Shown: positions 1 through 64,000 of the stretch, piece after piece
Layout of the letters: every line of letters starts with the position of its first letter
Position numbering within the stretch: position 1 is the stretch's first letter
From: Vitrella brassicaformis CCMP3155
Taxonomy: Eukaryota; Protista; Chromerida
Assembly: GCA_001179505.1 (NCBI GenBank)
Contig: CDMY01000452.1
Location: 1 to 64,000, forward strand
Direction of reading: 5' to 3'
DNA: 64,000 nucleotides
Made by a program: the position numbers and the translations under genes
Notes under the pieces: generated by a model
What the model saw: the letters and a program-made list of their open reading frames with translations, nothing else
What the model was told of the DNA's origin: nothing
The model's database searches: none

Positions 1-2
1 GG

Positions 3-56
3 GGGAGCGTCTTGGCCTTCAGCAGCTCGCTGATCGGCGGCAGCAGCCGCACACAC
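3..56 (-). pseudogene. Duplicated fragment of a 3' GCN1 exon (may continue beyond window start)
   Basis: 3-56 matches 4098-4151 with 2 mismatches; translates CVRLLPPISELLKAKTLP vs CVRLLPAISELLKAKTLP in GCN1. Similarity stops at 56. Confidence 0.75.
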
Positions 57-335
57 TGTGTGTGCTGGTATAGCATCGGTATGTGCAGCGGTCGACCAGC
101 GATGATATGAGACCGATTCACTTCAGTCAGTGGCCGTCCGTCTGTGTCTGTCAGCGTATGAGACCTCCAAACACACAGAAAGTCAGATCAACGCGAGAGC
201 AGCCGGCCAACACACACACACACACACAGACAGACAGATGTCTGTCCTTCCTGAATGACTTAGCGGATGTGATGTCCGTTTGTTCCCCACACACCACCGC
301 CCACCTCTGTGTGTGTGAAACCACATGCAGCCCTC

Positions 336-3200
336 ATTTGGCGGCTCTCACAGACGCCAATCGGCCAGACGACATCACCAAAGACAGAGCACTCACAGGG
401 GCAGCACAGTGAGAGACAGAGACACACGACACGAACGCAGCCGTCAGTCAGACAGCCAGACACTCAACCACACACCAGAGTCACAAGCTTCGCCCCTCCC
501 GCTGTCTGTCAGCCCAAAGACACCCATGGCTGAGTGCACCGAGAGAGAGAGACGCCTTCTGTCCTCCCGAACGACACAATACATCAGCACGACCCGATGG
601 CCTACCTGTCTGTCTGTCTGTGTGCGATCGCTGACCAAATGCCCCCCTCCCACCCTCCCTCGCTAGATGGACTGTACAGATGTGTGTGTGTGTGTGTGTG
701 TGATAGAGACCCCAACACACAAGCGGTCTGACCACTGCAGACGGACATGACTGCATCCTCCCCTCTCCCCAGACAGTTAGTCCACCACCCACCCACAATC
801 ACTCACGAGTGTCCCCCACACCCAATGCGGCAGACAGACAGACGGACAGACAGATAGACAGACGGACATGACGACCGCTCAGCCATTCCCACAGGCGGCC
901 GGCTGTCTGCCTTCGCCCCCTCTCACACACACCAATCGGCCAGTCAGGCGGATCGCATCAACGGCCCCACGAAAGCATCGCACAGACTGCCTGGGCCGCT
1001 CGCACATTCGCGAGACAGAGAGAGCCAACCAGCCACACAGAAATCAATCACCACACCCCCTCCCCTCTCTGTCAGTCAGACCTCCACGGAAACAGACACA
1101 CTGACCCACCCCGCCGCCACACACAAAGCTGAGCCGACTCGCGTGTCGGGCACATGTGTTCTCTGCCTGCGTGTCTGCACATAAGAAAAACACCAGCATG
1201 CAGCCCTCACGTTATCGCCTCACTGAACCGCACACACGCTACGCCGATATCGCCCCCCTCACTCTCTTTGTATGTCTGTGTGCATTTGCCCCCTCTCACA
1301 CACACCAATCGGTCAGACGACATTCACCACAGAGGGCTGCAAGAGAGAGACCAAGAGAGACACACAACACACACAAGACACACGCAGCTGTCGGTCAGTC
1401 AGATGGCCAAAGACCCACACACACAGAGAGAGAGGGACATCCGAGAGGCACACACAACGCATTCAGGCAAACACAGCGGCCGTCATCACCGCACCCCCTC
1501 CCCTCTCTCTGTCAGCGGCCCGCACAGACACACTGCCCCGCTCGCCCCCGGCCATTTCGTTTATGTCACGTCTGCACACACACTGACAGACAGCGAGACC
1601 ACACGAAACATAACGTCGTCCCTGCACATAAAAAAAGCAGCGTCCATCTCACTCTGTGGGTGGGGGTGGGGGGGTGTAAGTGAATTAGGCGCACAACAGA
1701 CACATCATGAGGCTCTCCCTTCCCCCTCTCCCGCTGACGCTCAGAGTCTAATAACCTCACAGAAATCAGCGTCACATACTGCGTTGGGATTATAATCGCA
1801 GTCACTATCGTCCAAGCATTGGACACAACGGTTGTCGAGTACTGTGTCTTGCTGCTTACACCGGGGCTGGAAAGATTCAAAGCAGTCCTCATCTTCAAAG
1901 CAGCTAACATACCGCAGTACGCATTTTGCTGTGGCATATCGCCCGGTGCCGCCCTCGTTGAATTCAACCATGATGTCGACATGGTACGTGTCAAACGCCC
2001 TACGTGGCACCACCACAGTCGTAATTGTTTCCCCATTAATGCTGACGGATCCCGTTGTCAATGGTGATCCAGTAGGGATGTCCTGCATTGAGTCCACTCA
2101 TCCACACGGCCGTACACACACCAGGTGCGCTGTGCTTACCACTCGGACCTCAGTCACGGGGGAGGGACTCGTCTCACCCACGACACCACCGAGGAATTCA
2201 GCCACTGCGATTACACCGGGAGCAGCATTCGCAGTACCGTCGGGCAGCGACTGAATGACCCCGATTTGAGACTGACACGACACACGAGTGCACACCACCC
2301 GCCCCCCGTGTGTGTCCAATGATGGACGGCCTTGATGGGTTCAGTGCCGTTGAGTGCGCACCTGGCCCCGGCCTTCGATGATGGTCGGTATGCCATTGGT
2401 TTCACATTTGTCCTCTTCGTCTTCAAACTGTGCCTTGGAACACACACATCTGCAGGCAAACAGACAGGACAGTGTCATGCAGCCACGGGTGTCAAAAGGT
2501 CATGGGCGTGTGAGCGTACACGACGTTTCCCGGGTGCAATCGCCTCTTCTCGGCCCCGGCCGCGGTGTCATTGCCGCTGGTCAAGGTGGGCGCTGTGTTG
2601 GGGCGGAGGAGGCCGGCACCACTCGCGGCACAGCGGCACCAGCCACGGGGGAAAGGCTGACAACACACATAGACGGCCAGAGAGCACACCAGACAGACAG
2701 ACAGACAGACAGGTGTAAGAGTGGTGTGGTGTGTGAGGGCAGTGCCCACCTGCCAGTGAGACCACGAGCCACATGACGGCAGGGGATCCGGACAGCACAG
2801 ACGACCGCATCACTGAGGCCTCCTTGGTCAGTGGGTGGGAGGAGGGAGGGCGACTGAAGGCGGCAAGAGAGAACACAACAAGGACCGCTTCGCCGACGGA
2901 CACAGGCAAAGGGATTTGCCAGTGGCCGTTAACGTTGGAATGACCGGCACATTGTTTCGGCGCGGCCAGGTTGACGGAGCTCTTCTGGCCTCCTGATGGG
3001 GCGTTTCTTTGCCCTTCGTCTGTTGACAAAGTGCTCTCCTCCTTTGAGTCTTCTGCCCGCCCCCCTTCCCCCCCGGCGGCTGTCCTTTGAAGCCTTCAGC
3101 AGCCCCCGCCGCCGCGGCCCTGCTGCTCGTCGTCACACCGCCCCGGTGAGCTCTCACACACGTCTGGCCGAACATGGCCACAGCACATCGAGCACACTGC
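336..3200 (-). repeat. Dispersed cassette copy A (secreted Cys-rich gene plus conserved flanks)
   Basis: Reverse complement aligns by eye to about 17590-20240 and 40135-42040 across upstream flank, introns and about 1.2 kb of downstream flank. Boundaries approximate. Confidence 0.85.
1741..2810 (-). pseudogene. Cassette gene copy A: 5-exon secreted acidic Cys-rich protein, frameshifted in exon 2
   Basis: Exons 2810-2750, 2656-2520, 2449-2362, 2271-2140, 2082-1741 with GT-AG. Signal-like MRSSVLSGSPAVMWLVVSLA; C-terminal CFEDEDC..C..CLDDSDC..C..C. Exon 2 is 137 nt vs 139 nt in B and C, giving an early TGA. Confidence 0.75.
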
Positions 3201-3676
3201 GTGTGTCCCTCAGCAACACACACGCTGCCGTGTCTCTAGAGCTCTCTCCCTCTCTCTTGTCAGTGGTTGCTGTGTGAGGACTACACAAAGGCACATCGGT
3301 GGCCGCCTACTTCATTGCGACACGACTGCGCTGTCAGTGAGGGCAGATCGACGCGATGGTGTTCGCGAAGCTCTCCCTATCTGCCGGCCCTGGCTCACAG
3401 CTGATGAAGGCATTCCATTAAATACTCCAAGACACAGACAGTCACACCGGAGCACCTCCCAGCCTCCCAGCTGGACCCACACACCACCGCACAGCCTGCG
3501 CATTCCGCGCATGGCCGTCAATGGTCTGTCTGCCCGGCCCCCCACAGACGAACGTACGACTATACACCCCTGCCGACATCTCTCCCTCTCCATGCAATGA
3601 GAACAGCCCCACGTCACAAACACGATTACACCCAACACGCGCACACGCGATTCATCTGTGTGTCTGCGTCGGCCAG

Positions 3677-6600
3677 TCACTCGTTGCCGCCGTCGCCATC
3701 CGACACCTCCGTGTCTGAGGTGTCCTTCTCGAACCGCGCCAGCACCCTCTGTGTGTAGCTGACCAAAAACTGCCGGTCGGCCTCACTCTCGAACACCCAA
3801 GACGGCAGATCCGATATCAGCCGAGTCTGCTCGGCCCGCACACGCAGGCCGTAGAAGAGACCCCGCTCACCCTGCACGGACACACACAAGGATGAGAGAC
3901 AGCATCATGCCGCTGTGTGTGTGTGTGTGTGGGAGGGGGGCGTGTGGCTGACCAGGAGCTTTGCGGCGGGGTTGGTGCCGCGGATGGCCAAGTAGAGGGG
4001 CGGGACGACGGTCGTCAGCAGGTCTGGGTGGGGCGGCTGCCTTGGGTGTTTGCACAGCCGCTTCATGCCCTTGAGGGCGTCGAGGCACTCAGCCAGCGGG
4101 AGCGTCTTGGCCTTCAGCAGCTCGCTGATGGCCGGCAGCAGCCGCACACACGTGTCCCGCGCCTTAAGGCCATCATCGCCGCCAAGCCTGCACAAACAAA
4201 TCGAGCAGACATCGATGCGCCTGTGTCGGTGCGTGTGTGGTCTCTCCGTGGTCACTTGGCGAGTTTGCACAGGTTTGCGAAGGCCTTGAGTGCGGCCCGT
4301 TTGGTGCGCGGCAGCTCGGTGCCGCTGGAGATGACCTGTGTGAGCCCCTCCACCAGCCTGTCCGACACGTCGGCTGCGATGATCTTGTCCCAGCCTTGTG
4401 GCAGGGCCAGCAAAGCGGCAGCCGCCAGCACCATACCCTGAGCACCGCCACGCAATGCTACCACACTCATGGCGTCGGACTGTCTGTGTGTGTCGAGTGG
4501 GGTAGGTACCTCTCTCGTGGCGGCATCGGACGACGAGAAGGAGTAGATAATGTCCTCAGACAACACCTGGATGAGGTGGATGAAGAGATCGCACACACAC
4601 ACCCCAATGAAATCGGTCTCTCGTGTGGATGCTGGTCGTCGTGTGCGCACCTTGTCGGCTTCCTGTTGGTCCATGTGCAGTCCAATAAGAGCAGCCAGCG
4701 CGTCGGCAGCCGCCTGGCGCGTCGTCTCCTCGTTGTCCTTTGTAGACCCACACGCAGACAAGTGAAGAGCACCACAGAAAGACAGCAAACACCTTAGTCT
4801 CGGGCTGTCTGGCGGTGGCGGTGGCTGGCTCGGTGTACCCGGGCTTTCAGCAATTGGAATGCGGTCTGCTCGACTTTGGGTCTGACGGCAGCCGGGGCGG
4901 CACTCGGCAGCTTCCGCAACACCGATGCGAGCGCCTGCATGTACCCGCCGCGAATGCTGATGTCCTGACGGCGACCACCACACCAACCCACACGCACACA
5001 CACACATTTGGCTGCTCCTCTGACACTGTGCCTAAGCCGACCTCACCGTGGCAGTGTTGGCGGCCTCCTTGCAGAGCTCGTTGAGCAGGGGCTCCGTGCG
5101 TGCGCCAGGGAGGGCGGCCAGGGCCCCCAGCGACGCACCGCTCCGTCGCCTGACGAACTCGCCGCCCTGGGGGTCACCCAACGCCTTGAGGAAGGTCGAC
5201 TGCAGCTGAGGCAGGAAGGGCTTTAGCGTCGCGCCACCGCGGTCCAGCAACGCTCTGACAGACAGACACACACAGGGAGGGAGGGAGTACACAAACGAGG
5301 GAAATGATGACTGTGTGTGTGTGTTTGGTGTACTGTACCTGAGTGCTTCGAGGATGGCGGCCTTGACGTTGGCGGGGAATCTGTCGCCGAGGATACGGAT
5401 GAGGGGCCCCGCCAGTTTGGTGGCCCACGGCTTGAGCGCCACGGGGTCCATGTGCTTGACCATCTCACCTAAACCACACACACAGACACATGGGTGCGGT
5501 GGTTTGCGAGTGTGTGGTTCCCTTAGGTTGCCCACCGAGTCCCTTGGCGGCGACTTCTCGGTCGTCGGGCTTCCCGTACATCAGTGCTTGCTGAGAAACA
5601 CACACACAGACACAGACACAGACACAGACACACATGCATTCGGCGGCTGTGTGTTGGTCGGATGGATCCCACCTGGTATACTGGTTGCAGCGCCTCGACG
5701 GCCGCCTTGAGGTTGAGGCCATCCAGCACGATGCCCTCCTCACGACCGCTCAGCGGATCGCTCACCAACTTGAACACCTCTCCACGCAACTGCACACACA
5801 ACGCAGCGGAGAAGTGTCCATCCATCCATCCATCGGTGCCTTTCACCCTCCCTCCCTCCCTCCCTCCCACCTCAGTGACGTAGTTGGCGAATGTCTCCTT
5901 GGACACGGCCTTGGTGAGTGCAAGCAGCGCGTCGGCTCCCTTGGCGAGGGCGTCGCTGTCGGGGTCGGCCAGAGCCACCGGCACAATGACGGGCAGCAAC
6001 ACCTGCACGTACTCACCCAACGGCACCTGACAGACAGACAGACAGACAAACCATGGACGGCGCCAGACCACACACTCATCCTATCCTCAGCCTGCCTACC
6101 CACCTTGTTCTCAGCGGCCACGTCGAAGAATCGCGCCATGAGGCTGCCCAGGAGGGCCCTCTTGACGGGGTTGAGGGCGTCTTCCTCCACCGGCCCATCC
6201 CGCTTGACGCCCCCGGCAGAGCGGTCGATGAGCGGCCTGCCCTCCTGCAGCATAGTGCCCAGCTGCCCCAGCAAAGAGTGGGCGCCGTCCGACGTCACAC
6301 GGTGGAAGAGCTTGTTGGCCGTGCTGCCGATTTCCTCGCGGAAGATGCTCGTCGCCACATCGACGTCGAGGCCATTCTCTGAGGCCAGGGAGCAAGCAGA
6401 GGGTCAGCAGCTGGTGGGTGGGTCTTCTCTTTGGTGTGTCGAGTCGTGCCTTTGATGAATTGTGTGTCTTGGTTGATTGCTGCGGCGTCCACGAGTGCCG
6501 GCAGGATGCGCGTGAAGGAGTTGTGCACCACATTGGGGTTGGTCGCTGACGCCACACACCCCAACGCGCGAATCTGACCAACAAACAGTCCGTCACAACA

Positions 6601-7900
6601 GGCAGCCAATTTCTCTGTGTGTCCTCTGTGTGTGTGTTGACGAGCACAGGCACCTTCATGACGTCGTATGGCTGTTTGAGCACGGTGCCGTAGAAGGACG
6701 GCAGAATGCCGTGCGGCTCCTCGCGAATGAGCAGCTCCAGGCTGTGCAGGATGGCCTCGTGGGTGTCGCTGGCGCTCGCCACGTCGTAGACAGGCGGGGA
6801 GAAGAGCTGATCCATCAGCCATGGCAACACCTGCCCACCACACACACACACACACACACAAACACGTGAAGACGAGCGTCCTTTCCTTGGTCAGCCAGGC
6901 ACTGACCTGCTCGAGGACGAGTGGCGAGTTCTTCTCGTACAGCTTGGCGGCGCAGTGCGTGGCGGTCTCCCGCACGCGGCCCTCGGTGTCGCAGAGGACC
7001 TTCCTGACGGTGGGCAGGAGCACCTGGCTGTACTCGGCCAGGAGTGCCTTGGGGGCCGCCTCGATCACCTCACCCAGCCCGATACACACGCCGCGACGCG
7101 TGTGCCACTCGCTGCTCTCGAGCGTCTGGGGCCATCGGAGAAGGAAGCACACACACACACACACAGAGGGAGGGAGGGAGGGAGTGGTTTGTGGTGGAGA
7201 GGTTGATTCTCGTCCGTCTGAGACTGACTTGTGCGAAGATTGGCATGAGGTCCGGCAGGACGCGGTCGCCGAGCTTCTGCACCAGGTCACCCACACACCG
7301 GCCCGCCACACTACGCACACACACAGAAACACAAAGAGAGAGAGATGGGAGGAGGGTGTCTGTGGTTTGGTGTGAGTGCGTACGTCTGTTTCTCGCGTGA
7401 CTCTGATCCCAGGTTTTGGATGAGTCTCTTCATGAGGATGGGCAGCAGCTCCTTGAGCGTCTTGGGCGTGTTGCTCACCACACTCTTCCACACCTGCACA
7501 CCGCACACAACACAACACACACAACACAATATAACATGGGCGTCCACGCACAGCCATCCATCCAGCCATCCATGTGTGTGAGAGTGCTCACACTGCCGGC
7601 AGTGCTGCGGACGACCAGGTTGTCATCAGACCTGCACACACATACACACAGATGGACCAACCATCCCTCATGTGTGTGTGTGTGTTTCTGGCCGCACGGC
7701 GTACCTGACGATGTAGAGCGATGAGAGGAGGAAGGCCCGCCTCTCGCGGCTGAGCACCTCCGACGCCATGAGGTCCTGCGTCGGCTGCAGCGCACCATCG
7801 GCAGACGGGGGCGCGTCCATCGGCCGAAGAATGCGCGTGATCAACGTACCCAACAGCGACACTGACAGATGACCCACCGACAGACCGACCAATACACCAG

Positions 7901-7932
<32 letters not shown>

Positions 7933-10900
7933 GGAGGGAGAGGGAGGGAGAGAGATGAGAGCTTGGCGCCTTTCGCCTTTGTTTTCCCTGACCTGATGCT
8001 TGTCGTATTCTCCAGTCAGGGCTGAAGATGCCCTCCTCGAGAGGCGGCAGCAGCAGGGCCGTGTGTGTGGCGCCGTACTGACCCACCAGCACCTCAGCCG
8101 CGCGGAACGACACGTCCCTCACGGGCTCAGACTCATCCGCCAGGCCGCGAAGCAGCGCGGGCAGCACCTGTGGGACGTACATCTGCACACGCAAAGAGGA
8201 CGAGGGCAACACAGCCATTTCCCTCTCTCTCTCTCTCTCTGTGTGTGTGCGTGTGTGTGGTTGCCTGGAAGCTCTCCCCGAAGGCGATGGGGAGGTAGAC
8301 GAACAGGCCGAGGTAGCCCTCCCGCACTTCGGGCGCCGACTTCTTGTTGGCCGCATTCTCCAAAATCAGCGGCAGAAACTCGTCGAGCTTCTCGGCCCCC
8401 AAAGCCACGAGCACCTCCGACAGCCCGTTGGCGGCCCCGCTGCGCTCGACTGACGAGGAGGACGACTTGAGAGTGGTGAAGAGCCACGGCAGCACGTCGT
8501 CGAGGTGCTCCTCCCCCAGTGCGCCTGCGATGCGGCCGAATGCCTTGGCGGCCACCTGACGGACATCGGGAATGGGGTCGACGAGAGTGCCCTTGAGGTG
8601 GGGGATGATGGCGGGGTAGTAGGGGAGGAAGTCCTTCGGCTCGCGCATGAGCTCCACCATGGAGGCCACGATCTGTGCCGCCTTCTTCTTGGTCTCCGAA
8701 CCGCGCTCGCGCAACGCACGGGTCAGCATGGGACACACCTGCACACACACACACACATGGATGGATGGATGGATGGATGTGTGGTGGGAGAGGGCCGCCC
8801 ACCATTGCGAGTGAGGGCGCGTCGACGGCGTGGACGAAAGAGGTCTCGAGGAGCGCCTGTAGAGCGGTCTTGGTGGCCTTGTCGCTGGGGTTGACCAGCG
8901 ACTCGATCAACACACCCTGCAGACTCTTGATCTCAGGAGTCGTTATCACACTCGCTGCAGCCATGACAGAACAAACACCACAACCAACACACTTACTGGC
9001 TGCTTCCCGTGTGTGTGTATCCCTTGGTAGTGCAGTTCTAACCAATGGTCTTGAGCGCCTTGTCGGCCGAGTCCCTGACTTTGGGGTGGCTGTCCGACAC
9101 GACGTCAGCCAGCGCCGGGACGACCTGCGGGAGGCTGACGGCCAGCTGCTTTGGGGCGCAGTTGACCATAGAGGCCAGGAGCTCGATGGACCCCAGCTTG
9201 GTGCGCCACTGCTTCTCCGTCACCTTGGACAGCAAGGTCGGCAGCACCATCTTGACACCGTGGCCGCTGCACCACCCACACACACACATATGCAGCCGTC
9301 ATTGTGTGTGGGTGTGGGTGTGGGTGTGGTGGGTCAGACCCACCTGAGCCCAGCCATGAGGGACTTGGCGGCTTTCTGTGCGGCGTTGCGAACGTGGATC
9401 GACGTGTCGGAGAAGGCATTCTGATGGATGGAAACGACGAGACCTGTGTTCTGTGGTCTCTCGCGTGTGTCTATGGACTCTCTCTAACTCACGAGCAGAG
9501 TGGGAAGGGTGTGGATGACGAAGGGCTCGAAGAGGCGGCCGAGTGCCTCTGAGAGGGCCTCGAAACACATCAGCGCACCCTGCCGACGCAGCGGCTCCTT
9601 CGGATGCTCAGCACTGATTGGCCAGACAGACGGAGGAGAAGCATGGGGCACGTGCCACCTGTGTGTGTGCGTGTGGCACCGACGCTTCCTGGAGCCGTTT
9701 GATGAGGTCGAATTGCTTGAGAGCCGAGATGCCCAGGCCCTTGACGATCGCACCCACACCCATCGCAGCACCTGAAGGATGAGACATGGAGAAATACACG
9801 GCAAGCATTGCACCGCTGCCGCGGCGTGGTGAGGTGGGCAATCAAGCATACCATTTCTAATGGTGGCGTTGTCATTGGTGAAGGCCTCCTCCAGGAACTT
9901 CTCGAGCGTCATCTGGCTACTGAAGGCCTCTGCAGCACAGCCACCACAACAAGCGATCATCCCTCTGAATGTCTAGTCCATGTGGTGTGTTTCCCCTCTC
10001 TGCCCCACCAGTTTTGGCCTGGTTGCAGGCCTTGACAAGTGGCGCCACCACGTCGGCCACGGCCTTCTGCACCGAAGGGGATGGCGCCTTGGGGTCGAGG
10101 AGGAGGTCGAGCAGCCGGTCCAGCACGGCCACCACCTTGGCGTCACTGGGGTCAATGTACTTGGTCACCGCACCCAAGTACACCGCAGACGCCATCGCTG
10201 CCGCCTCGTTCCTGCACACACCCATGTGTGCCCCACTTTGGTGCGGCGGGGGCGGGGGCGGGGGAGCCTACCTCGATTTGCTGCGGGTTTGTATTTCGAT
10301 TTGTCTTTCGATGATCTCGAGCATGTGTCTGTAGAAGTCCTTGCCGCAGTCCTCGATGAGCGCATGGCCCACCGACAAGACGCACTTGCGCAGAGGGCTG
10401 TCGGGGTCTTCTCGCACGTCGGGCTGCTCCATCCCACACCTGCACACACACCACACACACACACCATAGACAGACAGATGGTGAGCCGCTCACAGATGTG
10501 TGTTGTGCGTGTGTGGCTGCTGGGTACTCGAATATGAGTTTGAACATCTCTGCGATCTGTTCCTCGGTGGTGATGAGGCCCTTCTTGGTCAGCGCCACCA
10601 GGGCATAACACACACCCTCGCGCACACGACCTGCACAGACGCAAATCAAAGCGGTCCACACGCGCCGCCATTGACAAAAGTTTGGTTGGGCGTGTTCTTT
10701 CGCCGACCTCCTTTCTGAACGAAAAGGCGTGCGAGGGCGGTGAGTGTCTGGTTGACGTGGGCCTCTGCCGCCGACTCCTCTTCATCCTCCTCCTCCTCTC
10801 CATCCTCTTCACCTTCTCCTTCACGCTCTTCCTTCTCGTCGGCTGGGAGCCGGTCCTTCAGCAGGTGTGACAACGCATCGGCAGTCTGCACACACACAGA

Positions 10901-13900
10901 GAGAGAGAGAGAGGGACGGGGGTGTGGCTCTCGTCTGTGTGCTGGGAGGGGCTGGGGAGAAGAGGCATACCATTTTCTGGAAGACGGTGGACTGTGCGCT
11001 CAGGAAGTCGTAGAAGGACGCCTCGCTGCCGATGTCGGGCTCGATGTCCCACTTCTCCAGCAGATCGCCGGCCGCCTTAGCCGTCGCCTGCAGGGGCAAA
11101 ACAAGAAGACATCACACAACGCACAAAGACACACCTGCTGGCTGTGTATGTGTGTGTAGTACCAACCTGGCTCGGGTCGTGTTTGAATACGTAGAGGTAG
11201 GTGGCGATGGGCAGCAGCGACAGCGGGGCCAGGTCCATCGCACGCACCACCGCATTCCGGATGTCGGCGTCGTCCGTCACGCCGATGTCCGCCAGCAGAA
11301 TCAGCGTCAGAGACGTCTCATCGGTTATGAGGTAGCTGCCAATATGCACAGCCACACGTGTGTGCAGGGGCGCGTGGGTGTGTGTCGGTCATGGCACCTG
11401 CACGCTTCGGCAAGGATGTCCCTGCACACGCGCACGAGAGCGGGGAAGCACTTGAGCGCCCCCCCGACGCACTGCAGCACCTCCTCGCCCTCCATCTGGG
11501 CCCTCAGCTTGAGCTGCAGCGCCAGCAGCTGCAGCGACTGCATGCATGCCTTGTCGCCCGCACGCTCTGGGTCGCTCAGGATGGCTGACACCACCGGCAG
11601 TATCAGGGCCGTGGCTGACGTCGGCAGTGGGGTGCGATCGGACACCTGCAGCACACAGAGTGTTGCGCCAGTGTGATGTCGTGTGGTGTGGTGTGTCTGT
11701 GCGCTTGCTGACTCACCGTTGCGAGTAGCTGGATGGTGTGGTCGTCAACGGGCTTCTGCAGCGCCACGCGCACAAGCGCATCAGGCAAGTACGACCTATG
11801 CGGCACAGCAGCAGCAGGCAGCAGCACGTCGGCCATGACCCGCAGCGCCTTGAGGGTCGCCATGACGGTCAGGGGGCTGCCCAGCAGCCGCTGCAGCTGA
11901 GGCACTATCAATCCAGCCTGGCGACCGAAGGCCTCCGGGTGGGCGCGGCACAGCCTTGCGAGGCCGTCGATGGCGTAGGTGGAGTGGTCGAGAGTGCGCT
12001 GAATGCGTCTGCGTATCTCCGTCTGCTCGTTGAGCTGGTGCTCCTCGATCTCCTTCTTGGTGAGGGGGCGGTGGGGGGCACCGGCAGCTGAGGGTTTCTT
12101 GCCGCCACCGGCACCGCCCTTTGCTGACGGCTTGGGAGCGGCAGATGGCTTCGACTGCGTGAAGGCGAGCAGAAGCACACACAGACAGAGAGGCACCATT
12201 GTCGCATTGTCTCGTGCCTCTGTGCTGTGCTGTGCTGTGCTGACGGGTATTTGTGAAGGGTCGTAGTCTTCGCCATAGAGAGCGGTAAGGTGTTTGTTTC
12301 GCTTGACGTTCTTCTGCTCCACCGCCTGTGCGATGTACACGCCCTCCTCGACGTAGAGGATGCCCTCGGGGGCGAAGTAGATGGGCAGGTGCTCCGGGTC
12401 CTCGCCGCAGATGTCATCCACGTAAAGCTGCGAAGTCAGGTCGCCACACAGACCCTCAGCCGCCTCCAGACACGAGCTCGCCTGCACAACAGACACCGAA
12501 TTGTGGATTCCCTGTCTGTCTCTTTCTCTTTTTCTCTGTGTTGCCCCTTACCGTTGCCATGGATTCGGCCTTGAGCAGCCGGAAGGTCTCGATGACGGCC
12601 AGACAAGCGTCCCTGTACCCCGTGACGTCCTTGCCCTCGATGCTGCCGCCTTTGGCCACCGCCCGCCTCACCGCCCCCCAATGGGGAAAGTCCCCCCACT
12701 CACGCACCATCATCTTGACGTACTGCATGCGGGACACATCGCACGACCCCGTCAGAGGGTGGCACATGCACAGCAGCGCAACCGCCGTCAAGTCCGGGCC
12801 GATGACGTGTGGAAGGGAGGCGCCCAGCGGCTCCATTCCGGGAGGCGGGGGCGGGGCGGTCGGGTCGCTGTCGGGAGCTCTCCGGCCGCAGATGCGCAGG
12901 ATGGCTGTGAGGCAGTACCTGAGCGAGCCGGGGTGAGGGGTGTCGATGTGGTGCTTGTGGCCGTTCTCTTGTTGTGGCGGCAGCGGCTGGCCCCATGGCG
13001 GGGGGGCCTCCTTGTTGATGTGGGCAAGGAGGTTGTAGAAGGCGAGCAGCAGGAGGGTGCCGAGGGCGGGGAAGTCGCTGAGCGAGGCGAGCTCGGCGTG
13101 CAGCCGGAAGGGACGCTGCTTGTCACGGGAGTCACTGATGGCCTGAAAGCCAACAACACACCAACAACACACCAACAATCCGTCCAGCAACCGACGCCCG
13201 TCTCTTTGTCCTGTGACCGACCCCTTTCTGCACGAGCTCCACGATGACGTTGACGAAGGCCCAATGCAGGCCTGTCCACCCCGCGGCCTTGCCGTTGGAC
13301 TCATGGACGGATGGCGGGAGGCGGAATGCATCGGAGGCTATGTCTGTGTTGGCTGGGGCTGGGCAGAGGTCGACGCCGCCGAAGACGGGCGGCCGCCTGT
13401 TGAGCAGCTGCACCAGGAACCGAAGCTGCGATTGAAGCTCCCTGGCTGACGCCTGCAGAGAGAGAGAGAGAGAGAGAGAGAGGTCAGTGGGTGGACGGGA
13501 CAGTGGTGGAAGTGTTTGGCGGCTGACTTTGTGTATGAGCAGTCTTGTGTTGAGGTATGAGCCCTTGTCTGTGAGGATGGTCATGGCCTTGGCGTCGATC
13601 CTATTGGCCACGCCGTCCAGCTGCACGTCGTCCATGTTGAGCAGCACACGCCACACATCCACACACAAACCCCTACACAGCCACGGCACAACACGCCCTA
13701 CAAATGCGTCAGACTGATGGGTGACCTTTCCGCACCTTTTTGTGTGTTTGGCTGTGGCTTGGGGCAGGATGGCCACGAGCGGATCGATGAGCTCCTGCAG
13801 GGCCGAGAGATCGTACGAGAACCGCTCCTTGGCGCACATCATGGACACCAACGCCTAGGCAAAGCAAAGGAGCCGAGTGAGTGAAAGCTCCACCCGTTGG

Positions 13901-15717
13901 TGTGTCGTCGGGTCGCCTACCTCTACGGTGGCTTCCTTGAGGCGGTCGCTGGCCTTCTTGTCGGCGAGGATGCCTCCCAGCACCTTGGCGTACTCGTGAC
14001 AGGCATCCTTGGTCACGCCCTCAAGTCGCATCAACACGCCTACACACACACATACACTCACGGGTCGGTCTGTGTCAGTGTGGTCTTTCCCCCCTCTCAC
14101 CTGTGAGTTTGATCCCCGCGGCCCTCGCGTCTTCGCTGCTCTCTGACTTGCAGCACTTGAGCAAATAGGCCCCCCCACTGCCACTCAGCAGTGTGCGAGC
14201 GTACTTCTGCCGCTCGGATCTAGTGCATGGGGCAACGGTCAGGGCCAGCATGGCCTGCACACGCACAGAGAGAGAAGGTGGGTGGATGGGCAGGAGTGGT
14301 TTCGGAGGTCTGCCGACCTCTAGGTAAGCGAGTCTGTGTGGCGCTTGTGAGAGTGAGCCGCCCTCGAGGGTCGACATCAGCTCACACAACAGACCCTCAA
14401 TCGCTGAACCGTCGCTGCACTGCACTCAGAAACAGAAGGTGAAACAAACAGAAGACGCATCAGAAGACGCATCAGCAGACTGACTTGGTGTGTATTGACC
14501 CACCCTTTCAGTCTGCCTGCCTCGCTCACCTGTGAAGCGACGCTGCAGCAGAGCTGCATCGCATGTTCCCGGGTCTCTGCGCTGCTGGCCTTGAGCAGCT
14601 CAAACACAGCACCGCCCAACAGGGGACGGGCATACCTGCACCACAACCACAACCACAACCACAACCACACACACAGATGCACACGTGCCGGTGTCGCACC
14701 ATCCTCAGGCCTCACGTGGAGATGTCGATCTGCAGGAGGTTGGTGAGCTCGATGACGTAGGTCAGCAGGTTGTCGGGGTTGCGCTTCAGGTACTTGACAA
14801 TCACCGGCACCATCACCTCACCGAAATCCTGACAGACAGACAGACAGACACACGTCTGGTCAACACGGCCGCCCGTCGACTTCTGCTGCCTCTTCGCCCC
14901 AGACCTGCTCTGTCAGGACGTTGAAGATCGGCCTGAATGCCGCCTGGGTCTCAGGCGGCGCCCTCTTCTTGGCCTCCAGCACACACGCACAGTACCTCTT
15001 GGCGACCGCCGCCCGCACCTCACCCGCCCTCTCCCTCTCAGCCTCGCCATCAGCACCACCCAAACGCCGCTTGGCTGCATGCGATATTCGTCGCGCCAGG
15101 GCCGTCACCAGCAGCACTGGGGGCGGGTCCTTGCTGTCCACTATCTTGGTCATGATGGCCACTGCCTTGTCGCTGCGAGCCATCAGGTGCAGCAAAGGGG
15201 TCAGCACTGACGGCTGCAGGCTGGTGGGGAGGTCGATGTTGGTCAGGGACGCTTGCAGGGCGGCCGCGACGAAGGTGTCGGCGAGGAATGCGTCAGGGTC
15301 GCCCTCGAGAAGGAACAGCAGGAAGAGCCGCACGGCCACCGCAAATGCCCGGGGGTCCCCCGTGGTGAGCTTCTTGACGGCCTTGGTGTGCAGCTTGGCC
15401 AGGAAAGGAGCGAACTCCCCCTCCTCCTTCGCAGCCCTCCCCAGCGGCGAAACGAGCTGTCTTGCCAATCCATCCAGCGGCCGGCGGGACGACACACGGG
15501 GCGGCAGGGCGACGACAGCCACATAGGCAGCTCCCTTGAACAGGTCTGGCGTGACAGGCCCCTCCGACAGCACTTCTGTGAGTCGCGTGAGCGCCGCACG
15601 ACGCTCCTTAAGGGAACCCGTGTTGAGCTTTTCAGCCGTTTCCTTGAGAAGCGCCTCGTGGTCGGGTGCGTGGCCGTTGGCCGTGTGTTCTTGTGCGTTG
15701 CCGCTGGCCTGCTCCAT
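3677..15717 (-). CDS. GCN1: eIF2-alpha kinase activator GCN1 (HEAT-repeat protein), many introns
   Basis: Exons encode GCN1-typical segments: SVERSGAANGLSEVLVALG, VREGYLGLFVYLP, GLADESEPVRD, LLLPPLEEGIFSPDWRIRQAS, KQWRTKLGSIELL, GPLIRILGDRFPANVKAAIL. Probable ATG at 15717 (MEQASG); last exon ends DGDGGNE* at 3677. Confidence 0.93.
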
Positions 15718-15980
15718 CCCGATCTGCAAGCAGCTTCTTCTTCGCAGATGACAAGAGAGATCACCGAATTAAAGACGTGCTGAAATCGATGACCAGCCGC
15801 TATCGGGCTTCCTGCATCACCATCTTGAATGCATGGAAGCCAGAGATCTGCACTTCTGCTGCAAGCTTAGCTCGCAGGAGGGTGGCAGGAGGGAAAGGAG
15901 TCGCCGTCCCAGTATACCGTCGGCGTAGGCATCTCAGCGCCTAAGCAGCTCGAATCGCCACAGATCTCGGTTCATCTGCC
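15718..15980. promoter_or_regulatory. Putative bidirectional promoter GCN1 / phosphatase
   Basis: 263 bp between divergent start codons; inferred from geometry only. Confidence 0.5.
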
Positions 15981-16181
15981 ATGCCGGAGTGTCCCCGCTT
16001 CAAGCTCTATCCCGCCTCATCCCGTGACTCACTCGTCTACGGCACCGAGCGGCCAGGGTATAGCCCAGACAACGAGAAGCCCGGCGCCGTCGCAACGGAG
16101 CTCGTGGATGAGTGGGCCGCGCACATGAAGGAGCATGGCGTGAAGCGCATTCTCTCGCTGCTCGGCGACGATGAAGGTATG

Positions 16182-16212
<31 letters not shown>

Positions 16213-16621
16213 GCGCTCACAGGGATCTGAGGCAGAGAGTCCCACCCTCCCTGTTATGTGGCCCATGTGTGCAGTCGAGTGGTACGCCGAGCCCATCGAG
16301 ACCACGCTGGCCAAGCACGGCTTCGACAGCACCCACTACTCCCGCACATCGGTGTTCAAGCCTGGTGCCATGGACGTCATGCTGGCGGCCTTCCAGGCAG
16401 CTGAGGCGGCCAACGAGCGCATCGTGGTGCACTGCTCAGGCGGCACCGGCAGGGCCACTCTCGGCCTGGCCACCTGGGTGGCGACCAAGTATGGCCTCAG
16501 TGCCGAGGAGGCGGTCAATGAGGTGGTGGAGTTCGGCAATGCGACAGGTGTGCCGAGGAAGCTGAGCCCGGTGAAGCTGGAGACGCTGCTCAAGGACAAA
16601 TGCCTGCAGGGGAAACACTGA
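15981..16621 (+). CDS. Protein tyrosine / dual-specificity phosphatase-like (CX5R)
   Basis: Exons 15981-16176 and 16275-16621 join in phase; active-site loop VVHCSGGTGRA. Confidence 0.85.
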
Positions 16622-17059
16622 CTGATGGCGGGGGCGAGGGGCTGGCTGGCTGGCTGTCGTGGGTTGGCCGTTTTGTAGTTGGTGGTGGTTGTGCCTTCCT
16701 GGTGTTGCTGCTGGTGCTTATTTATCTTGTGGATGGATGGTTGGTTCTCACGTCTTTTTCGATGAGGCTGACGGGGACGAATGAATGGACATACATTCAT
16801 CTGGCTGTCTGTCTGCCTGATGACTGCATTGAATCAAGTTGCAAATCAGCCAGGGTGGTTTGCCGTGTCTATGTGTGTCTCTGAGTGATCGGGAGACTAT
16901 CATGGGTGGCCTGATCAAGTCATGGACGGCTGCAGCCAACCAAACGAACAACTAGTCCGCCAAGAACAAATTCTCTCCTCCCGCCACACACGTGTTGCTT
17001 TGTCTTTGCCTCTCCCCTTTTGTGTTTCCTTGCCTTTGTGGTGTTTGTGTACTAGGGTG

Positions 17060-17195
17060 TCTCTCTCTCTCGTGTGTGGTTGGGTATCTGGCTCTCTCAC
17101 TGACGGGTGCGTGTGTATTGGTCGCTTTGTCTGTCTGTGGTGATGTTGTCTGCCCGATTTGGTGTGTGAGAGAGCCGCCAAATGCACACACAGAA
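17060..17195 (-). repeat. Short dispersed sub-repeat shared with the cassette downstream flank
   Basis: Reverse complement TGCATTTGGCGGCTCTCTCACACACCAAATCGGGCAGACAACATCACCACAGACAG resembles about 336-480, 1280-1410 and (reverse complement) 19370-19500. Confidence 0.65.
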
Positions 17196-17589
17196 TCCAT
17201 CCACGAGCCGATGGTGCTGGTGGAGACGGCGAGAGTGACGAAGGCGGCATCTGCTGGCTGCGAGACGTCAAGCACGCCTCAATCAATCGCATGTGGCTGG
17301 ACGCCTCAGGGCATCGGACCTTGACAGTGCTGCCCTGCTGGTGCTGCTGCTGATAATGCTGAGGGGCTGGCCGTGGTGGCTGGGTCGGGGCGGCACATGA
17401 GGGCGGGCGAGACGACGACAGAGAGGGCCATAGTGATTGACTGCTGGGTCAGAGTCGGTACGAGTACCGGTTTGCTGGACGAGTGGTGTTTCGGTCAGCG
17501 GCTGCTCATTCGCTGGGGCCGGCTGCTCCTGTCTGTTGCTGAGGGGAAGAGGATGGCCTCCTTGCAGAGAACACACAGCAACGGTCAAG

Positions 17590-20240
17590 GGACACACACA
17601 GCTGTGTCATCGATGTGAGTGGCCCTTATCGGCCAGACGTGTGTGAGACTCACCGGTCCGGTGTGATGACGAGCAGCAGGGCCGCGACGGCGGGAGCCAA
17701 CAGAGACAAACGCACCGTGAGCTGCTGGGAGTCTGCTGGGGGCTTCAAAGGACAGCAGGGGGAGGGGCAGGGGACTCAAAGGAGGTGAGCACTTTGTCGA
17801 CAGACAAAAGGAAAAGAAACCCCGATCCTGCAGGAGGCCAGAAACTCCGTCAACCTGGCAGCGCCGAAACAATGTGCCATCAACGGCCACTGGCAAGCCC
17901 GGTTTTGGGTTTTCGCTCGTTTTGCGCCTGTGTGTGGCCGTCGGCGAAGCGGTCCTTGTTGTGTTCTCTCTTGTCGGCTTCAGTCGCCCTCCCCGCTCCC
18001 ACTCACTGACCAAGGAGGCCTCAGTGATACGGTTGTCTGTGCTGTCCGGATCCCCTGCCGTCCTGTGGCTCGTGGTCTTACTGGCAGGTGGGCACCGCCC
18101 TCACACACCACGCCACTCTGACACCTCTCTGTCTGTCTGTCTCTCTGCTCTGCTGGCCGTCTGTGTGTGTGTGTGGTGTGTGTTGTCAGCCTTTCCCTCG
18201 TGGCTGGTGCAGCTGTGTGCCGCGAGCGGTGCCGGCCTCCTCCGCCCCAACACAGCGCCCACCTTGACCAGCGGCAATGACACCGCGGCCGGGGCCGAGA
18301 AGAGGCGATTGCACCCGCCAGGCGCCGAGTACGCTCACACACACGGCCGGCCAGCCGTGGTCTCTTGACACACGTGGCCGCCTGACATTGTCCTGTTTGT
18401 TTGTCTGCAGGTGTGTGTGTTCTGCGGAACAGTTTAACCAGGGCCAATGTGACCCCAACACCATACCGATCATCGTCACCGGCCGCGGCGAGGTGCGCAC
18501 CCAACGACACTGAGCCCATCGAGGCGATGCATCATTGGACACACACGGGAGGGCCTGTAGTGTGCACTCGTGTGTCGTGTCAGTTTCGAATCGGGGCCAT
18601 TTCTATTCAACCCACGAGTCCTGGCCTTGCTTTCGGTGTAGTCGCAGTGGCCTCCATCGGCGGTGACCCCGTGGAGGAGATGGATGACAGAGTGGATGAC
18701 GTCGAAGTGGTAAGCAAAGCGCACCTTCTGTGTGTAGGGCCGTGGATGACCCGACTCAATGTAGAAGGAGTTGCCTGACGGAGTATTGGGTCAGGGATCC
18801 GTCGGCTACATAACAACTATCGAAGTCCTTGAGTTTGAGGTTGACACGTATTTTGTCGACATCATGGTCACATTCATCGAGGGCGGCACCACGCGAGTCG
18901 AAATAGCAGAGGATTGCGCTTTGCGGGTTGTTGAATGCCTGGATGATGGTGACTGCACTGAGGGAAACATAGGTTTGCGGGTATGTGACGACAATAACCT
19001 ATGTTTCCCTAACCCTGTCCCGCCTTAGACTGTGAGCGTCAGATGAGAGGGACAGGGAGAAATTCATGATGTGTCTGTCGTGTGCCTACTAATTTACTTA
19101 CACACCACCCACACCCACAGAGTGAGATGGACGCTGCTTTTTTTATATGCAGGGACGACGTTGTGTTTCGTGTCGTCTCGCTGTCTGTCGGTGTGTGTGC
19201 AGACGTGACATACACAGAATGGCCGTGGGCGGGCGGGGCAGTGTGTCTGTGCGTTTCGCTGACAGAGAGAGGGAGGGGGTGCGGTGATGACGACTGTTGA
19301 GTCGGCCTGAATGCGACGATGTGTGCCTCTCGGATGTCTCTCTCTCTCCTTTGTGTGTGTGGGTGTTTTGGCCATCTGACTGACTGACTGACTGCTGTGT
19401 GGGTGTTGTGTGTCTCTCTGTGCTGCCTCCGTGAATGCTCTGTCTGTGGTGATGTCTGACCGATTGTGTGTGTGAGATCCGCCAAATGCACACACAGACA
19501 CAGAGGGAGGGGGGCGATATCGGCGTGGCGTGTGCGGTTCAGTGAGGCCATCAAATGAGGGCTGCATGCTGGTGTTTTTCTAATGTGCAGACACACAGGC
19601 AGAGAACAAATGTGCCCGACACGCGAGAGGGCTCAGGTGTGTGTGAGGGTGCGGCGGCGGGGTGGGTCAGTGTGTGTGTTTCCACGGAGGACTGACTGAC
19701 AGAGAGGGGAGGGGGTGTGGTTGATTTCTGTGTGGCTGGCTCGCTCTCCCTCTGTCTCGCAAATGTGCGAGCGGCCCAGGGAGTGTGTGCGATGCCCTCG
19801 TGGGGCCGTTGATGCGACCCGCCTGACTGGCCGATTGGTGTGTGTGAGGGGGGGCAAAGGCAGACAGCCGGCCGCCTGTGGGAACGGCTGAGCGGTCGTC
19901 ATGTCTGTCCGCCTGTCTGTCTGTCCGTCTGTCTGTCGGTCCGTCTGTCTGTCTGTCGCATTGGGTGTGGGGGACACTCGTGAGTGATTGTGGGTGGGTG
20001 GTGGGCTGACTGTCTGGGGAGAGGGGAGGATGCAGCCATGTCCGTCTGCAGTGGTCAGACAGGTGTGTTGGGGTCTATTATACCCCCCCCCACACACAGC
20101 CAGCCGTGCAATGCACAGACACACACATCTGTACAGTCCATCTGACGAGGAAGGGTGGGAGGGGGGCATTTGGTCAGCGATGGCAGACAGACAGACAGAC
20201 AGACAGGTAGGCCGTTAGGTCGTGCGGGAGGACAGAAGGC
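17590..20240 (+). repeat. Dispersed cassette copy B
   Basis: Collinear similarity to copies A and C; longer upstream similarity shared with A. Boundaries approximate. Confidence 0.85.
18027..19028 (+). pseudogene. Cassette gene copy B: frame intact but start codon lost (ATA)
   Basis: Exons 18027-18087, 18190-18328, 18411-18492, 18584-18709, 18765-19028 join in phase without stops; ends ECLDDGDC..C..CFPNPVPP*. Both ATGs present in A and C are ATA and CTG here. Confidence 0.7.
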
Positions 20241-20971
20241 TCACTTAGAGAAATCTATGTCTCGCCTTTTCTGTTTTGGTGGATGCCGTGAGATGCGGCA
20301 TGGGTGTGTGTCTGTTACCACGGAGGTCTGACTGACAGGGAGGGGAGGGGGTGGGGTCACTGTGTGGGGCTGGCTCTCTCTCTCTCTGTCTCTGCCTTTG
20401 TGTGACGGAATCGAATCAAGCCATGGAAATGTCGGAAATATGAAATGTACACAGCCAGCCACCCGAACAACAACCAAACAGCAAGTCATGTGTTGTTGTT
20501 TGTCTTCTGCCTGTCGATCAGTTTCCCAGCGACAGACACGACAAAGAGCCAACCAACGTTTTGCGCACACGTCCGTCGTGTCCGGGCCTTGCAGGATATA
20601 AAATGTAGGTAGCGATTGAGGGATTCCTCTCCTCCCCTTTCCTCTCTCTCCCTCCTCCGCCACACACGCAGACCACGCATGGCTCAAACCACAGACACGC
20701 ACCACACGATGGCCGGCATAGCTGTGCATTCAACCGCTGCTCTCCCGTTTTCGTCATTTCTTTTTTGTTTTGTTTTTGGTCTTTCTCCGCGTTCCTGGCT
20801 GTCACATCTCAGGCTAAGTCGGCAAAAAACAACAAGGACGGGCCATCTCGCTCGCGCCCCCCCTTCGGCCAGACAGCTTCCATGCACAGGGTCAGCCAGG
20901 CAAAAAGAGGGCAGGCAGTTGAAAGGAAAAGCAGCCAGTCCATCTATCCAGTCAGTACTTCAATCAGGCGG

Positions 20972-21905
20972 CTAATGGTGGCGGCCCTCCCGGCCCCTCC
21001 GCCGGAAGGCATATGGGGCGCCTTCCTTCCACAGGTTGAGCTGCTGCTGCTGCTGCTGGGCGGCTCCCTTGTACGCCGGCATGTCCTCGATCTCGCGCTC
21101 CAGGCGGGACTTCTTGGCGGTGCCGTGGCTGGCCTGCTGTCCGTCGCCATCATTCCTCTTGCGCTTGTCCCTCCCGCCGCCCGCACCCTTGCCCGCCATG
21201 CCGCCCGCTGCCGCCTTGAGGCACATGTACTTCTTCCTTGCGCGTCTGTCGCGCCGCTTCTCGCGCGCACACCTCCTGATTGATGGGTCGATGCACACAT
21301 AGATGTGTCGATCTCTCTCTCTCTCCACATGGATGAGTGTGTGCGCGTATCAATGAATTGTGTACTTCCCTGTGCCCGCTCTAGGCCTTCCAGCTTGGCC
21401 AACTCATACTGGTGCCGTGCAGAGAAGAGGTCGCGGCTTGCCAGCGCCACCGTGTCGTGCGCTCCAGCTCCAGCTCTTCGATGCGCTTCGACATCCACTC
21501 CAACTCGTCTCCTTACCTGCGTCCATCCATCCATCCATCCATCGATTACATGCATACTCCCTGTCTGTTTGTGTGTGTGTGTGTGTGTGGTGCTTCCCTC
21601 TCTCTGTCGCCCTGCTTACACGTCCAGCCTATCCCGCGCCTTGTGCAGTTCAGCGAAGAGTCGATCGTTCTCCTCCCTAACAACCCTGCAGAAGAGCAAT
21701 GAACCGATGTCAAGTCATTCATAGGCAAACACGTATGTGTGCATGTGGGAGGCCTGTTTGTTTGTGCAGAAGAATCGACTCACCGGGCCACCTCGCTATT
21801 GTCTTGAGCTGCTGGCTGCTGAGAGTCGAGCGGACGGCCACAGAGGTCTAGACCAACCTGACATGGCCATTAAAGAGCGGATACCAATCACAGCCAACCC
21901 GCCAT
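20972..21905 (-). pseudogene. Degenerate multi-exon coiled-coil/low-complexity coding remnant
   Basis: In-phase exons VGLDLCGRPLDSQQPAAQDNSEVAR / VVREENDRLFAELHKARDRLD; next exon changes frame (DELEWMSKRIEELE vs LFSARHQYELAKLE). May be the 3' part of the PPP4R2-like remnant. Confidence 0.4.
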
Positions 21906-22289
21906 CGGTTGAGATGCATATGGACGGATTTCTCTGTCATCTTTGTGCATTTGTGTGTGTGTGCGGGTGGGTGAGCTGAGGGCGTTTCGTTCGATGCTTG
22001 CTCCCCGTTCCGCGTTGACAGCCAATGACGAGACACCAACTACAGAGAGACAGAGAGAGACACGACTGTCATCGACACACCCACATGCACACAGACAGAT
22101 TCCTTGCATGCCCGTCTGTCTGTCGTAGTGCTCTGTATGTATGCTGTGTGCTCACATACATGGCCTTCTGCCTGCCGATTCCCGTGTTGACGCTGACACG
22201 ACCTTGGACACAGCATCGGGCACCACGGCTGGAACAGTGCACACACACCTGTAAGGCCATGGACTCTCTCTGTGTGTGTGTCCCTCTGT

Positions 22290-22860
22290 CGGTGGACGTG
22301 TAGATCTTCTGAGGGTCGGAGGGCAGCTCGCACAGGCGCTGTATGGTGAACGGAGGCCTGCTCACACCAAAACAGACAGAGACAAATCAAAATGTAGGGC
22401 GTACCCCTTGAGGTTCATGACTGAGCGTGCGACGACATCCACATGACTCTGACGCTCGCGGCTCCTCATCGTGAGCATAATCCTCCAGCACCACCTGCAT
22501 GCATTGACGTGTGCAACCAAGCGAGCGACCAGCCAATAAATCAACCAATGAACCACACGTACACCCAAACAGCGACACACACGCCTTAAGTGTCTCTCTC
22601 TGGGTATCGTATCTTTTGTAAGTGAGTTCCTGACCCACCTAACGCAGCTTAGCGGCGATCCCGCGCTTCAACAGATTCCACGGATACCTGAAAATGCACA
22701 CATACACAGCAAGACGCGGCGATGCACGTATGTATGTATGTATGTATGTAGCTACGTGACGTCGCCCGTGGTGGCGACCTCCCTGATGACCGCCCGCCTC
22801 CAGGTCCTCAGGAAGCCTCGCATGGTCACCAAACGCAGACCTCAGACACCATCCTGCAAA
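22290..22860 (-). pseudogene. PPP4R2: PP4 regulatory subunit 2 (PPP4R2)-like pseudogene
   Basis: Spliced motifs IREVATTGDVT-YPWNLLKRGIAAKLR*-VVLEDY and KG-PPFTIQRLCEL-PSDPQKIY. In-frame TAG at 22639-22641 and a frameshift in the following exon. Confidence 0.7.
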
Positions 22861-23077
22861 TGAAACACACACCGCAACAAACCACCGACACACAACCACA
22901 GGCAGACCGACACATGAGTGAGCCAGCCACCAAGCCACCAATGTGTGTGTGTGGATGTGCCCTCCCTCCCTCACTTTCGATTCGTCGGACCATCTTCCCG
23001 GCCCTGAGACGCAACCGAGACACACGGCGTCTCGCCATGACACAGAGAGCGAAAGCCGCAAACCCCAGCTGCCTGCA

Positions 23078-25610
23078 TCAACATATGCGCAACGTTTGTA
23101 TAGACGTCCGGGCCCGGCCTTGCAGCATATAAAATGTAAGCAGCGATGCAGCTGTCCAGCCACTCGCTGCTCTCCCATTTTTTCTGAGCTGCTGCTGCTG
23201 CTGCGGGGCTCCCTTGTACGCCGGCGTGTCCTCGATCTCGCGCTCCAGGCGGGACTTCTTCGTCGTCGATGACCATGGGGTCGTCTGGCTGGTTGACGCG
23301 CTCAACTTCCCGCCTGGCGGCCTTCTCGGCCTGCTCGTCCTCGAACACAACTATCAAACCCTACATTCAATACAAGGAATGCACAGAGATGCACTTGACG
23401 GATGCACGTGTAGGTCTATGTGTGGGTGTTCGTGTAGGCGCAGGTGTGCGTGTGCCCTCTATCTGTCTTGCCCTTGGCGGCTTACCCCGATGAAGTTTCG
23501 CAGTCCACCCGGTGACGGCTCGCCGGCAGCGGTGATGCGGGCGGCGATTTCGGCTGTCGTGGTGAGGCGGTGGTCGTTCTGCACGCGGGCGGCGATGGGG
23601 TCCATGTCTGCCCAGTGGTCGCCCTCCAGCGGCACAAAGGGAATGAAGTGTCGGAACGCATGACCGTCCCTCCTCCTTGTGCTGATGCTCCAGCTCGTCG
23701 GGCTCTGAGTCAACAGCGAAACGAGCACTCCAGTGTGCTGACACATCAACACACACAGACACACACACACACACATACACACACATGTCAAGAAATTCCT
23801 CCTTGGCTATCTCTCACAGATCACTGCTTATCTCGCCTGGCAATCCATTGACTCACCGTGGCGTGCCGTATCGTCCGGCCTCTCCCTCCGTCCGTAGTAG
23901 AACATGAAGCGGGTGTGGTTGTGCTGCTGGGGGAGATCCCCCAGCAGGTTGGCCGTCTCCTGCACTACGATGCCCCGCACACCGCCACCGCCCATGCCGC
24001 TCAGCGTCTCCAGCCTGCCCAACATCTCGTCACCCCTCACCTGCAGGTGTGTGGGACAGACAGACAGACAGACAGATACCTCAGGAACAAAGTGTCTCCT
24101 TTGTCCCATTCCCGACGTGATGTGTGGTGTTGGTTCGGGTCACCCACGTACCTGCCCGAGATACATGGCCCTGCGATGAGTGTGGGTGTTGACCCATCGG
24201 TGGATGTCCATGTTGTTCAGCGACTCGTAGTGCCTCTCGTCCGTGGGCGGATAACTGCTGGGGGGGCCCGTGTGGCGGTAGCCGTGGTGTGGCAGCGCCG
24301 GCTGTCCCTCCCCCCTCTCGGGCTCGCCCTCGACCACCTTGACGTCGTCCTTGTGCGGCAGCAGTGTGTTGAGGGCGCGCAGTAGCGATGTCCTCGTCGG
24401 AGACCTCGTCGCGAGAGAGCCGCTGGCCGCCCGCCGCCTCCTCGTTGTACTTTTCTCTTTCTGGTAACGAAGCTGCTTCTCCAAGTCGGGCAGCGTCTTC
24501 AACCGAAGCTCAGCTGCACGCTTAACGCTGAAGTCACGCTCAGCTGCAGGCAGGCGCATGCCGCACCTCGTGTCGTAATACGGCAGCCCGCCCGCCACGT
24601 AGCCCCTGATGGGCTGCTCGAAGAAGCGGAGCTGGCGGAGCTGTGCCTCATTGCTGCCGATGACCACGTGGCGCACGAGGTAGTCGCCCTGTACTTCCTC
24701 CAGCATGAAGTGGTCTGGGCGGCGTGGGTCGGCTCGATATGCCTGGTGCAAACCTTCAAAGGTGTACACTGCAGGAGCAAATGGGACACACAGCACACCG
24801 AGAGAGAAACCATCATTAGGTACTGTGCCGTCGTCTTATTGAATTGGATGGCATGTGTTGTGTATAGCTTGCTCACCGTTCTGTGGCACCCTTGCCGCCG
24901 CCGCTGCGGCAGCCTCAGCAGCGGCTTGGTCGGCAGCACGTTGGGCAGCCTCCACAGCTGCGATGGCTGCGGCCGCACCTGGCGATAGCGGCGGGTACAG
25001 GCCGTAGTGCTGCTGCATAGGGCCACGAGGCGTGGCCGGGGCCCCCATATCATCCCCGTTCCCCTCAACAGCGGCTAGTGTAGCCAGAGTGCCTGGCGAC
25101 AGCGGTTGGAGTTTCCATGACTGAAACGACCTGCTCTCGCGTCCTCTCGACCTGCCTCGGTTCGGCCATTTTGGGCGGATCTCACCGCCCTGAGGGATGC
25201 ACCAAATGATCAGAAATGGCGTCTTGCTGTTCTTCATCGCCTTGCCGCATCTCAGTCTGCGAATCAAGTCCTCGTTGAATCCACCGGCCTTGTGGTTGGC
25301 GTCGGTGTACACTGCAGGAGCAAATGGGACACAGAGCACACCGAGAAACCATCATTACCGTCGTCTTATTGGATGGCATGTGTGTGGCTTGCTCACCGTC
25401 AGGTGGGACCCTTGCCGCCGCCGCTGCAGCAGCCTCAGCGGAGGCAGGCTTCTTGGTCGGCAGCACGTTGGGCAGCCTCCACCGGGGCTGCGAGGGCTTC
25501 GGATGACGAATTTGTCCTGCATGACAAAAACACAGACGACGGAAGTATGTCAGACGGATTTCATACGGCTCTGATGGCCCTTCCCTGTCGTGCTGCGTCC
25601 CCGACCCCAC
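23078..25610 (-). CDS. Hypothetical multi-exon protein with internal duplication, possibly decaying
   Basis: Long coding-like exons (24140-24770, 24890-25310, 23870-24045, 23490-23700) bounded by GT/AG; no recognised domain; start uncertain. Confidence 0.45.
24761..25482. repeat. Tandem duplication of an exon-end/intron/exon-start module
   Basis: 24761-24955 and 25304-25482 are near-identical (GGTGTACACTGCAGGAGCAAATGGGACAC ... TTGGTCGGCAGCACGTTGGGCAGCCTCCAC). Confidence 0.85.
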
Positions 25611-26132
25611 GCACCCACCCAGCTCACCTCCGCGCCGTACAGCCGAAAAGATACCACCATCAGTCGCTCACAGCTCTTGCGCCGGCCAGCGCCGCGTAAG
25701 ATCAGTAGCTGGCTGAGGAAAGATAGAAAGAAAAAGCGCAAAAACAAGGGAGAGACGAAATGAGACCGTCTCGTCGAGAAACTGCCGCAAACAACGAAAA
25801 TTTGTCTTGTTGCTAGTTTGTGACGCCATGCTACACATGGCGGGAAATGGGAAGTGGTCAAAAAATGAGTTCAAAACATGAATTCCATCGCCCCATTTTC
25901 TTTGCGAGCTCAAAGCTCGCAGATCTTCAGGATCGTTCATCCCTTCCCCCCGCGGAACCGGCCGCCTGCACCTGCCTTAGAACGCCCCTAGAACGCTGCC
26001 TAGAACGCCCCTAGGACGGCGGCCCACAAATTGCCTGGAGTTGTACGGCATCGGCCTCGCGCGCGTCTCTCCCCAAGGCCTCTCTTCCTCCCCGTGCTTT
26101 GTGAGCCGCATCGTCTCGAGATCTTGGCGCCC

Positions 26133-27300
26133 ATGGGTTGGTGCGGCTCATTTTGTGGTGCTGCCAGCTTTCTGGTTTGCGTCCTGGTCGGCCTTGGCGT
26201 CGTCAGCGGCCAGTCAGGCGGCAAATGTGCCCTGCAGTCGTCCGACAGCCTCGCGTCCCTCGTCCAGAACCAGATCCTTGAAGACAAGGTGCGTGCGAGG
26301 GCAATCAAAGACAGCGGGGCTGCATTTGGCTGAGTGGCATGTGTGCACCACTGCAGGTTGACAACTATGCGATTAAGGGCGTTGGGGAGGTGCGGGACGT
26401 GAATCTGTCCTCGGTGAGGCTCTTCCCCTTCAACCTGACCAACCCTGCGCCAGGCGTCGTGCAGCTCTTCGCTCCCCAGTTCAGGGTCAGCACGCGCACG
26501 CACACACATCACAGACACAGCACAGCGTTGCTTTCTCATCATCATCATCATGGTTGCCGCTGCGTCGCTCTCTTTGTCAGGCGAAGATCAAGTACACATA
26601 CGAGGTGGATCTGGGCCTCTACACCGACAAGGGCACCGGCAATGCGGTGGCTCGCGGCCCTCTGAATGTGACTTTCCTGGGCACTGACACCGTGACCTGC
26701 AACCTGACTCGTGTCAGGATGGACATATCGTCGCCCAAGTCCGAGCAGGGGCTTCTCGGCAGCATCATCACGGGCATCGGCACGGAACTTCTCTTCAAGG
26801 TACCAACGCCACCTATCTGCAGAGAGGTCCCTGCCACGCCGCACATAATGGCGCATGAAGCGTGTCTGTCTGTCTGGCCACCATGTGCTCAGGACCGGAT
26901 CGAGAGTCTCACGCGCGGAGCCATCTGTGCGAGGGTCGAGGACTCAGTCACCGGCAAGGACCTCGAGATCCCTCAGTACGACGCACGAGCGGCCATTCCC
27001 GGGGGGCAGTCGGGCTTCCACTGGATCATGCTCGCGCTGGGCCTCGTGGTGGGCATCGCGCTGGGCGTCCTCTCGTGTGCCATCTCACGGTGGGCCAGCT
27101 CGCCCGCCAAGAGGAAGCAGCAGGCCACCAAGACCACAGCGGCCGACGGGCAGCCGGCGGAGACCAACGGGGATCACCCATCCCCGCCAGCGGCGGGGAA
27201 AGAGGCCACATATGCGTCCCCTGAGCCCGAGGGGGAGATGGAGGCGTCGGCCCCTCCATTAAACAGCAGAGGGGCCCGGGGTGCGGGCAGCAGAGTGTGA
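26133..27300 (+). CDS. Type I membrane protein, possibly with a BPI/LBP (TULIP)-like ectodomain
   Basis: Exons 26133-26288, 26357-26485, 26581-26799, 26893-27300, all phase 0. Hydrophobic N-terminal signal; TM WIMLALGLVVGIALGVLSCAI. The BPI-like fold is inferred from pattern only. Confidence 0.75.
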
Positions 27301-28128
27301 GTGAGGCGGCCAATCGTGTGTCGTTTTTCCATGACTCTATCAATGAATTAATGAGAAAGTGAGAGGTGGTGAGCGGGGAGGTCTCCCTTTGCCGGCAGTG
27401 GTGTTTAGTAGCGGGGGCTCAGTAGGGCGGGCTCTTTATCACTCTGTCTGTCGCCCTGGTAAGTGGTTAGTGTACAGGCGTACTGTGAGGACGGGTGGGC
27501 CCCCCAGACAGACAGACTGATGCATTGGTATTCGTTCTTTGTGAAGGGGAGAGAGGCTGGGGTGAATTTGCGTGTGTCTGTGAGAGGTGAGGTGTGTCCT
27601 TCTGTGTCATGATACCCAGCTCGTGGGAGGAGCTGCTGTTTTACAATGAGGCTGGTGGTGCGGCACATGGATGCGTGACGGATCGGTTGCTAATGGGTGC
27701 AGCAGCTCGACGGATGCCTGACGAGTGGCAATCAATCGTCGAGCTCCGGCGGCCATCAGCAACAGGTCCATCTCGTTGAGATGGTGACTCCACGGGCCCA
27801 CGGAGGCAGTGTAGACAGAGATTCTCTGCCTGATTGACTGATTGTCGATTGGTTCAGCTGCGTGTTGTTCCCTCTGACGTCAAGGAACAGCGTGGCCAAC
27901 GCAATTGATACATGCAGCGTCATGTACCGGCCTTGCCTTGCAAGACGTGTCTGTCTGTCGCATTCAATTCAACACAACACACAAACTGAGTCATTCACTT
28001 TTCGCGTATACCAGATGGTCACACCAGACACACAGCTACAGGCATTCGTCAAACAAGTGCATCACCTGCTTGCACCACTCTCAACAAACAAGGAGCTGCC
28101 ACCGATCTTTCCCTCGCGACACCCGTAG

Positions 28129-29340
28129 CTATGCGTCTCTCATTTCGACGTCTGCGTCGGTGACCTCGAGTCGTCCCTTGAGCATCTTGACCTCCTCCAG
28201 GACGGTTGTGGTGCCGGTGGGGAACATGACGGGCTTGGGGATGCGCGTGCGGGGGTAGGGGGCCATGATGTTGCGGTGCATCGTGTAGGCGTCCTTGGTC
28301 ACCACACACAGGTCCACCTGGCCGCCAGAACCGAGGTCGTTCGTGATACCTGCATGAACCAGCCAGCAAGGCACACAGATGGGTTGGCGCTCGGTTTTCT
28401 GTTTGTCTGCCTGTGTGTGTGTGTGTCCTCAAGGATTGCTGACCAGCGAGGATGGCCTCGCTGACGAGCTTCTTGCCCTCCTCTATCGTCATGTCGTCCT
28501 TGTAACCTGTGCACACACACATACGATGATGCATGCCAACGACCGACAGGGGCAATCGATCCCCCGGCTCAGCTCATGCTGCCCCCCCATTGCCCTCATA
28601 CCCCTCATTCATTACCTGTCTCGAGCATGCTCATGGCGGCGAGGCTGCCGCTGCCCATGCTAGCGAAGGGCAGGCGGTCTGTGGAGCCGTGCGGGTAGAT
28701 CATGTAGAGCGAAGGCCCCGTCGGGTCCACCCCGCCCATGACCAGCGCACACCCCACGTAGCCCATGTAGCGGAACAAGTGCTGGCTCAGCATCGTCACG
28801 GCCGTACCAACACGAGGCGTCCGGTGCAGAGTCAGCCTGCAGGTGGGCAGCCAACGACAGACATGACATGATGAGAGAGAGAGGGTGATATTGACAGACT
28901 GTCTCGGTAGTGATGTGGGCGAGGCGGTCACCTCATGAGTTCGAGGTCAGCGGCGAATTTCTTGGTCGTGTGCTCCAGGTCTGCTGCCGTGCCGGCGCCA
29001 GCACAGCAGATGTTGTCGGCCATCTTGTGCAGCTTCTCGCAGTTCTTGTCGGCCACTATGTCACCAGCTGCAGGCACACATTGCCACAGACGGCAGGGCA
29101 TTTTGTCTGCCGCTCCTCTCTGCATGTTTTCGCCACCTGACCGGTGGCGCGTGTGTCTGCGCCCAGTACGACGCCTCCGTCGCACACGACGCCGCAGATG
29201 GTGGTGCCTGTCTTCTTGAGGTCGGGCATCTTGAAGGCCTGCGGGTCACTGCTGGCGAGGAACTGGTTGCGCTGGTAGTTGTCGAACACGAAGCCCGCGC
29301 CCTTCTGCGCCACCAACGTCTCCACGTAATCCACCGGCAT
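28129..29340 (-). CDS. PSMB7: Proteasome subunit beta type-7 (beta2/PUP1)
   Basis: Propeptide then [21 protein letters not shown]; [10 protein letters not shown]; [12 protein letters not shown]; [17 protein letters not shown]. Confidence 0.95.
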
Positions 29341-29504
29341 GACTCACTCAAAGCAGATCTCCCTCGGGGTCTCTCTGCACCCAAGATGCGACACCGAATT
29401 AGTTGATCTGGCAGCACCGAATTCGCCCTGCCTCTCTGGAGCAGTTTCACGGAAGAAAGAATCGTGCGAGCTGTTTCGTGAACGTCATTTCGTGGAGAGC
29501 GAAG

Positions 29505-30626
29505 ATGGAGAAGATGCCGTCGCCCAGCCACATGAACGGCATGAACGGCGTGCCGACGGAAAAGGACAAAGCTGTCAGGCACCACCCCCCCCCGCCAGCC
29601 TTCGACCTGCTGCTGGGCGTCCTGTGCGTGGCGGGCATCTACGTGTCATACAGCATCTTCAGCGTCTTCCAGGAGAAGATCTACACCATCAGGGACGCTC
29701 ACTCGGGACACAAGTTCAAGTACGGCGTCTTCCTCGTCTCCTGCATCGCCTTCTGCGCCTTCATCGTGGGCGCCAGCGGGCTGCTCATCGAGAAGAGGCT
29801 CAACTTGGCACAGATCCGGCGCAAGATCAACCAGGAGACCGTCACGAACTTCGCGCTGATCTCGCTGACGTATGTGGGGGCGATGCTGTCGAGCAACTAC
29901 GCGCTGCAGCATGTCAACTACCCGACTCAGGTGCTGGTCAAGAGTGCCAAGATGGTGCCGGTGGTGGTGGGCGGCTTTCTGCTCTTCCGCAAGACCTACC
30001 CTTGGTATGACTACCTCAGCGTCTTCCTCGTGACGACGTCGCTCATCTGCTTCAACCTCTTCAAGGAGGGCGCCAAGAAGCACGCCGTCTCGACCTTCAT
30101 GGGCGTGGCGCTGTGCTTTGTGTCGCTCCTGTGCGACGGGCTGACGGGGCCGCGGCAAGACCACCTGATGAAGAAGTACCACGTGACGAAGTTCGAGCAC
30201 ATGACCTTCACCAACCTGTTTGCCCTCGTCTGGACGGCCCTCTTCATGTTTGTCCTCGAGGGCGTGGCGCCCGTCACTTTCTGCATCAACAACCCCTCGG
30301 CAGTGTGGGCCGTCTTGCTGTGCGCATCCTGCTCTGCGCTCGGGCAGATCTTCATCTTCTTGAGTCTGACGTCCTTCGGGGCTCTCTATCTGTCGCTCAT
30401 GACGACCACCCGGAAGTTTTTCACCATCCTGCTGTCGGTGGTGCTCTACGGCCACCACCTTAACGCTATCCAGTGGACCAGCGTGTTCGTCATCTTTGCC
30501 GGCATATTCCTGCAGACCTACTGCAAGAATGGCGACAATAACAAGCGGACAAAGCAACACGGCAAGGAGGCGGAAATGAGTGGCAAGATCACCGCAGCAG
30601 AGGAGAAAGAGGGCAAGAACAGCTAG
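29505..30626 (+). CDS. UAA-family nucleotide-sugar transporter (SLC35B1/HUT1-like), intronless
   Basis: About 10 hydrophobic segments; ALQHVNYPTQVLVKSAKMVPV, DGLTGPRQD, TTRKFFTILLSV motifs. Confidence 0.9.
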   Translation: MEKMPSPSHMNGMNGVPTEKDKAVRHHPPPPAFDLLLGVLCVAGIYVSYSIFSVFQEKIYTIRDAHSGHKFKYGVFLVSCIAFCAFIVGASGLLIEKRLNLAQIRRKINQETVTNFALISLTYVGAMLSSNYALQHVNYPTQVLVKSAKMVPVVVGGFLLFRKTYPWYDYLSVFLVTTSLICFNLFKEGAKKHAVSTFMGVALCFVSLLCDGLTGPRQDHLMKKYHVTKFEHMTFTNLFALVWTALFMFVLEGVAPVTFCINNPSAVWAVLLCASCSALGQIFIFLSLTSFGALYLSLMTTTRKFFTILLSVVLYGHHLNAIQWTSVFVIFAGIFLQTYCKNGDNNKRTKQHGKEAEMSGKITAAEEKEGKNS

Positions 30627-30976
30627 CCGAATAGAGAGAGAGGTAGCTGACGGACAGTAGAGAGAGATGCGATTGACTGAGTGAACGAGTGCGTCTGCCC
30701 GACGGACGAATGGCGCGTAGGGAAGGTTTCGATATGCTTTCCGTTCCCCAGTCTGTGTGAGTGTCTCTCCGTTTATGAGTGGGGGGGATCCTTGTGCGTA
30801 GTGAGGTTTTCCATACGTGTGCATCATGAGCCCCAAAGACTCCGAACCGTTTGGGCCCATGAGGATTGATTAATTAATTCATGTGACTACACACCACATC
30901 TCTGTCCATCCCGTAGAAAAAATGCCCCCACACATCATGTCATCACCATCCCCCATCCATCCACCACATCAGAGAG

Positions 30977-33900
30977 TCAGTTGGCGGCTTTCGCCTGTGC
31001 AGCCAACTCTAACAGCGACCCACCGCCCGCCCCCGAGGCAGCCCGAATGAGCCGCCCCTCGGGCACGGTGACCGACGGCATGGCGCCGTGGACAATCAGC
31101 ACCAACAGGGGCGGACGGCTGCCCTTCGCTACACCCTTGCCGCCCTTCTGCACACACACACACACACACACAGATGGTGGGGTGGTTGCTGTCTTTGTGT
31201 ATCTGACCTTGCCAGTGGGCGGCAGTGGCTGGTTCGGCGAGGGCATCTGCACAAACGACGTCAGGAAGTCCACCATGAGCTTGGGGCCGCCACTGAGGCT
31301 CACACCTGCACACAACCACCGCACACACACAAATGGCGCATATCACAGCGGACAAGACGCGAGACGTTAATTCTCTCTTCTTATGCTGACTCGGTGCAGG
31401 TGGCTGTGCGACGGGCGCTGCTACGAAGGGCATGGCCGACGGGCCCCCACTGCCGCCCACAGGCTTGCCAAAGCGGCTCAGGAAGTCCACCAAGGCAGCC
31501 ACTACATCCTGGTGATCACACCCCCCACCAGCATCCCAGCACACCATTGGCGGACATGATGGATGGCCGGGATGTCTCTCTCGTTTACTTGGCTGTCTTT
31601 GGGATCTTGAGGCAGGTTGAAGTCGACAGCAGCTATCTCTACAGTGGTGGACCGGGCACTCACCGGGCCGTAACGAGGCTCACGACAACTGCACATCATG
31701 ACGGCACAACACAACGCGCAGACGTTTTGTTGTTTGGTGTCTCTTCAAGGGTCAGATTCGTTCGTCCATTGACCCACCTGTTAGGGTCGGTGAAGTCCTG
31801 CAGGTGTGGATTCAACTTGACATGTGCCTGTAGACTGACCGCCACGCTCTGCGGCTCCCCCGCCAGCCGCATACCTCCCGCGATCTCCTCTACCAATCCA
31901 TCGCCGGAGCTAAACGCTAAGGTACCGCCGCCACCGCGACACCCGCCACTATCCCTACTCGCGCCACCCGCACCCTCCTCCCCCATCGCCTCCTCTGGCT
32001 GCTCCTTCATCCCACTGGTCGCCGCCATCGGCCCCTCTGCCCCCAACCTGCTTTGGATGAGTGACATCAGCAGGCTGCCCGCTGTGCTGTCGTCCTCCGC
32101 TCCCTCTCGCTCGTCCGTCGGCGGCTCCTCGTTGGGCTCGGCACTGTCGTCCTCCTGCTCCGGGCCGCCCTCCGCTGTGGCGGTGCTGTCGGCGTGTGGG
32201 TCGGGGTGCGATGGTGTGCTTCGCCAGGCGGCCTGTATGTTGGTGACGGTGTTGTCGGTGGATGTGCGGAGGGCCGCGAGGGTGTGTGCGAGGGTGTGGA
32301 GGAGGCCGGGGGTGGTGGGCTGGCCCCAGAAGGTGTCCCTGGCGCCACTGGTGTCGGTGCCGATGTTGAGGAGACACAAATTCTGACCCTCTGAAGGCAG
32401 CAACAGGAGAGAGAGGGAAGGATGAGGGGCGGGGTGTGTGGAATGCATGGGTGGCGGCTCACTTGCGATGACGTCCTCTACCACTCCTGCGATGTCACCG
32501 AGTAGCTGCTCGGGGAGAAAACGCAACGGAGAATGAGAGCAGAAGGGCCGTGATTGTGTGTTGGTTTCACCGACCTGCTTGAGTTCGTAGGAGGTGTCAG
32601 CCTGCTGTGACGGTGCCGTGCCGTCGACAGACTTGGGGTCCGACCAGTCGACCATCAGAATGTGGTTCGGCCGCCCCAGCCGATTCGACACTGCAAACCA
32701 CACATAACAACAGCAACAACAACAACATACACAATCCCTTCTCCTCATTCCCTCCCGTCCAACCCCTTACCGAGCAGCCTGTGGAAGCCCAGCAAGGCCT
32801 CATAGGTCCCCTTGGCATCCTTGCCCTTCTCCTCCTCTGCTTGCGGCTTGGCCGGCTGCGGCGCACACGATGGCGCGGGGCCAAACATGGACGCCAGCAG
32901 CGACATGCCTGACGCAGACGCCGCGCCAGGCATGGCAGCGATGGCCTTGAGGTCTATGGCGGGGGCGGGCGGGGGATGGGCCGGGACGGGCTTGGCATCC
33001 TTGGTGATTGTGTCGGCCACATCCAAAGGGAAGGTCAGCCGGACGGCGAATGGGTCGGGGGCTGCCGGCTTGGTGGTGGGGGCTGTCTTGGTATCGTCGT
33101 TACTGGCCTTCTCCTGCTCGCTCGTGGGCAGGTCGATTTTTACAGGGCGTGTTGATGTGTCCGGTGCCTCGCCCTTCTCGCCATGGTCATCCTCCTTTTC
33201 CCCCTTGGCCGCTTCCCCGCTCCTGACCAGTCTGCAGACGACACGCGGCCGGGGGCCGGCCTGGTGCTGCTGGTAGTAGGGGGACTGCTCGAGCAGTGTC
33301 TGGATCTTGCGCATGAGAGCGTCGGTGTGCTGCAGCTCACGCAGATGCTGCTGCTCTATCTCGGCCAAGCCGACCTTCCCCGCCTGCAAATCAGCAGTAG
33401 CAAAGATGTGTGTGGATGGATGGATGGATGCCTCGCTGTCCCCGCGCTCTCTCACGTGCATCTGCTGCCGCAGTGTGTCCTTCTGCGTGCCGTGCTGCTG
33501 CTTGTCCTTTGCGCACCGCCTCAGCTCATCCTCTATCGCCCTAGCCCCCTCCTGCGTGGCTCTCCGCTGCTTGTCAAGCGCCAAATTCTCCATGACCAGC
33601 CGGTTGCCCTCCTCACGGAGCGCATCCAGCCGGCCGGTCTTGCCATCCTTCTCGCCCCTGGCGGTCGCCTGCCGGTCCCTCCGCCCTCCCAGTGCCGTGC
33701 GAGTGTCGGCCGCCTTGGTCCTGACCTGCTCCTTGACCTCATCTCGGGCCTGGCGCAGGTCGCCCACGGCCTCCTTGGCCCGCTCGAGTAGCTCCTCGAC
33801 GGCGGCTTTCTCCTCGGTGAGCTGCCGCTGCTGCTCCTCCTTGGCTGTGATCTGGCTCTCGAAGCGCCTAACGGCGGCGTGGAGGGAATCCCGGCCGCCC

Positions 33901-33989
33901 TCGTGCCCAGCAGGCTGCCTGATACGGGCACCTGCACCACGACCACTGCCAGCGTCGCCGGCGGCGTCAAAGGGCTTGCGATGCCGCAT
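30977..33989 (-). CDS. Hypothetical coiled-coil protein, multi-exon
   Basis: MRHRKPF start, long E/K/Q/R heptad region, in-phase junction ..RLLG / VSNRLGRPNHILMVDW; last exon ends ELAAQAKAAN*. No family recognised. Confidence 0.6.
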
Positions 33990-34077
33990 ATCTCCGGATC
34001 GAGGGATTGCGGGGGACAAAAGATTGCCAGGACGAGCTCGCTCTGCGTATGTAAACGAATGCGTCAGCCGATCAATT

Positions 34078-35211
34078 ATGAGCGGTCAGCCGCCAGCTCA
34101 CAGCGCATTTGCGTCCATATCGCCTCCTTACTTCATGGGCGTCGCCGAAGTCGCCACAAGGATCGAGAAGCTGCCGCTGCAACAAAAGTGCTTCCTGGCC
34201 TGGCTGGCCGTGGTCTTCTTGGTCTGTTTCTGCCTCCTTGTGGTGCAGCCGGAGCCGCAGACCCTCGTCGTGACCTCACCAGAGTCTTTGCGGCGGAAGA
34301 AGGCCCTTGAGGGAACGCCCTACTCGCCAGTGGAGTGCTGCCCATCCATCGCTGGGCTGGAGAACGTTTCCTCTGCACTGCAGCCGGAACAGATGGTGGA
34401 CTCGAACAAGTTCTACACGGTGACCATCTTCACTATCGGCGCTGACGTGGAGATGCTGCGGACAATGACGCGCCGAATCGGGGCCTGCGACAAGATCGAC
34501 CGCATCCTGATCCTCTGGAACACAGCTGCCACGCCCCCGGAGCCATCCTTCCTGGCTGCCGGCCAGTTCGCAGACCGCATCGTGGTGGTTCAGGAGCTGC
34601 GGGACTCGCTGCAGAACAGGTTCTTGCTCGTGCCGGCACACGCGAGGACAGAGGGGATTGTGTCCATCGACGACGACATGACCGGCATCTCGTGTGAGGA
34701 GCTGGATGGGCTGTTTGACAGGTGGAGAGACGCGCAGCAGTGTGCGGTTGTGGGGCCGACGGTGAGGACCATTGAGGGGAGGGGGAGGGCCGCCATGGGT
34801 GCTGGTGCCACCAACCCTTACCTGGTCAGTGTCGGCCCCCAGCCGTATCGGCTGCTCGAGTACGTGCAGAGGGACTCCCGGCCGCCTCACCTGATCCTCA
34901 CCAATGTGGCCATTTACAGCAGGTGCATGGCTGTCGTCTACAGCCACGTGCTGCCCCGATTTCTGATCGGCTATGTGGACACTCTGATGAACTGTGAGGA
35001 CATTCTCTTCAACTTCATGCTGCACTCGTTCACGAGTGGGGTGCGGGTCAAGGCCAGCAGCCACCCTGACAGGCTGCACGCGCCGCGTGAGCAGCGGCAC
35101 AACAGGCAGAGGCAGTCCATCAGCCTGAAGGACAAGTATGCACACCAGAAAAAAAGGGATGCGTGTGTGATGTACTTCACGCGGGTGCTCGGAGATATAA
35201 GGCAGGGCTAG
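34078..35211 (+). CDS. GT64 exostosin C-terminal-like (EXTL2-like) glycosyltransferase, intronless
   Basis: Type II TM near the N-terminus; IDRILILWN, SLQNRF, VSIDDD (DxD), NCEDILFNF motifs. Confidence 0.88.
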   Translation: MSGQPPAHSAFASISPPYFMGVAEVATRIEKLPLQQKCFLAWLAVVFLVCFCLLVVQPEPQTLVVTSPESLRRKKALEGTPYSPVECCPSIAGLENVSSALQPEQMVDSNKFYTVTIFTIGADVEMLRTMTRRIGACDKIDRILILWNTAATPPEPSFLAAGQFADRIVVVQELRDSLQNRFLLVPAHARTEGIVSIDDDMTGISCEELDGLFDRWRDAQQCAVVGPTVRTIEGRGRAAMGAGATNPYLVSVGPQPYRLLEYVQRDSRPPHLILTNVAIYSRCMAVVYSHVLPRFLIGYVDTLMNCEDILFNFMLHSFTSGVRVKASSHPDRLHAPREQRHNRQRQSISLKDKYAHQKKRDACVMYFTRVLGDIRQG

Positions 35212-36033
35212 CGTATAGGCATTAGTGAGCTGACGGACGGATGTGTGTGTGCATGTGTGTCGCTGTCAGCCGCAGCAGCAGCAGCAGGAGCAGCCAATGC
35301 AGGATGAGATGATGAGACATGCACACCTACATGCAACATGCAACATGCAACCATGTCGTCTGTCCGTATGAACAGGAAGGGCCTCATCGGCCGACTGGAA
35401 TGTTTGAAAAAAGCGAAAAAGCCATACACATGCACACCACACACCAGCGATTTAGCGCGATGGACGCAACCTGTGGATGAACACACACCGACCGACACAT
35501 ACATATGCACACAGCCGACATATGCCCCCATCCATCTATCCATCCATCCACCTCTGCACCTGCATGAGCGTCATCCTGCCGTCCACGCAGTGGGCAACGG
35601 AGGGCAGGGAGGGGGGAACCACGGCACCCAGCCGCGCGGAGCAACATACGCTGTACACAAACCATGTAGGCTTAGCCAGGCGGGCAGGCAGGCAGGCAGG
35701 CAGACAGGCCAAAATCCATTGGGATGGAGCAGACACAGTGGTGAATGCGTCTGTCGGCATGAGTGCGATGGGTTCGTGTGCTCACATAGACACACAGACG
35801 TACGTACCACGCACAAACACTGGTTGACCTGCGCACGAAAAGAACTCTGAATTCCATGGACCATCAATTACAATTACCATTCAGGGCCGTTCAATAACAA
35901 ATAGCTTGTGTGACACAGGGGGAGGGAGGGAGGGAGGGAGCAAGGCCACGGAAAAACCACGTGCAATGCAGCACCTGTCTGTAGCAGCATCGACAGTGCC
36001 GCCCGTCCGTCATTCTCACACCTGCATTGCACC

Positions 36034-37608
36034 TCAGCCGTTTCCGCTGGTCCCATCCTTTGGCCCCGCAGGCTCGTCCGCCTGCTCGCCATCGTGGTCT
36101 TCGACAAAGGCCACGGTGTCATTGTTGCTGCCGCCCTTGTCGAATGGCATCAGCTGAAACGGCATCTCGGGGTCGATGATCGGCGGCGGCTCTTGCTTGG
36201 TGGTGGACAGGAATTTGGGCTCGGTCTGACTCCGACGCTGACAAGACTGGTCCTGCACACACAAAGACAGACACACACAGCAGTGATGGGAGACGGAGAG
36301 GGAGAGGGAGAAGGGAGAGAAACGTGTGTGTCTGTCTGGCTCTAACCTCCGGCTCGTCGACTTCCAGCGGGGGGAAGTCTGGATGGTCTTCGTAGTTGAG
36401 CCCCCATCCCTCGGGCAGCGAGGTGCCGCCCACCCTGGGGAGCACCTTGCTGCTGTATGGCTGGTCATCGCCATACGTGTCGTTGTACTGCACCGTCAGA
36501 CACGGGTCAAGCGACCACTGGAAAGACAGCTTGTTGCTTGTGGCCGTGAATTCATGGTCGCCGAAGAGCACGTCGGCCACACCGGCCCCCTCGGTGCCCG
36601 GCAGCCAGGCGGCGATGAAGGCGTCGCTCCAGTTGATCTCTTGATTCATGTAGACAGGCCGGCCGGAGCAGAGGATGGTGACGATGGTGATGTTGGGGTA
36701 GGTCTCCCTGACCTCTTGCAGGAAACGACGGTCGGACAGGCCGACGGGGGTGTTGCCGTGATCCCGAGACACTGGCCACTGTCGGTCGCCGAAATACTCT
36801 GGCACCCAATGACATGCACACAGACAGACAGGGAGGCAGGGAGGGAGGATGAGCCATCGGCCCACCTGTGCGTGCCCGTGTGTGGCGTGATGTATGTGGT
36901 GTTCTTGCCTGCGTATGGGTCTTCTGCCATGCAGACGATGACGGCGTCGTAGCTCTTGAGGTCAGGAATCGGTCCGCTGGTGTAGAGCGTCACACTCTCC
37001 GCCCCCACCACTTGCTTGATGCCATCGAGGATGGACTGGCCTTTGCCGAACAGGGAGTTCGGAAAAGAGGGGCTGCCTTGCCTGCGGTGTGACACACACA
37101 CACACATACACACGTGGGATCAGCCCGCCGTGAGTAAGCTTCTCGCGTGGCCGCCTTTCTGATTGTCCGCATCGCATCATCTCTCTCACCGACCAGTCTT
37201 TGGTCCATCCTCCGTTCTGCAGGCCGATGCTGTCGGCACACCGCCCAGCCACCAGATACTTGCCCTTCTTGGACAGGGGGATGGGCTGGCTGGCCGCCCT
37301 TCTCTCCCCGTTCTTGAGCATAACCAGTGACTTCCGCACCGCCTCACGCGCCGTGGCGCGGTGCTCCGCCGTCTCAAATACCGATTCGACACCCGCATGT
37401 GGCCGAGAGAGTGGTGCTTTGCGCTCGGGGTAGCCCGCTGCCACAAGGGCCGGTGTGGTGAAGGCGCCGTAGAGGCCCTTGACGGTGAGGATCCTCGTGA
37501 CGGCGTCGTTGATCCTCGCCATTGGGATGGCCCCACTGTTGGCCGATTGGATGGTGTTCTCGAGGAGGGTCTTCCACTGGTCACTGGAGGTCATCACAAT
37601 GTCAAGAC

Positions 37609-37639
<31 letters not shown>

Positions 37640-39954
37640 GCCAGCCGCATGCAGAGAGACTGTGGTGGTGTTCTATGGTGACTTCTCCTTCACCAGCCGA
37701 CCCACCTGCAATGAACGTCTGGTCGCATTTGGTGGCGGAGCAGCCCTCCACCTGTGCGTGGCCATTCCAGTCGCCCACCACCAGCCCGGCGAAGCCGAGG
37801 TTCTCCTTGAGCACTTCGGTGAGCATGAACTCGTTGCCGTGTGTCTTGATGCCGTTCCACGAGCTGAAGGAGGCCATGACCGTCTGCACGCCGGCCTCGA
37901 TCGACTTGAAGTATGCCGACAGGTGGGTGTCTTTCAGTTCCTGCAGCGTGGCCTTGGTGTCGCCCTGGTCCACCCCGCCCTCCGTCCCCCCGTCGCCTCC
38001 CCAGTGCTTGGCGCACGCCAGCACCCTCTCCGGACCCAGAAAGGGAAACGCACCGTCTGCCACGCCCTGCAGGCCTGAGTGGTGCAGGCAGCCGACAAAC
38101 ACTCACAGCTGGCTCAGTCTATCTGTGTGGGTGCACGGAAACGGATCCATTGCTGTACCTTTGATCAAGTGCGAGGCCAGATTTTGGACGATGACTGGGT
38201 CCTGCAGACACACAGAGAGAGAGGCGCACGAGCATCAATGCCCATAATGCGTCCACTGAGGCTATGTTTCTTGGTCTGTCTCCCTCCCTCCCTCACCTGG
38301 CTGTATGACTCGTATGTCCGCCCCCACCGCGTGTTTTGCGCGACAGCGTGTGTGGGCGCGAAGGCCCAGTCACACCCAGTGGCCTGCATCTCCTTGGCCG
38401 TGATGCGGCCGATCTTCTGCATGAGTGCGGGATCGTTGGCGCAGCCCAGCCCTATGTTGTGCGGGAACAGCGTGGCCTGCGGGAGGTTGCTGTGCCCGTG
38501 GATGGCGTCGATGCCGAATAGGGGGTGGATAATCGCGTCGTCCACTTTTGTGGCGGCGTTCCAGTAGGCCTGCAGAGTGGTCGCCCACTCCTTGGCGGTG
38601 TTGTCGCCCATGTCTTCGTTGCCGCCCTGCAGGTGGGATCCGATGTTGTTGGCGGCCATCTCTGCGGCAGTGATGGTGGTCTGCAGCGGCATGAGCATCT
38701 GGCCGCACTTATGCGCGACCGTCATCTTGTCCACGATCCGCGCCACCTCGCTCACAATGATCTTTGGAAGGGCCGGAGACTTGACGTCCGAAGGCCAAGT
38801 CACACCGGCTGCGCAGCATACAGACAGCATCGAGAGTGAGGTGACGCACTGCGCCGCTCACTCACGTTCTCGGTTGACATATTTGCATCTCCCGCCCTCA
38901 GTTTGGGTGAACCCGTCTCGACACTTCTCGCAGGTCTCGTTGTCCTTAGCGCACTTGTCGCAGCCGGCCACCTGGCAGCCGTCATCTGTGGGGTCTTCCA
39001 CCTTCTTGCAGTCGAGCCGGGCGCTCTTGACGCCCTGCTTGAAGCCCATTCTTTCGACGGCCTCCTCGTCCTTGAGCTCACAGCGCCCATTGGTGTAGAA
39101 CGAGAAGGCCTCGCAGTCGGGTGTGGTGGCACACTCGTGGTGGCACTCAGCAAGAGAGGATGTCAACCTGGTGGAAGAAGGAGTAGGAGGGTCTTGCCAG
39201 GTTCGGCTGCGTCAGAGTGCATTGCGTACGATGCCTGTGCGACGTCGTTCTGCTGCCCGTCGCCGAAGGCCACATCGTCCAACACGTTGCACCTCTGCAT
39301 AGCTAAACAAAACGAAACGAAGCACACACAGGCGGGATGGATGTCCTTGACCCTTGATACCTGGAATGTCCTTTGCTTACGTTTGCACTGGTTGTCGCTG
39401 GGTGACACGAAGAACCCCACCTCGCAAAGCTGACACTCTTCCTCCCCGTCCGCCGCCTTGCCGCAGCTCCTGCACTGGGTCCTCGCCGTCGAGCACTGCT
39501 TCTCCTCCAGCCCCCCCAACACTCCACCACCGTCACCGACCAGGCCTTCAGTGCTGGCGGCCGAAGCCAGGCCCGTCGCCACACAGTCGCGCAGCCCTGA
39601 CACGACTGTCAGTGAGCCGTCGCTGCTGTTTGTGAAGAGGGTAGGGGTCTCTGCTTTGCCCTTGAGGTAGCAGCCGACGTCGTGTTCCGTCTTCATGAAG
39701 GTGAAGGCCTGGCAGACGGGCCGGGAGAGGCACTTGTCGCGGCAGAGGGGGAGCTTCGACGCCTTGGGGTCGTTGATGAAGACTTCGATGTCGTATGAGG
39801 CGATGGCGCCGCTGGCGAGGCACCCGTCTGACTTTTTAAAAGGCGCCCTGGGGCTGTCGACTCCGAGGGGGATGGCTGACTCGAAGCGGACGTGCTCTTC
39901 GGCCGAAGTCAGCCCTGCGGCAACCGTCAATACGATTAAGGTCAGGTGGAACAT
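36034..39954 (-). CDS. Secreted GH3 beta-glucosidase/exo-glucanase with N-terminal PAN/apple and Cys-rich modules
   Basis: Signal MFHLTLIVLTVAAGLTSA; GIDAIHGHSN..ATLFPHNIGLG, RWGRTYESYS, KHWGGDGGT, nucleophile motif LVVGDWNG, acid/base region MAEDPYAEYFGD; two PAN-like and two CxxC..CxxC modules upstream. Confidence 0.9.
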
Positions 39955-40263
39955 TGACCGCGTCTCTCCAACGGCCAATCACACGTATTAAAAAATAAAA
40001 GCCCGCACACAAGAGATGGACACATGGCTCATCCGCTCTACGACGGCTGTCTACGGCGTGTCGTCGCCTGATGGAATGTGCTCCCGACTTCTCATGCGCA
40101 TTTTAGTCATTGCCGTTTGTGGCGAGTATTATTCTCAACGGCCGCAGACCCCTCTTCTCTTCGCTGTCCGTCGGTGAAGCGGTCCCTGGCAGTGTTTTGT
40201 TCTCTCTTGTCGGCTTCAGTCTCCCTCGCCCCTCCCACTCAGCTGACCAAGGAGGCCTCAGTG

Positions 40264-41300
40264 ATGCGGTCGTTTGTGCTGTCCCCCGCCGTCATGTGGC
40301 TCGTCGTCTCACTGGCAGGTGGGCACCGCCCGCACACACACCACTCTGACATTTCTCTGTCTGTCTGTCTGGCTGTCTGGTGTGCTCTCTGGCCGTCTGT
40401 GTGTGTGGTCAGCCTTTCCCTCGTGGCTGGTGCCGCTGTGTGCCGCGAGCGGTGCCGGCCTCCTCCGCCCCAACACAGCGCCCACCTTGATCAGCGCCAA
40501 TGACACCACGGCCGGGGCCGAGAAGAGGCGATTGCACCCGCCAGACGTCGAGTACGCTCTCACGCACACGGCCGGCCGTGACCTCTTGACACACGTGGCT
40601 GCATGACACTGTCCTGTTTGTTTGCCTGCAGATGTGTGTTCCAAGGATCAGTTTATTCCGGAAACGGGGGACTGTGGAGGCAATCCCATACCGACCATCG
40701 TCATCAACCGGGGCCAGGTGCGCACCTGACGACACTGAGCCCATCGAGGCGATGCATCATTGGACACACACGGGGGGCGTGTGGTGTGCACTCGTGTGTC
40801 GTGTCAGATTCGAATCGGGGTCATTGAGGAGCTGCCCGAGGGTCCTTTCAATGCTGACGGTGTAGTCGCAGTGGCCTCCATTGGCGGTGATCCCGTGGAT
40901 CAGACGGGTGACGATGTGATGAGCGTCTCAGTGGTAAGCACAGCGCACATTCTGTGTCTATGGCCGTGTGGATGACCCGACTCAATGCAGGAGGTTGGCG
41001 ATCAAGATTGGTTATTACCGTCGTCGATGGGATTACGACTATCGAAGTCGAGAGTTTTGATGAGACGTACCATGTCAACATCGTGGTCACGTTCCACGAG
41101 GGCGCGAGCCGCCCTAACGGCTTCTGAATACGTATTTCGGGCTGTTGAATGCTTGGAAGATGAGGACTGCTGTGATGAGGGAGACCCGGAAGAGTGCTTA
41201 GAAGAGTGTAACGAGAACTTCAGGTGTGAATCTTTTGCGGAGCCCGGAAAAAGGCGACGGGTGTGACAACAACTTCAGGTGTGAACTGTGTCCGCCTTAG
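40264..41300 (+). pseudogene. Cassette gene copy C: frameshifts in exons 3 and 5
   Basis: Exons 40264-40318, 40413-40551, 40632-40717 (86 nt, out of phase), 40808-40933, 40991-41300. The conserved ITTIEVESFDETYHVNIVVTFHEG and VECLEDEDC segments lie in different frames. Confidence 0.75.
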
Positions 41301-41311
41301 ACTGTGAGCGT

Positions 41312-41611
41312 NNNNNNNNNNNNNNNNNNNNNNNNNNNNNNNNNNNNNNNNNNNNNNNNNNNNNNNNNNNNNNNNNNNNNNNNNNNNNNNNNNNNNNNNN
41401 NNNNNNNNNNNNNNNNNNNNNNNNNNNNNNNNNNNNNNNNNNNNNNNNNNNNNNNNNNNNNNNNNNNNNNNNNNNNNNNNNNNNNNNNNNNNNNNNNNNN
41501 NNNNNNNNNNNNNNNNNNNNNNNNNNNNNNNNNNNNNNNNNNNNNNNNNNNNNNNNNNNNNNNNNNNNNNNNNNNNNNNNNNNNNNNNNNNNNNNNNNNN
41601 NNNNNNNNNNN
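41312..41611. other. Assembly gap (300 N)
   Basis: Run of N within the repetitive cassette downstream flank. Confidence 1.
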
Positions 41612-42477
41612 TGGCTCTCTCTCTGTCTCGCGAATGTGCGAGCGGCCCAGGCGGTGTGTGCGATGCTCTCGTGGGGCCGTTGATGCGATCCGCCTGACTG
41701 GCCGATTGGTGTGTGTGAGAGGGGGCAAAGGCGGACAGCCGGCCGCCTGTGGGAACGGCTGAGCGGTCGTCATGTCTGTCTGTCTGTCTGTCGCATTGGG
41801 TGTGGGGGACACTCGTGAGTGATTGTGGGTGGGCGGTGGGCTGACTGACTGGGGAGGGGGGGCGATGCAGCCATGTCCGCCTGCAGTGGTCTGGTCGGTT
41901 GTGTGTTGGGGGCATCTGCACACACACACCCGCTCCCGCACACACCAGACGGCCGTGCAAATGCACCCACACACTCAAAAACAAGTGTACAGTCCATCTA
42001 GCGAGAAAAGGAGGGCTGGTTTTCCTTGTCGTGCGGGAATGTCTGCTTATCTCTGTCTGTGTATTGGGTGGGTGTATGGTCATTGTACGTGTTGGCAAAG
42101 CAGGTGTGTGGGAAGTGGTCAGCTCGTGACGTAAGACCGATTCCTTCAAGACGTTGACCCGCGCACGGCATTTCCGAACCTACAGCGGGTCAACACGAGA
42201 GCAGCCGGTCAACACACACACAGACTTAGTCGTTCGTTGATCTGAACCAGTTGATCTCAGTAGTGCATCCAGATCATCCGAGAAAGACATCCGTCATCCA
42301 ATCAGGCTCCCCTCTTCTCGCTACCCGCTTACTGCCGTTTGTGGCGCGGGAAGAAAATCCTTTGCATTTGGTGTTTCACCTGTGGCTCGTCGTCTCCTTG
42401 CGCTTGTGTCCAGTCAGTCATACGTATAGATATATACATCGACTTAAATATACGCTGTCTGCCTGTCGATCACATTT

Positions 42478-42840
42478 TTAGTTCTCTTTTTTAATTCTCT
42501 TCGAAGTCAAGCGCCATTCTAAGTGCCCCACAAGCGTGTGGTAGACGACCTTTCTGACCCGCGCCTTGTCGAACTTGACACGCAGACCTGGTTGGTGGAA
42601 GAGAAAACAACACGTGCTTCTGTCCAGACTTTTCTGTCTGTGTGCCCGCGTGTCGAACACTCGTCCATCAGCTGCTTGTCTGACAGACAGACAGACAGAC
42701 GAACAGGCATCCTGCCTGTCTCTTTGCCGTGTATGTTTGTGTGTTGGTGATGCGCACGTACAGCCTTTGAGACACTCAGGCCTGTCTTCCTGCAGCCCTT
42801 GGAGGACCTTCTTGGCCTGCTGCAGTTCGGGGTCATCCAA

Positions 42841-42873
<33 letters not shown>

Positions 42874-43183
42874 CCGCCACTCACGTCAGTCACGTTGATG
42901 AAAGATACTGACTGCAGTTGCTCCAGCTTAGCCTCGAGGTCGCGCTCTGCCCAATCAATCCCGTCTAGAGCTTTCTCCGTCGCGTTCACCATGCACTGAA
43001 GCGCGTATGTCATGGGCTCAACCGTCACCTCCTTCTCTCCCTGGTTGATTGATTGGTGACAAACGAGGATTGGCTTTCAAGCCAGCGAACCTATCGCGTG
43101 CAGCGCTCGCAAGCCTACGGTAGTCGATGGTGATTTGAGCCATTCCAGACTCTCATGAAAAGCTAAGTTCTGTGACACACACG

Positions 43184-43220
<37 letters not shown>

Positions 43221-43685
43221 CAGAGTCCGTGATAGGCGCTCGCTCACCAGGATCCATTCGGCCCTGGCACTCACAACCGTCTAACCACACACACATATGC
43301 ACACAGGTGGGTAAGGTGGGGTGTGATGTGCCTGCCTGCCTTGCCTGCTTACACTTGCGTGAAGGGCACTTTCAGCCTTCGTCTTGTGCACGCGTCGCAT
43401 CCTGATCAGCAAGCGATCCACATGGAGGTGTGGACGGGCCCGAGCTGTGGTGAACCGCGGTGGCGTGACGAATGGTGTGCTCGTGCCGGTGGCTTCAGAC
43501 AGTGCTGCTGCAGTTGGCAAAGGGAGTGTCATGACGACCTGATGCGCAGGCAGATCCAGGACGATAGCCAGCACCGCAATGGCCCAAAGCCACTGCAGCC
43601 AGTTCACCACACACACACGCAAGACAGTCGCGACGTGATACCCTAAGGGTGAGCATGCATCTGTGTGTCCATACCTGTTGCCCAT
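42478..43685 (-). CDS. Hypothetical multi-exon protein
   Basis: Coding-like exons (ATEKALDGIDWAERDLEAKLEQLQ; LDDPELQQAKKVLQGLQE) with GT/AG ends; start and exon chain uncertain. Confidence 0.35.
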
Positions 43686-43702
43686 GGTGTGATCTATCCA
43701 TC

Positions 43703-45896
43703 ATGGGCGTGACACACACAGCCCTCCGCGTGTCACGGAAGAAACCACGCGCCTCTTGCCGCACCCTGCAGGACACACACCGAAAGAAAGACGACGGGAC
43801 TCATAGATTTCCGTTGAAAGCAAGTCATCCAGTCCGTCTTGCCTACCTGAGCTGCGCTGGTGAGCTTCGCGACGATGAAAAAGGGAGAACGATCGACTAC
43901 AAGCCGAGCTCGCATTTCTTGGCGCCAGATTTCGAGAGGTAAGTTCTCTGAGGTCCGTGTGGACAGATGCGCACGTGTAACACTTGGACAACACAACACT
44001 CGTTCGCTGTGTTTGTCTTCAGCCTTCGTGGTGTTTGTACCCGCCTCGAGATTCAGGACGAAGTGGTCAGGAAGGTGACTGTTTGTCGAGCCCTTGAAAG
44101 CTGAGAAGGTAGCCCATGTGATGGATAGATGGGCTCATGTGAAAACAGTGTGACACACCATTTGTGTGTGTGATGGTTGGTTTATGCCTCCCTCCCTCCC
44201 TCCCTCCAGCAGGAACTTGAGCAGGAATTCGAAGGAAGGATGCATCGGTTCGCAGCCCTCTCACTGCGGCACACAGCCATGGCGGCAAAGGTACACACAC
44301 ATCGGCCTGGATGGATGGATGGATCAATGAGTCACGCCTTACTCGGGATCTGTTATCTGCAGGTGTCGCCGGCGCGTTTCGTGTGCGTGGCCAAGGCGGG
44401 GCTGCAGGCCACAGGGAGCTCCTACACCGGTACACACAGCACCAAACACAGCAAAGGAGCACAGCAAGGCCAAGTAGGCAGTCGTATATATGTGTGTGTA
44501 AGTAGGTGTCAGTGTGTCGTGTCGGATGTTTGCGACTGCCGGGGCGCGGATGAAGGCGGAGGACTGGTGCGGCAAGGTGGGCAGCTGACACACAGCACAT
44601 GAGGGAATGGCACCTTCGCATACACATGATAACACACGTGTGCGTGTCTAGATCTTCGATGCGATTGACTTCAATAAGGTACACACGGATGGCATGCATT
44701 AAGGTTGGTTATCATTCGCACGTCGACACGTCTGCCTTTCATTTGCCCGTCCATCCTCATTGATTCACCCGTCCTTCCTAAGAACGGATACCTGGACAAG
44801 GACGAGGTGAGTGAGCCATTTCAGCTTGACGCATGTGCGTGCCCCACTACACTCGCCGTGTGTGTGTGTGTGTTGCGTGTCTGTCTGTCATCAATCGCCA
44901 GGTCAAGAAGATAGTGCTGTGTTTCGGGGAGAACCACGAGCAGGCCGAACTGAGATGGGCCAAGTGAGTAGGGCGAGCAAGCAACGACGCCTAACACACA
45001 CACACACACACACGCACCCACCCACCACATGCAGGCTGCTGGAGCATGTCGACACCAACAAGGACAGCAAGATATCCCGGTGAGTACGGACACATATTAG
45101 CATATGCGTGGCGCCCGATCACTGTCTGTCTGTCTCTTTCCTGACGGGGGTGTGTGTAGTTCCGAGTACGTGTCGTACTGGAAGAACCAAACAAGTGACA
45201 AAGTCGAAAAGGACGGTACACAAGCACGCAGGCAATCACGTGGACAGACTGGCTGGCACCTACATGTCCGTGTGTGCGTGTGTGGGTGCAGGTGGCTACA
45301 GCAAGGACTACGAGGAGTATCTCGCCAACTATATCGGTACGCACAAGCATACCCACTGCCTGCCTCCATTGGACCCTGCATGTCTTGTGTTGTGTTGGGC
45401 TCTTGTTGGGCTCTGCGTGTGTGTGTGTGTGGTTTGGCGCAGACCTGCTCAAAATCAAGGTGAGTCCGAGCTGACACGCTTCCCTCATCACGACACCGTG
45501 ACGCCGTCAACTTGTCTGTATTAGCTGCGTATGAACACACACACATATACCATTTTTACCAATGGTTGGTTGGTTGGCTGCTTGCATGTGGCTGGTTGGT
45601 TGGTTGGCTGGATAGAGCCAGCAGCACGAGCAGGAACTGGCAGACGAGAGAAGACAAGATACCGACACTGACACGGCAGCTGTACGCAAGCTACATCACA
45701 CCACACCACACACACACAGCGGACAGACAGACAGACAGACAGACAGACATCCCTGTGCGTGTAATGTACTAATGATAGCCTATTTGCATGAGCGTGCTTC
45801 GATACTTACACCGCCACCCTGCAATCACGTGCTCTCTTGTCCCGTGTCTGTGTGTCTGTGTGTGTGCAGGCCAAGAGCGTTATCGGCGGCAAGTGA
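43703..45896 (+). CDS. EF-hand calcium-binding protein, many short exons
   Basis: Splicing builds two canonical 12-residue loops, DFNK/NGYLDKDE and DTNKDSKISR/SE. Start codon uncertain; last exon AKSVIGGK*. Confidence 0.65.
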
Positions 45897-46467
45897 TGAT
45901 GGACAGACCGGCACACACGGACGGCCGGGAGGGTGGATGCCCACAGACTGCCCGCAGTAGTGGATGGATGGATGGATGGACGCATGCGCATTTTGTCTGT
46001 CTGCGTGGGTATATCACTAACATATACAGTGTGTATGCAATCAATCGATCGATCATGCAGTCTGTTTGTCGGTATGTATGGTGTGGTATGGGTGGGTATG
46101 ACGCATGACTGACTATAGAGGTTGGTTGGCTAGACGGCCGTGTGTGTGCAGACTGACACTTCTTCTGTGTGTAACTGGGCGGGCCGGGGAGTGGGTGGGC
46201 GAGCGGTCGGGGGCCCATGCATGGATGGATGGATGGACGCGCGAAGGACAACCTAGCGCAGGCTGTCTAGTCTCGTTTTGTCCGTCGTTTCGATCGAACG
46301 AGAGACCCATCATGGTCCTTCACGTACCCTGCTTATGGACATGGACCAACTCAAGGCTGTGTTCGACGCACTAAAGCTACACAACACAAGAAAAAGCTAG
46401 CTAGCAAAAGCAGCAGCTCGTTGCGCACTCGAGTGGGGCTGCCGACACCTGACACAAGACACACACA

Positions 46468-48202
46468 TTACACACACACGGGGGCTGTGGGCCCTGTGTG
46501 TGCCGGCTGCCAGCCAGTGGATTGCATTGCGTACGTGTGTTCGGGGCAGAGTTTGTCTTCGGTCGGCATCGGGGCCATCCACTTCTCAAAACACTCCTGA
46601 CACACAACCTGACACACACACAGACGACACGCAGAAACGTATTGCTCTTTCTCTCTGTCCCATGCAACCGTGTAAGCCTTCTGACTCACTTTATGTCCGC
46701 AGGGCAGCAGGATGATGTCTGGCGGCTTCTCTAAGCACAGCTGGCACTTGCTCTCTCCCAGCCAAACACCGCCACCCACACCACTGCTGCCACTGGACGA
46801 TGGCGCAGCACATGGGCCATTTGCCTGTGCCGAGCTGCTGCTGCTACTAGCACTGGCAGCTGCTGCTGCTGGTGGTGGTAACGCGCTGGCGTCATCCACG
46901 GTGAGAGAGAAGGGCATGCAGGGGACGGTGGCGTGGAAGGGGACAGCTGCTGCTGCAGACGAGGATGGTGCGGATGGTTGGCTGGGCTGCTGCAGCTGGA
47001 TCTGTCGCTCGATGGCGGCCTGGTGCACTAGGGCGAGGTCGTCGAGCAAGCGACGCACCGACGGCAAATCGAGAGACGACACGCCTTCAGCACTGAGACG
47101 ACTGCACCACACACAGCAGCAGACATGTCCACAGCTGCTTCCGGGGTGTGTGTGTGGTGACCTGTGTGGTGGCTGTGCCGATGACAGCTGCTGCTTGAGC
47201 ACTAGGTTCTCCCGTCTCAGCGGCGCCTCCGCCTCGCGCAGCCGACGCAGCTCGCCGTCTCTCTCCTGATCTACACGCGCTGACCTGCACACACACATCA
47301 ACACACACATGTCATAAGATCAGCAGCATCTGTCGGAGGATGGCCTCCTTCTCTCTGTCTGCTTGGCTGGCTGGCTGACCTGATTCGTTCTTCCCTCAGT
47401 CGTTGCCTCAGCTGATCCCTCTCGCGCGTCACGTCGGCCAGGGCCCTCTCAACCGCCACACGCATCTCTGTCTGCTGCTCGATGGCCGTCCGGTGCTGCG
47501 CCCTCAGTTCCAAAATGGCCGACCGGTGCTCGCCACGCAGTCGGTCCAGCTCCTCTCTGTGCTGCTTGGTGATGGTGTCCATGTGTGTCTTGGCGGCCTT
47601 GTCGGCCTCCTCCCGCACCAACTGGCTCACTCGACGCACACGGTCGTCGGCACTGCACACACAGACACCAGACAGACAGACAGACAGACAGGGGGGGGTT
47701 CTTCATTGTGTGTGTGTGGCGAGTTGGGTTTACGTCTTTTGTGTCTGTTTGATTTGTTTGTCTTTGTCTTTGAGGATGTCCTCGAGAGTGCTGCGCTGCG
47801 CGTCGGCGGCCTTCCTCTCCTTCTCAGCCATCTCCCGCGACGCAGCCAACTCAACGGTCAACCTACACACCGACGCACACATCCACACAACACACATAAG
47901 AGATGTCCACGTGTGTATCCGTGCGTGTGACGTGATGGACATGGTGTGACTTGAGCACCCACCCGTTGATATCGTCTCTGGCTCGTCTGATGCTCTCGTT
48001 GAACTGGTCCTTCTGCTTTTTGTTGGCGTCAAGCGCCCTCCTGAGCTGCTCCTTCAGCTGCTCAAGCTGCGTCGTACGGGCATCGTGGGCCTCTCCAGCT
48101 GTGCTGCCTGACGGCTTGTGCTGCGCTCGTGTCGGCGATGATGACTTGGCGGACCGGCAGGAGTCACCCGTCGGGCTGGCCGAGCGACCCACACTGTGAC
48201 AC

Positions 48203-48242
<40 letters not shown>

Positions 48243-50746
48243 GCCATCTCTCTCTAGGTGCATCTGTCTGTGACTCTCTGACATGAGTGTGAAGACGGGA
48301 AGGAAGCTGTGTTTGTTGGCTGCCAGAAAGGGGTCAATGGGTGGCCGCCCCGGCGCCTTCTTGAACATGCCCTCGCGCCGCTCACGCACGGCCGCCTTGT
48401 GCGCATCCGACGTGTCTGCAGAGCGCTCCCACATGGCCAGCAACTCGGCGTCCGACAGGTCCTCGGCGGCCCCGCTCTCATCACCACCACCACCAGCGGG
48501 ACTGCCGGCACTCAGGGGCTCGTTCAGCCATGAGGCGGATGGGGCGGCCAGGAGGTCGGATATGACGCGAGAGACCGCCGCTTGGAAGCCGTTGGCGGCC
48601 ACGCGGATCTCCTAAGTATCCACACACACACACACAGACAGACAGACAGAGAGAGGTGCCGATGAGGCCTGCAAGATTCTTACACTGTTCTCTCTGCTAA
48701 AGTCGGCAGCATTGAGGGATATCAGCTTCAAATCCAAACACAGAGACGGCCAGGTCTCGTACACACCAAACTCTACACGCGACTGCACCACAAACACACA
48801 TGAGTGTGTGTGTGTGTGTGTATGGCTATCAATCAGCACACACCTGTATGTGTGTGAGGTCCGGTGTGCGCGGGAAGCTGTCGTGGAATGCGGGCAGCGG
48901 GCACTTGACGCGAAAAGGGCGTGAGCAGGGCGACGCCAGCAGCCGATCCACCACCTTGCGCATCCACCACCTTGCGCATCAGCTCCCCGTGGGGCACAAC
49001 CGCACTGCAGCCACATCAGGTCAGTCAGTGGCAAGGCTGGCACCGTACCCATGTGTGTGCCTTCACCCACTCACCTCGCCATGCTGCACGCCGTGTATTC
49101 GTTTCGTCTGGATGAGTTCCAGAGGTCGATGAGCTCGCCCATGGACAGGTCGCCGCGCGTATCGACGGCATCCTCGTCGACATTGAGCACGGTCTTGCTG
49201 ACCCTATCAGCGTCTGGACCAAGCAGCTCCTCGTCTACCGGGTCAATGAGTGGCCGATGCCGGCGGACTAGGCGGATGGCGACGGCAGACAGCTCCGTGG
49301 CAGCCACGGAAACCTCCTGTGCGACCACGAGAGGAGAGGAGAGGAGAGGAGAGGGGAGGGGGGTGTGGGGCGGACATCATGGCGTGTGGTCCGTACCGAG
49401 CCCGGCCTGGTGAACCTGCTCGCATTTCTGGCCATCTCGATCACATAAATGGCCCACTGGATCCAGTGGTTGCAGGACTGATACACACACGTAAGGACAC
49501 GACAGCACGTGTCCGTCGGGTGGGTCTGGTGCCTCTCTCTTTCTCACCAGCTTCAGGAGCTCAGGGACCACCTTGTTTTCAAGCTCCTGGATGGAGGAGG
49601 GAGACCTCCCACTGCTTGAGCGTGGTAGATCGATGAGATAAGTGACAGCCTCGCTACAGATCCGGGCGTAGTCCGGGTGGGGACATGGCACGCGGAATGG
49701 GCGAGAGGAAGGGTGACGCCGCAGTGCGGCAGTGGCGGCCAGCATGTCATCCTTCAGCCGCTTCTCATCTGTTGACATTGCAGCTGCCGGCGACCTCGGC
49801 GTACTGCACACATGGACAGCAGCAGACGACATTATCGTGACGCTCGACTTGCCGCCTGTTGCCCTCCGCTCACCTGTTGGTGTCTGTGGGGCCCCTGGTA
49901 GTGGCGGCTCCGAGTTCCTTCTGCATTAGCTGCTGGCCTTTGCTGAGCTCACTGACGAAGTTCGTGTGCCACTGGGGCAGCCACTCGACACGCACATGCC
50001 GCAGCGGACCCAACGCAAACACCGCCGACGGATCACTGCACACACACAGAGCACATGACACCCGTACTACCCAGTGGCTGAGATGCCCATTCTGTTGGGT
50101 GACCTTTGCAGCGCTGTGCGGTGGTCCATGAAGAACTTCTTGACGGCCCGCAGGTAGGTCTCCCGCTCCTGGGCCCCATCGCACTCACTCGACTCGACAC
50201 AGCCGACACCCTCGCCCTCTCCCTGCCCTCTGTGCTGCTGCAGGAATGCCCGCACGACGGCCAGCGTCTCACTGGAGGGCTCTTTGTCGCCCTCTCTACC
50301 CGACGTGACGGTGGCGATGTCGGGGAAGGCCTCATGGATGGACTCGACTGAAACGGTGGGTGCGGCTGTGATGGGCGGGGTTGAAGGCTGAGGAGATCTC
50401 TGTTTGGGCTTGGGAGTGGCCGGCTTCGACTTGGGCGGCGACTTGGTCTTGTCCTTGTCGGTGAAGATGCCACGGAAGATGCTGCTGGGGACAGCAGGTG
50501 GGGAGTGAGAAGCGCTGGGGAAAGCCATGACCAACGGAGATGCATTGGGTTGAGATGATTCATTTGCTTCCTTCCTCTGTGCTCTTTTCCTTACTTTTCG
50601 CTCCTGAACCAGTCGAGCACAGAGAGAGAGCCCTGGTCCTGACCCTCTGGGTGTTGCTGTTGCTGCCCATCGTTCCCTTCTTCAGCAGAGGCCGGCTTGT
50701 TGCGCGAATCGTCACTCGTGGTGCTTGATCTTGGCTGATTTTCCAT
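46468..50746 (-). CDS. Bromodomain-like repeats + coiled coil + C-terminal RING-HC; frameshifted as assembled
   Basis: LRRHPSSRPFRVP..PDY and RNASRFTRPGS; LLASPCSRPFRVK..PDLTHIQSRVEFGVY..DLKLISLNAADF; RING CQLCLEKPPDIILLPCGHK/VVCQECF..CP. A 16-bp duplication at 48946-48977 breaks the frame. Confidence 0.65.
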
Positions 50747-50874
50747 ACCTGGGGTGTCCTTTGATAGAAGGAAGTGTCTGCCTGCAGAGATAATGAGTCG
50801 GGGCTTCGTAGCTCGCCTCCCCTCCGCCTTTTCAAGCTCGCACGAGGCGGAGGAGTTACCGGAAACGATCCGCG

Positions 50875-51674
50875 ATGCTTGTAGGTCTGCTGATATCTGC
50901 GCTTTCATCTTTCACTGCCATCCATCCGGCATCTTCGTCGGAGCTCTCTTGCCATCGACACGCAGTCACTGAGGCAAGCAGTCGCGCACACGTGATGAAT
51001 GGACACACAGCAGCAAACAGACAGACAGACACACAGGCAGGCAGCAACGCAGCAAAGGCAAGCCGCACATCTTGATCAATCCTCATCCGATGTCTGTCTG
51101 TCCGTCTGTCTGTCTGTATGTATGTGTGTCTGTGTTTTCTTTGTCTGCAGTTCCATCGTTTCATCCATCTCTCACCACTTCGTCGAAGGCCACTTCGGTC
51201 AACGCGAGAAGCCACAGACGATGTCCTTCATCCCGCAAGAAACACGGCCTTCCTTGCGCGACCAAGAATCCACCAAGTCGCCTCCCACCTCCTTCCCTCA
51301 TCACGGCGCGCAAGACGGCGGCAGAGCTCAACAAGGGAGCAGAGAAAGGCATGCTTGTGCCGCAACACGCGAAGGGACCCGGCTGCGTGTGAGGACGGGC
51401 AGGACAGGCGGCGGCTTACGCGCACGTCTGCTTCCAAGGGAGGGTCTGCTGCTGTCGCTGAGCCGCCTGCCGTCCCTCGTGAAGCCACTGGGGGCAAGAA
51501 GGACGTCAAGAGGGTGCTGATCGTGATGAGTGACACTGGTGGGGGGCACAAGGCGTCTGCCTTGGCGCTCAAGGACGCCTTGTGGGAGAACTACAATGAC
51601 AACGTCGATGTCAGAATCGGTACGTGTGTGGATGCGGGCAAGCGTGTGTGTGCACACAGGTCAGTAAATGTGTA

Positions 51675-51710
<36 letters not shown>

Positions 51711-52815
51711 TGACATCTGGACGGACTATGGTGTGTTTCCCTTCAACACATTCGTGCCCTCTTATCGCTTCATGTCGACCTACCCCATCACGTGGAAGCT
51801 CTTCTACGAGTGGACCAAATGGCCCAGCACTATCATGGGCGGGGAGGTGGTCGGACACGCCTTATGTGGCTCGCGCTTCCGGCAGCTGATTGAGTCCTAC
51901 AATCCCGACCTGATTGTCTCGGTGCATCCCCTGTGTCAGCACGTGATGCTGCGAGTCCTGCAAGACATCCGCCAGATGAGGAACCGAAACATCCCTTTCG
52001 TCACCGTCGTGACCGACCTGGGCGGCGCGCATCCATCATGGTTTCACCCTGGTGTGGATCTCTGCTTCGTCCCGTCGCAGCCTGTCCGCGAGATCGCCCT
52101 GCAGGAGGGCATTAAGCCCGACCAGATGCGGCAATACGGGCTGCCTATACGGCGGGGCTTCTGGCAGCAGGAGAAGCGGCCCAAAGGCGAGATACGGGAC
52201 AAGCTGGGGCTGACAAAGGGCGTCCCGACGTGCCTGGTGGTGGGCGGGGGAGAGGGGGTGGGCGGTCTCGACAAAGTGGTGGATGCTCTGGTGGCGTGTC
52301 TGGGCACCAAGCCTTTCGACAGCGAGGTGGTCGCCATCTGTGGCAAGAACGGGGCTCTCAGGAGGAGGCTCGAGCGCAAGTACTGTGACGACGCCGCAAA
52401 CGCCAACAACGGCTACCCGAGAATGCGGCCCAGAAACGTGTCTGTGAAGCCTCACGGCTTCGTGACCAACATGGAGGACTTCATGGCTGCGGCGGACTGC
52501 ATTGTCACCAAAGCCGGCCCCGGAACCATTGCAGAGTCGGCCATCCGGGGGCTGCCCATCATGCTGTCGTCCTACCTGCCTGGCCAGGAGGAGCCGAACG
52601 TGCCCTATGTGATCGATCGCGGGTTTGGCGACTACTCGTCGGTGCCGTCGCAGATAGCGCGTCGAGTGGCGTCGTGGCTGGAGGACCCCAAGAAGCTCCA
52701 AGACATGTCGGGGAAGGCGGTGGCGTCGTCGCGGCCGTCGGCCACGATAGACATAGCGACCGAGTTGGGGGAGATCCTCGCCTTGAATAAGAGAGAGAGG
52801 AAGAGGCAAAGCTGA
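50875..52815 (+). CDS. MGD1: Monogalactosyldiacylglycerol synthase (GT28) with bipartite plastid-targeting-like leader
   Basis: Exons 50875-50991, 51151-51619, 51710-52815. Signal MLVGLLISALSSFTA then an R/S-rich transit-like region; SDTGGGHKASA, VSVHPLCQH, TVVTDLG, TKAGPGTIAE, GQEEPNV motifs. Confidence 0.93.
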
Positions 52816-53515
52816 CGCGGGGAGGCGGGAGAATGGGTGGCCGGGCGGAGTGCTGTTGCTCTATGAGTGTGTGTACATACAGTATATATGGGAAGGAGAG
52901 GTTTTTCAGTCAGATGTGCTCTCATGCTGTCGTGTGACGCGTGTGGTGTAAGTAGATTGATTGGCTAAGCAAGCGGGGTGTGTAGATGCCTGTGGACGGA
53001 CGCCTTTTTGGGTGTATCGTTGGCAAAATGACGGTATGCATGATTTTTCACCCATCGCTCAGCAGGCAGCATCAGTCAGCCTCGGTCGCTATGCACGTGC
53101 GATTCCGGCGATAGGGAGGGAGTGTGTGATCGCCTGTGTGCGCTTTAGCATGTCTGCTGGGACGTATTGATGTTGCCAGTTGTCAGGTGGCAGCACAGAC
53201 GCATCGCAGGCAGACATGCAGACGCCCACATGGACGCATCCACGGTTTTGCTCCATGCGTGTCAGAGACGTGGCCCGATAATTTTTGTACTACCCCTCAC
53301 TTGCAAGATAGGCACATATATGCAACAGGATAACAGCGCAGTGGCAGCAATGCAAATGCACTCACCCAACACACCCTGTCTGTATGCCGCCCACCGGCAG
53401 ATAGCAAAGCGTCAGCCAAATGATATATAGATACCCCACCAAAACGAAAGCAAGCAATCAAGAGCAGAAGATGACGGTCCTCAAAGGCGTCGAGCAAAAA
53501 ACCAGCAAGACAAAC

Positions 53516-56500
53516 TCATCCCGCCATCGACTGCCGTGCGCCCCTCGAGTGTTTTCGTGGCGACACGACAGCGGGCGGCATAGGCACTGGCGGCAGCACC
53601 TTCCCGGCCTTCTGAAGGCTGGCCAGGGGTGTCTCGCCCCACATGTCAGCGGCACTCGCAGGCTGTGGCTCCCCCTCTTGTCTCAGTTTTTCCTTGTAGT
53701 GTGGGAATCTCGCCAGCTGGATCTCGTTGCCGGAGCGTTTCGTCTGCGCCATCCGGAGAATGCATCGCCGACCATGTGTATGCGTGTGATTGTCTGAGTC
53801 TGTTCATTGCTCACCTCGCCGATTTGTTGGAAGATACTCGTCGCCTGTGGTGCATAACGTGCAAATGGATGACAGAAGAGACGGTGAATCCCATGTGTTT
53901 TTCAGCACACCCTACCCCACATCCACTCACCCGCGCTTGTCTCGGCGGCGTCAACCTCGAGCTTCCAGCTTCCTGACGACAAATAGGGAGCTCATCCCTA
54001 CAACGAAGTATCTCTTGTGTCACCCACCCACCGGGGCAGCAGCGGGCGGCGCTTGTGAGGGAGACACCGACCTCTCAGACGGCGTCTGGACGGCGGACGG
54101 GCCCGCCCTCGATCCCACACGCTGGTCGCTCGGTGGCGTGCGCGACGGCTCTCTCGGTGGCTGCTGCTCGAGTGACGACGGCGCGAAGCCGTTCGCTCCC
54201 ACTGCTGGACGGTCCGAATGAGAAAGAACAGGCACGAAGCCACCCTCTGTGACACGACAGAGGCTTTGAGACACACACGTTGACGCCTGTACGTTCTGTG
54301 CCTCTTTCTATATACCTTTGCTGGGTGTGACTGGTCGGGAGCTCTTGGTCGAGAGCTGGCGGGAGAGGTGGTGCAGCTCTGACTCGGCCTGGCAGAGGAA
54401 AGAGCGCACCTGTCAAGTGCCTCCTTGCTGACTTGTTGCTACGGCTGACTGACTGACCCTTCTGCGTGCGTTGCTGGTGTCGCTGAACTGCACCAGGACC
54501 TGACGCAGCTGACCCTGCATCCGACTGAACTCGGCATGGACATTTGCGCATTAGAACATAAGTGCATGCCCGCACACGCACATGGCCAGTCTTGCGTACC
54601 CGTATTCATCTCTCTTTTCGTCCATGTCTGTCCGCAGGTTGGCCAGCTCGTCAGCCACGGGCCCCTTGAGGTGGGCGACCTCTCGTCTGAGGACCTCGAT
54701 GTCTTGCTCAAGGAAGCTGCCCCATACACACACACAGGGAGAGAGAGACTCCATGTGGGTGTGCGTGTGAGGTCTCTCTGAGTGCCGACCTGTGTTTGCC
54801 GGTGACTTGTGCCTTGACGGCTTCCAGCTCCCGGGCAAATGCGTCGTTTCTCTCGTCTGCTGATGTCGATCTGGTGTCGATTTGCTTCTGCAGCTGGGCT
54901 AGACGGCGCTTCATGAACTCAGTGGCCTGGTGGATGAGACACGGGAGCTTTGCTCTTGCAATGTCTCCATGAATCAAAGTCCGTGCTGTAGATATGCATA
55001 CCTCTTGTATGGCCTCCATTGCCGTCTGTCGCTTGGAACTCTCGGCCGCAAACTCCTCCATCTGGGCTGCACGCACAGGGGAACAGACCACATCCATGCA
55101 GATCCACGGAGGTGCCCAATTGCGTTGCTGGCTCACCGACTGACGTCTCGCTGATTTCTGAGACCTTGTCACGCATGATCGACAGCTGAGAGTCGTGGTC
55201 CTCCGACTTGCGCTCAAGACACTGAACCACACAACACACCGACCCTGTTTGTCCGCGCGTCTATCGTGATAAGAAGATGCCTTTGCTTGCCTCTATCCGT
55301 TGCGCCAGCTGGTTCACTTGCGCCTGCGTGTCTCCCAGCCTCCTGTCGACGCCCTTGATCGCGTCATGCAGCGCACTGCAAACACAAGCAACCAATCACG
55401 GATCCTCTTGCCGTGTGTGTGTGTGTGTGTGTGTGCATCTACATTTCTTCCCGTCCCATCTGTGTCCGTATTTACTGTATGTCCATGGCCATTGTCTCCA
55501 CCAGGTGCTCCAAGTGTGTCAGCCGATCGATGACCGTGTGGGGCTTTCCGTGGCTCACACGCGTCACACGCGACTCGCGCTGCGACGGCAGCTTGGTGCC
55601 ACGATGGTGGGCTCCCTTGGCCACCAGCAGCGCCCGTCTCGACCGCGGTGGATGCGGTTGAAGCAGGGAGGATGATGGGGGGCCTTGTGGGGACGACAGT
55701 GGGGGCGGTGTGGATATGGAGAGGGGAGTGGACGATGGGAGCGGTGTAGAGATGGTGTGGTGGCGGATGTCCTGGCCGCCAGTGCGTCGCGGGAGCAGGG
55801 TGGAGGTGGTGTCTTGGACGTCGTGCAGGAGCCTTCGTGCGGTGTCTTCGTCGATCCCAAGTAGCTCCCACATGACCCGCTGAGCCTTGGTGTTGTTGTC
55901 AAACTGCTCCTGGACGCGTTTGCTTTCCTCGGCCATCTTACGCAGCAGCTCTGACGCACACGTGCATGCGTCTCCGTGTACTTCTACACTTGTATGTGTG
56001 TGTCTCCCTTTGTTTGTGCGTGCGTACCTTCCTTCATTGAGTCGATGATGACTGAGTGGAGAGAGCCCGTCTTGTCGACAGACGATAGCAGCCGCTCCAT
56101 GTCCGTCTTCAGAGACACGATCTCCGTGTGGTCCACCTGATCGTACAAAGCAAGCTTCGCATCGGTCCGCTGTCAATGTTCTTTTCTTGCCTTTGATCTC
56201 AGAGCAAGGTCGACGGCGACCACGTCAGCCTGCATACACGTAGACAAACCTGAACATATAAATCTTTGAGGCCCCAATGCTTCCACCCACCTTTTTGCTG
56301 AGCTCCAAATCGAGGCTATCGCGTCTCCCGCTGAACACTGTCGTAGCGGCCTGCATGGGCAATGCACACCACCGACAAACGAAGGGATAGATGTTCGTCT
56401 GTGTCCTCTGCAGCGAGACCCCAATTTCCCCACCGTTTCAATCATGGTTCTCATTTTCTGCACATCTTTGGCCAGGTCCTGCGAGTCCCTGCTTCTTGTG

Positions 56501-57078
56501 TGCCCTGCCAGGCGCCCCTCGATCCCCTTGACGGCCGTCAGGGGGGCATAGGTGGTCTTGCAGGTCTCGTCGAAGCCCTCCAGCTTGACCTCCATGCGGC
56601 CCTCGATGTCCATCTTGAGCTGTGTGAGCCACGTCCGGACGACATCGGCGTAGGCCATGCTGCCCAGCTCCCTCTCGAGTGTGTGCAGCACCTTCTGCTG
56701 ACGCCGGCAGATGTCATACAGCTCACTCGACTGACAGGGAAAAGATAAGTGGGCTTGATGACAAGGATGTGGTGTCCTTCCTGTACTCTTTAATGACTGA
56801 CCTCTTTTTCGAGTTTGTTGATTCGGTCGTTGATCATTATGCTGTCGATAATGCGTGTCGGAGCACGGTTTGTGACGATCCCAGCCATGATGGTGCGTGA
56901 TTGTTGCAGTGACAGAGCAACAGTGTTGCAATGTCGGTGTCGGAAAGCTCTTCTGTGAAGCCAATCGGGTTGCCCTTGCTCCCACGGAGAGAAGACCTCT
57001 TCGGACCGGAGATTTCAAATCGGGGGGAAGAGCTGACCGATGGGCCCCGAAACGATCGCGGCCACTTCGCGGCCCCAA
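53516..57078 (-). CDS. Hypothetical long coiled-coil protein, multi-exon
   Basis: Several heptad-rich exons (RQQKVLHTLERELG; MAEESKRVQEQFD; EQDIEVLRREVAHLK) with GT/AG; termini uncertain. Confidence 0.55.
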
Positions 57079-58409
57079 AAGAAGGCAGAGAAGGTGGCGA
57101 AAAATCCCGTCATGGCTGGACCTTTGAAGGTCGCGTGGGTGAACGGGGATCTCGTTACATCGTCGAGACTTCTCAAGAGGATCTTCTGCTGCTGTCCGAG
57201 AAGCCTGCGGCGTGCGAACGTGCGTGCGAGAAGGGAGCGGTTGCTTGGTGGGACTAAGCGAATCCCATCAGTCAGGCGTCATCAGAGGACAGCTCAAGGA
57301 GCAGGACGGCCCATTGAGAACGTCTGTGTTACACTGTATTGGAATCTCTCTCTCCGTCTTCAGCCTCGTAGCTGGTGTGTCGGGAGTCGCACATGCTGCT
57401 GCGGGAGTCAGCGCTGCGGTGCAAAAGTTTCGCACGCCACAGCCGCCGCAGACACAGGTAACTGAATCGAGGAGTGGGTGCGATAAGCCAATGGGTGATC
57501 TCACGTGTGCCTATTGACTGTAATTTTTCAGGACACAGGAGTACAAGTCCCACCTCGGTAGACATCGACCTTGTCGGTTCTGTCCATGTTCCAAGCGATA
57601 GAGAATCAAGTCACTTCGGTTCGGACAGAAAGGCAATCAGCGGTGCTGCCCTGGTGAGTAGGTGATTTGTACCGAGTAGGCAGCGCGTGATGGACGTCTT
57701 CATGTCGCATATTAGCAGCCTGTCTGATGTGAAAAGATCCCTTCTGCACTAATATGCGATGAAAGACGTCGACTTAAATTGGTGCCGGCCGTTGTTGTCT
57801 TGTTGAATGACAGATGTGTGCCGCTCAGATCTCGTCGTTTCGCTATCACATGCATACATATCCGTATTGATCCGCACACCGCTGCAAGATCGCATCATCT
57901 CACCTACACATACCCACGCTCTCACACGTACGTATACATCCCCGCACACGACGGACCAACAAACTCTCGCGTGTGCTCACACGCACACTCGTGTAGACAC
58001 TCGTACTCACGAGTCACGACACCTTCACTTCGCGCACACACGCCCAACACGCCCACTCATTAACGCTCAGTGGATCACCGGGTGCATCAAGTTGGTAGTC
58101 GTCACAAACCCGACCATAGAACGGCCAACCAACAACCGACATGGATGCAGGGACACACAGGTACGCATTGGCAACACAGACGGACAGGCTGACAGACAGA
58201 ATCAGGGCTTCTCTATGGTGTTGCGGGAAAAAGCCAGACGTTCCACCGTGAGTGACCCTCTCGGTCAGTACTACGTGTGTGTAATTTCACTCATACTAGG
58301 TCCACTGAGCAGGTCCGGACAGTACGTACGTCCACATACGTGGCTGCAGCCATCCAACTGGCTGCATACGTCCACGTGCAGACCAACTGACGACGGACAG
58401 ACATCACAG

Positions 58410-58440
<31 letters not shown>

Positions 58441-59239
58441 CGACTAGGGTAGCAATAGGTGCGTATGCCGTGTACCACTTGAACACACATGGTACCCGGC
58501 CTCCATGAAGTGAACCGTACGCTACGTACATCCGGTGCCGACGACACTGCCGCATGGCCGTAGCCATCCACCCGAGCACCCAAATGAAAAAAACAACACA
58601 CTCAGATGAAGCACCATCATGACCATTCCTCCGTGCAGCAGCAAGGCAGGCGGTTGCCATGCAGGGAGAGAGGGAGGGAGGGAAAGACGATCGACTGCTG
58701 ATAGACAGGCAAGACACCCGAACAACACATCAAAAGGCAAGAGCAATACACTGCAGACGACAAGGCACAAGGGCACACACAGGTCAGGCGGACAGCCAAA
58801 CCACTCATCCCTTTAAGCTTAGGACAGACAGCCGCACGACAAGGACGAGACTGCAAGTAGACGGCCATACAGGACGAAGGCATCCGGGCGGAAAGGCAAA
58901 CAAACCATTCGTTCCCGTAAGCCTTCTCACTCACAAGACAGACAGACAGACAGACAGCCGCACACGACAAAGACACGACAAGAGCTGCATTCACTGCACT
59001 ACACCAACAGACACTCACACTCACTGCGCTGAGACGGGCACCCAGGCAGGGCATAAAAATCGCCATCCATCGTGAAGACTCTCACACTTGCTGTGCTCCC
59101 ACCCACCATGACAGTGAAACGGTATCACACACCGAACGAAGCGCTCACGCCAGGCATGAAACATGGACCGTCCCACATCCATCCAAGTGTGACACGCAAC
59201 AGATAGAGACAGACAGACAGACAGACAGGGGGACTACCG

Positions 59240-62200
59240 TCACACAGCACTCCTGCGCATGCACTTGCCCCGCACGAACCGCACCAGCACCCCTCCAATG
59301 TTGGTGCCCGCCAACAGGATGGCCGCGAGGGTGACGGGGGGAACCACATCGGCCAGTCCGCCGAAACTGCTGCTCAGAAACACCGTCAGAAGCTGATCGG
59401 CGAGCAACACAGGATACCACCAGATGCAGCCATTCAGAGGGAGACGGGGAGGTGGGTGTCTTGTTTTGATGGACGCACCTGGAATATGAGCATGGGCACG
59501 TACCCCACCAGGGCCAGCATCTCCAGGTCTAGAAAGGCCTCACTCTTGACGGCGATTCCGAAGAAGGGCAGGTGCCGAAAATGACTCCAACACCTGACAG
59601 ACAGACAGAGGTGCACACACGTGTGATAATCCGCCCAACGGACTGAGTCATCGATCTGTGAGCATACATACATGTGCAGGACACCGATCGAGAAGAAGCT
59701 GCTGAAGAGGACAAACACCAGCCCCGCCCCAGTGCCGCCGAACTCATGCTCATCCCGTTCCTCTTCAATGGTCGCCAAACGCACCACAGCATGCTCGCTG
59801 CTCTGCTCCGACTTGGTCGTGTCAGTGGAACCCTCCTTCTTGATGGCCAGCAGATCCACCAGGACAGTGGCGGGGCAGGACTCTGACGGCCGAGGCATCT
59901 TGCCGATGTGCACAGGCAGAGTGGTCTCCACCACCTCATCCGGCAGGTCCATGTCGCCATTGTGGGCAGCGTGGTGATTGCCGAAGACGGCCTCGGACGA
60001 GAGGGCACTAAAGGCGAATGACGGGCAGTACGACACCAGGGTATCGTCGCTGAACGTGGCCGGCGGGTGCTGGTTCTGGTGGACTGCCTCAGGTGCAGCA
60101 TGAAGAACAGCCAATGTGGCTGATTTCTTGAGTGGTTGGGCGGGCTGGACGGCCGGCTGCTCTGCTTGCTCACACGTGGCGTCTGCGGGCTTGGCACTCT
60201 TATCCTTGGGTGGCTCGCGCTTTTTTCTTCGGAAGGTGAGGGCATACGACTCGTGGCGCGTCACCTAAGGCCCATCCACACAAGCGATAGCAACACCCCT
60301 GATCATGTATGTCTTCAGACTCGGCCACTCACCCATTTCAAGTTGTACAAGACGACAGTGATCTCGTTGAAGAAAACCATCGCCAGAAGATGGGCGCAAG
60401 CGGCCCAGAATATGACGCCCCTGTAGTCGATGCGGAACAGATACCCCACAAACACAACTGAGACAGACAGACACACACACAGAGAGAGAGAGAGAGAGCA
60501 GCCGCCATTCGCCATTTGGCCATCCATCCGCTTTTCTTCAGTGCGCCAACTGACCATGAGTGACTGTGCCGAGCCCGGCGACCACCGCCACGACCACTCG
60601 CCACACGACCGTGTTGGGGTACTGCTTCTTGCTACGCCGAGTGTAGGCGAACGCCGCGAAGACCAGACCACACACAGCCGCGAGATACGCAAACACCCAG
60701 GGGCTCAGCTGTGTGTCATTTGGATACATCATACACAAGACGATCGGTCTCGAGCGTCCTGCCTGCCTGCCTGCCTGCCTGCGGCCATGGACCATACCAT
60801 CGCAGGGCAGCTCTGTCCGTAGGGCATCGACAGGCCGGGGATCTTCAGGAGGAGCAGAGAGAGCGATGAATACTTAGCTCGATAGTGATCCAAATTGCAT
60901 GCATAGCCCTGATCTGAGCGCACACACAGACATACAGACAGACATGGATCGTCCGTCTGCTCGCCTTATCTCGATGAGTCTGTGCGTGTGTGTATTCTAC
61001 CGATGAGTGTGGCTGGACACAGCCGGGGACCAGACACCACAATGGGCTCCACCTGCATCAGAATGCGAGACGCGTTTCATCTGTCCTTCCATGCATTCAG
61101 AACCATGGTGTCCGTCCGCTTGCCTGGTCAAGTCGCCACTCGGTGACATATTTCCACAACAGGCACTTGTGCTTCGTCGACGAGAAAGCCTCGCACTCGG
61201 GCTCCTCAACACACTGCACTCACATCCATCCATCCATCCATGCAGCAGTCTATGAGCAGCCGCGTGCATTCATTCGTGCGCGTCTGTCCGCACCAGATCT
61301 TGGCACTGAGATGGCGCATACGCCCTCCTGAGCACACACATGGGCAACGGAACAGCAAGGCGCAAAGGAATGGAGCTACTCGCTGCGGTCCATCTATCTA
61401 TGTGTGTATAGCGCTTACACATCGAGGTCCGTTATCAGTGTGCTGCCGGGGGCCGGTTGGACACCCGCGTGATAGCACCCACAGTTGGTAAGCGTGCCGG
61501 CCTCCTCGAGCTCAAGGGGCCGCACCGGGTAGTTGAGGGCCACGAGGAGAAATGGTGGGATGCCCAGGTCCCCCCGCTGGTATGACCTCTCCTCCTTGGT
61601 GCCCTTCTTGCCTGCTGCGAGAGAGTCCGGACCGAGGGGCAGCCCGAAGTAGAGTGAAGGGTCGGCGGGCTGCAGGTGGACGCCGTCCTCAGTCAGAGGG
61701 GGCAGCGGTGGAGGGGGCCACGGCATGCCCTGTGGGGGGCCGCAGTCACGCGACTCCACCTGCATGGATGGACAGGCAGACAGACATATGGGGGGTCGGC
61801 TGACACGCCAGGCATGAAATCGCTTCTCATGCACTTACCCAGCCCATGATAGCCCCGGGTCTGCATATCTTGCGATCCTTTTGGCCGCAGAAATAGCAAA
61901 CTCCTCTGACGATTTTCTCGTCTCGAGGGTATCGATCCAGCCACAGAAACGCGCGGCATCCCGGGATTTCACGGCAAAGGTCATGGCACTGCTCTGTCGT
62001 GACGTTCTCGACCCCCTGCCGATGATGGTGACGCGAGGTGGGATAGAGGCACGCCATCTGACACACACATACACACGCGATGACTGGCACTTTGACGCAT
62101 GGTCGTGTCATCCTTTGTGTTTGTCCTCACGCACATTGTACTCGTAGCATGGTGACACGAGGGAGCCTGACAACCACACACACAGACGCAGCGAGTCCAC

Positions 62201-63138
62201 GGACTCATCCATCTCTGGTTTTCTTGTGTGCGTGTGTGCTAGTGGCTGGCTGGCTGACCTTTGTCGCCGTCGGTTGAGAACTTGTCGCCAGAGACATACC
62301 AGTTGACATCGCCGCCCTCGCTCTCCTCCTCAGGCGCGTCACGTCGGCCCTGCACTTGGTCTCTGAAGAAACAGCCCTCCTTGCGGCTGAAGGTCCATGC
62401 CTTGCACTGCTCGTACACCTGGCAACCTGGCACACACCAACCACATGGACACCATGACTGACCGACCGATGCAGCGTCGTGTCGTGACTGCCCATGTATG
62501 TGGCTCATTTCCATGACTCATTTCCATGACTCCATCCACAACCATACCTCGCTGGCAGTCGCTGCCACACACAGCACATCCGTTGTGTGCGTGGGTGGGT
62601 GTTGCCTTCTTGTGTCATCTGTACGTGCTCACTAAGGTCGTTGGACAATGTGGCCGAGCGCATTGACATCAAATCCGACAGCAGGGGTCTCGCCGATCTT
62701 GTCCTCGAGGCCTATTGTAGTCACATTGACGGGCTCTGAGAGGTCCTCTCCCTCAAACACAGTGTCCCTGAGGGAGACGCAGTCGATCAAACCGATCACA
62801 CACCCAGGCAGGCAGTCGTGAGCGTCTGTGTGTTCCTTCCTCTCTTCATCCACGCCGCGCAGGTGCATGTGGACGTACCATTCGTAGCAGGAGGCGTCTG
62901 GCGGTGGTGCAACTGTGACAGTCGAGCAGTCGCCAGATCCGCTGCCTTCGCACACACGGTCTTGATCTGTACGAGCAAACAAACACGCAGATGAATGGAT
63001 GCTTCCGAACCCACCCTGCGCCTGCCTGTGCCCACCCACCCCTTGTGGCTTACCAGCGTATCCATACATTCTCCCCGATGAGTACGCGCATCCGAAGAGG
63101 CTTGCGTACAAGATCAGCACCAGCATCCCGACCACCAT
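59240..63138 (-). CDS. Signal peptide + 3 PAN/apple domains + about 6 TM helices (receptor-like)
   Basis: Exon chain joins in phase from MVVGMLVLILYASLFGC through DCQRGCQVYEQCKAWTF..GCFF, CHDLCREIPGCRAF..CYF and CQDLCVEEPECEAFS..CLL to six hydrophobic segments; stop at 59240-59242. Confidence 0.75.
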
Positions 63139-63236
63139 CCCGAATGCAGCACAAGGAAGGGCCCCTCAAGGAGAGAGATCAGAGAGATCCCCTTCTCCTC
63201 TACCGGCTTAGCTCGCAGACTCCCCCCCCTTTTGCA

Positions 63237-64000
63237 ATGGTGAGCGCCTCTATACCGCCTTGCCTCTGTTCATCTGTCCCTGCATGATGTTGTCCTTTGT
63301 GTCAGGTTCGCGCGGGCAAGGTTGGCAAGGGTTTCGGTGCAGATGATGAGGAGACGCCGCGCGATGGCGATGACGAGGGGCCGCCATCGCAGGAGGAGGC
63401 CGCCAAGCGCATCCAGGCGAGGGCTCGGGGCATGCTCGCACGGCGGCTGATGCACGAAGGCCTGCCAAAGGAACACGTCAAGGCAAGTCATGGGGGAGAG
63501 AAGGGCACGACTGTCACGGTGATCCCGGGTGGTTGGTTGTTTGTGCAGTTGCTGGAGCAGATCTCAGCTGAGGAGGCGAGACGGCAATTTGATGCTTCAG
63601 CTGAAGCACAGGCAGGTCAGCAGCGAGAAAACGGGCCTGCCTGTGGGGGGAAATAGCGTCATCGAGCGGTGCGTATGTTGGTGCAGTTGGTCAGTCTCCG
63701 CTTGGGGGAGCCCGTGAGGAACTGATGAAGAGCTCCATCAGCTTCACTGAGGTCCTCGGGGCCTCCAAATACCTCCATGAGCAGAACCTTGCGGACCTCT
63801 TCAGAGTGAGCCGTGAGGAAAGCTACACGTCTATGTCTCTGCGAGTGAAGGGCGTTCGTTGCCTGTCCGGCGTCCGCTGCCTGTCTGTCTGTCTGTCTGT
63901 GCTCCCTCCCCCAGGGTCTCTTGTCGAGGGTGCTCCTCCACAGGCCGACGGATGTGCGCTCATTCCTGCTCAAGGCACGGACAGATACATATACAAGTAC
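63237..64000 (+). CDS. IQ-motif + RIIa/Dpy-30-like docking domain protein (partial, runs off window)
   Basis: ATG-only first exon 63237-63239; IQARARGMLARR; spliced YLHEQNLADLFR/GLLSRVLLHRPTDVRSFLLK. Confidence 0.6.

Follow-up and report, generated by a model that had tools for sequence, protein, structure and literature searches.

Exons that evolve faster than the introns between them are rare, and they usually mark molecular arms races such as those of venoms, immunity and reproduction. In snake-venom group II PLA2 genes, divergence is greater in the exons that encode the mature protein than in introns and UTRs, and dN/dS is about 1 or above. In the rif and stevor genes of Plasmodium the leader exon and the intron are conserved and the second exon is variable, and the apicomplexans are related to Vitrella. 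Large variant-antigen repertoires of the var/rif/VSG type comprise tens to hundreds of copies per genome. The leader of conotoxins is conserved even at silent sites, and region-targeted mutagenesis was once proposed for conopeptide genes. Conotoxin precursors consist of a conserved signal, a pro-region and a variable mature part, and their intron and 3′ UTR are conserved enough for PCR primers (PMC6266589).

Here we describe a gene family of the chromerid alga Vitrella brassicaformis CCMP3155. Three of its copies (A, B and C) are inside the window, which is the whole 64-kb stretch of contig CDMY01000452.1 that was analysed, and two (D and E) are on other contigs. The family appears to work like a conotoxin superfamily without being a member of one, and the likeness is one of gene organisation. 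It too has a conserved leader, a basic-ended pro-region, a hypervariable mature part with a cysteine framework, and conserved intron and 3′ UTR, and the silent-site conservation is also present, here in exon 2. On the other hand, it has no sequence relation to conotoxins and no Pfam conotoxin match. Where conotoxins have a mature peptide of 10-40 residues and hundreds of copies, the Vitrella family has a beta-rich mature domain of about 180 residues and five copies. Its variable region is distributed over three exons, and the host is a photosynthetic alveolate without venom apparatus.

As in the snake-venom PLA2 genes, the mature-protein exons outpace introns and UTRs; however, the Vitrella protein is unrelated, the family is far smaller, and for PLA2 the fold and the enzymatic activity are known. 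With rif/stevor the family shares a conserved first exon encoding the signal-like part, a conserved intron, a hypervariable main coding region and mosaic relations among paralogues. It differs from them in having no sequence similarity and in consisting of five loci, all of which sit among housekeeping genes. In addition, the C-termini of copies A, B and D are short, polar or proline-rich by eye, and do not have a hydrophobic tail of the transmembrane or GPI type.

Copy number and transcription unit

Searches of the whole 72.7-Mb assembly with DNA, proteins and profiles identified five copies of a transcription unit of about 2.6 kb, and beyond them only a few remnants of the promoter and exon 1. 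The unit of copy A is on the minus strand at 587..3210 (blastn extent against copy B) and includes promoter/5′ UTR, five exons and a long 3′ UTR. Copy B (17588..20225) and copy C (40165..42015) are on the plus strand, and copy C is interrupted by an assembly gap at 41312-41611. No other Vitrella gene sharing the leader exon was found.

The preliminary description had reported kilobase-scale flanks shared among the copies and proposed that the unit is copied as a cassette. Shared flanks are indeed present and extend some 0.4 kb upstream and some 1.2 kb downstream, but they are covered by transcript contigs and represent the promoter/5′ UTR and the long 3′ UTR. They occur solely at the five loci plus fragments. 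At the unit borders no terminal inverted repeats were found, the sole inverted repeats being (GTCT)n microsatellites. A transposon- or Helitron-borne cassette was rejected because of the missing terminal repeats, the low-copy flanks and their coverage by transcripts, and the unit is an ordinary duplicated whole gene with its promoter and 3′ UTR. As there are only five copies, the family is also not a large variant-antigen repertoire.

Exon structure and transcripts

The three window copies had been placed at 1741-2810, 18027-19028 and 40264-41300 with a common structure of five exons, and all are present there with this structure. In copy A, exon 1 (2750..2810, minus strand) starts with ATG at 2808-2810 and encodes the first part of a signal-like leader. 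Exon 2 (2520..2656) encodes the last part of the hydrophobic leader and an invariant pro-region ending with EKRR. The variable part begins with exon 3 (2362..2449), which has a CVCS...C motif with three cysteines, and continues with exon 4 (2140..2271), which has no cysteine and a GV(V/I)AVA strand motif. Exon 5 (1741..2082) encodes a variable beta-rich part (ITT..., F-N-E-G-G-T) followed by two cysteine modules with C(L/F)xDxDC, and ends with the stop codon TGA at 1741-1743. Introns 1-4 (2657-2749, 2450-2519, 2272-2361 and 2083-2139) are 93, 70, 90 and 57 nt long with GT..AG borders. The gene body of copy B (18027..19028, plus strand) has exons at 18027-18087, 18190-18328, 18411-18492, 18584-18709 and 18765-19028, and that of copy C (40264..41300, plus strand) at 40264-40318, 40413-40551, 40632-40717, 40808-40933 and 40991-about 41300.

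These borders were determined by alignment of the copies and by spliced transcript contigs. For copy A, contigs from runs X5 and X6 skip exactly all four introns (joints include 2656 to 2750, 2449 to 2520 and 2271 to 2362) and show no mismatch in exons 3-5, and a transcript contig spans 1633-2081 in the exon 5 region with zero mismatch. For copy B, the JGI transcript contig L017 is spliced at the predicted introns 1-3 and retains intron 4, and it is 100% identical over 17891-18087. Hence, all four introns of A and three of B are confirmed by transcripts. One detail of the earlier structure had to be changed: exon 4 starts at the conserved acceptor GTGTCAG, which lies about 21 nt 5′ of the start first assigned. 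A look-up of the exact product of copy D found no transcript record.

Predicted protein and searches for relatives

The product is probably a secretory-pathway protein of the prepro type. The leader, encoded by exon 1 and the first part of exon 2, is signal-like with a hydrophobic stretch at residues 4-28 after R2, and its protein sequence is nearly invariant among copies. The pro-region in exon 2 hardly varies, not even at synonymous sites, and in all five copies it closes with dibasic EKRR, where the precursor may be processed. The mature domain of exons 3-5 has about 175-190 residues, with a CVCS..C head, a middle part rich in beta strands and at least one C-terminal cysteine module C..C(L/F)xDxDC..C..C. 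An even number of cysteines suggests that the domain is disulfide-bonded. The copies have kept the spacing of the cysteines, the strand motifs ITT and FxEGGT and the module C(L/F)xDxDC, and the alignment thus bears out what had been seen by eye.

In chromerids, a bipartite plastid-targeting presequence is a signal peptide with a transit peptide behind it, and the cleavage site usually has Phe at it or beside it. In the Vitrella family the leader has ...SLAAFP... followed by a net basic stretch rich in Ala, Ser, Thr and Pro, with a Phe near the possible cleavage site. The leader also resembles such a signal, and secretion is only probable. For chromerid plastid presequences the Phe rule has been described, and it is weaker in Vitrella (PMC6668581). 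AlphaFold2 with copy D and a four-sequence alignment gave a mean pLDDT of 33.6, and hence neither a fold nor a functional clue.

Nothing above threshold came out of Pfam scans with single exons, with whole annotated proteins or with the repeat at the C-terminus of copy E. In copy B, the C-terminal cysteine module is weakly similar to the DX module (PF01666), a six-cysteine module of nematode proteins (E = 0.008-0.037). Its scores of 17.1 and 14.9 bits are below the 25-bit gathering threshold and copies A, D and E have no match, so membership was rejected. A profile search of solved structures had no match (best E = 1.1). An exhaustive profile search of 1.84 billion representatives and a word-indexed search of 5.8 billion proteins found the Vitrella copies and nothing else, apart from one repeat-protein and one low-complexity match (E ~6e-4) that were taken as chance. 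Metagenome contigs contained no confirmed relative. The ESM Atlas feature search gave no usable match, and its structure rows, all with TM < 0.5 on a model of pLDDT 0.34, are meaningless. Rfam identified no family anywhere in the window. The family had not been recognised in the preliminary description, and this is matched with the results from Pfam, PDB sequences and both large protein collections. By these comparisons the gene family appears to be Vitrella-specific and otherwise undescribed.

Divergence of exons, introns and flanks

Mean pairwise DNA identity among the five copies is 90% in the upstream region, 92% in exon 1, 95% in exon 2, 86-89% in the introns and about 90% in the 3′ flank. 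In the variable part it is 63% for exon 3, 65% for exon 4 and 54% for exon 5, parts of which are too diverged for confident alignment. Among A, B and C, exons 1-2, which had been called nearly invariant, are 87-97% identical, and intron 3, estimated at about 89-94%, is 89% (A/B), 89% (A/C) and 96% (B/C) identical. The strong divergence reported for exons 3-5 was likewise reproduced, with DNA identities of 70-73% in exon 3, 61-72% in exon 4 and 53-62% in exon 5. At the amino-acid level identity is 38-57% in exon 4 (about 45-57% by eye) and 36-48% in exon 5. Intron 4, only 57 nt long, is 85-91% identical among copies and forms an island between stretches of 13-55% identity, and introns 1, 2 and 3 show the same behaviour. 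The exon ends on either side of intron 4 are the two that have diverged most.

It was also correct that the coding DNA changes faster than the adjoining introns. Aligned sites differ at 33-54% in exons 3-5 versus 9-16% in introns and upstream region (Fisher p = 1e-14 to 1e-48, all ten pairs), and exons 3-5 are 3-5 times more diverged than adjoining introns and flanks. K is 0.09-0.19 for introns and 0.04-0.07 for the leader, and dN of exons 3-5 is 0.46-0.71, about four times the intron divergence. The dN/dS ratio of exons 3-5 is 0.79-1.87 (rounded, 0.8-1.9; NG86 dS 0.26-0.69), which is not well below 1, five sequences being too few for site-model tests. Exon 2 has changed less than the introns, a difference that is significant in 7 of 10 pairs, and copies B-E are identical at all of its third positions. 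Structured RNA was ruled out as the cause of this ultra-conservation, as no unusual RNA structure is predicted in exon 2 (z = +0.6).

Indels in exons 3-4 are 9, 6, 3, 6 and 3 nt long, all multiples of three, versus 4 of 14 in introns and upstream region, so the variable exons changed while they were read as protein. Fourfold sites with a conserved residue inside the variable exons have a pooled K of about 0.19, near that of introns, and therefore the excess sits in replaced codons. Divergence in exons 3-5 is 0.37 at third positions versus 0.40 at both first and second positions, and all codon positions, synonymous ones included, are raised 3-4 fold over introns. Because third positions are as diverged as the first two and NG86 dS exceeds intron K, amino-acid selection alone is insufficient to explain the pattern. 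Ts/Tv is 0.74 in exons 3-5 versus 1.26 in the backbone.

Disabling lesions

Exon 2 of copy A lacks 2 bp (TG) at about 2632/2633 that the other four copies have. The deletion causes a frameshift and a stop within the exon, and no in-frame ATG that rescues the mature frame was found. The transcript-contig layout lists no indel at this site, and none of the contigs listed bridges it. The start codon of copy B reads ATA instead of ATG (18027-18029) while the rest of the frame is open, and there is no in-frame ATG upstream within at least 136 nt of 5′ UTR. In copy C, 2 bp are deleted where exon 3 begins and the frame changes twice more in exon 5, which makes it a probable pseudogene or poorly assembled copy. 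As assembled, A, B and C look non-functional. Copy D is fully intact with 236 codons. Copy E carries a 741-bp insertion in exon 5 and is probably intact; the insertion has predicted splice borders, GT after L015 8136 and AG before L015 7394, at which it may be removed. Exons 3-5 of A, B, D and E contain zero stop codons. Disabling lesions in all three window copies are a point absent from the preliminary description.

Evolution of the family

We regard the five loci as a small birth-and-death family of whole-gene duplicates, with the mature domain under diversifying selection and the leader held constant, and give this reading a probability of roughly 0.55. The loci would have arisen by whole-gene duplication, and the mature-domain exons would since have gained substitutions and in-frame indels 3-5 times faster than introns, UTRs and promoter, driven by diversifying selection that acts on a surface used in binding or antagonism. 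The leader would have been kept constant, and some segmental exchange may have occurred between copies. Birth-and-death turnover would then have left D, and probably E, intact, and A, B and C with recent disabling lesions, A and B being still transcribed and spliced. Thus the fast coding divergence of the first interpretation stands with diversifying selection as its best reading, whereas amino-acid selection alone, a mobile cassette and a large repertoire do not. Against our reading, dN/dS of about 1 is also expected from relaxed constraint, and three broken copies out of five are odd beside strong ongoing selection.

The copies might instead be old paralogues with a homogenised backbone. Ectopic gene conversion would keep the copies alike in leader, introns, promoter and 3′ UTR, and the variable exons would show the true age under weak constraint, if conversion tracts fail to cross the diverged exon blocks or are selected against in them. 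The informative sites do support numerous splits that are incompatible with one another, the grouping is ABC|DE (by chromosomal location) in the upstream region but AD|BCE in the gene body, and a PHI-type test on the whole alignment gave p = 0.0005. Also, the equal divergence at the three codon positions together with the Ts/Tv difference looks like saturation, and exon 2 is as expected after recent conversion. But a PHI-type test restricted to the backbone gave no significant result (p = 0.14-0.38), and AD|BCE is the commonest split among the informative sites of introns (9 of 31) and again in exons 3-5; the introns and exons of the copies have one common genealogy. The conserved islands are very short (introns of 57-93 nt) and sharply bounded at splice sites, and that of intron 4 is hard to maintain by separate conversion tracts. 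Moreover, fourfold sites at conserved codons are diverged about as much as introns and not several-fold more, and selection for diversity would still be required to stop homogenisation. Such an origin appears rather unlikely to us.

Still less probable is a region-targeted mutagenesis, in which error-prone repair or recombination would favour the mature-domain exons and spare the leader. The rise at all codon positions, the conservation of exon 2 beyond that of introns without synonymous change among B-E, and the unequal Ts/Tv of the two compartments agree with it. However, we know of no such mechanism in chromerids, and the bounds of divergence track splice sites and conserved protein motifs within exons, which argues for selection on the product. 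In addition, there is no deaminase-like transition bias, no repeats or palindromes marking the variable blocks were found, and the predicted RNA structure of exon 2 is ordinary. It is equally hard to believe that the family is a decaying orphan family without current function, whose loci are transcribed pseudogenes and whose divergence is the residue of past evolution. The lesions of A, B and C each prevent translation of a leader-plus-mature protein, copy E has its insertion, one transcript contig of B retains intron 4, and protein searches found no relatives in any other organism. Neutral decay nevertheless cannot make exons outpace introns, the indels of the variable exons are all in frame and their frames free of stops in four copies, copy D is complete, and constraint on the leader is stronger than on introns.

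Vitrella is a chromerid alga that lives free or in association with corals. Under the birth-and-death reading, such a pattern there, in a family without relatives, would provide a concrete candidate for a protein mediating its interactions with other organisms. Five copies with known genealogy are also a small tractable system for comparing selection, gene conversion and targeted mutation as sources of leader conservation and of hyperdivergence in the mature region. As a speculation which we consider quite improbable, a protist may run the scheme of animal venom genes, with a leader protected at silent sites and mature exons changing at every codon position far faster than introns. It would imply a locus-specific mutational or recombinational mechanism and not selection alone, perhaps in several secreted Vitrella families, as a diversifying arsenal for extracellular recognition or antagonism in a relative of Apicomplexa that is associated with corals.

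Deposited gene models

The UniRef name of copy D, "FAD-binding PCMH-type domain", is not supported by Pfam and was rejected. Copy A is annotated as CEM14040.1 and copy B as CEM14045.1 (protein P0007), the latter with an invented upstream start, and the annotated model of copy C (P0008) reads through out-of-frame text. Together with CEM28200.1, these four of the five deposited models were forced round frameshifts, a lost start codon or an insertion, and they are unfit for use as they stand.

Gene family and its genomic setting

All three gene copies of the preliminary description are real: copy A is minus-strand (1741-2810), and copies B (18027-19028) and C (40264-41300) are plus-strand. Searches of the whole assembly (72.7 Mb, 1064 contigs) at the DNA, protein and profile level added two more, copies D (contig C314) and E (end of contig C646). 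Beyond these five copies and a few promoter/exon-1 or 3'-flank remnants no match was obtained, so that the family comprises five members. The solo promoter/exon-1 and 3'-flank fragments, found without gene body in C646:44000-53000 (remnant span 41-49 kb) and at C818:6593-8240, look like remnants of additional lost copies. The window has a GC-rich eukaryotic composition with 57-62% GC and GT-AG introns. Genes neighbouring the copies are housekeeping genes unrelated to the family; a UAA-family nucleotide-sugar transporter (29403-30623), a GT64 glycosyltransferase (33307-35208) and MGDG synthase (51118-52812) are located between the copies.

Gene structure and transcription

The five-way alignment shows four short introns, all bounded by conserved GT..AG sites. 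In copy A, contigs of two sequencing runs (X5 and X6) skip exactly 93, 70, 90 and 57 nt, corresponding to introns 1-4 at 2657-2749, 2450-2519, 2272-2361 and 2083-2139 (minus strand), so both runs must hold cDNA. These spliced contigs had zero mismatches in exons 3-5, and more contigs reach down the 3' flank to about 960. For copy B, the JGI transcript contig L017 was 100% identical to the window, with introns 1-3 removed, a 5' UTR of at least 136 nt and a 3' UTR of about 200 nt. The 55-nt intron 4 (18710-18764) was kept in L017, the one JGI transcript contig found, and its retention breaks the frame.

Outside the gene body the copies share roughly 0.4 kb of upstream and 1.2 kb of downstream sequence, which had been taken as a sign of copying as a cassette. 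Because transcript contigs extend beyond the gene body, these flanks are promoter and UTRs, and the unit is an ordinary gene that was duplicated. Flank searches revealed no repetition of them elsewhere in the genome, and no terminal inverted repeats apart from (GTCT)n microsatellites; a transposon-borne cassette was thus tested and rejected. The (GTCT)n/(GACA)n microsatellites occur in intron 1 and at the 3'-flank end of the units (2683-2719, 18123-18148, 19905-19957 and 20183-20223), and the motif is very common genome-wide, giving many short matches in the flank search.

Accelerated evolution of the variable exons

Mean pairwise DNA identity among the copies was 90% upstream, 92% in exon 1, 86% in intron 1, 95% in exon 2 and 89% in each of introns 2, 3 and 4, while it was 63% in exon 3, 65% in exon 4 and 54% in exon 5; the 3' flank, compared in A, B and D, showed 88-94%. 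The change in identity lies no more than about 20 nt from the splice sites. In all ten pairs, the share of differing sites was higher in exons 3-5 (33-54%) than in introns plus upstream (9-16%; Fisher p = 1e-14 to 1e-48), and the observation of fast exons is sound and statistically strong. With the Nei-Gojobori method on protein-guided codon alignments, exons 3-5 gave dN of 0.46-0.71, dS of 0.26-0.69 and dN/dS of 0.79-1.87, not well below 1. Since K was 0.09-0.19 in introns (0.04-0.07 in the leader), dN is about four times the neutral proxy. The indels of exons 3-4 were 9, 6, 3, 6 and 3 nt, whereas only 4 of 14 in introns plus upstream were multiples of three, and exons 3-5 of A, B, D and E had no stop codons. 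It means that the variable exons changed while they were kept as coding sequence.

Informative sites of the five copies are in wide conflict, and a PHI-type permutation test was significant for the whole alignment (p = 0.0005) but not for the backbone alone. This conflict would agree with old exons carried in a homogenised backbone, which we nevertheless consider unlikely, as the commonest split of the gene body (A, D versus B, C, E) is common to introns (9 of 31 sites) and exons 3-5. Moreover, intron 4 (57 nt) has 85-91% identity amid stretches of 13-55%, a likeness that would be hard to maintain through its own conversion tracts. The upstream region is split into A, B, C versus D, E, matching chromosomal location. 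From these patterns, we read introns and variable exons as having one common history with some exchange between copies, and the contrast as a true difference of rate rather than of age.

Several features complicate selection as the only explanation of this rate difference. Divergence of exons 3-5 was equal at codon positions 1, 2 and 3 (0.40, 0.40 and 0.37), and Ts/Tv was 0.74 in the variable exons versus 1.26 elsewhere. At fourfold-degenerate sites of codons with conserved amino acid, pooled K was about 0.19, near the intron value, so the excess sits in replaced codons and there spans the whole codon. Exon 2 (2520-2656, 18190-18328 and 40413-40551 in A, B and C) was more conserved than introns, significantly in 7 of 10 pairs; copies B-E had no third-position differences there, yet 4-9 at first or second positions. 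A core of about 100 nt is 94-100% identical across all five copies, and RNA folding of exon 2 predicted no unusual structure.

Predicted protein and comparison with known systems

Copy D encodes an intact protein of 236 residues (CEM01970.1). At its N-terminus, Arg2 is followed by hydrophobic sequence up to about residue 28. Then comes a segment rich in Ala/Ser/Thr/Pro that includes an N-D-T sequon and is closed by EKRR-LHP, invariant in all five copies. The mature part opens with CVCS...C, followed by alternating hydrophobic strands (GVVAVA, ITT.., ..I.V.F.EGGT), and ends in a C..C(L/F)xDxDC..C..C module. B, C and D have a single such module, A has two and E about four in tandem. Mature cysteines number 8 in each of B and D and 12 in A, the count being even. 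The tandem modules of E (L015:7074-7388 at the end of C646, minus; C-N-T-E-T-T-E-C-V-Q-C-L-T-D-A-D-C...) are absent from the deposited protein and had only sub-threshold Squash and WAP matches in Pfam. Secretion and cleavage at EKRR are inferred. The leader could alternatively be a bipartite plastid signal, because Phe adjoins a possible cleavage site (SLAAFP), as is often the case in chromerid plastid proteins (PMC6668581).

Pfam, solved structures and Atlas clusters gave no match to the family, and no relatives outside Vitrella were found in 1.84 or 5.8 billion sequences. The AlphaFold2 model of copy D had pLDDT of 34. UniRef names copy D a 'FAD-binding PCMH-type domain-containing protein' (UniRef100_A0A0G4EUJ1), which we rejected since no Pfam FAD-binding or other domain is detectable. 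DX module membership was also tested and rejected.

We regard the closest analogues as functional, not homologous. Snake-venom PLA2 genes share with the Vitrella family exons evolving faster than introns, without homology. Similar in organisation, again without homology, are conotoxin precursor genes, with conserved signal, pro-region, intron and 3' UTR around a hypervariable cysteine-framework mature part (PMC6266589). Literature searches gave no account of this family in Vitrella. The earlier interpretation of accelerated coding evolution in an orphan family was largely right; its cassette and variant-antigen aspects were overstated, and a large variant-antigen repertoire is not matched with only five members.

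State of the copies

Lesions in A, B and C had been overlooked. Compared with the other four copies, copy A lacks TG in exon 2 (about 2632); the frame from its ATG stops inside exon 2, leaving no usable start for the mature frame. The deposited CEM14040.1 sidesteps the deletion by an exon-1 donor 15 nt upstream (affected region 2750-2810), but splicing in the contigs occurs at the conserved donor. In copy B the start position reads ATA, as L017 confirms, and no in-frame ATG lies upstream; the added upstream exon of its deposited model CEM14045.1 (17666-18087) is invented. Both models obtained open frames in this way. Copy C shows a 2-bp deletion where exon 3 begins, plus two frame changes within exon 5, directly followed by an assembly gap of 300 N (41312-41611), and its deposited model reads out-of-frame text. 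Its lower GC (50%) and frameshifts may partly come from poor assembly.

Exon 5 of copy E carries a 741-bp insertion (L015:7395-8135, minus), located upstream of the tandem modules and edged by an 18-bp direct repeat (TCGACCAACAGATCTCAG); the deposited CEM28200.1 terminates within it. GTAAGG stands just within its 5' end, and splicing to a CAACAG acceptor would restore the reading frame, so that the insertion could be removed in frame as a fifth intron. The final 135 nt are found again at six or more other loci with 71-98% identity, and therefore the insertion is possibly a mobile or introner-like element. Thus copy D is clearly intact and E probably so, while A, B and C are probably dead, two of which (A and B) are still expressed.
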